DNA of 36,031 bases from a virus. Taxonomy: Duplodnaviria > Caudoviricetes. Shown one piece after another: positions 1 to 36,031 of the stretch. Made by a program: the position numbers and the translations under genes. Numbering within the stretch: the stretch's first letter is position 1; every line of letters starts with the position of its first letter. The notes below the pieces were generated by a model, which saw nothing but the letters and a program-made list of their open reading frames with translations, did no database searches and was not told the origin of the DNA. Where the stretch lies: positions 1-36,031 of the IMG/VR virus record IMGVR_UViG_3300006169_000014, one strand, 5' to 3'.

Positions 1-131
1 CGCCTGCCCACCTCTTCGTCGGTGAGACGGCGACCGATGCGACGCTCGACTCGATGAGCGCACAGAGCGAGAGCGAGCCGCCAGTGACGTTGGATCGGTG
101 GCCGCCGCCGCTGCGCCGTCTTCCTCGCCAT
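1..131 (-). CDS. hypothetical protein, partial (runs off window start)
   Basis: ATG at 131 overlaps the upstream TGA (TGATG); reads MARKTAQRRPPIQRHW... open to the edge. Confidence 0.5.
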   Translation of the reverse strand, partial: MARKTAQRRRPPIQRHWRLALALCAHRVERRIGRRLTDEEVGR

Positions 132-1213
132 CAGTACGACTCCGGGTTCGGGCCGCGGTCGATCTCAGTCGCGGGACCGGGGGGCGGCTCCGACGGCTGC
201 TGGGGCGGCACCGGCTCGGCCTCCCAAGCGTCAGGCGGATAGTCCTCGCCCTCTGTATCGATCGACTCCGGCTCGTGCTGCGGAGGCGGCGGGTGCAGCG
301 CGCCGACAGGCGCGCTGTCCGCAGGCCCGAAGGCGGCCTCCGTCGAGCCGAGGAAGCTCTTCATGATGCCGTCGCGGAACTGGCGGCGCGCCTCGGGGTC
401 GTCGCTCTGACCGGTGAACGTGACGCGAGCGACGCAGAAGGGGCGCTCGAGCTCGGCTCGGGTGTAAGAGCGGCGAATGCCGACGGCAGCGTACGCGCGG
501 TTCAGCGCCTTGCTCTCGGCGTGCCGCGTAATGAAACGCCGGAGCTCGCCGATCTGGTTGGCCGGGTCGCGGTTGTTCCGCTCCGCCTTGCGCACGGCGT
601 CGACGTACTCGGCGCCATAGGGCTCCCGCACGTCCATCTCCACCGAGCCCTGCTTCGTGAGCCACGTGCCGTCGAATTGGCGGAAGCGCACGACCACGGT
701 CCAGGCGCAGTAGTGCGGATCGCTGCCGTCGTCGGTGCGGCGGCTGCTCACCATCGACGCACCGGCGGCATTGCCGATAGAGGCGAGGTGCGTCCGGTCG
801 AGCGCAAACTTGTCGCCGACCTTGTAGAGGTGCGGGTCGTCGGGGCTGATATGCACGACGGCGAGCGCCACGCTGCAGCCCTCTGGAATCGCGCCCACCA
901 TCGTCGCTGGTGAGATCAGGTGGAAGTCCTGAGCGGCCTGCTTCAACGCCCTCGTCGCCTTGTCGGCGTTCGAGAAGCTACCCTCGATCGCGAGCGCCGT
1001 GGTCTGCTGCGCCTGCGACGGCTGCGGCTGAGCCGCCTGAGGTGAGGCCGCGGCGCGGCTGCCTCCTGCTCGCCGCGCGATCTCTCGCCTGGCGATCGTC
1101 TTGAGCTTCTCGCTCCGACACTCGTTTGCGTACCACTTGAGGTCCTTGTCGCCGACCTCAGTCACGGGTGTTTCCTTCTTGTCGCGGCCCACTTTCAGCG
1201 TTTCGACGGCCAT
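131..1213 (-). CDS. probable single-strand annealing protein (Rad52/Sak-like phage recombinase)
   Basis: 360 aa; AESKALNRA motif resembles the helix motif of Rad52-superfamily SSAPs; acidic Pro-rich tail; GGAG RBS. Confidence 0.55.
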   Translation of the reverse strand: MAVETLKVGRDKKETPVTEVGDKDLKWYANECRSEKLKTIARREIARRAGGSRAAASPQAAQPQPSQAQQTTALAIEGSFSNADKATRALKQAAQDFHLISPATMVGAIPEGCSVALAVVHISPDDPHLYKVGDKFALDRTHLASIGNAAGASMVSSRRTDDGSDPHYCAWTVVVRFRQFDGTWLTKQGSVEMDVREPYGAEYVDAVRKAERNNRDPANQIGELRRFITRHAESKALNRAYAAVGIRRSYTRAELERPFCVARVTFTGQSDDPEARRQFRDGIMKSFLGSTEAAFGPADSAPVGALHPPPPQHEPESIDTEGEDYPPDAWEAEPVPPQQPSEPPPGPATEIDRGPNPESY

Positions 1214-1251
1214 GTCTGAGCTCCTCGGATTGCGTGCGTTGTTTGAAGCGG

Positions 1252-1434
1252 TCAGGAGCTGCCAAGCTCCACGCCCAGGGAAGAGAAGTAGTCGGCGCGC
1301 TCGTCCTCGTCGCAGGTGGCGAGGAACTCCTCGAGGTGCCTGGCCTCGGCGGCCACGTCGCGGTCGGCGACCTCGCTCGTGATCGGCAGCCAGCGGCCGA
1401 GCCGCTCATTCCAAGTCTCGCTCGTGACGAGCAT
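1252..1434 (-). CDS. small acidic hypothetical protein
   Basis: MLVTSETWNERLG...; TGATG coupling to upstream gene. Confidence 0.55.
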   Translation of the reverse strand: MLVTSETWNERLGRWLPITSEVADRDVAAEARHLEEFLATCDEDERADYFSSLGVELGSS

Positions 1435-1772
1435 CAGCGCCACCCCCGATAGGGAACGCTGCTGCGGTCGAGCTCGTCGGCGAGCGCCATGAGATGGTCG
1501 AGCTCCTCGTCGGAGGCCTCGCCCGTCGCGAGCCGCTCGAGCAGCAGGTAGGCCCGCTCCTCCGCGGTGAGGGCGCGCGGCGCCGAGGCGACCTCGACGA
1601 TCCGATAGCACAGGATGTCGTCGGCGGCGTTCTGGAGAAGAGCGGTGCGTGTGGCGACGCTCGAGTAGCTCGAGTAGTCGACGCCGGCGAGGGGATGAAT
1701 GTCGTTCCAGTTGGCGCGGCAAGGCTGCGTCGGGCGCAGCTCTGCCGGCGCGATGAATTGAATCGCGAGCAT
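1434..1772 (-). CDS. hypothetical protein
   Basis: MLAIQFIAPAEL...; GC3-biased codons begin at ATG 1772. Confidence 0.55.
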   Translation of the reverse strand: MLAIQFIAPAELRPTQPCRANWNDIHPLAGVDYSSYSSVATRTALLQNAADDILCYRIVEVASAPRALTAEERAYLLLERLATGEASDEELDHLMALADELDRSSVPYRGWR

Positions 1773-1780
1773 GCACATCC

Positions 1781-1893
1781 ATTGTGTCACGTGGCGCGCG
1801 ACGAGCAACGCTATTAGCGGACCGGGCGTGACGTTTTTTCGAGCGCTTGTTATGGAACGTTCCATATGGAAACAAGTTATTCCAATTGGAATA
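1781..1893 (-). promoter_or_regulatory. putative leftward promoter with palindromic operator cluster
   Basis: AT-rich gap; minus-strand TTGCTC-N16-CACAAT with TGn extension (1808-1781); palindromes at 1851-1866, 1860-1871 and 1878-1893. Confidence 0.55.
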
Positions 1894-1904
1894 GTTGGCA
1901 GCCC

Positions 1905-2138
1905 TCACGAGCCGTCATCGATCTCGAGCGCGCGCTGCACGCGCCGCTGCACGAGGCGGTGGTAGAGCCCGCTCTCGACCGCCGCGAGGACGGCGGTGTC
2001 GACGTGGTGGCGGTCGTTGCCGAAGCGTCGGATCGCACCCCGCCGTTTGAGGTGCCGGCGCAGGGTGTCGCGGTCGACCCCAGCCACCTCCACGACCTCG
2101 TCGAGAGGCACGTACGCGGGCAGTTCCGGATCGCCCAT
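1905..2138 (-). CDS. small HTH DNA-binding protein
   Basis: YVPLDEVVEVAGVDRDTLRRHLKRRG is an excisionase/MerR-like HTH pattern; TGATG coupling. Confidence 0.6.
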   Translation of the reverse strand: MGDPELPAYVPLDEVVEVAGVDRDTLRRHLKRRGAIRRFGNDRHHVDTAVLAAVESGLYHRLVQRRVQRALEIDDGS

Positions 2139-3112
2139 CAGCATGCCTCCTGGATGCGCTGCGAGAGCCGAAGCGTCTGCCCGCCGGTTTCCGCGTCCGC
2201 GGCGTAGTGCCGGGCAAGCGCGAGCTCGAGGGTGGCGATCGCCGCCGTGTGAGCGACCGTCGCCATCGAGGCCACGACGACGTCGGTGCTGTGCCTGGCG
2301 AGCGCGAGCGCGCGGTGCGGGCGCTTGCCTCGTGGCAGCGCCAGACGCTCGACCAGCTTCCGCCCCGGGCGCGTGAGCGGCCAGAGCGCGAGCTCGACGG
2401 GCTCGCCGAGCCGCTGGCGCACGTACGTCCCGAGCTCGCCGTAGGCGACCTCGAGCGCGAGCACGCTCTGGTGCTGCCCGGTCTGGCGCATCAGCGCCAG
2501 CGGCGCGCCGACGGGCGACGTCGTATCCTCGTCGTCGGGCGAGTAGCCCGCCCGTTGCTCCGTGGTCCCCGCCGGGATCGCCTCGCACGGCAGCCACCCC
2601 TGTCCGCGGCAGCGCGCGCACCAGGCGAGCTCGTGATGCGGGTCGTAGTCGGGGTTGTCCGTCCAGACGCGCTTCCCGCCGACGTTCGTGAACCAGCCCC
2701 GGAGCGGCGTGAAGTACCCCGCGTTGTCGACCCAGCGCCGGCCGTGGAGGCCCGGCACGAAGCTGCCCCGCTTGCGGTAGCGGCCGGAACCGGTGCAGAT
2801 CGGGCACGGCCGGGTCGCTGCCTCCGGAGCCGGGTCGATCTTCCGCGCGACCTCGCCCTCTCCGCAGCAGTGCGTGCAGTCGATCTCGATGACGCGCTTT
2901 GGCGACGGGATGGTCTGCACGCGAGTGCCCTGGCAGCGCGGGCACGTCGCGGCCCGCAGCGAGAGCATGGCGGCCCGCTCGCAGGAGGCCGCCGTGATGC
3001 TCTTGCCGCCAGCGCCGGCGGCATAGCCGCCACGGCCGGCAGCCTGGGCCTCGAAGTGGTAGCGCAGCGCCTGCTCGACGAAGGGGCGGAGCGGCGCGGG
3101 ATACGTGCGCAT
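2138..3112 (-). CDS. DnaJ-type zinc-finger protein (four CxxCxGx(G/R)), possible antiterminator or late regulator
   Basis: CPRCQGTR, CTHCCGEG, CPICTGSG, CARCRGQG; lies downstream of the replication genes. Confidence 0.6.
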   Translation of the reverse strand: MRTYPAPLRPFVEQALRYHFEAQAAGRGGYAAGAGGKSITAASCERAAMLSLRAATCPRCQGTRVQTIPSPKRVIEIDCTHCCGEGEVARKIDPAPEAATRPCPICTGSGRYRKRGSFVPGLHGRRWVDNAGYFTPLRGWFTNVGGKRVWTDNPDYDPHHELAWCARCRGQGWLPCEAIPAGTTEQRAGYSPDDEDTTSPVGAPLALMRQTGQHQSVLALEVAYGELGTYVRQRLGEPVELALWPLTRPGRKLVERLALPRGKRPHRALALARHSTDVVVASMATVAHTAAIATLELALARHYAADAETGGQTLRLSQRIQEAC

Positions 3113-3642
3113 CACCACGTGCCTCCCCGGTCTGTGGAGCATCCAGCAGTACGCGCGAGCTCGGCGTCCAGCTCCTCCGCCGTCCAGCGCCGAGCCTCGC
3201 GGGGCGGCGCCGCGGGCGGAGCCTTGGCAGCGATTCGGTGCACGAGATCCACGGGGGCGGCGGGCTTTTGCTGCGCCGGATCGGCCGGCACCACTGCAGC
3301 ACCCGCCGCCCCGTTGGACACCACTAGGGCCTGAGCGGCCCGGTTGTACCTTTCGAGCTGCACGATCCGTGCACGCGGCAAGCTCGGGATTCGAGCGGCC
3401 CTCTCCCGAGCCAGCCGCGCGCGCTCGCTCTGCACGATGGCGGCGCTCGCCTCCCGAATCTCGGCAATCGATGGCAAGAACCGGCTCGTCGCGACCAGCC
3501 GAGCAACGGCGCGACGGGCGACGGCCACATCCAGGTCGACGAGCAGGGTCTCGTAGACCTGCGATGTACTCTCGCTCGTCTTCGCATTCGGGAACGCACC
3601 CATGAGCATCATGACGAGCTCGGCAGCTTCGGATCGTTTCAC
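3112..3642 (-). CDS. replicative helicase loader/inhibitor (SPP1 G39P-like)
   Basis: AFPN...FLPSIAEIRE signature; directly follows the replication initiator; GTGA overlap. Confidence 0.7.
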   Translation of the reverse strand: MKRSEAAELVMMLMGAFPNAKTSESTSQVYETLLVDLDVAVARRAVARLVATSRFLPSIAEIREASAAIVQSERARLARERAARIPSLPRARIVQLERYNRAAQALVVSNGAAGAAVVPADPAQQKPAAPVDLVHRIAAKAPPAAPPREARRWTAEELDAELARTAGCSTDRGGTW

Positions 3643-4625
3643 TTTCCACCTCCCGCAGCCGCCATCCGCTCCTGCTCTGCCTCCTGCTCGCGCAGCATCT
3701 GGACGCGGTCGGCTTGGCGTTGCAGGCGGGCGTCGGGATCGACTTGACAGCCTCGGGTGGAGCGGAGTTTGGCGCGCTTCGTCTCGCCCCACGTCTTCCA
3801 GTTGCCGAACTGGCGCCGCACGTAGCCCCTGAGTTCGCCGGCGAATACTCCCCGGCCTCCGCCGATGGGACCAGCCTTGAGCGAGGCGAATCGCTCGTCA
3901 ATGTCGTCGGGATGCACGCCCGCGGCGACGGCCGCTGCACGAAGCTCCTCGTCGATGGCGAGGTCCGGCGGGATGCGGTCCAGCAGCTCATCCGACGAGG
4001 CCAGGGCCGCCCACCGCTCGGCAACAACAGAAGGATCTGGTTGGGTTGGGTTGGGTTGGGGACGCGCGGGCGCCTGCGCTTGTACGCGCGTGGGCGGGCG
4101 CGCGCCCCTGAGGGGCGTCCCCTCGATGTCCCCCTGCTTGTCCCCCTGCTTGTCCCCCTCGATGTCCCCGGGGTGTCCCCCCGGATGTCCCTCGTTGTCC
4201 CCGGAACTGTCCCCCCGAGCGTGGGCTCGGAGGAGCTCGAGCTGTCGGCGGTGCTCCTCGCGCTGCCGGCGCTTCTTCAGCGCTGCCTTCTCCCGCCGGA
4301 GTTCCACTTCTTCCGGCGGTGGCGCGTGATCGAGGTAGTCGTGCAGCTGCCAGCCGCCGTCGACAGGATCAACCAGGCCGGCGCCGCGATTGCCATCACG
4401 GAGCAACCCACCGCATTCGACGAGCGCCTGCAGTGCCTTGCGGGGATTCCGAGGCGCACCGATCAGACCATCAATATCCTCGTCGGGAATGAACCCTTCA
4501 GTAGTCGGGTTCTTCGCGGCGTAACATTTGAGCGCCCACCACATCATGATCGCTTCGCCGCGCCCGAGCTTGTAGGCGCGCACGTACTTCTCGCAGCCGA
4601 CGAACTCCTCTTTCGCTGTGATCAC
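3639..4625 (-). CDS. phage replication initiator (RepA/O-like)
   Basis: winged-helix-like N-terminus ending GWQLHDYLDH, basic helix, internal DNA repeats and PNPTQP linker. Confidence 0.75.
   Translation of the reverse strand: MITAKEEFVGCEKYVRAYKLGRGEAIMMWWALKCYAAKNPTTEGFIPDEDIDGLIGAPRNPRKALQALVECGGLLRDGNRGAGLVDPVDGGWQLHDYLDHAPPPEEVELRREKAALKKRRQREEHRRQLELLRAHARGDSSGDNEGHPGGHPGDIEGDKQGDKQGDIEGTPLRGARPPTRVQAQAPARPQPNPTQPDPSVVAERWAALASSDELLDRIPPDLAIDEELRAAAVAAGVHPDDIDERFASLKAGPIGGGRGVFAGELRGYVRRQFGNWKTWGETKRAKLRSTRGCQVDPDARLQRQADRVQMLREQEAEQERMAAAGGGK
4116..4216. repeat. iteron array, putative replication origin
   Basis: TGTCCC at 4127, 4139, 4151, 4163, 4174, 4186, 4196, 4208 plus CGTCCC at 4116; spacing 10-12 bp. 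Confidence 0.75.
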
Positions 4626-5173
4626 GCCGCCCCCCGCAGGATGAGCGCGTCCGCGCCCTCGATGCCGCTCAGGCCCCAGTTCGCGACGACCCAGGCGTCC
4701 ATCTCGTCGCCGTCCCACCCCACAGGCAGCCCAGCGGTGCGGAGCACGGCCTGCACCTGGTCCTTCACCGGCGCTGGCTTCGGCGCGCCCTTCTTGCGCT
4801 GCGCGCTGAAGGTGCCGAGCAGAGTCCGAGCCGTCGCCGGCGGCACGACGGTGAGCGGCAGCCCGAGGCCCATGACCACGTCGCGCTTCAGGTTACCGCC
4901 GATCTCGCCGAGCGAGTGGCTGTTGGACATACGCGCACTGAACGCGTACTGCTCCATGAACACGTCGGTGACCTCGTGCTCCTGCGCGAACTCCATCATG
5001 CGTGTGCAGATGAAGTCGAGACGCTGGACGCGATCGGTCTCGCTGGCGCCCTTCTTGAGACCGAGCCCAAGCTTCACCCTCGCCACCTTCGACCAGTCGA
5101 GCCCCCAATCCGCCGGCACCGCAACGAGCCCCGTGCCCGTCAGCGAGGCGTCGATTCCCATCGCGACTCTCAT
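4622..5173 (-). CDS. RuvC-like Holliday junction resolvase
   Basis: GIDASLTGTG, VFMEQY and DEMDA acidic motifs of the RuvC fold. Confidence 0.85.
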   Translation of the reverse strand: MRVAMGIDASLTGTGLVAVPADWGLDWSKVARVKLGLGLKKGASETDRVQRLDFICTRMMEFAQEHEVTDVFMEQYAFSARMSNSHSLGEIGGNLKRDVVMGLGLPLTVVPPATARTLLGTFSAQRKKGAPKPAPVKDQVQAVLRTAGLPVGWDGDEMDAWVVANWGLSGIEGADALILRGAA

Positions 5174-5379
5174 GCTGAGCCTCCTGACCCAGGCTCGCCC
5201 TCTTCAGTGAGAATGAATGTCGCGCTGACCCAGGTGCCTGGCGCGAGAGTCATTCGTTCGGGCCCACTCAGCTCGAGCGCACCACTATCCAGGACCTTGA
5301 AGTCCTTCGCGGAGAAGTCCCGAAAGATCGGGGCTTCACGTGCCACGACTCTAACGCCACTGCGAAAACAGACCTTCAT
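5170..5379 (-). CDS. hypothetical protein
   Basis: MKVCFRSG...; ATGA overlaps at both ends. Confidence 0.55.
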   Translation of the reverse strand: MKVCFRSGVRVVAREAPIFRDFSAKDFKVLDSGALELSGPERMTLAPGTWVSATFILTEEGEPGSGGSA

Positions 5380-7211
5380 GCTGCCGTCCTCCCGAACTTC
5401 TCCAGGTACCGCTGCGCCAGGCGCTTGATGTGGTCGCCGTCGCGCTCGATGCGCTCGACGACATCGGAGCGGTGCGGATTGCGCACGCCCTCGATCTGCG
5501 CCCGTTTCACTCCGAGGACGTCGGCGATGACCGGGTCGCTGCCGCTCTCGGAAACGAGGTAGTAGCTCACGACCGGCTGCTGCTGGCCCGGGCGGTCGAT
5601 GCGACCGGTGCACTGCTCGTGCACGCCCGGGGACCAATCAAGCTCGCCGTGCACGCACGTGCGGCACACGCGCTGGAGCCCGTCCACGCCCTCGCCTGAG
5701 CGGAGGGAGATGATCATCAGCTTGGTGTCGCCGCCGATGAACGCCTGGACGGCAGCGTCCTTCTGCCTCGGCGTCTCGTCACCCGTAAAAAAGGCCGGCG
5801 AGAAGTGCCCGAGCCGCTCGCGCCACACATCGTAGACGGCCTTGTGCCAGCCGAACAGCACGACGGGCTCGTCGTCGGCGAGCAGCAGCTCGACGAAGTC
5901 GGCAACGTACGGCGCCTTGGCGAGCCCCGTCGCCTGGCGGAGCACCTGGTCGAGGTCGCCGCTCGCCCGGAAGCGGTCCTGCCTATCGGCACCCCTGTCG
6001 AGCACGAGGCGGGCGAGCTCGGCCGCCCGCGACTCGACGTCGTCGAAGGCACGGTGGTCGCTCTGGACGGTGTGGGGCACGACCGTCACGGGCGGCATCT
6101 GGAGGCCCACGTCGGAGCGCGTCCGGCGCAGCAGCAGGCCCTGCTCGCGCATCATTGACCCGAACGCGGCCGGGTCCTTCAGAGAGAGCTTGGGCTCGGC
6201 GCCCGTGCAGTGGGCATGCTTGAACTCCTCCCGCGTGCCGAGCGAGCCGGGCTTGATGGCGTCCATGACCCAGAAGAGCTCGCCCCCTCGGTTGTAGAAG
6301 GGCGTCGCCGAGAGGCCGAGCACGTAGTCGGCGTGCTTCGAGAGATGCGCCGCCGCCACGCACTTGAGGCTTCCGCCGAGCTCGTCGCCCTCCCCATCGA
6401 CCGGAGCGGCACCTCCCCGGAGCTCCTGGCACTCGTCGAAGACGATGTAGCGGATGACCCGCGCGAGCGTCTCGGCCCAGCCGTCGAGCTTGTGGTACGT
6501 CGACAGGAGCACGTCGGGGTGCCGGCCATCCTTCACGTAATCGTAGGGCTTCGCCTTGCCGAGCACGTGCACGTCGAGCGCGGGGGCGAAGCGCTCGAGC
6601 TCGCGGCGCCACTGCGAGATGAGGTGCGTCTTCGTCACGATGAGCGCGGGGCGCGTCTGCGCCATCACCAGGGGACAGATCGCGCTCACGGTCTTTCCGA
6701 CGCCGAGGTCGTCGCCCAGGATCATGCGCTTCACACCGAGCAGCATCTGGGCGGCGACGCGCTGGTAGTCCCGAGGCGGCAGGGCGAGCGGGATGTCGAG
6801 CGCCGGCACCTTGCCCGAGAGCAGCCGGTCGACGAGGGTCAGGAGTTCGCGGTGGGCGTCGGCGCCGGCGGCGAGGGCCTCGTCGTGCTCGACCTCGAGC
6901 GGATACCGCTCAGTGAACCAGGCGAGATCGCGGCACACCTCAGGCGTGTTGGTGAGCCGGATCGTCTTGTAACTCCGCCCGCTCGCCTGCGCGAACAGGC
7001 GCTTGGCCACGATCATCACGTGCGGCTCGGCGGTGAGCTCCCAGAGCCGAGACTTGTTGAGGCGGAGCGTGCCGTAGGTGCGGACGTGCGGCTCCTGCGG
7101 GGCGACCGTGGGCAGCCGGTTGACCCCGGGCACGGCCGGCGCGCCCCGGCGCGCGGGCGCTGCTGGCCGCCCGCGCGCGAAGAGCGACACCTGCTGCATC
7201 CGCCGTCCCAT
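5376..7211 (-). CDS. SNF2-family (SF2) helicase
   Basis: DDLGVGKT Walker A, FDECQ, LSATP, GEGVDGLQ, QCTGRIDRPGQ. Confidence 0.9.
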   Translation of the reverse strand: MGRRMQQVSLFARGRPAAPARRGAPAVPGVNRLPTVAPQEPHVRTYGTLRLNKSRLWELTAEPHVMIVAKRLFAQASGRSYKTIRLTNTPEVCRDLAWFTERYPLEVEHDEALAAGADAHRELLTLVDRLLSGKVPALDIPLALPPRDYQRVAAQMLLGVKRMILGDDLGVGKTVSAICPLVMAQTRPALIVTKTHLISQWRRELERFAPALDVHVLGKAKPYDYVKDGRHPDVLLSTYHKLDGWAETLARVIRYIVFDECQELRGGAAPVDGEGDELGGSLKCVAAAHLSKHADYVLGLSATPFYNRGGELFWVMDAIKPGSLGTREEFKHAHCTGAEPKLSLKDPAAFGSMMREQGLLLRRTRSDVGLQMPPVTVVPHTVQSDHRAFDDVESRAAELARLVLDRGADRQDRFRASGDLDQVLRQATGLAKAPYVADFVELLLADDEPVVLFGWHKAVYDVWRERLGHFSPAFFTGDETPRQKDAAVQAFIGGDTKLMIISLRSGEGVDGLQRVCRTCVHGELDWSPGVHEQCTGRIDRPGQQQPVVSYYLVSESGSDPVIADVLGVKRAQIEGVRNPHRSDVVERIERDGDHIKRLAQRYLEKFGRTAA

Positions 7212-7582
7212 CAGAAGAAGCTCCCGAGCAGGACGAGGCACTCGAGCGGTTTCCCGTGAAGCTCGGCGGGCACGTCGCTGCTCTGCGCCCGCGCCGTCAC
7301 GACGAGCAGCTCGCGCACCGAGTCGTGCTGGGCGTAGCGGGAGAGCTGGCGCAGCAGCTGGTTCAGGGCGCCGTGCCGCTTCACCTCGATCGCGACGGAG
7401 CCACCGACGAGGAAGTCGAGCCGCTCCGTGGGCGATAGGCGCGCCTCCCGCTCGAACGCGTAGCCACCCAGGCGCAGCGCCTCGGCGATCCCGACCTGGA
7501 TCGACTCCTCGCTGGCGAGGTTGTAGCGGAACTCGCCCAGGTGGAACATCAGGCCCGCCGCGGTCGCGGTCTGCGGCTGCAC
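7211..7582 (-). CDS. PD-(D/E)xK family nuclease
   Basis: E...RLDFLV...IEVK...QLSRY; coupled to the helicase gene. Confidence 0.7.
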   Translation of the reverse strand: MQPQTATAAGLMFHLGEFRYNLASEESIQVGIAEALRLGGYAFEREARLSPTERLDFLVGGSVAIEVKRHGALNQLLRQLSRYAQHDSVRELLVVTARAQSSDVPAELHGKPLECLVLLGSFF

Positions 7583-7585
7583 CGG

Positions 7586-7909
7586 TCAGCCCTCCTCGTC
7601 CGTTGCCGGCGCGGGCCGGAAACCCGCGCGAAGGCGCGCAAGCTCTTGGGCGGCGACATCGAACTGCTGCTGCCACGGTTGTTCCGCAATGCCGAGCTCG
7701 GCGGAGAGGCGCGTTACGTTGACCTGTAGCGCGAACAGCCCTGCAGCAGTCTGGCATTCAAACTTGAAACCAGCCTGGTCTTCGCCGAGCTCGATCTCCA
7801 CGAGCAACTCTCGCAACAGTGAATCGGCAGTCGTCACCGAGGCGAGCACCGGGGCGTAGGCTCTAAAAAGCCTGAGCTGGCCGCGATTGATTGTGACCTC
7901 GTCCATCAT
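7586..7909 (-). CDS. hypothetical protein
   Basis: 107 aa; GAGGAGG RBS; ATGA overlap. Confidence 0.6.
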   Translation of the reverse strand: MMDEVTINRGQLRLFRAYAPVLASVTTADSLLRELLVEIELGEDQAGFKFECQTAAGLFALQVNVTRLSAELGIAEQPWQQQFDVAAQELARLRAGFRPAPATDEEG

Positions 7910-8547
7910 CCCTCCTCATCTGTTGCCGGCGCCGGATCGACGACGGCGATCCAGATCGTGTCGTCGCCCTCGGCGCGCACGAGCAGGCGCTCGTCGTCCT
8001 GGGGCGGCGGATAGCAGTCGACCGCGGGGACGCCGGCGGCCGCGCCGAGCCTGCCGAGCAGTTTCAGCGAGGCCGTTTGAAGCGAGAGCGCCTTGAGTCC
8101 CTTCGAACGCGTCGGGATCTTCAGCCGCCGGTCCCATTCCTCACTGTCGGCGAAGGAGATTTGGGCGCTTGCCGCTCCGCTGCCGGGCCACGAGAACGTG
8201 GCCACCTCGCGCCCCTCGGCAGTCTCGACCGCGGCCTCGTGCAGGCTTGCCCCGCTGAACTTCAAGAGCACGTGGTGGGTCGAGTCGGCCAGGCGCGCGA
8301 GCCCGCTCAGGAACGCTCGGGTGACGAACCACTCCTGCTCGAGCTCCACGCCGCTGTGGCCGAAGGCGTCGACCGCGACGTTGCCGTCGGTCGATCGCGC
8401 CTTGACGACCCAGCTGTCGCCGCCGGCGGGCACCGTCACCTTGAAGTGCACGCCGTAGTAGGCGCTCGAGGCGTCGGTCGCCGCGAACGAGAGCAGCGCG
8501 GTCAGCTCCGCCTTGCTCAGCTTCAGGCCGTTGGTTGTCAGCATCAT
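7906..8547 (-). CDS. DNA polymerase III beta-clamp-like protein (partial clamp)
   Basis: FAATD...YYGVHF...STDG and EWDRRLKIP resemble DnaN middle-domain motifs. Confidence 0.5.
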   Translation of the reverse strand: MMLTTNGLKLSKAELTALLSFAATDASSAYYGVHFKVTVPAGGDSWVVKARSTDGNVAVDAFGHSGVELEQEWFVTRAFLSGLARLADSTHHVLLKFSGASLHEAAVETAEGREVATFSWPGSGAASAQISFADSEEWDRRLKIPTRSKGLKALSLQTASLKLLGRLGAAAGVPAVDCYPPPQDDERLLVRAEGDDTIWIAVVDPAPATDEEG

Positions 8548-8726
8548 GCTCGTGGGGTCTCCTCTTGGGGTTCGGTGGTGGGGGCCAATCGGTCGTCGAG
8601 GTACTCGAGCACGCGACTCCGCGCTTTCGCGTCGAGCGGCATGAGCACTCGGAGGCATGCGTCGATCGCCGCGATCTCGCGGTCGGGCTCTGGTTTGAAG
8701 AACTCAGGAGGTATCGTCTGGCTCAC
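8544..8726 (-). CDS. hypothetical protein
   Basis: 60 aa, coupled at both ends. Confidence 0.55.
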   Translation of the reverse strand: MSQTIPPEFFKPEPDREIAAIDACLRVLMPLDAKARSRVLEYLDDRLAPTTEPQEETPRA

Positions 8727-9007
8727 GCGCTCCCTCCAGGTGCGTTGCCGACGCGCGTGATGAACTCAAATTCAGCGAGCACCGCGCACAGGCCAGACAC
8801 GGCCTGCACGTCGAGTTGCACGCCCGTGTACCGCTCGATGCCGGCGGCGAGCTCGTCGAGCGGGGGCAGGAGTCCGCCGACCTCGAAAATCACGAGGCAC
8901 GCGGCGCGGATGGCATTGATCAACCACCCTGGCATCTCGGCGAAGTCGGGGTGCCAGGGCACGGTGTACATCACCCTCTCGCTGCGCCGTCGAGCGGACG
9001 GCATCAC
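8723..9007 (-). CDS. hypothetical protein
   Basis: 94 aa, coupled at both ends. Confidence 0.55.
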   Translation of the reverse strand: MMPSARRRSERVMYTVPWHPDFAEMPGWLINAIRAACLVIFEVGGLLPPLDELAAGIERYTGVQLDVQAVSGLCAVLAEFEFITRVGNAPGGSA

Positions 9008-10104
9008 GCGCCGACCTCTCGCCTCGCCTGCGAAGCCTCGAGCGCCGCGAGGCGGCGGTATTCGCGCTCGATCACCCAGTAGTTGACCCCGAGCTTGCCG
9101 GCGACGCGCTTCGCCGAATACCCCAGGGTCCTGAGCGTTGCGATCCGGCTATCGCCGCTGCTCGGCGCAACGGCTTCGGGCGGCGACGCGGCGCGGGTGG
9201 TCGAAGCTGGTTGGAGCATCGCCGTGAAGGAGGACGGCTCGAGGCCGAGCAACTTGGCGGCCTCGTCCTCGTTGCCGTTGGCCCGGATCAGCGCCTGATC
9301 GACCATCCATTGCTGGTAGCGCGCGAGCTCCGCGCGCAGGTCGACGCCTTCCTCCGGCAGCGTCGACGTCACTGCGCCACCGCACTTCGGGTAGATGCCA
9401 CTCGGGGGCGACTCAAACTCGTCTGCTCCGGCATGCTGTTTTTCCTTTTGCTTGCGCTTCGCGCGTTGCGCGGTTGTTGGCCGGCGACCCTCTCCGGTGA
9501 GGTGAGCGCGCATCACTTCTATCGCTCGCGCGTGCAGCTGCGAAATACGGGGCTCGCTGCATCCGAAGCTGCGGCCGATGTCCTTCAGATTGACATCGCG
9601 GAAGTAGGCGAGCCTGACGATCCGCTCGTCTCTCGGCTTCAGCGGCGCGAGCAGGGCATGGGCTACTTCTCGCTTGCGAACGACGACGTCCTCGATGCTC
9701 TCGCCCGCGCCAGCCCAGTGTGCTTCCCAGTCCTTGTCGGCGTCGTCGCAGCCAACGACGATCATTGGACTCTCGGCACCGCGGGCGGCCTTCCGGGCCC
9801 TTCGCGGGAGCCAGTCCTGATGGCGCAGCTCGTCCTTGATGCTGCCCCGGATTCGCTGCGTCAAGCCGCCGATCCAGCCGGGCGCGTCCTCATCGGGATG
9901 CGCCTTCTTCCACTCGAATAGGCCGATGAGCGCGGCCTGTTCGAGGTCATCGAGCAGCACGTTCGGCGGCACGCGCACCTTCCAGCCACGCGCGATCCGG
10001 AGGGCAAGATTCCGATGCTTGCGAATCGACGCGAGCAGATCGGGACTCGACGCCGCGCAAGTCGATGGGGTCCTCCGTCGCTCCCCGGAGCGGTGCAAGC
10101 TCAC
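9004..10104 (-). CDS. FliA/WhiG-like sigma-70 factor with C-terminal Fis-type HTH and a further HTH
   Basis: DDLEQAALIGL, RIRGSIKDELRHQDWLPRRAR, LKDIGRSFGCSEPRISQLHARAI; then LPEEGVDL...QALIRANGNEDEAAKLLGL. Confidence 0.85.
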   Translation of the reverse strand: MSLHRSGERRRTPSTCAASSPDLLASIRKHRNLALRIARGWKVRVPPNVLLDDLEQAALIGLFEWKKAHPDEDAPGWIGGLTQRIRGSIKDELRHQDWLPRRARKAARGAESPMIVVGCDDADKDWEAHWAGAGESIEDVVVRKREVAHALLAPLKPRDERIVRLAYFRDVNLKDIGRSFGCSEPRISQLHARAIEVMRAHLTGEGRRPTTAQRAKRKQKEKQHAGADEFESPPSGIYPKCGGAVTSTLPEEGVDLRAELARYQQWMVDQALIRANGNEDEAAKLLGLEPSSFTAMLQPASTTRAASPPEAVAPSSGDSRIATLRTLGYSAKRVAGKLGVNYWVIEREYRRLAALEASQARREVGA

Positions 10105-10337
10105 GAGTGCCGTCCCTTCACGTGCGCGGGCGGCTGGCGAACGCAGTGATCGAGCGCATAGCGAATGGCGCCGGCGTAGCTCACGCGCACGTCGGCGGCG
10201 GGGTCGTTGAGCATGAAACCGAGGACGGCCTTGATGTGCCGCTGGTCCTCGGGAGTGAGGCGCAGGTGGAGAGTCGTGTCGTCACCCTCCGCGCTGCGGT
10301 GTTTGCGGCGCGCCGCGCCCTTGCCTGCTCCTGTCAC
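10101..10337 (-). CDS. small ribbon-helix-helix-like protein
   Basis: TLHLRLTPED...SYAGAIRYALD; GTGA coupling. Confidence 0.5.
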   Translation of the reverse strand: MTGAGKGAARRKHRSAEGDDTTLHLRLTPEDQRHIKAVLGFMLNDPAADVRVSYAGAIRYALDHCVRQPPAHVKGRHS

Positions 10338-10804
10338 ATTGCCCTCCTCTGAGCGAGCCGCTCGATTCGGCGGCACGCTTCTTTGATGTCTCGCGCCGAC
10401 TCGATGATCGCGATGCGCATCCGCTCGGTCTTCACCCGCTCCGCGGCGACCGCGGCGTCGGCGTCCTTGCGCGAGGCGTTCCTGAGCCGAGCCTTGGCCT
10501 TGCGCTCTTCGACCTTCAGTTGATGGACGCGCTCCTGCGCTTCGCGCACCAGCGTGTCCCAGGTCTGCCAGCGGCGCTCACCTCGGGCGTAGCCGAGCAG
10601 CACGTCGAAGGCGTCGAGCGCCTTGCCGCAGTCGGAGCAGCTCACCGTGCGCTGCTTGCCGTCGAGGCTGACCTGGTAGTGCCGGCAGAAGCCGGGCTCG
10701 AATGCCACCGCCGTCTGGTTCGCGGGCGCTGTCGGCTCCGCGACTCCGAGCACCGGCGAGATGATGTCGGCGATGTCGATGCGGATGGGGTCGGTGTGGT
10801 CCAT
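10334..10804 (-). CDS. zinc-binding coiled-coil hypothetical protein
   Basis: CRH...CSDC followed by a coiled coil; TGATG coupling. Confidence 0.6.
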   Translation of the reverse strand: MDHTDPIRIDIADIISPVLGVAEPTAPANQTAVAFEPGFCRHYQVSLDGKQRTVSCSDCGKALDAFDVLLGYARGERRWQTWDTLVREAQERVHQLKVEERKAKARLRNASRKDADAAVAAERVKTERMRIAIIESARDIKEACRRIERLAQRRAM

Positions 10805-11124
10805 CAGTGTGAGCTCCTCGACTGTGCTGCCTGCTGCGCAGCGAGCAACCGCGCGCACCAACGCTGGAGGATGTCGCACTGCTGCCGCCACAAGCGCTGA
10901 TGGTGGCCGGTGAAATCGCAGCGGTGCTCAGCGATCTCGTGGCTGATCGGGTAAATGGCGTTGGCCTCCGTGAGCGTACTCGGGATGCGGATGACGTTCC
11001 CGAGGCACATTTGGGCGCAGAGTTCGTCACGCTGCGGCGTGCCCATCGCTCCCGGATGGTCGGCGTAGCCGTCGTCCACCACCAGCTCGTACCCTTCGAG
11101 TTTGACGAGTTCCTTCAATGTCAT
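10804..11124 (-). CDS. small protein with metallopeptidase-like HEIAEH motif
   Basis: IYPISHEIAEH...GHH; ATGA coupling. Confidence 0.5.
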   Translation of the reverse strand: MTLKELVKLEGYELVVDDGYADHPGAMGTPQRDELCAQMCLGNVIRIPSTLTEANAIYPISHEIAEHRCDFTGHHQRLWRQQCDILQRWCARLLAAQQAAQSRSSH

Positions 11125-11333
11125 GGGCGTAGTCCTCTGGCGATTCGTCGCTGCGCATACTCGATTGCTCCTCGGGTATGGCGGAGCCGCGATGCCTCTT
11201 CGACCGTGCACCCGACGTCGCGGAGCGACGCGTACTGGGCTCGGTGTCGAGCGCGGATCCGAGCGCCATTGCGCGCGCGGAATTGGCGCGACTGGAGCGC
11301 ACCCGGGAAGGGCGTTGCGGTCGTGTTGCTCAC
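11121..11333 (-). CDS. hypothetical protein
   Basis: 70 aa, coupled at both ends. Confidence 0.5.
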   Translation of the reverse strand: MSNTTATPFPGALQSRQFRARNGARIRARHRAQYASLRDVGCTVEEASRLRHTRGAIEYAQRRIARGLRP

Positions 11334-12004
11334 TGCTCACCTGCCGGTCGTGCTTCCGTGGACACAACCTCTACCGCGTGCAATTGGTCTTCCCCGCAGC
11401 TGGGGCAACGCGCCGGGACGAAGACCTCGCCGCACTCGCACCGCACGAGGGCAGCCTCGCCAGCGACGTCGTGGAGCTTGGCGACACGCCTGGAGGCGCT
11501 CGGCATCGGAGACTGACCGGCGACTCGCCGCAGCTCATATGTGAGACACCAGCCGTTGATGCGTGAGATGCTGCACAGCAGATTCGCCAACGCCTGGGCA
11601 TCGAGCGGAGTGGACTGGCCAGCGAAGTGAGTACGCAGGTCAGCAATCAGTCCAGCGTAGTATTCGTCCGCGTTCGGGTCCGTCTCCAGCTCCCGCAAGC
11701 ACGCAGCCAGCAGCACGTTCGCGGCGGCGAGTTGCTGCTGCTTCTCAGTGCCCCACGTGCGCCATTCGTCCACCTGTGCCCGCAACCGCTCCACCTCCGC
11801 GCGCAGGGCGGCAAGCTGGCGCGAAGGAGGCGACACCTCAGGATCGAGCTCGGCCGCCGCCCGCTCGAAGGCGTTGGCGAGGATGTCCATGGCCTCGCGC
11901 ATCTTCCCCTGATAGGACCGCGTCCTGCAGCCCCGCGCAGCCGCCAGCAGCTCGCGCCGACGCGCGCCCAACGACTCGTGGATTATCCGCTCGCAACCGT
12001 TCAT
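11330..12004 (-). CDS. modular hypothetical protein (coiled coil plus C-terminal zinc ribbon)
   Basis: AALRAEVERLRA module; CECG...CPSCG; AAGGAGG RBS. Confidence 0.6.
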   Translation of the reverse strand: MNGCERIIHESLGARRRELLAAARGCRTRSYQGKMREAMDILANAFERAAAELDPEVSPPSRQLAALRAEVERLRAQVDEWRTWGTEKQQQLAAANVLLAACLRELETDPNADEYYAGLIADLRTHFAGQSTPLDAQALANLLCSISRINGWCLTYELRRVAGQSPMPSASRRVAKLHDVAGEAALVRCECGEVFVPARCPSCGEDQLHAVEVVSTEARPAGEQ

Positions 12005-12141
12005 CGCTGCCTCCTTGCCCGCTGCTGGGCGAGCTCGTAGTTGACCCGCCCGATCGGCGTCCGGCACGCGCGCCAGGCGCTGACGCGCGCGAGCGCGACG
12101 AGGAGCCCCAGCGCGAGCGATACCCAGAGCTCGGTGGTCAT
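12001..12141 (-). CDS. small membrane protein
   Basis: MTTELWVSLALGLLVALARV hydrophobic helix; GGAGG RBS. Confidence 0.5.
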   Translation of the reverse strand: MTTELWVSLALGLLVALARVSAWRACRTPIGRVNYELAQQRARRQR

Positions 12142-12172
12142 TTGGCCTCCGGGCGCACGAGTTCGTCGCACA

Positions 12173-12568
12173 TCATTCGGCTGCGCCCTTCTTGCGTCGC
12201 CCGCGCTTCGGCGGTTCGAGCCCGCCCTCTCTGATCGCGTCATCGATCAGCTTGCGGATGGTCATCCCGCTCACCCCGAAGCCGGCGCCGATGTTTTCCA
12301 CGGTCTCGCCCTGCAGGAACTGGCCGAAGATCTTCGCCTTATCCTGCTCTGAGAACCGGCTGCGCTTCTTCAGGCGCTGAGCGAGTAGGGCCTTGGCTAG
12401 CGCCGCAGCATTCACGGGGGGAGAGTGCTCGACGCGACTCAGCGCCGGCTGCCGCGGTTCTGGCTCACGAGGCTGCGCCCTGGCGGGTCGATCCAGGTCG
12501 TCATCGTCCTTCGGGCGATGCCCTCCGCTGAGCAGGTTCTTGGCCCAGTTGGTGCTTCTGTCTGTCAC
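12173..12568 (-). CDS. HTH DNA-binding protein
   Basis: FSEQDKAKIF...GETVENIGAGFGVSGMTIRKLI. Confidence 0.65.
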   Translation of the reverse strand: MTDRSTNWAKNLLSGGHRPKDDDDLDRPARAQPREPEPRQPALSRVEHSPPVNAAALAKALLAQRLKKRSRFSEQDKAKIFGQFLQGETVENIGAGFGVSGMTIRKLIDDAIREGGLEPPKRGRRKKGAAE

Positions 12569-12792
12569 TTGCCCTCCCGGCGGACGCGAACCAGCGCGTG
12601 CGCCTTCACGTTCCAGCGGTAGGCGGCCTTGCCTCGTTTCCCGCGTCGGAGCGAGAGCTGCTGAACACCCGGGAAGCTCAGGTCGAATCCCGTCACGATC
12701 ATCGCGACTTCTCGCCGCGCCTTCGCGTCCCACCACGGCAGTTCATCGCCGATGCGGACGTTCCAGGCCCGCACACGCTTGGTCACCATCAC
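12565..12792 (-). CDS. hypothetical protein
   Basis: coupled ORF MVTKRVRAWNV...RREGK. Confidence 0.55.
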   Translation of the reverse strand: MMVTKRVRAWNVRIGDELPWWDAKARREVAMIVTGFDLSFPGVQQLSLRRGKRGKAAYRWNVKAHALVRVRREGK

Positions 12793-13949
12793 TTCCCCTC
12801 CCGACGCGCGAGCTCGGCCTTGCACCACCAGCAAGGCTCGCCGATGCACGGGCTGATGTGTGGGGGAGCCATGCAGACGTTGAGCGTCGCCTCCGGCACC
12901 CGCTGCTCGGCGGCGGTGCGCGATTCAGGCGCGCATCTCAGCTCGGGGCTCTGCGGGCACAGGCACTCGGACTGGCGCCGCATGCAGACGGCGCACCATG
13001 GCTCACCTTCCGGCTCGTTCTGCGCCGCGGGCTGGCCCAGCGGCAGCGACCATGCAGGGCGCACCAATGCGACTGGAGGCGCCGCGGGCTGGCTGCAGCG
13101 CGGGCAGTCCTCCGGATCGATGGCAGGGAATTCCTCCTCGTATCTGCACCCGGCGGTGTGCTCACTCTGCACCGCGGGCAGTCGAGCGCCACGTGTGTTG
13201 AGAGCTGCCCGCTCGTCTGGCGTCACCGACACAGCGCGGATGGTGACGCCGTATCCCGAGGCTACGACCGTCTCAGTGCGGACCGGCGCCGCGGGCTGGC
13301 TGGAGAGGTGGGCTCCGCTGCGACGGAACAGCGACCCAGGGCGCCGGTCCTGCTCGATGTGATCGCGCATCTCTCGAATCAGCGCGTTCGCGGCGGCGAG
13401 TTGGGTCAGGGCCACATCACGCTCAGCGGCGCGCATATCCAGCGCTGGTTTGATGGCCTCTGTAGCGTCCGCCCGCAACCGCTCCACCTCCGCTCGCAGG
13501 GCGGCGGCCTCGTCCTGAGCAGCGTTCAGGTCGCGTCGCAATGACCTGGCTGCCTCCGCTGGGTCGCGCCCTTCATCCACGTCTGCCGAGATACCGGCCT
13601 CGTCGAGCACCTTCCGCAACTCCGCGTGCAGGGCGGCGCATTCGGATTTGTGCTTAGCAACAAGCTCGTTGTGCGCTCCGATGATGGCTTGCGCCGTCTT
13701 CAGCGCCGCCAGCTCTTCGTCATCGCGCTTGATGCACTCCTCTAGGGTTGTGCGCATCGATTCCGCGGCCCGCTCCGCCTTATCGGCGCGGGCGAGCGCC
13801 TGACGCTCCGCCTCGTCGGACTGCCCAGCCCGATCAAGCGCGGCGTCGCGTTCGTCCGCCACCTGCTTCAGCTCGGCGCTCGCAGCCCTGAGCTCCTCGC
13901 GTAGGGCGAGGGCCTCCTCGCACGAGCACCGGTCGAACTCGGCCGTCAC
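12789..13949 (-). CDS. long coiled-coil mosaic protein
   Basis: heptad-rich N-half; QPAA(P/Q)-delimited Cys-rich C-terminal modules. Confidence 0.65.
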   Translation of the reverse strand: MTAEFDRCSCEEALALREELRAASAELKQVADERDAALDRAGQSDEAERQALARADKAERAAESMRTTLEECIKRDDEELAALKTAQAIIGAHNELVAKHKSECAALHAELRKVLDEAGISADVDEGRDPAEAARSLRRDLNAAQDEAAALRAEVERLRADATEAIKPALDMRAAERDVALTQLAAANALIREMRDHIEQDRRPGSLFRRSGAHLSSQPAAPVRTETVVASGYGVTIRAVSVTPDERAALNTRGARLPAVQSEHTAGCRYEEEFPAIDPEDCPRCSQPAAPPVALVRPAWSLPLGQPAAQNEPEGEPWCAVCMRRQSECLCPQSPELRCAPESRTAAEQRVPEATLNVCMAPPHISPCIGEPCWWCKAELARREGK

Positions 13950-14185
13950 GACGACGCCTCCCGCCGCACCAGGCGGTAGCGCCCGGGTGGCGGCGCGGGA
14001 ATGGTTGGCGGAGGCGGTGGCGGGCGCAGGGTTGTCCGCTGCTCGAGTGCCTCGTTCAGCCGCACGATCTCGATGGCCTGCTGCTCGATGATGCGCAGGA
14101 CTTTCCTCCCCGTCTGCTCGTCGTAGATGACGCTGTCCGTCAGCTGAGCGCGCTCCTCCGGGGTCAGTTTCTCGATCTCCGCCAT
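13946..14185 (-). CDS. hypothetical protein
   Basis: MAEIEKLTPEER...; GGAGGAG RBS. Confidence 0.55.
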   Translation of the reverse strand: MAEIEKLTPEERAQLTDSVIYDEQTGRKVLRIIEQQAIEIVRLNEALEQRTTLRPPPPPPTIPAPPPGRYRLVRREASS

Positions 14186-14358
14186 CACCACTCCTCCGCC
14201 TTGAGGCCGTGCTTGCCAGCGAAGCGGACCCAGTATTCCTGCACGGCGTCGCTCAGCACCTGCGCGATCGGGCGCCTCTCTTTCGCCGAGATGCGCCGCA
14301 GCCGCTCGAGGTGCTCGGGCGTCAACCGTGGCTGCTGGTCCGTCGTCGCGTCGCTCAA
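14185..14358 (-). CDS. ribbon-helix-helix (CopG/Arc-like) protein, 57 aa, absent from the ORF track
   Basis: manual translation MSDATTDQQPRLTPEHLERLRRISAKERRPIAQVLSDAVQEYWVRFAGKHGLKAEEW; TTGA and TGATG overlaps fill the gap exactly. Confidence 0.6.
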   Translation of the reverse strand: MSDATTDQQPRLTPEHLERLRRISAKERRPIAQVLSDAVQEYWVRFAGKHGLKAEEW

Positions 14359-14696
14359 AGGCCCCCCACGGTCGTGGACTCCGCGTCTGCCCGACGGCGC
14401 TTCAGCTTTTCGACGAGGGTCGTGCGGTTGATGTGCAGCAGCCGCGCAGCGCCAGCCACCGTGCGAGCCTTCGTCAGGGCGGAATCAATGAGCCGCCATT
14501 CGAGGTTCGCCAGGAATGTGCCGAGGTCCAGGCCCTCGTCTGGAAGGTAGCCGTGGAACGCACCCGCTCCCCGGATGCAGGCCTCGACGAACGACACGCA
14601 TCCAGCGCACCAGAAGCGGTTCGGCTGGGGCTGGGCGTGGCCGCCGATGACCGGCGCGCCGCAGGCGCAGCGTGCGACTGTGAACGAGCCCCTCAT
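14355..14696 (-). CDS. stand-alone Fis-type HTH (FleQ/NtrC C-terminal domain-like) with Cys-rich N-terminus
   Basis: LPDEGLDLGTFLANLEWRLIDSAL...AARLLHINRTTLVEKLKR; CACG and CAGC. Confidence 0.75.
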   Translation of the reverse strand: MRGSFTVARCACGAPVIGGHAQPQPNRFWCAGCVSFVEACIRGAGAFHGYLPDEGLDLGTFLANLEWRLIDSALTKARTVAGAARLLHINRTTLVEKLKRRRADAESTTVGGL

Positions 14697-15100
14697 GTCG
14701 GCACCGCCCGTCCGTCGCGGATGGCGAAGTTCCCCCAGAAGTTGAGCGCGCCCTTGCAGGGCAGAAACGGGAGCGGACGCACATCGCGCAGCACGAAGCC
14801 GAATTGATCGGGCACATGCCAGCCGTAGCGCTGGCCCTTGGGGCCGAGCACGTCGACCAGGCGAGCGGCGCCAATGATGCCGCCGCGTTCCAGCTCCTCG
14901 AAGGTCGGTGCTTGAACCCTAGAGCCCGTCACTTCATCAGCGAAGCTCAAAGCGTCGTCGTACTCGTCCCGAGTCATCCCCTTGGCTGCGTGGATGAGGA
15001 ACTCGCCGCGATATGACGTCCACCACTGACGATTCTCGATGTCCTTCCTGGCGTTGACAATGAGCCATGCCCAGGGTTGTCGAATCGAAAGGGCTTTCAT
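14693..15100 (-). CDS. ASCH domain protein
   Basis: MKALSIRQPWAWLIVNARKDIENRQW...LIHA. Confidence 0.9.
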   Translation of the reverse strand: MKALSIRQPWAWLIVNARKDIENRQWWTSYRGEFLIHAAKGMTRDEYDDALSFADEVTGSRVQAPTFEELERGGIIGAARLVDVLGPKGQRYGWHVPDQFGFVLRDVRPLPFLPCKGALNFWGNFAIRDGRAVPT

Positions 15101-15333
15101 CGCCCCCTCCGGTGCCCAGCCGCGTGTGGGCAAGTCGCAAAGTGGCTCTTGTAGAGCGTCCCGACGTAGCGGCCGCGCTCCTCGGCTTTGAGCACTCGCG
15201 CCTTTCCGTCAGCGAGCACGAGCACGTTCCCGTCAGCGGCGGGTAGTGCGTCGACGGGCATCGGTCGCACGCCGCTCATCCGCACCCAACGAATGGACGC
15301 GCGGCAGCTCTTGCAGGTGCTTGGGCTGCTCAC
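15097..15333 (-). CDS. small zinc-binding phage protein
   Basis: CKSC...MPVD...SHFATCP. Confidence 0.7.
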   Translation of the reverse strand: MSSPSTCKSCRASIRWVRMSGVRPMPVDALPAADGNVLVLADGKARVLKAEERGRYVGTLYKSHFATCPHAAGHRRGR

Positions 15334-17282
15334 GCGCGCACCGCCTTACGGAACTGGTCCGTCACGCAGAGCAGGCCGTCAGCGGTCTCCGCAACGAAGC
15401 CGAACTTCTGCAACGTGCGGACCGCCTGCTTGAACGAACTCGACGTGTTGCTGCGACTGATTCCGCCCGCGATCTCTTCTCGCGATAGCCCCACGTGACT
15501 CGGCTGCGCCACCATGTAGCCGAGGATGAGGCTTTCGTATTCGGGGAGTCGCGCGAGCCAGTACTCGAGGAGCGCCTTTCCGCGCGGGAGCGGCGTCGGC
15601 TTCGCCTGCTTCGCGCCCGCGGCCGTCGCCGTGTAGGGCGAGCCGGTGATGAGACCCGCCGCGCGGAGCGCGCGGAGCGCGGCCTTGAAGGTCGAGCTCC
15701 GATGGCTCTTGCCGGCGAGCATGCCGATCAGAGTCGCGTCGAGCGGGCCGTGCAGAGCGATAACGGCGAGCAGCTCGTGCTGGTAGGCGTCGCCGGCGGA
15801 CGCCGTCTCGATCGGCTTGGCGCGCGACGCGGCCTTGCGCGGTCCCCGGATCTCGACCGGCATCCCCTTGCCCTCGCCATAGCGGGCGAGACGTTCACTG
15901 ATCTGGTCGATCTCGTCCGGTACCTCAGGTGTCCGCGCGCCGTGCGAGACGGGTCGGATCGGATCCGCCGCATTGCCGCGAGCGCCGCATCGAATGCACT
16001 CGAGGCGGTCGCCCGCCGGCGTCCAGTAGACCTCGTGTTTCCCATCGCGGCCCTCGATCGGGCACGGGTCCTCCAGCTTGGGGCGCGGCGGCGAGGGCTC
16101 GCTCCCGCGGTCGAGCGCGTCGGCCCACTGCGTGAACGCCTGCGCATTCGACCTCGCGAACTCGGCCGCTACACGGAGCCGGCGCCGGAGCTCCTGGATC
16201 TCCTCGAGGAGATCCGTCTCGCGTTTGATCCACGCCTCCGCCGCATCCATCGCGGCGCCGACGTTCCCATCACCACTCGTTTCTGCCCCGTCCTCGTCGA
16301 CGCTCTCCGGAGGAGGCGGCTCCGCCAGCAGCGCGCGGAGCGCGTCGAGATCGACCGGGGCGAGCGGCGCCCGCTGTCGCCCCATGCTCCCGAGCGTCGG
16401 CGTCGAGCTCGCGTCGAAGGTCTCCGTCGGGAGGATCCGGACGCGCTTGAAGACGCGGAGCCACGACGGCGACCAGCAGAAGAACTCGCCAACCGCGAGC
16501 GAGGGGAGCGCCTTGAGGTCGGCGTTTGTGACGCCGTCGTCCGCGCCCGTATCCGTCGACCACTCCGCGATCGCCTTGCGTTCGTGCGGCCCGCGCAGCT
16601 GTCCGACGAAGAGGCATTCGACCTGGTTGAGCACCTCCTTCGAGACCGACTGCGGGCGCTGGGTGAGCAGCGTGACGCCGCCGCCGTAGTTCCGCGCGAG
16701 GCGGACATAGTCCGTCGCCGCCCCGAGCATGCGCTGCTCGCCGGGCGCGCAGTTTTGCGGGGCAACGAGCTGTGCCTCCTCGACGATGAGGTGGAAGGGC
16801 GACAGCTTTATCCGGAGCGTCCGGAACACGACCTCAAGGAAGTCGGCGACGAACTCCTTGCGCTTGCTCTTGCTGAACTCGGAGTAGTCGATCACCGCCG
16901 AAGCGCTGCTCGTGACCAGCGCCTCCGCGAGCTTCCCGCCCGCGTCGGCCGGAAGCGGGAGGTCCGCGTGCATCCCGCCGATGACCGGGATCGCGAGCCC
17001 GGGCGACTTGCCGTCGGCCGCAAGACGCAGCGCCCACCAGTTGCCGATCGGATCGAGGATCACGGTCGGCGCGCCCGCTCGAATGAGCTGCTCCGCGAGC
17101 CGCCGCGCGGTGTAGCTCTTGCCGGAGCCCTTCGCGCCGATGACGCCGAAGGTCTGCGTCGCCGCCTCGGACGCAGGCATCCCCAGGCCCTCGGCGAGGA
17201 CGACGTTGGACTCGGCGTCCGAGCCTTCGCGGATGATCGAGTCGTGGTGACGCGGATGCGCCGGTGTCGAGTTGTTGAGCAT
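15330..17282 (-). CDS. HerA/FtsK-superfamily ATPase (DUF87-like) with probable C-terminal winged helices
   Basis: GAKGSGKS Walker A, LIVEEAQ Walker B, RNYG arginine finger, TQRPQ; TAATG coupling. Confidence 0.85.
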   Translation of the reverse strand: MLNNSTPAHPRHHDSIIREGSDAESNVVLAEGLGMPASEAATQTFGVIGAKGSGKSYTARRLAEQLIRAGAPTVILDPIGNWWALRLAADGKSPGLAIPVIGGMHADLPLPADAGGKLAEALVTSSASAVIDYSEFSKSKRKEFVADFLEVVFRTLRIKLSPFHLIVEEAQLVAPQNCAPGEQRMLGAATDYVRLARNYGGGVTLLTQRPQSVSKEVLNQVECLFVGQLRGPHERKAIAEWSTDTGADDGVTNADLKALPSLAVGEFFCWSPSWLRVFKRVRILPTETFDASSTPTLGSMGRQRAPLAPVDLDALRALLAEPPPPESVDEDGAETSGDGNVGAAMDAAEAWIKRETDLLEEIQELRRRLRVAAEFARSNAQAFTQWADALDRGSEPSPPRPKLEDPCPIEGRDGKHEVYWTPAGDRLECIRCGARGNAADPIRPVSHGARTPEVPDEIDQISERLARYGEGKGMPVEIRGPRKAASRAKPIETASAGDAYQHELLAVIALHGPLDATLIGMLAGKSHRSSTFKAALRALRAAGLITGSPYTATAAGAKQAKPTPLPRGKALLEYWLARLPEYESLILGYMVAQPSHVGLSREEIAGGISRSNTSSSFKQAVRTLQKFGFVAETADGLLCVTDQFRKAVRA

Positions 17283-17530
17283 TACACCGAACCCAAGGCC
17301 TTGCGTTCTGCCCTCGGGGCGCGCGACTTCGAGTGCTGCTCGACCCAGCGGATCGACTTGGCCTCTTCGCGGCACTGGTCGAGCAGCGTCTCGACGGAGC
17401 GGCGCGCCCAGCCCACGTGCTCGTACTGGCGCACGTTCATGTGCCTCGGATCGAGGTCGGTGTGCAGGTCCTCGAGGCGCTCGATGAGCTGATTGATGTT
17501 CTTGATCGGCTTGGGCGTCGTCGTCGTCAT
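17282..17530 (-). CDS. hypothetical protein
   Basis: MTTTTPKPIK...; ATGA coupling. Confidence 0.55.
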   Translation of the reverse strand: MTTTTPKPIKNINQLIERLEDLHTDLDPRHMNVRQYEHVGWARRSVETLLDQCREEAKSIRWVEQHSKSRAPRAERKALGSV

Positions 17531-18453
17531 GCTTCGTTCCTTCCTTGAGCCGTCAGCGTCTCCCATGCGAGTCGAACCACTGCCGGAACCTGTCCGTTGC
17601 CAGTGGCGCGCACGCGGTCCATCCGATGGGCCACCCCATCAACCACTCCCTCAAAGCGAGCCACACCCCACCAGTCCGTCCCTCCAGAGAGGGTCTCTTC
17701 GGTCCAGTGCGCCCCATGGCGCCGCCTTGGTTGCTCCCGTAGAGCGTCGCTGTTGGCGTCGGCAGGTAACCGCGCGCCTGGGCAAGCTCGGGTGAGAGCC
17801 TGGGACCGCCGTGCCGCTTTCCACGTCCCGATCGCGCCGAGGCCCCCTTGTGATCGCTCGCCAGCGGCGTCGGCAGAGGGGGCGCACGCATCTCCGCGAG
17901 CCGCCGGTGCCCAGCCCATTTGAGCATCGACGGCGACTCCTCGTTTCCCGCGCCGGTCGGCGTCGGTAGCCACGATCCAGATGCGGTCTCGCTTGTGCGG
18001 GGCGCCGACGTGGCGAGCTCCCAGCACGTCCCATCGAGCATCGTACCCGAGCGCGGCCAGGTCACCGAGGACGACGTCGAGTCCGCGAGCAGTGAGATCT
18101 GGGCTGTTCTCCACGAACGCGAAGCGCGGTCGTACTTCGCCAATGATGCGAGCGAACTCAGACCAGAGGCCGCTGCGTGCGCCACCGATACCTGCGCGCG
18201 ACCCGGCGCTGGAGATGTCCTGGCATGGGAAGCCCCCGCTGATGACATCGACGTGGCCGCGCCAGGGCCGGCCGTCGAACGTGCAGACGTCATCCCAGAT
18301 CGGGAAGGGTTCGAGGTGGCCGTCTCGCTGCCGAGCGAGGAGCACGCTGCGGCAGTAGGCATCAATCTCGACAGCGCAGACGGTGCGCCAACCAAGCAGG
18401 AGCCCTCCCAGGATGCCTCCTCCTGCCCCAGCAAAAAGTGCCAGCTCACGCAC
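17527..18453 (-). CDS. DNA (cytosine-5) methyltransferase, alpha-type chain
   Basis: LFAGAGG (I), GGFPCQD (IV), ENS (VI), HKRDRIW (VIII), GNGQVP (X); no clear motif IX in this frame. Confidence 0.9.
   Translation of the reverse strand: MRELALFAGAGGGILGGLLLGWRTVCAVEIDAYCRSVLLARQRDGHLEPFPIWDDVCTFDGRPWRGHVDVISGGFPCQDISSAGSRAGIGGARSGLWSEFARIIGEVRPRFAFVENSPDLTARGLDVVLGDLAALGYDARWDVLGARHVGAPHKRDRIWIVATDADRRGKRGVAVDAQMGWAPAARGDACAPSADAAGERSQGGLGAIGTWKAARRSQALTRACPGARLPADANSDALREQPRRRHGAHWTEETLSGGTDWWGVARFEGVVDGVAHRMDRVRATGNGQVPAVVRLAWETLTAQGRNEA
17553..18449 (-). CDS. alternative-frame methyltransferase beta-type chain
   Basis: GTG at 18449 overlaps the upstream stop; three LPTP repeats and motif-IX-like EWLMGWPIGWT. 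Confidence 0.65.
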   Translation of the reverse strand: MSWHFLLGQEEASWEGSCLVGAPSALSRLMPTAAACSSLGSETATSNPSRSGMTSARSTAGPGAATSMSSAGASHARTSPAPGRAQVSVAHAAASGLSSLASLAKYDRASRSWRTAQISLLADSTSSSVTWPRSGTMLDGTCWELATSAPRTSETASGSWLPTPTGAGNEESPSMLKWAGHRRLAEMRAPPLPTPLASDHKGASARSGRGKRHGGPRLSPELAQARGYLPTPTATLYGSNQGGAMGRTGPKRPSLEGRTGGVWLALREWLMGWPIGWTACAPLATDRFRQWFDSHGRR

Positions 18454-18937
18454 GGTCCCTCGATTCGACTGCTGCGGGGGCCGGGGCCTGCAGGACAATG
18501 AGGCCGCGCCGCACATCGATGCGGCGCCAGCCTGCTTTGACGAAGCAGCGGCCTGGATCGCGCTTGCGGGCGACACGTTCGGGATCGACCTCGGTGGTGA
18601 GCGGCACGGGCGGCAGCCCGTGATAGCGCCGGCGCCAATGGGCATAGGTGCGCTCGGTCGCCTCGGCGATGAGCACGCTGGACTGGATGAGCGATTCGTT
18701 CCGGAAGATGGCGCAGCGGAAACGACGCCCGCCAGCGGGGTCGAGATTCTCGATGGCGCCCCACACCGCGTCGCCGCCCTCGGCGAGCATCACCAAGGTG
18801 CGGCCGCTGCTCATGAATTCGCGCGCGCCCGGCGTCTGCCGCGAATAGTGCCGATCGGCCAGGCGCCGAGCCCGCGCGTCAGTCCGTCGAACCGGGTGCC
18901 AGTAGCCGTCGAGCTCGAAGAGCAAGCCTGCGTTCAT
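18446..18937 (-). CDS. Mom-like (GNAT-fold) DNA modification protein
   Basis: RHYS, FRNE, SSxLI, TEVDP, PGRCFVKAGW; adjacent to the methyltransferase. Confidence 0.6.
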   Translation of the reverse strand: MNAGLLFELDGYWHPVRRTDARARRLADRHYSRQTPGAREFMSSGRTLVMLAEGGDAVWGAIENLDPAGGRRFRCAIFRNESLIQSSVLIAEATERTYAHWRRRYHGLPPVPLTTEVDPERVARKRDPGRCFVKAGWRRIDVRRGLIVLQAPAPAAVESRDRA

Positions 18938-19134
18938 GGATACCGCCTCCGGCGCGCCTCGAGGCATCCGCGGCAGAGCAACGTCGGCAGCGTCGCGGGC
19001 TGGCCGCAGTAGTCGCGGATGCAGACGACCTGACCGTCCTCGGTGATGAGATTGAAGCGTCGCGCGTAGTTCATCGCCGCGGCGTCCATCGGCAGGAGCC
19101 GGCTGGGCTCCTGGGTATCGGCGACATCGTTCAT
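18934..19134 (-). CDS. small Cys-rich hypothetical protein
   Basis: 66 aa; ATGA coupling. Confidence 0.55.
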   Translation of the reverse strand: MNDVADTQEPSRLLPMDAAAMNYARRFNLITEDGQVVCIRDYCGQPATLPTLLCRGCLEARRRRYP

Positions 19135-19189
19135 GGGTTGAGGTCCTCCACGGTGAACTCGATGCGTGTGAGCGAGAAGGACATGCGCC

Positions 19190-19453
19190 TCACGGCACGT
19201 ACTCCCAGTCGTTGGACTCGTTCAGATCGAGGTCGCCGTCATCGTCGCGGACCTCGTAGTCGCCGCTCTCGATGGCCTCGCGGAGCTCGCGGTCGATCTC
19301 GGCATCGATGCAGTCCGGCGCGCAGGGCTCCTCACCAACCGCGTGGCAGCCGGGGCAGACGTGGGGCGCCTGCGAGCAGCCGGGGTCGTGGTAGCTGTTG
19401 GCGTCGCAGCCGCACTCCTTGCAGGCCCTGAAGGCGAAACCGAGGCCGCTCAT
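19190..19453 (-). CDS. small Cys-rich acidic protein
   Basis: CKECGC, CPGC, CAPDC. Confidence 0.55.
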   Translation of the reverse strand: MSGLGFAFRACKECGCDANSYHDPGCSQAPHVCPGCHAVGEEPCAPDCIDAEIDRELREAIESGDYEVRDDDGDLDLNESNDWEYVP

Positions 19454-19788
19454 GTGGTAATTCCGCTCCTCTCGTGGACGAGGTTGAGGACTGCCGTCAG
19501 CCGATCGACTCGTGCGTCGAGGGCTCGATAGGCGCCGGCGAAGGCCTCCTCGGCGCTGGCGCCCGTGGCGCCGGTGTTGCAGATGCGGCAGGTCCAGTGC
19601 GGGCCGTGGTCGACCAGGCCCGCCTGGATCTCGGGGCAGAGGTAGTGCGGCACAGAGTGCATCGCGCGGCTGTCCCAGACGAGGTCCGTGAACTCGAAGC
19701 CGAAGCCGTGAACGGTCACGTCACTGCGCTTCGCAGCCGACGGCGGCGCTGGCGTAGCCTCGGGAGGCATCTTCCGGGCGGCCTTCAC
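19450..19788 (-). CDS. hypothetical protein
   Basis: 112 aa, coupled, GGAGG RBS. Confidence 0.55.
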   Translation of the reverse strand: MKAARKMPPEATPAPPSAAKRSDVTVHGFGFEFTDLVWDSRAMHSVPHYLCPEIQAGLVDHGPHWTCRICNTGATGASAEEAFAGAYRALDARVDRLTAVLNLVHERSGITT

Positions 19789-20099
19789 GTCGCACCTCCC
19801 GCCTGGAGGAACGCGGCCTCGCGCGCCTGGCTATCCTTCCTCGGACGCCCGTTCTTGCCGCGGCAGAGCTCGACGGCTTCGTCGATGGGCATACCGGCAC
19901 CGATGAGCTCGAGGCACCGCCGCAGGCGCTTCAGCGCCGTCCGTTCGATCTGGTGCACACGCTCCTTGCTGATACCGAGCTCGCTCGCGACCTCCTCGTA
20001 GGTGACGACCGGGCGAAGCCCTTTGACGATCCAGGGCACCGTGCCGCCGTAGCGGCGTGCGTACTTCGTGGTCGCGAGCTTTTGCTTCTCGACGTCCAT
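19785..20099 (-). CDS. stand-alone sigma-70 region 4 domain protein
   Basis: TYEEVASELGISKERVHQIERTALKRLR matches RpoD-type region 4.2; GAGGAGG RBS. Confidence 0.8.
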   Translation of the reverse strand: MDVEKQKLATTKYARRYGGTVPWIVKGLRPVVTYEEVASELGISKERVHQIERTALKRLRRCLELIGAGMPIDEAVELCRGKNGRPRKDSQAREAAFLQAGGAT

Positions 20100-20120
20100 G
20101 GTCCCTCCTCCTCGTTGTCG

Positions 20121-20411
20121 TCAGCTGTTCGCTGGGGAATCGCGTTCGAGTCGTTCTTCAGAGCCCTTGCGGCGACAGTCCGCACAGATGGCGCCGGCGT
20201 CGGCGAAGGCCTGGGCGCGGGCGCGTGGCGGTGTGAGGTCGCAGAACAGGAGACCCGGGCTCGGCTCGAGCTCCTCGAGCGACGGCGTCCCGTACTGCGC
20301 GAACACGACCTCCACCGCCGGAAGGGCGTCCTTCACGATCATCGCGCTCGCGAGCCCGTCGGCGCAGGAGTCGTGGGTGATGAGCTTCGTGACCTTGCTG
20401 CAGTCGATCAC
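20121..20411 (-). pseudogene. truncated DHH-family phosphoesterase
   Basis: THDSCADGLASA and LLFCD motifs present; similarity stops where the DHH motif is expected. Confidence 0.55.
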
Positions 20412-20629
20412 TGGCCCTCCTCCACCGCGAGGTCGGCATCGATCGGGCCGAGCAGATCATCGAGCTTCTTCGCGAGCTTCCGGCCTTCCCAGGTGCGCTT
20501 GCTGGCCTTGTGCGCGCGCTCGCGCGTCGCAGGCGGGACTGGCCGCGAAGGCAGCCCCGCGAACGCCTTGCTCTCGCGCGGCTCCCACTCCGCCGGCATG
20601 CGCAGGCGATTGAACCGGCGGTCGGTCAC
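20408..20629 (-). CDS. hypothetical protein
   Basis: 73 aa; GTGA overlap with the integrase stop. Confidence 0.55.
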   Translation of the reverse strand: MTDRRFNRLRMPAEWEPRESKAFAGLPSRPVPPATRERAHKASKRTWEGRKLAKKLDDLLGPIDADLAVEEGQ

Positions 20630-22299
20630 TGCTCACCTCGCCCGCGCTTGCGCCGCGCCGCATCGAGACTCGCCACCTTAGGCCGTGTGGCCTCCTCGGC
20701 GCGCTCTGATGCCGCGAGTGCCTCACCGAGGGGAGCCACGAGGTGCCACCGCCGGTGTGTGCGGGCGAGGTCGAGGAGTTCTACGAGATGCTCACTCGAC
20801 AGTTGCGTGCCGCAAGCCACCCCCCCCTGATCGGGGTGGCTTGCAGGCGTCGTTCCTGCACTTCCCTGTGCGCGAGCCGGCTGTCTTTCTGCTGTTCCCG
20901 TCGCCGCTGCAGTTTCTGTGCAGCTTTCTAATCCGCTGGTCGTAGGTTCGAATCCTACCGGGCGTGCTACTCGATCCAGCATGATTTCCGCTCCCTCCTC
21001 GCCGCATCCGTCAGCGGCTGAAATTTGTTGAGCCACCTCGTAAGCCATCCCCCCCTCCGCGGGCGCCGTCGGCACCGGTGAATTGTCGAGCTTTCGGAAC
21101 CCGAGCGCGACGTCCAGCGGTGCCCAGTCGCCGAGGGTTTCGATGCGCTCAGCCTCCCGCCGGTAGCGGTTGATCATCTGGCTCGACGTGTGCCCGGTGC
21201 GGCGCGCGATCCAGGCCTCGGTGCGGTCGTTGGCCAGGGCGACAGTGATAAAGCCCGCGCGTAGGTCGTGGAAGCGGATGACCCCGCGTCCGGGGCGGGC
21301 GTCGAACAACTCCGGGCGGGAGATACCGGCCAGCCTCACGTGCTCGCGGAACAACTCCGCCTGCTCCGTGTCGCTCAGCGGCGGGAACACCAGGGCGTCC
21401 GCGGGCGGGTCGCCGAGGCCCTTCCGATACGCGACGAGAGCGTCGCGCGTGCCGGGGAACATCTCCCAGCTCAACACCTCGCCCGTCTTGCTGATGCCAC
21501 CATGGACGAAGCCGTTCTCGAGGTCGAGGTCGCGCCAGAAGAGCGCGAGGTACGCCTTGCGCCCGCCTTCGCGATGTCCGAAGCCATAGAGCACGCGATA
21601 ACCGATCTCGACCTTCGGCGAGCCACACAGAACGACGTCGTTCGCCGGATACAAGAACGGGTACTTCGGCGGACGGCTCGGCTTCGGCGAGAAGCCGACG
21701 TCGAGGGGACTGCGCTCGATGATGCGGCAAGGGTTCGCTGCCTTCTTGAGAAGGTATTGGATGACCTGGGCATATTGCTTGCGCGTGGAGTCGGTCTTCA
21801 CTCGCGCTGGGAGGTTCTCCATCGCCCGATAGGCGTCATCGGCACTGAAGCGAACGAGTGGGATGTTGCCGATGGTCTTGCAAAGCGCATTCAGCCGACT
21901 GACGTCGTCACCGACACTCGCCTTGTCCCGCTTGAAATAGCCTGACCCGTAGCGAACGGCGAGTGTGCCGCTCGTCCAGCGTTCGCCGAACTCTCGAAAC
22001 GTGATGAGCGCCCCGGGCTTGCCGTTGCCGTCGTCTATGGCCTCCGCGCACAGCTCTCGGATTGCCTCGACGCCACCGTCGAACTCGGCCTGATCGTGAC
22101 TCGCGGCGAGCTGGCGCAGTGCGGTCTCGATCTCCGTGTAGCGGCCGCGGGCCACGAGCAATGCTGCCATCTCGGCCATGACAGCCTCGCGTTGTTCCGC
22201 GACCTCCTTGCGGGGAGCCTGGATCACGAACCAGGGCCGACGCCCCTTGCCGATTCTGAGCTGGGTGCCCCAGCCGTTCTTTCGTCGATGCAACGTCAT
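20626..22299 (-). CDS. int: tyrosine integrase with long C-terminal tail containing attP
   Basis: GGRK (R), SKTG (K), HDLR, TGH and NRY catalytic set. Confidence 0.9.
   Translation of the reverse strand: MTLHRRKNGWGTQLRIGKGRRPWFVIQAPRKEVAEQREAVMAEMAALLVARGRYTEIETALRQLAASHDQAEFDGGVEAIRELCAEAIDDGNGKPGALITFREFGERWTSGTLAVRYGSGYFKRDKASVGDDVSRLNALCKTIGNIPLVRFSADDAYRAMENLPARVKTDSTRKQYAQVIQYLLKKAANPCRIIERSPLDVGFSPKPSRPPKYPFLYPANDVVLCGSPKVEIGYRVLYGFGHREGGRKAYLALFWRDLDLENGFVHGGISKTGEVLSWEMFPGTRDALVAYRKGLGDPPADALVFPPLSDTEQAELFREHVRLAGISRPELFDARPGRGVIRFHDLRAGFITVALANDRTEAWIARRTGHTSSQMINRYRREAERIETLGDWAPLDVALGFRKLDNSPVPTAPAEGGMAYEVAQQISAADGCGEEGAEIMLDRVARPVGFEPTTSGLESCTETAAATGTAERQPARAQGSAGTTPASHPDQGGVACGTQLSSEHLVELLDLARTHRRWHLVAPLGEALAASERAEEATRPKVASLDAARRKRGRGEQ
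20925..20967 (+). mobile_element. attP: attP core: 3' half of tRNA-Arg(UCU)
   Basis: TTTCTAA anticodon loop, TCCGC, TGGTC, GTAGG-TTCGAAT-CCTAC T-arm, CGGGCGT-G acceptor strand; no 5' half. Confidence 0.85.
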
Positions 22300-22303
22300 G
22301 GGC

Positions 22304-22645
22304 TTACTTGCCTCGCACGGCTCTGAGCCGCGCCATCATCTCGTCTTTCGCTGCCGCCTTGGCGAGGGGTGGCTTGACCGGCTCTTCCTTGTCGAAGCTC
22401 TTGCCGTGCACGCGCGCGAGTTCTTCGCGCAGCGCGTCCGGCGACAAGAAATATCGACGGCCGTCTTTTCGCGCGCCTGCCTGCCCCTTGATCATACGGC
22501 GCCTGACAGCCTTGATGTGCCGCCGAGGACCCAACGGGCTGTCGGCTTGCTCCACGTCATCGTCTGCCGACCGACGAAGACGGGCCTCGACCTTTTCCGC
22601 GACCAGGTCGGCGAACGCCTCGAAGGCCTCGACGAGGTCCGTCAT
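22304..22645 (-). CDS. excisionase-like / recombination directionality factor
   Basis: small basic protein just upstream of int with GRRYFLSPDAL wing-like motif. Confidence 0.55.
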   Translation of the reverse strand: MTDLVEAFEAFADLVAEKVEARLRRSADDDVEQADSPLGPRRHIKAVRRRMIKGQAGARKDGRRYFLSPDALREELARVHGKSFDKEEPVKPPLAKAAAKDEMMARLRAVRGK

Positions 22646-22758
22646 CGTGAAACCTCGTCGCGCGTCGCCTCACCCGTGATGTCTTTGGAGCGCGTATCGG
22701 GAAACGGCGCCGCCGGCGCGCACGCCGAGCAGAGATCGGACACCAGCGAGTCAGTCAT
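22642..22758 (-). CDS. 38 aa coupled small ORF
   Basis: MTDSLVSDLCSAC...EVSR; ATGA overlaps at both ends. Confidence 0.4.
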   Translation of the reverse strand: MTDSLVSDLCSACAPAAPFPDTRSKDITGEATRDEVSR

Positions 22759-23084
22759 GACCCCCTCCGCTCGGAGCGCCGCAGCGCCTCGATGCCGTCG
22801 GGCGTGACGACGAAGACCGTGTCACCGCCGGAGAGCGGGTCCGGGCCGCGACGGACGCGCATGAGCTCGCGCGAGCAGAGCCCCTGGATCGTGGCCCAGT
22901 CGGCGTGCCCTTCGCCCGCACAGAAGCGGTTGCGGTAGAGGGGGCTCTCGCCGTCCCAGGCCGTCGCGTGCGCCATCACGTGGCGCTCGGCGGGCGAGAG
23001 CCGCAGGCGCGCGTCTTGGAGCCCGAGCGCCTGCTCGTGCTCGTGCCGCAGCGTCCGCGCGAGGGCATCGTCAAACCACGTCAT
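22755..23084 (-). CDS. hypothetical phage protein
   Basis: YRNRFCAG...FVVTPDG; AGGGAGGG RBS. Confidence 0.6.
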   Translation of the reverse strand: MTWFDDALARTLRHEHEQALGLQDARLRLSPAERHVMAHATAWDGESPLYRNRFCAGEGHADWATIQGLCSRELMRVRRGPDPLSGGDTVFVVTPDGIEALRRSERRGS

Positions 23085-23184
23085 GCCGCCCTCCCTGCCG
23101 CGCGGCAACGGCGGGCCGCGGACTCGAGCCGCCACTGCGCGAGGGCGACGTAAGGGTGGGTGGCGATCAGCGCGCGCCGCATTG

Positions 23185-23652
23185 CGGCAACGCGAAAAAC
23201 CAACGCGTTTAACCGGACTTGCGGCGTCCGGCCAAGGCAAACGCTAAATAAATTTGGGGGGGGGGGGGTACCTTTGTGGTAGGGGGCAGTTTTCTCCGCG
23301 GTTACGCGGACTTGAGTCCCCTTGCGGGGGCTCGTCATGAAAACGCTAAATCGCCCCTCGCGCACCCCTCGGTGGCCTTCCTCACGTCGCAACGGCTGCC
23401 CCGGTCCCTGCACCATCGAGCCCCTCCTGCGAGTGCGTCCCAACACTCGCGACGAAATCGCGTCTACAAGACGCCACCATGTACACACAACCCAAAACGA
23501 TACATCCATCGAGATTGGTACGAGGCGGTCAGCGACACTCCCACAGGAGGTCACTTCTCTCAACAATAGCGTTCGGTGGAGCTTAAGTCGACGCCGGTTC
23601 AGTCGCGGTATCATTTCATCCGTTAGGAATTTCCGTTCCGAAAGGTCACCGC
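23185..23652. promoter_or_regulatory. divergent early control region
   Basis: lower GC; strand switch; AAACGCTAAAT twice (23239, 23341); G13 run at 23256-23268. Confidence 0.6.
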
Positions 23653-24042
23653 TTGAAGAAGCCCCAAAAGCCGCGTGTTCGCCGCCGCCTCAAGCCCAAA
23701 CCGTTCGTCGCGCTCGCTGCAACACCAGAGCCCATTCGCGACGAACGCGTGCCAGAGCCGCTGTGGAACCTGCCCGTACGCGTCGAACAAGCCAATGCCC
23801 TGGGACCCCGCTACAACCAGACCGAGCTCGCCGAGAAGAGCGGGCTATCGCAGGCGGTGATCAGCAAGCTCGCCAACCGCACGAACCTCGTCGGGATCAG
23901 GCTCGAGACGCTCTATAAGCTCGCCGGCGCGCTCGACGTGACCGTGCCGTGGCTGCTCGGCGAGACCAGCAGGCGACGGCCGCGCCGGAAGCCCGGGTCT
24001 CGCGGGACCCGCACGAGTAAGCGCACGCGCAGCGGCCGATGA
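23653..24042 (+). CDS. XRE/CI-family HTH repressor
   Basis: NQTELAEKSGLSQAVISKLAN...LETLYKLAGALDVTVPWLLG; start codon uncertain. Confidence 0.85.
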   Translation: MKKPQKPRVRRRLKPKPFVALAATPEPIRDERVPEPLWNLPVRVEQANALGPRYNQTELAEKSGLSQAVISKLANRTNLVGIRLETLYKLAGALDVTVPWLLGETSRRRPRRKPGSRGTRTSKRTRSGR

Positions 24043-24090
24043 GGGCCGCTGACCTCGGCGAGGTGTGCGGCGTCTTCAGTCCCCCCTCCG

Positions 24091-24260
24091 CAGTGCCCAG
24101 CACCCCGCGACACCGCTCGACACCGTGCGATAGCGGCTGGCACCCTTCGACACTGCTCGGCAGTGCGGCGCACCGCTCGGCACGCTGCGACAGTGCTCGG
24201 CACTTCGCCGCAGTGCTCGACACCGTGCGACACCCCTCGGCACTCTGCGGCACAGTTGGG
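24091..24260. repeat. 17 x 10-bp degenerate tandem repeat, consensus about CACNGYKCGR
   Basis: 16 of 17 units begin CA(C/G) at exactly 10-bp intervals from 24091 to 24251. Confidence 0.9.
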
Positions 24261-24593
24261 TTTCGGGCCCGGCCCGTCGGCTATAGAGGGTGGGGGGCAC
24301 CTGAATTGGAGGGGGGTGCAGGTGCTTTTCGGGCGTCGCGTCGCCTCCTGACGTGAGCCGACCCAGAACTACAAAGGGCCATGACAGCTCCGAGAGCAGG
24401 CCCAAGCGCGGGGCAGCGCGACACGACACGGGGCTGCTGCCATCGCCCCGTGTCACCGCCATTCTGGCGTCGCCGGCGACAACGCAGCCGCCAGGTAATT
24501 TCGGCGTACGTTCCCGCACGGTTGCAGCAGTCGAGGACGCCTGCCTTGGCGGCGCTTGGCGGCGCTCGTCGCCCCTCCCCGGTCTGAAGGCTC

Positions 24594-25088
24594 TTGGCTG
24601 AGAAACGCAAACCGAGCACTCGCCAGCGGCCGCGGAAGGCGGTCGACCCCGCCGAGCTCGCCGCCATCCTGACGTTTGCCGAGCTCCATGGCGACAAGGC
24701 GGCATCCGAGCAATTCGGCGTCTCCTGCCGGACTTTGCAGCGCTACCGGGCAGAGTTGCGGGCGGGGCGACACCCCGCGCTGGCGGCGCTTGTCGCTCAA
24801 AAAAAAACCGACACCGCCCAGCGCTTCGAGGACCAGCTCACGGGCGTCTACGAGCGGGGCCTCGAGGCACTCAGGCGGCGCATCGACGACACGGGGCAGG
24901 ATACCCGCATGAAGGATCGCGACCTGATCGGAGCGGTACACATCCTGGGCAACCAGCTGGTGACGCGGCGGGCGCTGACCGGCGATGACGAGCCCACTCG
25001 AGACGATAGCGCGGGTGCGGCGCCTGCAGCGCCTGGCGCAGCAGGCCCGGATGCGCCGCCGGGCGCAAGCCGAGCGGCGCTCCACTGA
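24594..25088 (+). CDS. terS: terminase small subunit (putative)
   Basis: N-terminal HTH (AASEQFGVSCRTLQRY); directly upstream of terL. Confidence 0.65.
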   Translation: MAEKRKPSTRQRPRKAVDPAELAAILTFAELHGDKAASEQFGVSCRTLQRYRAELRAGRHPALAALVAQKKTDTAQRFEDQLTGVYERGLEALRRRIDDTGQDTRMKDRDLIGAVHILGNQLVTRRALTGDDEPTRDDSAGAAPAAPGAAGPDAPPGASRAALH

Positions 25089-26427
25089 GCGCGGCCTCGA
25101 GTCCATCCTCGACCTGCTGGTGCGGCTGTCGCCGCACCTGCTTCGACCGGAGCACTTCGCCGGCTACTGCGCCCGAATCGAACGGGGCGTAGGCGGAGGC
25201 CTCCGCGTCGTCTTCGCCGCCCCGCCCCAGCACGGCAAGACGGAATGCACGCTCCACGGCCTCGTGTGGCTCATCCTCCTGCACCCCGGACGGCGGCACG
25301 CGTACATCACGTTCAGCGTGCGACGCGCGCGCACGATTGCGCGCAAGGTCCGGCGCCTGCTCGTGCGATGCGGCATCGAGGTGTCCGGCACGCTCGACAT
25401 GCTCCAGCTGCCTGCGGGCGGGCAGATCCTGTTCAGCTCGATCGACGGCGGCATCACGGGCGAGCCCGTCGACGGCGTCGCGCTCATCGACGACCCGTAC
25501 AAGAACCGGAAGGAAGCCGATTCGGCGCGCCGCCGCGAGGTGGTGGAGGATTGCTACCGCGAAGCGATCGAGCCGCGGGTGCATGCGACCGCCTCGATCT
25601 TCCTGCTCGCGACGCGGTGGCACCCCGCAGACTTGAGCGGCACGCTCGTCGGCGAGGGCTGGGAATACATCAACCTCCCGGCCATCGCGGAGAACGACAA
25701 CGACCCGAACGGGCGCGCTGTCGGCGAAGCGCTCTTCCCCGCGATGTGGCCGCTGCCCGAGCTCGAGAAGAAGCGAGCCAAGGTCCTCGATTTCACGTGG
25801 GCCGCGCTCTACCAGGGTCGCCCCCGCCCCAAGGGCGGCAAGGTCTTCCACGAGCCGACGTTCTACTCCGAGCTGCCGACGCGCTATCGCGGCGCCTTCG
25901 GCGTCGACCTCGCGTACACGGCGCGCACCAACGCGGATTGGTCGGTGTGCGTGGAGCTCTGGCGCGAGGACACCGACGATCCGGAGCGGCCACGCTTCTA
26001 CGTTCGCCGGGTCGATCGGGCTCGCGTCGAGGCGCCGGCGTTCGCCCTCACGCTGCGCGCGCGCCACCACGAGCACGAGCACTGGGGGATGCTCTGGCGC
26101 GCGAGCGGCACCGAGAAGGGCGCCGCTCAGTTCCTGCAGAAGAACCTGCCCCTCGAAGTGCAGCAACCGCCGGGCGACAAGCTGGTGTCGGCAACGGAGG
26201 TCGCGGCCGCGTGGAACGACGGCCGCGTGCTCCTGCCGGACCCGGAGGCCTTCGAGGACGACGAGCGGTTCGACGGTCTCGAGGATTGGCTCTGGGACTT
26301 CATCGACGTGGTCACCAACTTCACCGGCATGGGCAAGGAGGTCGACGACGACGTCGACGCGCTCGGCAACGCCCACGCCGCGCTCATGCGGAGCAAGATG
26401 CTCGACTACCTGATGACGCAAACCTGA
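24985..26427 (+). CDS. terL: terminase large subunit
   Basis: PPQHGKT Walker A, LIDDPYKN, TRWH, GVDLA, DDDVDA nuclease motif. Confidence 0.92.
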   Translation: MTSPLETIARVRRLQRLAQQARMRRRAQAERRSTERGLESILDLLVRLSPHLLRPEHFAGYCARIERGVGGGLRVVFAAPPQHGKTECTLHGLVWLILLHPGRRHAYITFSVRRARTIARKVRRLLVRCGIEVSGTLDMLQLPAGGQILFSSIDGGITGEPVDGVALIDDPYKNRKEADSARRREVVEDCYREAIEPRVHATASIFLLATRWHPADLSGTLVGEGWEYINLPAIAENDNDPNGRAVGEALFPAMWPLPELEKKRAKVLDFTWAALYQGRPRPKGGKVFHEPTFYSELPTRYRGAFGVDLAYTARTNADWSVCVELWREDTDDPERPRFYVRRVDRARVEAPAFALTLRARHHEHEHWGMLWRASGTEKGAAQFLQKNLPLEVQQPPGDKLVSATEVAAAWNDGRVLLPDPEAFEDDERFDGLEDWLWDFIDVVTNFTGMGKEVDDDVDALGNAHAALMRSKMLDYLMTQT

Positions 26428-26603
26428 TGTCCCTCTTCGGCCTCGTCGTCGCGCTCGTCGTTCTGGTGCTGCTGCTCTACCTGGTCGGGCTGCTGCCACT
26501 CGAGCCGCGCGTCGTGCGCCTCGTGCAGATCGTGGTCGTGGTGATCTGGCTGGGCTGGTTCCTGGGCGCGCTCGGCTGGGGCACGACGACTCGGATCTCC
26601 TGA
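26427..26603 (+). CDS. small two-helix membrane protein
   Basis: MSLFGLVVALVVLVLLLYLVGLLPLEPRVVRLVQIVVVVIWLGWFLGALG; TGATG coupling both sides. Confidence 0.7.
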   Translation: MSLFGLVVALVVLVLLLYLVGLLPLEPRVVRLVQIVVVVIWLGWFLGALGWGTTTRIS

Positions 26604-28285
26604 TGGACGCCGCGACCGAAGACCCCAAGCCGATCAAGACCCTCGACAGCTGGGTCAACCCGACCACGGGCGTAGGCGGCGCGGGCGACAAGAGCGCGGG
26701 GTTCACCTTCGTTCCAGGGACCGATCGGCTCTGGACCGGGCACATCCTCTCGGATCTCTACGAGGTCGACGACATTAGCGCGCGCATCGTGGACGCCGTC
26801 GTCGAAGCCGCGTTCGAGCGTGGCTGGCGGCTCGAGGAGAACCTGCCGCCTGAGCAGTCGGAGGCGACGCGGGACGCGCTCGATCGCCTGCTGGTTCAGA
26901 AGCAGCTCGTCCGAGCGCGCAAGTGGTCGCGCCTTTACGGCGGCGCGGCGCTCTACATCGGCAGCGACGATGGGCCGCAGGACGCGCCACTGCAGTACGG
27001 TGGCCGGCTGCACTTCTTCCAGCCCTACGAGCGCGACGAGCTCCAGCCCAACCGCTACTACGACGACCCGCTGAGCCCCAAGTTCGGCGAAGTATCGCAC
27101 TACCGGCTGACGCCCATGCGGAGCGTGGCGACCGGGCCCTCCGTCATCATCCACGAGTCGCGCCTCATCGTCTTCCAGGGGGTCGACACCACGCCGCGCA
27201 AGCGGGCGCAGAACAATGGCTGGGGGTCGAGCGTCCTCATTCGCCCGATGAAGGCGATCCAGCAGTTCCACGCCGCCTATGCGATCGTGCTGTCGCTGCT
27301 CGGCGATGCCAACCAGAACGTCTACAAGTGGAAGGGCCTCGCCGCCCTCCTCCTGAAGGGAGGAGAGCAAGCCATCGAGGCGCGCATGCGCCTGCTCGAC
27401 CGCGTCCGTTCCACGGTCCGCGGCATCGCCGTCGACGCTGACGAAGAGGACTTCATCCGCAGCCAGATCAACGTGACTGGCATGGACGGATTGCTCGACA
27501 AGTACGCCGTCCGCGTTGCCTCCTCGGCGAAGATGCCCGTGACGGTGCTGATGGGCATGAGCCCGGCCGGGCTCAACGCCACCGGCGAGAGCGACCTACG
27601 AAACTGGGGCTCGCAGGTCGACGTGGAGAAGCGAGAGGAAATGACGCCCGGCCTCGAGCGCTGTATCCGGGTTTTGTTTCGCGCGAGGAACGGTCCAACT
27701 GGTGGAGTCGAACCGGAGACGTGGTCGGTCAAGTTTCCGAGCCTCTTTGCGCCAACGCCACGCGACGAAGCGGAGATCAGGAGCATCAACGCGCAGACCG
27801 ATCAGGTCTACGTCGACATGGGGGTGCTGAGGCCCGCTCAGGTGGCCAAGGCTCGCTTCACCGGAGACACCGAGCAGCAGACGCCTCTGGTTACGCCGGA
27901 GGACATCGCGGCTCTGGAGGCGGCGGGGTCGATGGGAGGCGCCGCGGGCGGCGTGGAGCCGCCAGCACCAGCCCCGGATGCCGGCGCCCCCGGCCTGGCT
28001 GATGCTGCCGCCGAGCTCGTCGACACCGAGGACGACGCCGCCAGCGACACGCCGACGATCGATGAGGTCATCACGCGGCTGTGCGCGAAGATGACTGAGC
28101 ACGGAGTCGACCGCTGTGAGCATGGCACCGTCAACCGCTGCACGAAATGCGGCATCGAGAGGGTCCGAGACTTCGAGCCAGGCCCTGACGGCACGCCCGT
28201 TTGGACCGTTCGGTGGCGCCCCATCGGCACCACGGGGTTCTGGACTCCCCCCGAGCCTGAGCCAGCGCCCGTCGCTGACGCTTGA
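26603..28285 (+). CDS. portal protein (DUF1073-type) with C-terminal extension
   Basis: RLYGGAA, IHESRLI, MPVTVLMGMSPAGLNATGESDLRNW; position after terL. Confidence 0.88.
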   Translation: MDAATEDPKPIKTLDSWVNPTTGVGGAGDKSAGFTFVPGTDRLWTGHILSDLYEVDDISARIVDAVVEAAFERGWRLEENLPPEQSEATRDALDRLLVQKQLVRARKWSRLYGGAALYIGSDDGPQDAPLQYGGRLHFFQPYERDELQPNRYYDDPLSPKFGEVSHYRLTPMRSVATGPSVIIHESRLIVFQGVDTTPRKRAQNNGWGSSVLIRPMKAIQQFHAAYAIVLSLLGDANQNVYKWKGLAALLLKGGEQAIEARMRLLDRVRSTVRGIAVDADEEDFIRSQINVTGMDGLLDKYAVRVASSAKMPVTVLMGMSPAGLNATGESDLRNWGSQVDVEKREEMTPGLERCIRVLFRARNGPTGGVEPETWSVKFPSLFAPTPRDEAEIRSINAQTDQVYVDMGVLRPAQVAKARFTGDTEQQTPLVTPEDIAALEAAGSMGGAAGGVEPPAPAPDAGAPGLADAAAELVDTEDDAASDTPTIDEVITRLCAKMTEHGVDRCEHGTVNRCTKCGIERVRDFEPGPDGTPVWTVRWRPIGTTGFWTPPEPEPAPVADA

Positions 28286-29138
28286 TGCTCGGCGCCAGCC
28301 GCGCCAGCGCGAGCGCGTCGGCAAGCCCCACGCGCTTCCCCTGCAGATCGAGATCGCGTTCGGCAAGCGCATCGACGCGATGTTCGAGCGGCTCCAAGCG
28401 AAGGCGCTGGCCAGGGCGACCGCACGCGCGAGGCGGCTCACGCTGGACGCGGCACCACCGGAAGGCGACGACCGCGCGGGGCTGGCGCGTGAGCTGGAAG
28501 CCACCGTCGACTTCGGGGTGAAGGAGGCCTCCGAGCTCGTCACCGAGGTCGCCAACCACAACGCGCGGCAGATGCGCCGAGCGCTGCAGATCTCGATTCA
28601 GCTGCCCGAGCCACCGCCGAGCACCCGCCGCGAGCCCGGCACCTCCCGGGGCCGACGCGCCGTGCGCCAGGCCGCCAAGGAGGTCGCGATCCAGATCCCC
28701 GAGCTGTCGCGCAAGAATGTCGACCGCATCGCGAAGCGTACCGCGCGCGAGATCAAGGGCATCAGCGGGTCAGTCGCCGATCGCGTCGAGGCCGCCATCG
28801 GGCGCGCCGTGAGCAAGGGAATCCGGGGCGAGGTGCTCGCCAAGGAGCTCGAGCGCGTGCTCGGCATCGAGAAGGCGGCCGCGAAGCGCCTCGCCGTCGG
28901 GCAGGTCATCCGCATCAACAGCGAGGTGACGCGCCAGCGCCACGAGGCGCTCGGCATCAAAGAGTACGTCTGGCGCGCGACGCCCGACCAGCACACGCGC
29001 GCCTGGCACTGGAAGCTCGACAAGACCCGCCAGCGCTACGACAGCCCGCCCGTCGGCGGCGGCGGCGGCCCGAAGGATCGCGGCCACCCGGGCTCTGCCG
29101 ACCGGTGCCGCTGTCAGGCGCTCCCCGTCATCCCATGA
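28116..29138 (+). CDS. minor head morphogenesis protein (SPP1 gp7 / MuF-like); start uncertain
   Basis: YVWRAT-DQHTRAWH and HPGSADRCRCQALPV. Confidence 0.85.
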   Translation: MSMAPSTAARNAASRGSETSSQALTARPFGPFGGAPSAPRGSGLPPSLSQRPSLTLDARRQPRQRERVGKPHALPLQIEIAFGKRIDAMFERLQAKALARATARARRLTLDAAPPEGDDRAGLARELEATVDFGVKEASELVTEVANHNARQMRRALQISIQLPEPPPSTRREPGTSRGRRAVRQAAKEVAIQIPELSRKNVDRIAKRTAREIKGISGSVADRVEAAIGRAVSKGIRGEVLAKELERVLGIEKAAAKRLAVGQVIRINSEVTRQRHEALGIKEYVWRATPDQHTRAWHWKLDKTRQRYDSPPVGGGGGPKDRGHPGSADRCRCQALPVIP

Positions 29139-29485
29139 AGAACCCCATCCCTTGGCGCGGCCAGTGCTTCGTGCACGTGCGGAGCGACGACCTGTACGAC
29201 CTCTACGACCTCGATCCGGCCGGGCACGATGCGGGCTACCTGACGCACGAGCGCACTGGCGGGGCCTGGCTGGCCTCGCTCCGAGGAGCCAAGGCCGTGG
29301 CGCAGCGCGAGCAGCACGGCGCGTTCGAAAGCGATGCCGATGTGGCGCGGCGCGCCCTGAATGAGGCGCTCGGGAAGCTTCGCCTGAAGGTCGCAGCCGA
29401 CCAGAAGTGGCTCGCGGCGATCGACGCGGAAACCGTCGGAACAGCGGTAGCGCTCAGGCCGCTCGCGAAGTGCGGCGCCCAGTGA
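29135..29485 (+). CDS. hypothetical protein
   Basis: MKNPIPWRG...; ATGA coupling. Confidence 0.55.
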   Translation: MKNPIPWRGQCFVHVRSDDLYDLYDLDPAGHDAGYLTHERTGGAWLASLRGAKAVAQREQHGAFESDADVARRALNEALGKLRLKVAADQKWLAAIDAETVGTAVALRPLAKCGAQ

Positions 29486-29582
29486 CCGAGCCCGCTCCCG
29501 CTCCTGCCTTCCGTCCCACGGGCGAGGGGCGTCGCTCGCCGGCTTGGACCTGGGTTTTCCGCGTGCGCCCGAGGGTCACACC

Positions 29583-31250
29583 ATGACCTTCGAGGAGCTG
29601 CTCGCCGCGTACCGGCGGGTCGCCAGCGCTGGCGCGCCGCGCACGGGCAAGACGACCTACACGCGAGCGGTCTCCGATCGCCCCGTCATCCACACCGATG
29701 ACTGGCTCGACTGGCCGTGGGACGACGTGCCAGCGCTGGTCGCGAGCGCATGCGGAGGGCTCGAACGCTTCGTCGTCGAGGGCGTGAGGGCGCCCGATGC
29801 GCTCCGAAAGGGCGGGCTCGAGGTGGATGCCGTCCTCTGGCTCTCGAAGCCAAAGGTCGAGCAGACGCCTGCGCAACGCTCGATGGGCATCGGCGTGCAC
29901 ACGGTGCTCGCTGAGTGGGCCGCAGAGCACCCGGAGGTGCCAATCGTGACGGAGGAACAGGTGAGCGCGCCGACGCTGGACCACGCCGAGCTGCCGCAGA
30001 AGACGCGCCGCTTTTCGATCTTCACGCTGGACGCCTCGCGCATAGAGCGTACGCCACAGGGCGGTCTCCGCGTCCCAGCACGCGTCAGCAAGGCGGGCGT
30101 TTTCCGGTACAAACGGGGCGAGCGCATCCTTCGGGAGTACCGCCCAGCGAGTGAGCTCAAGAAGCCGGAGGCCCTCGGGTCGCTGAAGGGCGCCCCGGTC
30201 GTCGTGCTCCACCCCGACTTGCAGCGTCACGGCGGTGCGGTCGACACGAACAACGCGCGCGAGCTCCAGGTCGGTCACTTCGAGGACCCGGTCTGGAACG
30301 AGGACACGCAGGCGATCGAAGGCTGGGTCGTCACGAACGACGCGGAGACGATCCGGCGCATCGACAGCGGCGAGCTCGCGGACATCTCGAGCGCCTACGA
30401 CAACGGTCGCGACTTCACCCCCGGCTTCACGCCGGCGCGCGAGCCCTATGACCTCGTGCAGACGAACTACGTCTTCAACCACGTGGCGCTCGGGCCGCCC
30501 GGCTGGGGTCGCCAGGGCCAAGACGTCGGGCTGCTGACGCTCGACGCGAACGACAACCAGGTGGCGGCCTTGCCGCCGAGCACAAGCGAGGAACCCATGG
30601 TGGCCAAGGCCGACGACAAGAACGCTCAGCCCGACAAGACGAAGACCCAGGACTCCGAGGGCCAGCAGCCCCCGCCGGCGCCGCCCGCGCCAGCACCGGC
30701 CACCGACAAGCCGAAGACGGGTGACGACGCGGGCGCTGCGGCGACGCTCACGCCCGAGGAAGTCACGTCGCTCAAGACCATCGCCGGAATGCTGCCCGCG
30801 CTCAATCGGCTGCTCAACACGGGCAAGCCCGAAGCGCCGGTACCCGCGCCGGCTCCGGTGAGCGCCGACGGCGCCGACGGCAAGAAGACGCTCGACTCGC
30901 GCGACATCGAGCGCATCGCGCAGGAGGGCGTGGAGGTGCGGACGGAAGCGATCGAGGTGCTCGGCAAGGACTACTCGCCCAAGGGCAAGACGACGCGCGA
31001 CGTGCGCATCGACGTGATCCGCACCTTCGACAGCAAGTTCGACGGCGCGGGCAAGAGCGACGAGGCGATCGTCACGGCCTACACCGTCGCGCTCAAGGCT
31101 GGCGCCGAGCGCAACAAGAACGCCGAGCAGCTGAGCCAGACGCGACGAGCCGGCACTCGCACGATGGACGGGGGCGAAGAGCCCGCACGCAAGCCCATCG
31201 GGCACCAGGCGTACGAGGCATGGCGCGATCCCCCGGCGGCGAAGAACTGA
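29583..31250 (+). CDS. P-loop kinase-like domain fused to DUF2213 prohead protease/scaffold
   Basis: GAPRTGKTT, IHTDD, VVEG; then EYRPASE, LHPD, ISSAY, NHVAL...GRQG; low-complexity scaffold tail. Confidence 0.8.
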   Translation: MTFEELLAAYRRVASAGAPRTGKTTYTRAVSDRPVIHTDDWLDWPWDDVPALVASACGGLERFVVEGVRAPDALRKGGLEVDAVLWLSKPKVEQTPAQRSMGIGVHTVLAEWAAEHPEVPIVTEEQVSAPTLDHAELPQKTRRFSIFTLDASRIERTPQGGLRVPARVSKAGVFRYKRGERILREYRPASELKKPEALGSLKGAPVVVLHPDLQRHGGAVDTNNARELQVGHFEDPVWNEDTQAIEGWVVTNDAETIRRIDSGELADISSAYDNGRDFTPGFTPAREPYDLVQTNYVFNHVALGPPGWGRQGQDVGLLTLDANDNQVAALPPSTSEEPMVAKADDKNAQPDKTKTQDSEGQQPPPAPPAPAPATDKPKTGDDAGAAATLTPEEVTSLKTIAGMLPALNRLLNTGKPEAPVPAPAPVSADGADGKKTLDSRDIERIAQEGVEVRTEAIEVLGKDYSPKGKTTRDVRIDVIRTFDSKFDGAGKSDEAIVTAYTVALKAGAERNKNAEQLSQTRRAGTRTMDGGEEPARKPIGHQAYEAWRDPPAAKN

Positions 31251-31295
31251 GCCCCCTTCGACCGATCACCACCACTCACTCGAACGGAAAGCAAC

Positions 31296-31763
31296 ATGCA
31301 GACCAGCTACAACGTCGATCCCCAAGTCGGGGTAGTCGGAGCACTCGCGGAGTCGGGCTCCAAGACCATCCGCGCGAAGTGCGCCGGCGGCACGGTGCGC
31401 CCAGGGCAATACGTGGTTTTCAGCGGCCTCGTTGCTGGGCATCCCTCAGCAGCGCCCACTCCGCAGACCCGAGGCGGAGTCGTGGTGCGAAACCCGTACA
31501 AGCAGGGTGACGGTTCGTTCGCTGCGGGCGAGATGTTCGACGTGTGCGTCGAAGGTGCGATCTGGGTTTCTACGGAGGACGCGGTCACCGCCAACACCCC
31601 GGCTTTCGTGCGCCACGTGGCCGCTGGCGCCGAGCAACTCGGCGCGTTCCGCTCGAACGCCGACGGGACGGACGCGACGCACATCCCGGGCCTCTACTAT
31701 CGGACCCCGGGCTCCGCCATCGTCAAGCTCGAGGTCAACAAGTCCGCGTACGTCGCCCCATGA
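31296..31763 (+). CDS. head decoration / cement protein
   Basis: 155 aa between scaffold and capsid; GAIWV and GAFR motifs. Confidence 0.7.
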   Translation: MQTSYNVDPQVGVVGALAESGSKTIRAKCAGGTVRPGQYVVFSGLVAGHPSAAPTPQTRGGVVVRNPYKQGDGSFAAGEMFDVCVEGAIWVSTEDAVTANTPAFVRHVAAGAEQLGAFRSNADGTDATHIPGLYYRTPGSAIVKLEVNKSAYVAP

Positions 31764-31770
31764 TTCCCGC

Positions 31771-31799
31771 GCCCCGAGCTCCTCGTTGGGGCTCGGGGC
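31771..31799 (+). other. 12-bp RNA stem-loop upstream of the capsid gene
   Basis: GCCCCGAGCTCC-TCGTT-GGGGCTCGGGGC (one G-U pair); no U tract. Confidence 0.55.
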
Positions 31800-31862
31800 A
31801 TTCGGTCGCCGGCTGACCGCGCGCCGCCAACGAACCCCTTCATTTGCCCTAGGAAAATCGAA

Positions 31863-32876
31863 ATGGACAATCTGGAGAACCTGAAGCCGAGCCGGCGCAA
31901 CCTGGCCCGGGCGCGCGCGCTCACGCACCTCATCAGCGAGGAGATGATCGAGCGCATGCAGCCGCAGCTGCTCACGCTGGACGCGAACGATCTGACCGCC
32001 GTATTCGCCCGCGAGCTCGAGTGGATCGACTCGAAGCTCGAGCGCGAAGAGTTCGCCCCCCTCAAGAGCGAGGCGCTCATCCCGTATCACCCGATGGGCG
32101 GACCCGGCGTCGACACCGTCACCTATCGCAAGGTGACCGAGCTCGGGCAGGCGGAGTTCATCGGCAACGGCACGACGCAGCTGCCGCGGGTCGACGTGGT
32201 TGGTACCGAGTTCAGCCGGCGCGTGGAGAACCTCGGCGTCGCCTGGGCGGTGACGGTGTTCGACCTGCTCAAGGTAGCGGCGAATCCGACCATCCACATC
32301 GACACCGAGCGCAAGGCTGCGGCGGTCAACGCGGTCCGCCGCCTGCACGACCGCACGGCCTTCCAAGGCAATGCACTTCTCGGCTGGACGGGCCTCGTCA
32401 ACGACGCGAACGTGCCCATCGTCACGCCGATCACGGGCGACTGGGCGAACCCGGCGACGCTGCCTCTCCAGATCGTCGCCGACATCAACAAGCTCACGTG
32501 GCAGATCTTCGTCGCCACGAAGGAGCTCTACGAGCCGGAGACGTTGCTGATCCCGACGAGCCTCGGCGTCACGCTGGACATGCCGCTCGGCGCCGATGCG
32601 GACAAGACCGTGCGGACGTACATCCTCTCTAACTCGACGCACATCAAAAAGATCGAGACGACGCACTACCTCGAGACCGCGGGCGTCGGCGGCACGCCCC
32701 GCGTGCTCGCCTACAAGCGGCACCCGGACGTCGTGCGGTACGGCGCCAACGAGATGTTCGCCGAGGAGCCGCAGCAGGCGAAGGGGCTCGAAATCGAGAC
32801 GCCCTGCCATGGCCGCACGAGCGGCACGCAGATCCGCCGTCCGCTCGCCATGGCGTACATGGACGTCGGCCCCTGA
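31863..32876 (+). CDS. major capsid protein (DUF2184 / HK97 fold)
   Basis: FARELEWID, LPRVDV, TGLVNDANV, PETLLIP, GTQIRRPLAMAYMD. Confidence 0.88.
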   Translation: MDNLENLKPSRRNLARARALTHLISEEMIERMQPQLLTLDANDLTAVFARELEWIDSKLEREEFAPLKSEALIPYHPMGGPGVDTVTYRKVTELGQAEFIGNGTTQLPRVDVVGTEFSRRVENLGVAWAVTVFDLLKVAANPTIHIDTERKAAAVNAVRRLHDRTAFQGNALLGWTGLVNDANVPIVTPITGDWANPATLPLQIVADINKLTWQIFVATKELYEPETLLIPTSLGVTLDMPLGADADKTVRTYILSNSTHIKKIETTHYLETAGVGGTPRVLAYKRHPDVVRYGANEMFAEEPQQAKGLEIETPCHGRTSGTQIRRPLAMAYMDVGP

Positions 32877-33096
32877 TCGGCGCGTCGTCGTGCCGCGTCC
32901 GCTCCACCTGCTGCACACCTGCGGCTGCACTCTTCCCAGGTACGACCCCGAGGCGCCGTTCGCGTGCTGTCCCCAGCACGGCTTCGGTCAAGAGACCGTG
33001 GGGGTCGTGCTGCTCCACGAGGCTATCGCCGCGATCTGGTGCGGCTGCGGCAAAGCGCGCCCGGCCCCACCTCCCAACCCCAGTCAGGACCCCTGA
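32875..33096 (+). CDS. Cys/His-rich coding segment, candidate +1 frameshift extension of the capsid
   Basis: +1 frame open from the capsid CCC-TGA to 33096; strong GC3 bias; no clear RBS. Confidence 0.5.
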   Translation, partial: DRRVVVPRPLHLLHTCGCTLPRYDPEAPFACCPQHGFGQETVGVVLLHEAIAAIWCGCGKARPAPPPNPSQDP

Positions 33097-33099
33097 ACC

Positions 33100-33771
33100 A
33101 TGGCCAAGATCCTCCTCAACACGCGCGCGTCGCGTATCACCATCGTCGACAACATCCTGCTCTTGCCGGCGGAGATCAAAGACGACGAGAACCTCGGCAA
33201 GGTCGTCAAGCCCAGCAAGACCTTGATCAGCGAGCGGAGCCAGCCGGGCCTGCCATCGCCGTACGAGCGCATCACGCAGGACCGATCGACGCTGCGGCTC
33301 ATCGCGTCGGGCGTGCTGCAATGGTCGGACGAGAAAGCCGAGGAGCCCGAGCCGGTGCCGAACGTGGTAAGCGGTCCAAACCCGCTGCCGCGCGAGGGCG
33401 ACAAGAACGCCAAGAGGCGCCAGGCCGATCCCGCCGCAGACGTCGATGGACGCGCCCTCATCGATGAGAGCGGGACGCCGCTCGAGGCGCTCGCCCAGGC
33501 CGACACTGCCGTCGTGCGCGCGGCTGGCGCCACGGGCACCACCGCTCCGGCAGCGCCCCCGGGGGCGGGCGCGACGGGCGTGCGGAGCGGCGTCGCGCCG
33601 GCTCCCACCGGCGCCACCGCCCCATCGCCCGAGGGAACAACGGGCACCACAGCGCCCGTGAACCCCGGTGCGGCGGCAAGCGGGACCCAGGAGCGGGTGC
33701 ACACCGACGAAGCGCGTGACGCGCTCCCACACGGCAGCAAGGCGAAGGGCGGCCACAGCAAGGGCGGCTGA
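33100..33771 (+). CDS. hypothetical head-associated protein with Ala/Pro/Thr-rich tail
   Basis: 223 aa after the capsid gene. Confidence 0.65.
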   Translation: MAKILLNTRASRITIVDNILLLPAEIKDDENLGKVVKPSKTLISERSQPGLPSPYERITQDRSTLRLIASGVLQWSDEKAEEPEPVPNVVSGPNPLPREGDKNAKRRQADPAADVDGRALIDESGTPLEALAQADTAVVRAAGATGTTAPAAPPGAGATGVRSGVAPAPTGATAPSPEGTTGTTAPVNPGAAASGTQERVHTDEARDALPHGSKAKGGHSKGG

Positions 33772-34103
33772 TGCCCGTCACGGTCGAGAGCTTCATCGCG
33801 GCCAACACCGTCTTCGACGGACGCCGTCCGGCGGCGGTCCAGGCGGCCATCAACGAGGCCGCCGTGATGTTCGATGCGGGTGTCTGCGGTGACCTCTACG
33901 ACGCGCTCGTCGAGGCGCAGGCGCGCGTCATTCTGTTTGGGGACCCGAACGGTCTGCCCACGAGCGCGACGGGGGACAAGTCGGGCCTGCTCGAGCAGGC
34001 TGAGGCACGCCTCGACCGCCTAAAACGGCTCGTCCCCATCCGGGGAGTCGGAACGACCACGGAGCCCGAGGTCTGGCCGTCCGGAGCCTGGCCCTACCGA
34101 TGA
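33771..34103 (+). CDS. head-tail adaptor (DUF4054-like)
   Basis: size, synteny and TVESFIA...F N-terminus. Confidence 0.55.
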   Translation: MPVTVESFIAANTVFDGRRPAAVQAAINEAAVMFDAGVCGDLYDALVEAQARVILFGDPNGLPTSATGDKSGLLEQAEARLDRLKRLVPIRGVGTTTEPEVWPSGAWPYR

Positions 34104-34543
34104 GCGTCGAAGACAAGAAGAGCGCCGACCTCGAGAAGTTCCTGCGTGGGCTCGACCTCGAGGTCACCGTCGGCATCCACGAAGAGGAGGGCGCCGAGGA
34201 GCACGGAGACCTCACGAACGCCGAGCTCGGGGCCATTCACGAGTTCGGGCTCGGCGTGCCTCAGCGCTCGTTCATTCGCGGCTACTTCGACGAGAACGCC
34301 GCCGAGATTGAGCAGGCGCAGGACGAGGCGCTCAACAACATCGTCTTCGGCGCTGATCCGCGCGCCGAAGCCGAACGGCTCGGGCTCAAGCTCGAGAGCG
34401 GAATGAAGGAACGCATCCTCGCCCGCATCGACCCACCGCTCGCCGAGTCGACCAAGCGGCGGCGCGGCGCGAGCGCGGTGCCGCTCGTCGACACCTCCCA
34501 GCTCCTCGGCGCGGTCCGCAGCAAAGTCACGGTGGGGCGATGA
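34100..34543 (+). CDS. neck / tail completion protein
   Basis: GAIHEFG...PQRSFIR...PPLAEST...PLVDT. Confidence 0.75.
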   Translation: MSVEDKKSADLEKFLRGLDLEVTVGIHEEEGAEEHGDLTNAELGAIHEFGLGVPQRSFIRGYFDENAAEIEQAQDEALNNIVFGADPRAEAERLGLKLESGMKERILARIDPPLAESTKRRRGASAVPLVDTSQLLGAVRSKVTVGR

Positions 34544-35133
34544 CGCCGCGCGACGTCGTCAAAGCGGCGGCGCTGCTCGCCGCGCGCCACGCCTGGCCCA
34601 CGCTGCCCACCTCGCTCGTGCGCTGGAGCGACGAGGCCCAGAGCCAGGGCGAGGGCGATCAGCCGCACGTCACGATGAGCACCATCTCGCACGTGCCGGA
34701 GGGCCCCGTCAGCAAGCTGCGACGGCACGACTCGAGCACCAATCAGCTGCGCGTGTACCTGCTCCAGACCTTCATTTGGACCGTCGAGTTCAAGTGCGAG
34801 GGCTGGAAGCTCGACTCTGCCGAGAACAATAACCCGATCCTCTTCGCGCAGCGCATGCGCTTCGGGTGGTACCTGCAGGCGGTCACGGCGTCGCTGCTCG
34901 ACCCGGACTCCGCCGAGGACCAGCGCTGCCCGGTCAAGATGGTCGACGAGGTCGGCCAGGTCCTCACGGTCAACCAACGCACGCGCGGCCACACGCTGCC
35001 CGTGCTCGTCTACGAGATCGAGTTTAGCTACGTCGAGCGCGACTCCGATCCCACGCCCGTCGACATCATCGAGAGCGTCGCGCTGTCGGGTGCCATCGAC
35101 GGCGCCGACGTCGACATCACCACGGAGAGCTGA
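34540..35133 (+). CDS. neck / tail terminator-like protein
   Basis: 197 aa; synteny before the sheath gene. Confidence 0.55.
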   Translation: MTPRDVVKAAALLAARHAWPTLPTSLVRWSDEAQSQGEGDQPHVTMSTISHVPEGPVSKLRRHDSSTNQLRVYLLQTFIWTVEFKCEGWKLDSAENNNPILFAQRMRFGWYLQAVTASLLDPDSAEDQRCPVKMVDEVGQVLTVNQRTRGHTLPVLVYEIEFSYVERDSDPTPVDIIESVALSGAIDGADVDITTES

Positions 35134-35139
35134 ACCCGC

Positions 35140-35652
35140 ATGAACCTCACAGAGCTACAGAGCAAGGGCCTGGCGGATCTCTACCCGCCGCTCCAGACGC
35201 GGTCGGGCGCCAAGATCCAGACGAACGACGTGCGCGCCGAGCTCGGCGAGGGCGGCCTCGCCGTCTCGATCAAGACGCTGTTCCCGCCATCCGATCGGCG
35301 CGTGACGAAGCTCGTCGTCACGGAGCTCGACGGTGGTTACCACGTGCGGCCCGTCGAGGCCGAGGGCACTCCGGACGCGCAGCGGTTCGCCGAACGCCTG
35401 CGAGATCGCTTCCTCCAGCAGGCGCCCGACGAGCCGATGGCTCCCCTCGTGCTCGTCCGCGACGGCGAGAACCGTTACGGCTTCCGTGTCGCTCGGGCAG
35501 CGCGGCAGGACGTGCTCGCGCCGCCGACGGAGCTCGAGGGGGACCAGGCGACACCAGAACCCCGCGAACGCCCTTTCCTCACGGAGCCCGCGACCCCTGC
35601 GGGCAGACGAGCCACCGCGGCAGCGAAGCACACCGAGAAGGGAGATAGCTGA
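35140..35652 (+). CDS. hypothetical protein
   Basis: 170 aa; TGATG coupling to the sheath gene. Confidence 0.6.
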   Translation: MNLTELQSKGLADLYPPLQTRSGAKIQTNDVRAELGEGGLAVSIKTLFPPSDRRVTKLVVTELDGGYHVRPVEAEGTPDAQRFAERLRDRFLQQAPDEPMAPLVLVRDGENRYGFRVARAARQDVLAPPTELEGDQATPEPRERPFLTEPATPAGRRATAAAKHTEKGDS

Positions 35653-36031
35653 TGGCGTCCATCGACAACGTCGTCGGATTCAACATCCTCATCCAGGACG
35701 CGGCGCCGAGCCGTTCTAGCTTCGGCACCATCGCGGTCATCGCGCACAACACCGTCAGCCCGGACCGCCTCGTCTACGACACGACGCCCGACGGGCGCGC
35801 TGCGATGCTCGTCGACGGGTTCCCCGCCACCCACGATGCCGTCCGCAAGAACGCCGCGATCGGCGCCCAGAGCCCGAAGGTCCCGCGCATCAAGATCTAC
35901 AACCGCGCGGCGCCGAACGCGCAGGCCCTGACGCTGACGCCCACCGTCACGACACCCGGACGCAAGTACGAGTTCGAAATCAACGGCGTCACCATCTCGT
36001 ACACCAACGGGCCGAGCGAGACGGCGACGAC
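35652..36031 (+). CDS. tail sheath protein (DUF3383-like), partial
   Basis: manual translation MASIDNVVGFNILIQDAAPSRSSFGTIAVIA...AQSPKVPRIKI; AAGGGAG RBS; open to window end. Confidence 0.7.
   Translation, partial: MASIDNVVGFNILIQDAAPSRSSFGTIAVIAHNTVSPDRLVYDTTPDGRAAMLVDGFPATHDAVRKNAAIGAQSPKVPRIKIYNRAAPNAQALTLTPTVTTPGRKYEFEINGVTISYTNGPSETAT

What the first reader, a model, noticed from the sequence alone, without database searches (positions are those of the whole stretch)
20626..22299. attP (half tRNA-Arg) inside the integrase ORF: integration should rewrite the integrase C-terminus
Seen: 20925-20967 is a clean 3' half of tRNA-Arg(UCU), antisense and inside the int frame (peptide ARPVGFEPTTSGLE), downstream of the catalytic Tyr and about 100 codons before the stop. 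Phage genes flank both sides, so this looks like the unintegrated form. Known: Myxococcus phage Mx8 has attP within int, and integration into a tRNA gene replaces the Int C-terminus. Inference: viral and prophage Int isoforms differ, giving built-in directionality control, and the half tRNA can identify the host.
Basis: partly seen in the sequence, partly recalled or inferred. Interest (0 to 1): 0.78.

Follow-up and report, generated by a model that had tools for sequence, protein, structure and literature searches.

The report
Phage integrase sheds tail on integration
This phage's integrase gene runs straight through its own attachment site, an exact copy of half an arginine tRNA gene of Polyangiaceae myxobacteria, so insertion into the host would cut off a small conserved end-piece of the enzyme and separate the phage's replication genes from their likely promoter, which likely helps make insertion one-way until the phage is induced.

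Summary
Confirmed. The 557-aa tyrosine-integrase ORF (22299->20626) spans a 43-bp core (20925-20967) that is 43/43 identical to the 3' half of intact tRNA-Arg(TCT) genes in 2 of 383 Polyangiaceae genomes; identity stops exactly at the anticodon loop. Arm-like repeats flank it and phage genes lie on both sides (attP form). After the core comes a conserved ~60-aa helical hairpin. In relatives, 0 of 52 integrases beside an intact tRNA carry it in frame; it sits at the far end of the element, and in-silico excision re-fuses it in frame in 15 of 16 elements at many different tRNAs. So the C-terminus is swapped, as in phage Mx8, whose core is distantly homologous (22%) but whose tail shows no detectable similarity. 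What integration achieves is loss of the hairpin, not gain of a specific tail. Integration also cuts a tightly coupled early/replication operon from its presumed promoter (inferred). Directionality control is untested. The core narrows the host to a Polyangiaceae lineage, not a species. Two earlier scan notes describe this family on other DNA. Verdict: new variant of a known kind, interest 0.5.

The parts
20626..22299 (-). Tyrosine integrase, attP (long) form, 557 aa: N-terminal arm-binding-like domain (~1-85), core-binding (~100-200), catalytic (~215-400), disordered att-encoded linker (~408-496), C-terminal hairpin
   Evidence: domain names inferred from the fold and lambda Int match
21163..21165 (-). 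Codon of catalytic Tyr379, upstream of the att core, so both isoforms keep the whole active site
   Evidence: invariant in 88 sequences
20925..20967 (+). attP common core: 7-nt anticodon loop (likely crossover region) plus 3' half of tRNA-Arg(TCT); Int codons 445-458
   Evidence: 43/43 to intact tRNA-Arg(tct) genes in G714 and G715
21031..21048 (.). Two direct AGCCAY repeats 12 bp apart: likely arm-type Int binding sites on the int-proximal arm
   Evidence: (D3); a similar direct pair 11-12 bp apart in L008, L011, L012, L049
20815..20841 (.). Inverted AGCCAC pair 21 bp apart: likely arm-type sites on the other arm
   Evidence: inverted pair 20-23 bp apart in L008, L011, L012, L049
20629..20820 (-). 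Detachable C-terminal module (aa 494-557): predicted two-helix hairpin (aa 502-538) plus basic end helix; lost from Int on integration
   Evidence: about 2,247 sequences at E<=0.001 in the 50% representative library
22304..22645 (-). Candidate excisionase / directionality factor directly upstream of int (4-nt gap)
   Evidence: lead only: Atlas feature hit 0.91 to a cluster with HTH_17 in 25% of members; no Pfam or PHROG hit; no similarity to Mx8 uoi
20408..20629 (-). First gene of the downstream early operon; its GTG overlaps the int TGA (GTGA), the start of a close-packed minus-strand chain that runs to the replication initiator (3639-4718)
23653..24042 (+). Cro/C1-type HTH regulator, divergent from xis-int; the leftward promoter is presumed to lie between it and 22645
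   Evidence: HTH_3 E 2e-8; promoter not detected by the sigma-70 scan

Best explanation
The integrase gene contains its own attP, and integration into the host tRNA-Arg(TCT) gene would remove a conserved helical C-terminal module from the enzyme, which likely works as an Mx8-type switch: the long form of the free phage integrates efficiently, the shortened prophage form is likely poorer at integration and would need the Xis-like neighbour to excise. Shown: the core, its exact match to host tRNA genes, the intact active site upstream of it, the two sequence states in relatives and the in-frame re-fusion of the module. Inferred: crossover in the 7-nt anticodon loop restores the tRNA (the hybrid would end C-T-A, so it needs the host CCA-adding enzyme); the new tail is junk read from antisense tRNA and flank (predicted 20-135 aa after the core in four host loci), so the effect is loss of the module; the module, on a ~90-aa flexible linker, probably acts by protein-protein contact to hold Int protomers in the attP complex. 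The same cut would also strand the translationally coupled early/replication operon without its upstream promoter until excision rejoins it.
For: Core 43/43 to tRNA-Arg(tct), ending at the loop edge. Of 95 related loci whose tail could be read, 0 of 52 with an intact tRNA within 400 nt of the catalytic Tyr have the module in frame, against 11 of 43 without one (Fisher p 7e-5; 8 of the 11 were HMM seeds, the zero side is not circular). In-silico excision puts the module in frame in 15 of 16 integrated elements, 9 of 10 with both ends on one contig (p 8e-7 and 4e-4 at 1/3 per join), at Lys, Phe, Leu, Glu, Gln and Arg tRNAs, in both orientations; G726 is integrated at the same tRNA-Arg(TCT) with a 43-bp core. 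Closest relatives keep the module although P0002 switched to a sense 5' half of tRNA-Leu and P0005 and L002 read the core in another frame (tRNA identity read by me from the peptides). L007 (attP form) and L085 (integrated) are sister integrases (support 100). The module is under coding constraint (third codon positions differ 0.63 against 0.42/0.41), folds with pLDDT 93-97 over the hairpin and has no conserved start of its own (13 of 44 have no in-frame start 13-59 codons upstream of the conserved Trp position, 5 of 44 an SD-like one). Integrated tails range from 28 to 1183 aa with no conservation. Mx8 precedent: 112-aa tail replaced by 13 aa, modified enzyme less active (PMC4701971, passage). 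Operon: int stop overlaps the next start; the module's stop is GTGA or ATGA in 25 of 44; all 12 attP-form loci examined have co-directional ORFs downstream; Mx8 int is likewise followed by its replication initiator on the same strand.
Against: No activity was measured. The module is not universal: 6 of 15 viral loci without a tRNA lack it in frame and L001, L003, L004, L009, L015 have no copy in any frame of the fetched DNA; 5 of 52 integrated genes stop before the tRNA (L032, L053, L071, L074, L088) and in L053 excision does not re-fuse it; 13 of 41 genomes with an integrated relative, including both complete Sorangium chromosomes, gave no module hit at E<=1e-5. So some family members appear to function or persist without it. 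The Mx8 tail is not detectably homologous, so its behaviour need not carry over. Arm sites and an Xis-like gene could supply directionality by themselves. No promoter was found anywhere in 18.5-25 kb, so internal promoters are not excluded.
Confidence: 0.72

Rival explanations
1. The module is a stability signal rather than a recombination aid: it changes the half-life of free-phage Int (a degron or adaptor-binding hairpin), as the tag on the viral repressor does in mycobacteriophage BPs, so integration changes how much Int there is, not how it works.
For: It hangs on a long disordered linker with no fixed contact in the model; its nearest Atlas models include UVR-motif hairpins (under the naming bar), a motif I recall from ClpC and its partners; BPs precedent (PMC3694055, passages).
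Against: It ends in basic residues, not an ssrA-like tag (recalled pattern); no Pfam UVR hit in 44 members; a ~50-residue folded domain is more than a degron needs.
Confidence: 0.15
2. The main purpose of placing attP here is to cut the early/replication operon from its promoter; the module is kept open mainly to carry ribosomes across attP to the coupled downstream gene and has little effect on Int itself.
For: GTGA/ATGA stop-start overlap in 25 of 44 module ends; 16 four-nt overlaps in the minus-strand chain of the window (read); the ~35 codons just after the core are not conserved.
Against: Coupling needs an open frame, not a conserved fold; the hairpin is conserved residue by residue across thousands of sequences.
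Confidence: 0.1
3. The window is not a free phage but the junction of two tandem prophages at one tRNA, with the Int N-terminus from one and the module from the other.
For: Such junctions exist in this family (L043/L044) and explain a serine recombinase fused to the module (1 of 83).
Against: The two flanks make one non-redundant phage gene set; P0001 is 90% identical over the full length including the tail, and P0002-P0004 share the same clade-specific tail variant.
Confidence: 0.03

Closest known systems
Myxococcus phage Mx8 Int (IntP/IntR; NC_003085; Tojo 1996, Magrini 1999, Tojo and Komano 2003, seen only as titles in reference lists and as a passage in PMC4701971)
   Same: Myxobacterial temperate phage; tyrosine integrase with attP inside the ORF downstream of the catalytic Tyr; tRNA target; about 100-aa tail replaced on integration; small HTH gene upstream; replication genes downstream on the same strand; homologous core (hhalign 99%).
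   Different: Only 22% identity in the core, BLASTP E 0.005, long branch outside the family; tail not detectably related; different host family and tRNA; here a family-wide module that survives changes of target tRNA, orientation and reading frame.
Integration-dependent immunity of mycobacteriophage BPs (PMC3694055, passages)
   Same: attP inside a coding sequence; integration removes a C-terminal piece and so changes the protein's state.
   Different: There the gene is the repressor and the piece a degradation tag; here it is the integrase and a folded hairpin; arm-like sites and an Xis-like gene are present here.
SSV-type archaeal integrases (PMC5861418, passage)
   Same: int gene interrupted by its att site at a tRNA gene.
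   Different: In SSV-type the split separates the N-terminal part from the catalytic part (recalled); here the whole catalytic domain stays with the promoter-linked part.
Serine integrases of streptococcal ICEs targeting rumA (PMC4701971, passage)
   Same: att site inside the integrase gene, C-terminus exchanged on integration.
   Different: Different recombinase chemistry, protein-coding target, no shared module.

Membership tests
Tyrosine (lambda-type) integrase | R-K-H-R-H/W-Y catalytic set | tested here: met
   R247, K271, H344, R347, H370, Y379 invariant in 88 sequences
Tyrosine (lambda-type) integrase | Core-binding plus catalytic fold | tested here: met
   AF2 pLDDT 84; Foldseek lambda Int E 6e-7, prob 1.0
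Tyrosine (lambda-type) integrase | Arm-type sites on both sides of the core | tested here: inconclusive
   Direct pair and inverted pair of AGCCAY; same layout clear in 4 of 10 other attP-form loci; the motif occurs about once per kb genome-wide; binding not tested
Mx8-type attP-in-int switch (works like) | att core inside the int ORF, downstream of the catalytic Tyr | tested here: met
   codons 445-458 of 557
Mx8-type attP-in-int switch (works like) | Integration replaces the C-terminus | tested here: met
   shown in relatives, 15 of 16 joins in frame; computed only, for this phage
Mx8-type attP-in-int switch (works like) | Shortened form less active for integration, competent for excision with Xis | not testable with these tools
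   needs recombination assays
Mx8 Int as a sequence family | Homologous core | tested here: met
   hhalign 99%, E 2e-18, 22% identity
Mx8 Int as a sequence family | Homologous detachable tail | tested here: not met
   hhalign prob 0.1; HMM score 1.7; tested against one Mx8 sequence only
SSV-type suicide integrases | Split separates the catalytic domain from the gene start | tested here: not met
   all catalytic residues lie upstream of the core; feature recalled
UVR (UvrB/UvrC motif) hairpin | PF02151 match or clear structural match | tested here: inconclusive
   Atlas rows under the bar; no PF02151 hit in 44 members; best VIA Z 5.6 to unrelated helices

The most novel reading that the evidence does not exclude
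A very large myxobacterial integrase family uses one recombination event as a double switch: it amputates an undescribed helical module needed for efficient integration and at the same time unplugs the translationally coupled replication operon from its promoter, forcing the order 'excise first, then replicate'; the module has been kept in frame through repeated changes of target tRNA, orientation and reading frame.
Probability: 0.4. Interest if true: 0.72.

Novelty: new variant of a known kind. Interest (0 to 1): 0.5.

Why it matters
The Mx8 tail swap has stood as a rare curiosity since the 1990s (PMC4701971 calls it found in very few elements). Here it is the rule in a large Polyangiaceae-centred family, with a compact, modelable module in place of Mx8's unrelated tail, which makes the old question of how a tail sets integrase activity directly testable. 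Practically, the family offers integrases and attB sites for Sorangium and relatives, which are hard to engineer, and warns that integrases taken from prophages may be the weakened form; the module also explains thousands of small 'hypothetical proteins' called at prophage ends.

Tried and rejected
Single-sequence scan of viral contigs: none. Exact 31-nt core in viral contigs: none. Core in class and phylum samples: 0 of 401, 0 of 121; one search used a wrongly spaced pattern and says nothing. Metagenome scan gave mostly distant integrases. Sequencing runs: none was listed, so no read evidence for excised or integrated forms. No lysogen of this phage in five candidate genomes; G717 has only 70-79% pieces of related phage genes. 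Module as a portable tail shared with serine recombinases: rejected, 1 of 83 (P0048), best read as a tandem-junction chimera because that family also ends in antisense tRNA. Module as a stand-alone gene: no conserved start. Known family or fold for the module: none in Pfam, PDB sequences, Foldseek or VIA; this shows no new fold. Self-association of the module could not be modelled because the queue of the complex tool was full; it stays open. Weak RsmY hit at 20814-20930 (25 bits against 57) taken as chance. Sigma-70 promoter scan uninformative. The tree is the quick one only. Literature: no paper held all of integrase+attP+C-terminal+Polyangiaceae or Mx8+integrase+C-terminus+excision; Polyangiaceae+prophage+integrase gave two papers seen as listings only; searches gave nothing on this module; PMC12884075 passages were not relevant. 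The primary Mx8 papers are not in the library, and subscription papers and supplements were not seen.

Full report
Observation. The window is a whole 36,031-bp virus record with no intact tRNA. The minus-strand ORF 22299->20626 encodes 557 aa, a tyrosine integrase by PHROG (E 4e-12), by six invariant active-site residues in 88 relatives and by fold (AF2 mean pLDDT 84; best Foldseek match lambda Int). Bases 20925-20967 are the anticodon loop TTTCTAA plus the 3' half of tRNA-Arg(TCT), antisense to int, at codons 445-458, 65 codons after Tyr379 and 99 codons before the stop. Early and replication genes lie to the left, a Cro/C1 HTH gene and head genes to the right.

Host match. A 30-nt piece of the core at up to 2 mismatches hit 17 of 383 genomes of the family of G003 (a Polyangiaceae record), exactly in 2. 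Over the full 43 nt, G714 (two contigs) and G715 are identical and G717 differs at one base; all are ARAGORN-called tRNA-Arg(tct) genes, and identity does not extend one base left of the loop. That is the signature of crossover in the anticodon loop, one of the two site classes listed in PMC4383910 (passage). The 40-nt core was not found in 401 genomes sampled from the class or 121 from the phylum. All named genomic relatives of the integrase are mostly Polyangiaceae and other Myxococcota. G717 carries 70-79% pieces of related phage genes, but no lysogen of this phage turned up in five genomes searched. The host is thus likely a Polyangiaceae lineage near G714/G715/G717; the species is open.

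Two states in relatives. I read the tail after the catalytic Tyr in 95 related loci (1 phage record, 15 viral contigs, 79 genome contigs; L014 and L018 dropped because the motif was not found). In 52 an intact tRNA lies within 400 nt (Leu, Lys, Phe, Glu, Gln, Ser, Arg, Thr, Cys), the ORF runs into it in 47, and the tails are unrelated, 28-1183 aa. None of the 52 carries the conserved ~60-aa end module in frame; 11 of the 43 without a tRNA do (8 of them seeded the profile). The module then appeared at the far ends of integrated elements. Joining the two ends at their shared core gave one open frame from Int through the module in 15 of 16 elements: L176 (46-bp repeat, tRNA-Lys, 17.7 kb) and L177 (43 bp, tRNA-Phe, 13.3 kb), 12 of 13 pairs (three further rows dropped as self-matches or joins between different elements; 16 of 30 module loci had no partner among the int loci held), and G726 at tRNA-Arg(TCT) itself. 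Ten pairs lie on one contig by matching contig numbers, 9 in frame (p 4e-4; all 16, p 8e-7; related elements are not fully independent). P0006 reads ARPVGFEPTTSGLE on into a full antisense tRNA-Arg and stops at 456 aa: an integrated isoform at the same target. Computed integration of the window's gene into four host loci gives 478-593 aa proteins, all without the module.

The module. It is predicted as a two-helix hairpin with a basic end helix (pLDDT 93-97 over the hairpin), tethered by a disordered linker at aa 408-496 that is the att region itself. It shows codon-position constraint, lacks a conserved start of its own, ends the protein in 116 of 120 listed hits, and 40 of 47 long hits have this Int core. 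A profile finds 2,247 representatives at E<=0.001, the best 150 mostly short ORFs, as expected for gene calls at prophage ends. It matches no Pfam family or solved structure clearly; a UVR-like look is a lead under the bar. In the window's own clade (7 rows, support 97) it persists although P0002 carries a sense 5' half of a Leu tRNA and P0005 and L002 read the core in another frame (my reading of the peptides), which points to selection for the fusion.

att anatomy. A direct AGCCAY pair (21031, 21043) and an inverted pair (20815, 20836) flank the core; the same arrangement is clear in 4 of 10 other attP-form loci. A candidate excisionase lies 4 nt upstream of int (lead only).

Operon. The int stop overlaps the next start (GTGA), and minus-strand ORFs continue close-packed, with 16 four-nt overlaps in the lists, past a methylase, HerA-like ATPase, sigma factor, SNF2 helicase and RuvC to the replication initiator. 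All 12 attP-form loci examined have co-directional ORFs downstream, and Mx8 has the same order. Integration would leave this operon at the far end of the prophage, facing away from the tRNA's promoter. This is inference; internal promoters were not excluded.

Mechanism. Most likely (0.72) an Mx8-type switch: long Int with the module integrates; integration removes the module; the shortened Int, still catalytically complete, excises with Xis; excision restores both the module and the operon. The sequence states are shown, the activity difference is borrowed from Mx8 (PMC4701971 passage; the need for Xis is recalled and fits the title of Tojo and Komano 2003). Against: several family members lack the module or stop before att, so it is not indispensable everywhere. 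Rivals are a stability signal (0.15), pure operon cutting (0.10) and a tandem-prophage junction (0.03).

Comparison and novelty. The principle is known from Mx8 (PMC4383910, PMC4701971, passages), with analogues in BPs repressor (PMC3694055, passages) and SSV integrases (PMC5861418, passage). The core is distantly homologous to Mx8 Int but the tail is not detectably so. The searches listed found no paper on this family or module, within a library that lacks most subscription papers. Two earlier notes of this scan describe the same family on other DNA; I had reached this reading before seeing them. Verdict: real, new variant of a known kind, interest 0.5.

Noticed in passing
window 131-20629 (- strand): About 20 kb of close-packed co-directional early genes downstream of int (C5 methylase, HerA-like ATPase, ASCH protein, sigma-70 factor, SNF2 helicase, RuvC, replication initiator) that attP would separate from their upstream promoter.
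   Followed up: partly
window 20845-20924: Between the core and the inverted arm pair, several CAGRAA-like words on the - strand and a small hairpin at 20906-20924 abutting the anticodon loop; possible Xis or host-factor sites. Also gives a weak RsmY score below threshold.
   Followed up: no
protein P0048: Large serine recombinase ending in antisense tRNA followed by the same module; 1 of 83 relatives, likely a tandem-junction chimera. That serine family also ends its ORF inside a tRNA.
   Followed up: yes
L043/L044 (G018:C87): Two near-identical elements in tandem at tRNA-Leu(TAG); the inner junction looks like attP but its int is out of frame with the module.
   Followed up: partly
L079 and L069 (G029): One genome bin holds an attP-form int and an integrated sister int sharing a 43-bp tRNA-Gln core: excised form or tandem junction.
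   Followed up: partly
L228 and L233 (G714): Two intact copies of the exactly matching tRNA-Arg(TCT) with the same upstream and different downstream sequence, suggesting occupied and empty alleles in one bin.
   Followed up: no
proteins P0037, P0040, P0070, P0106, P0110, P0113: More distant tyrosine integrases, without a BLAST hit to this core at 1e-5, end in the same module.
   Followed up: no
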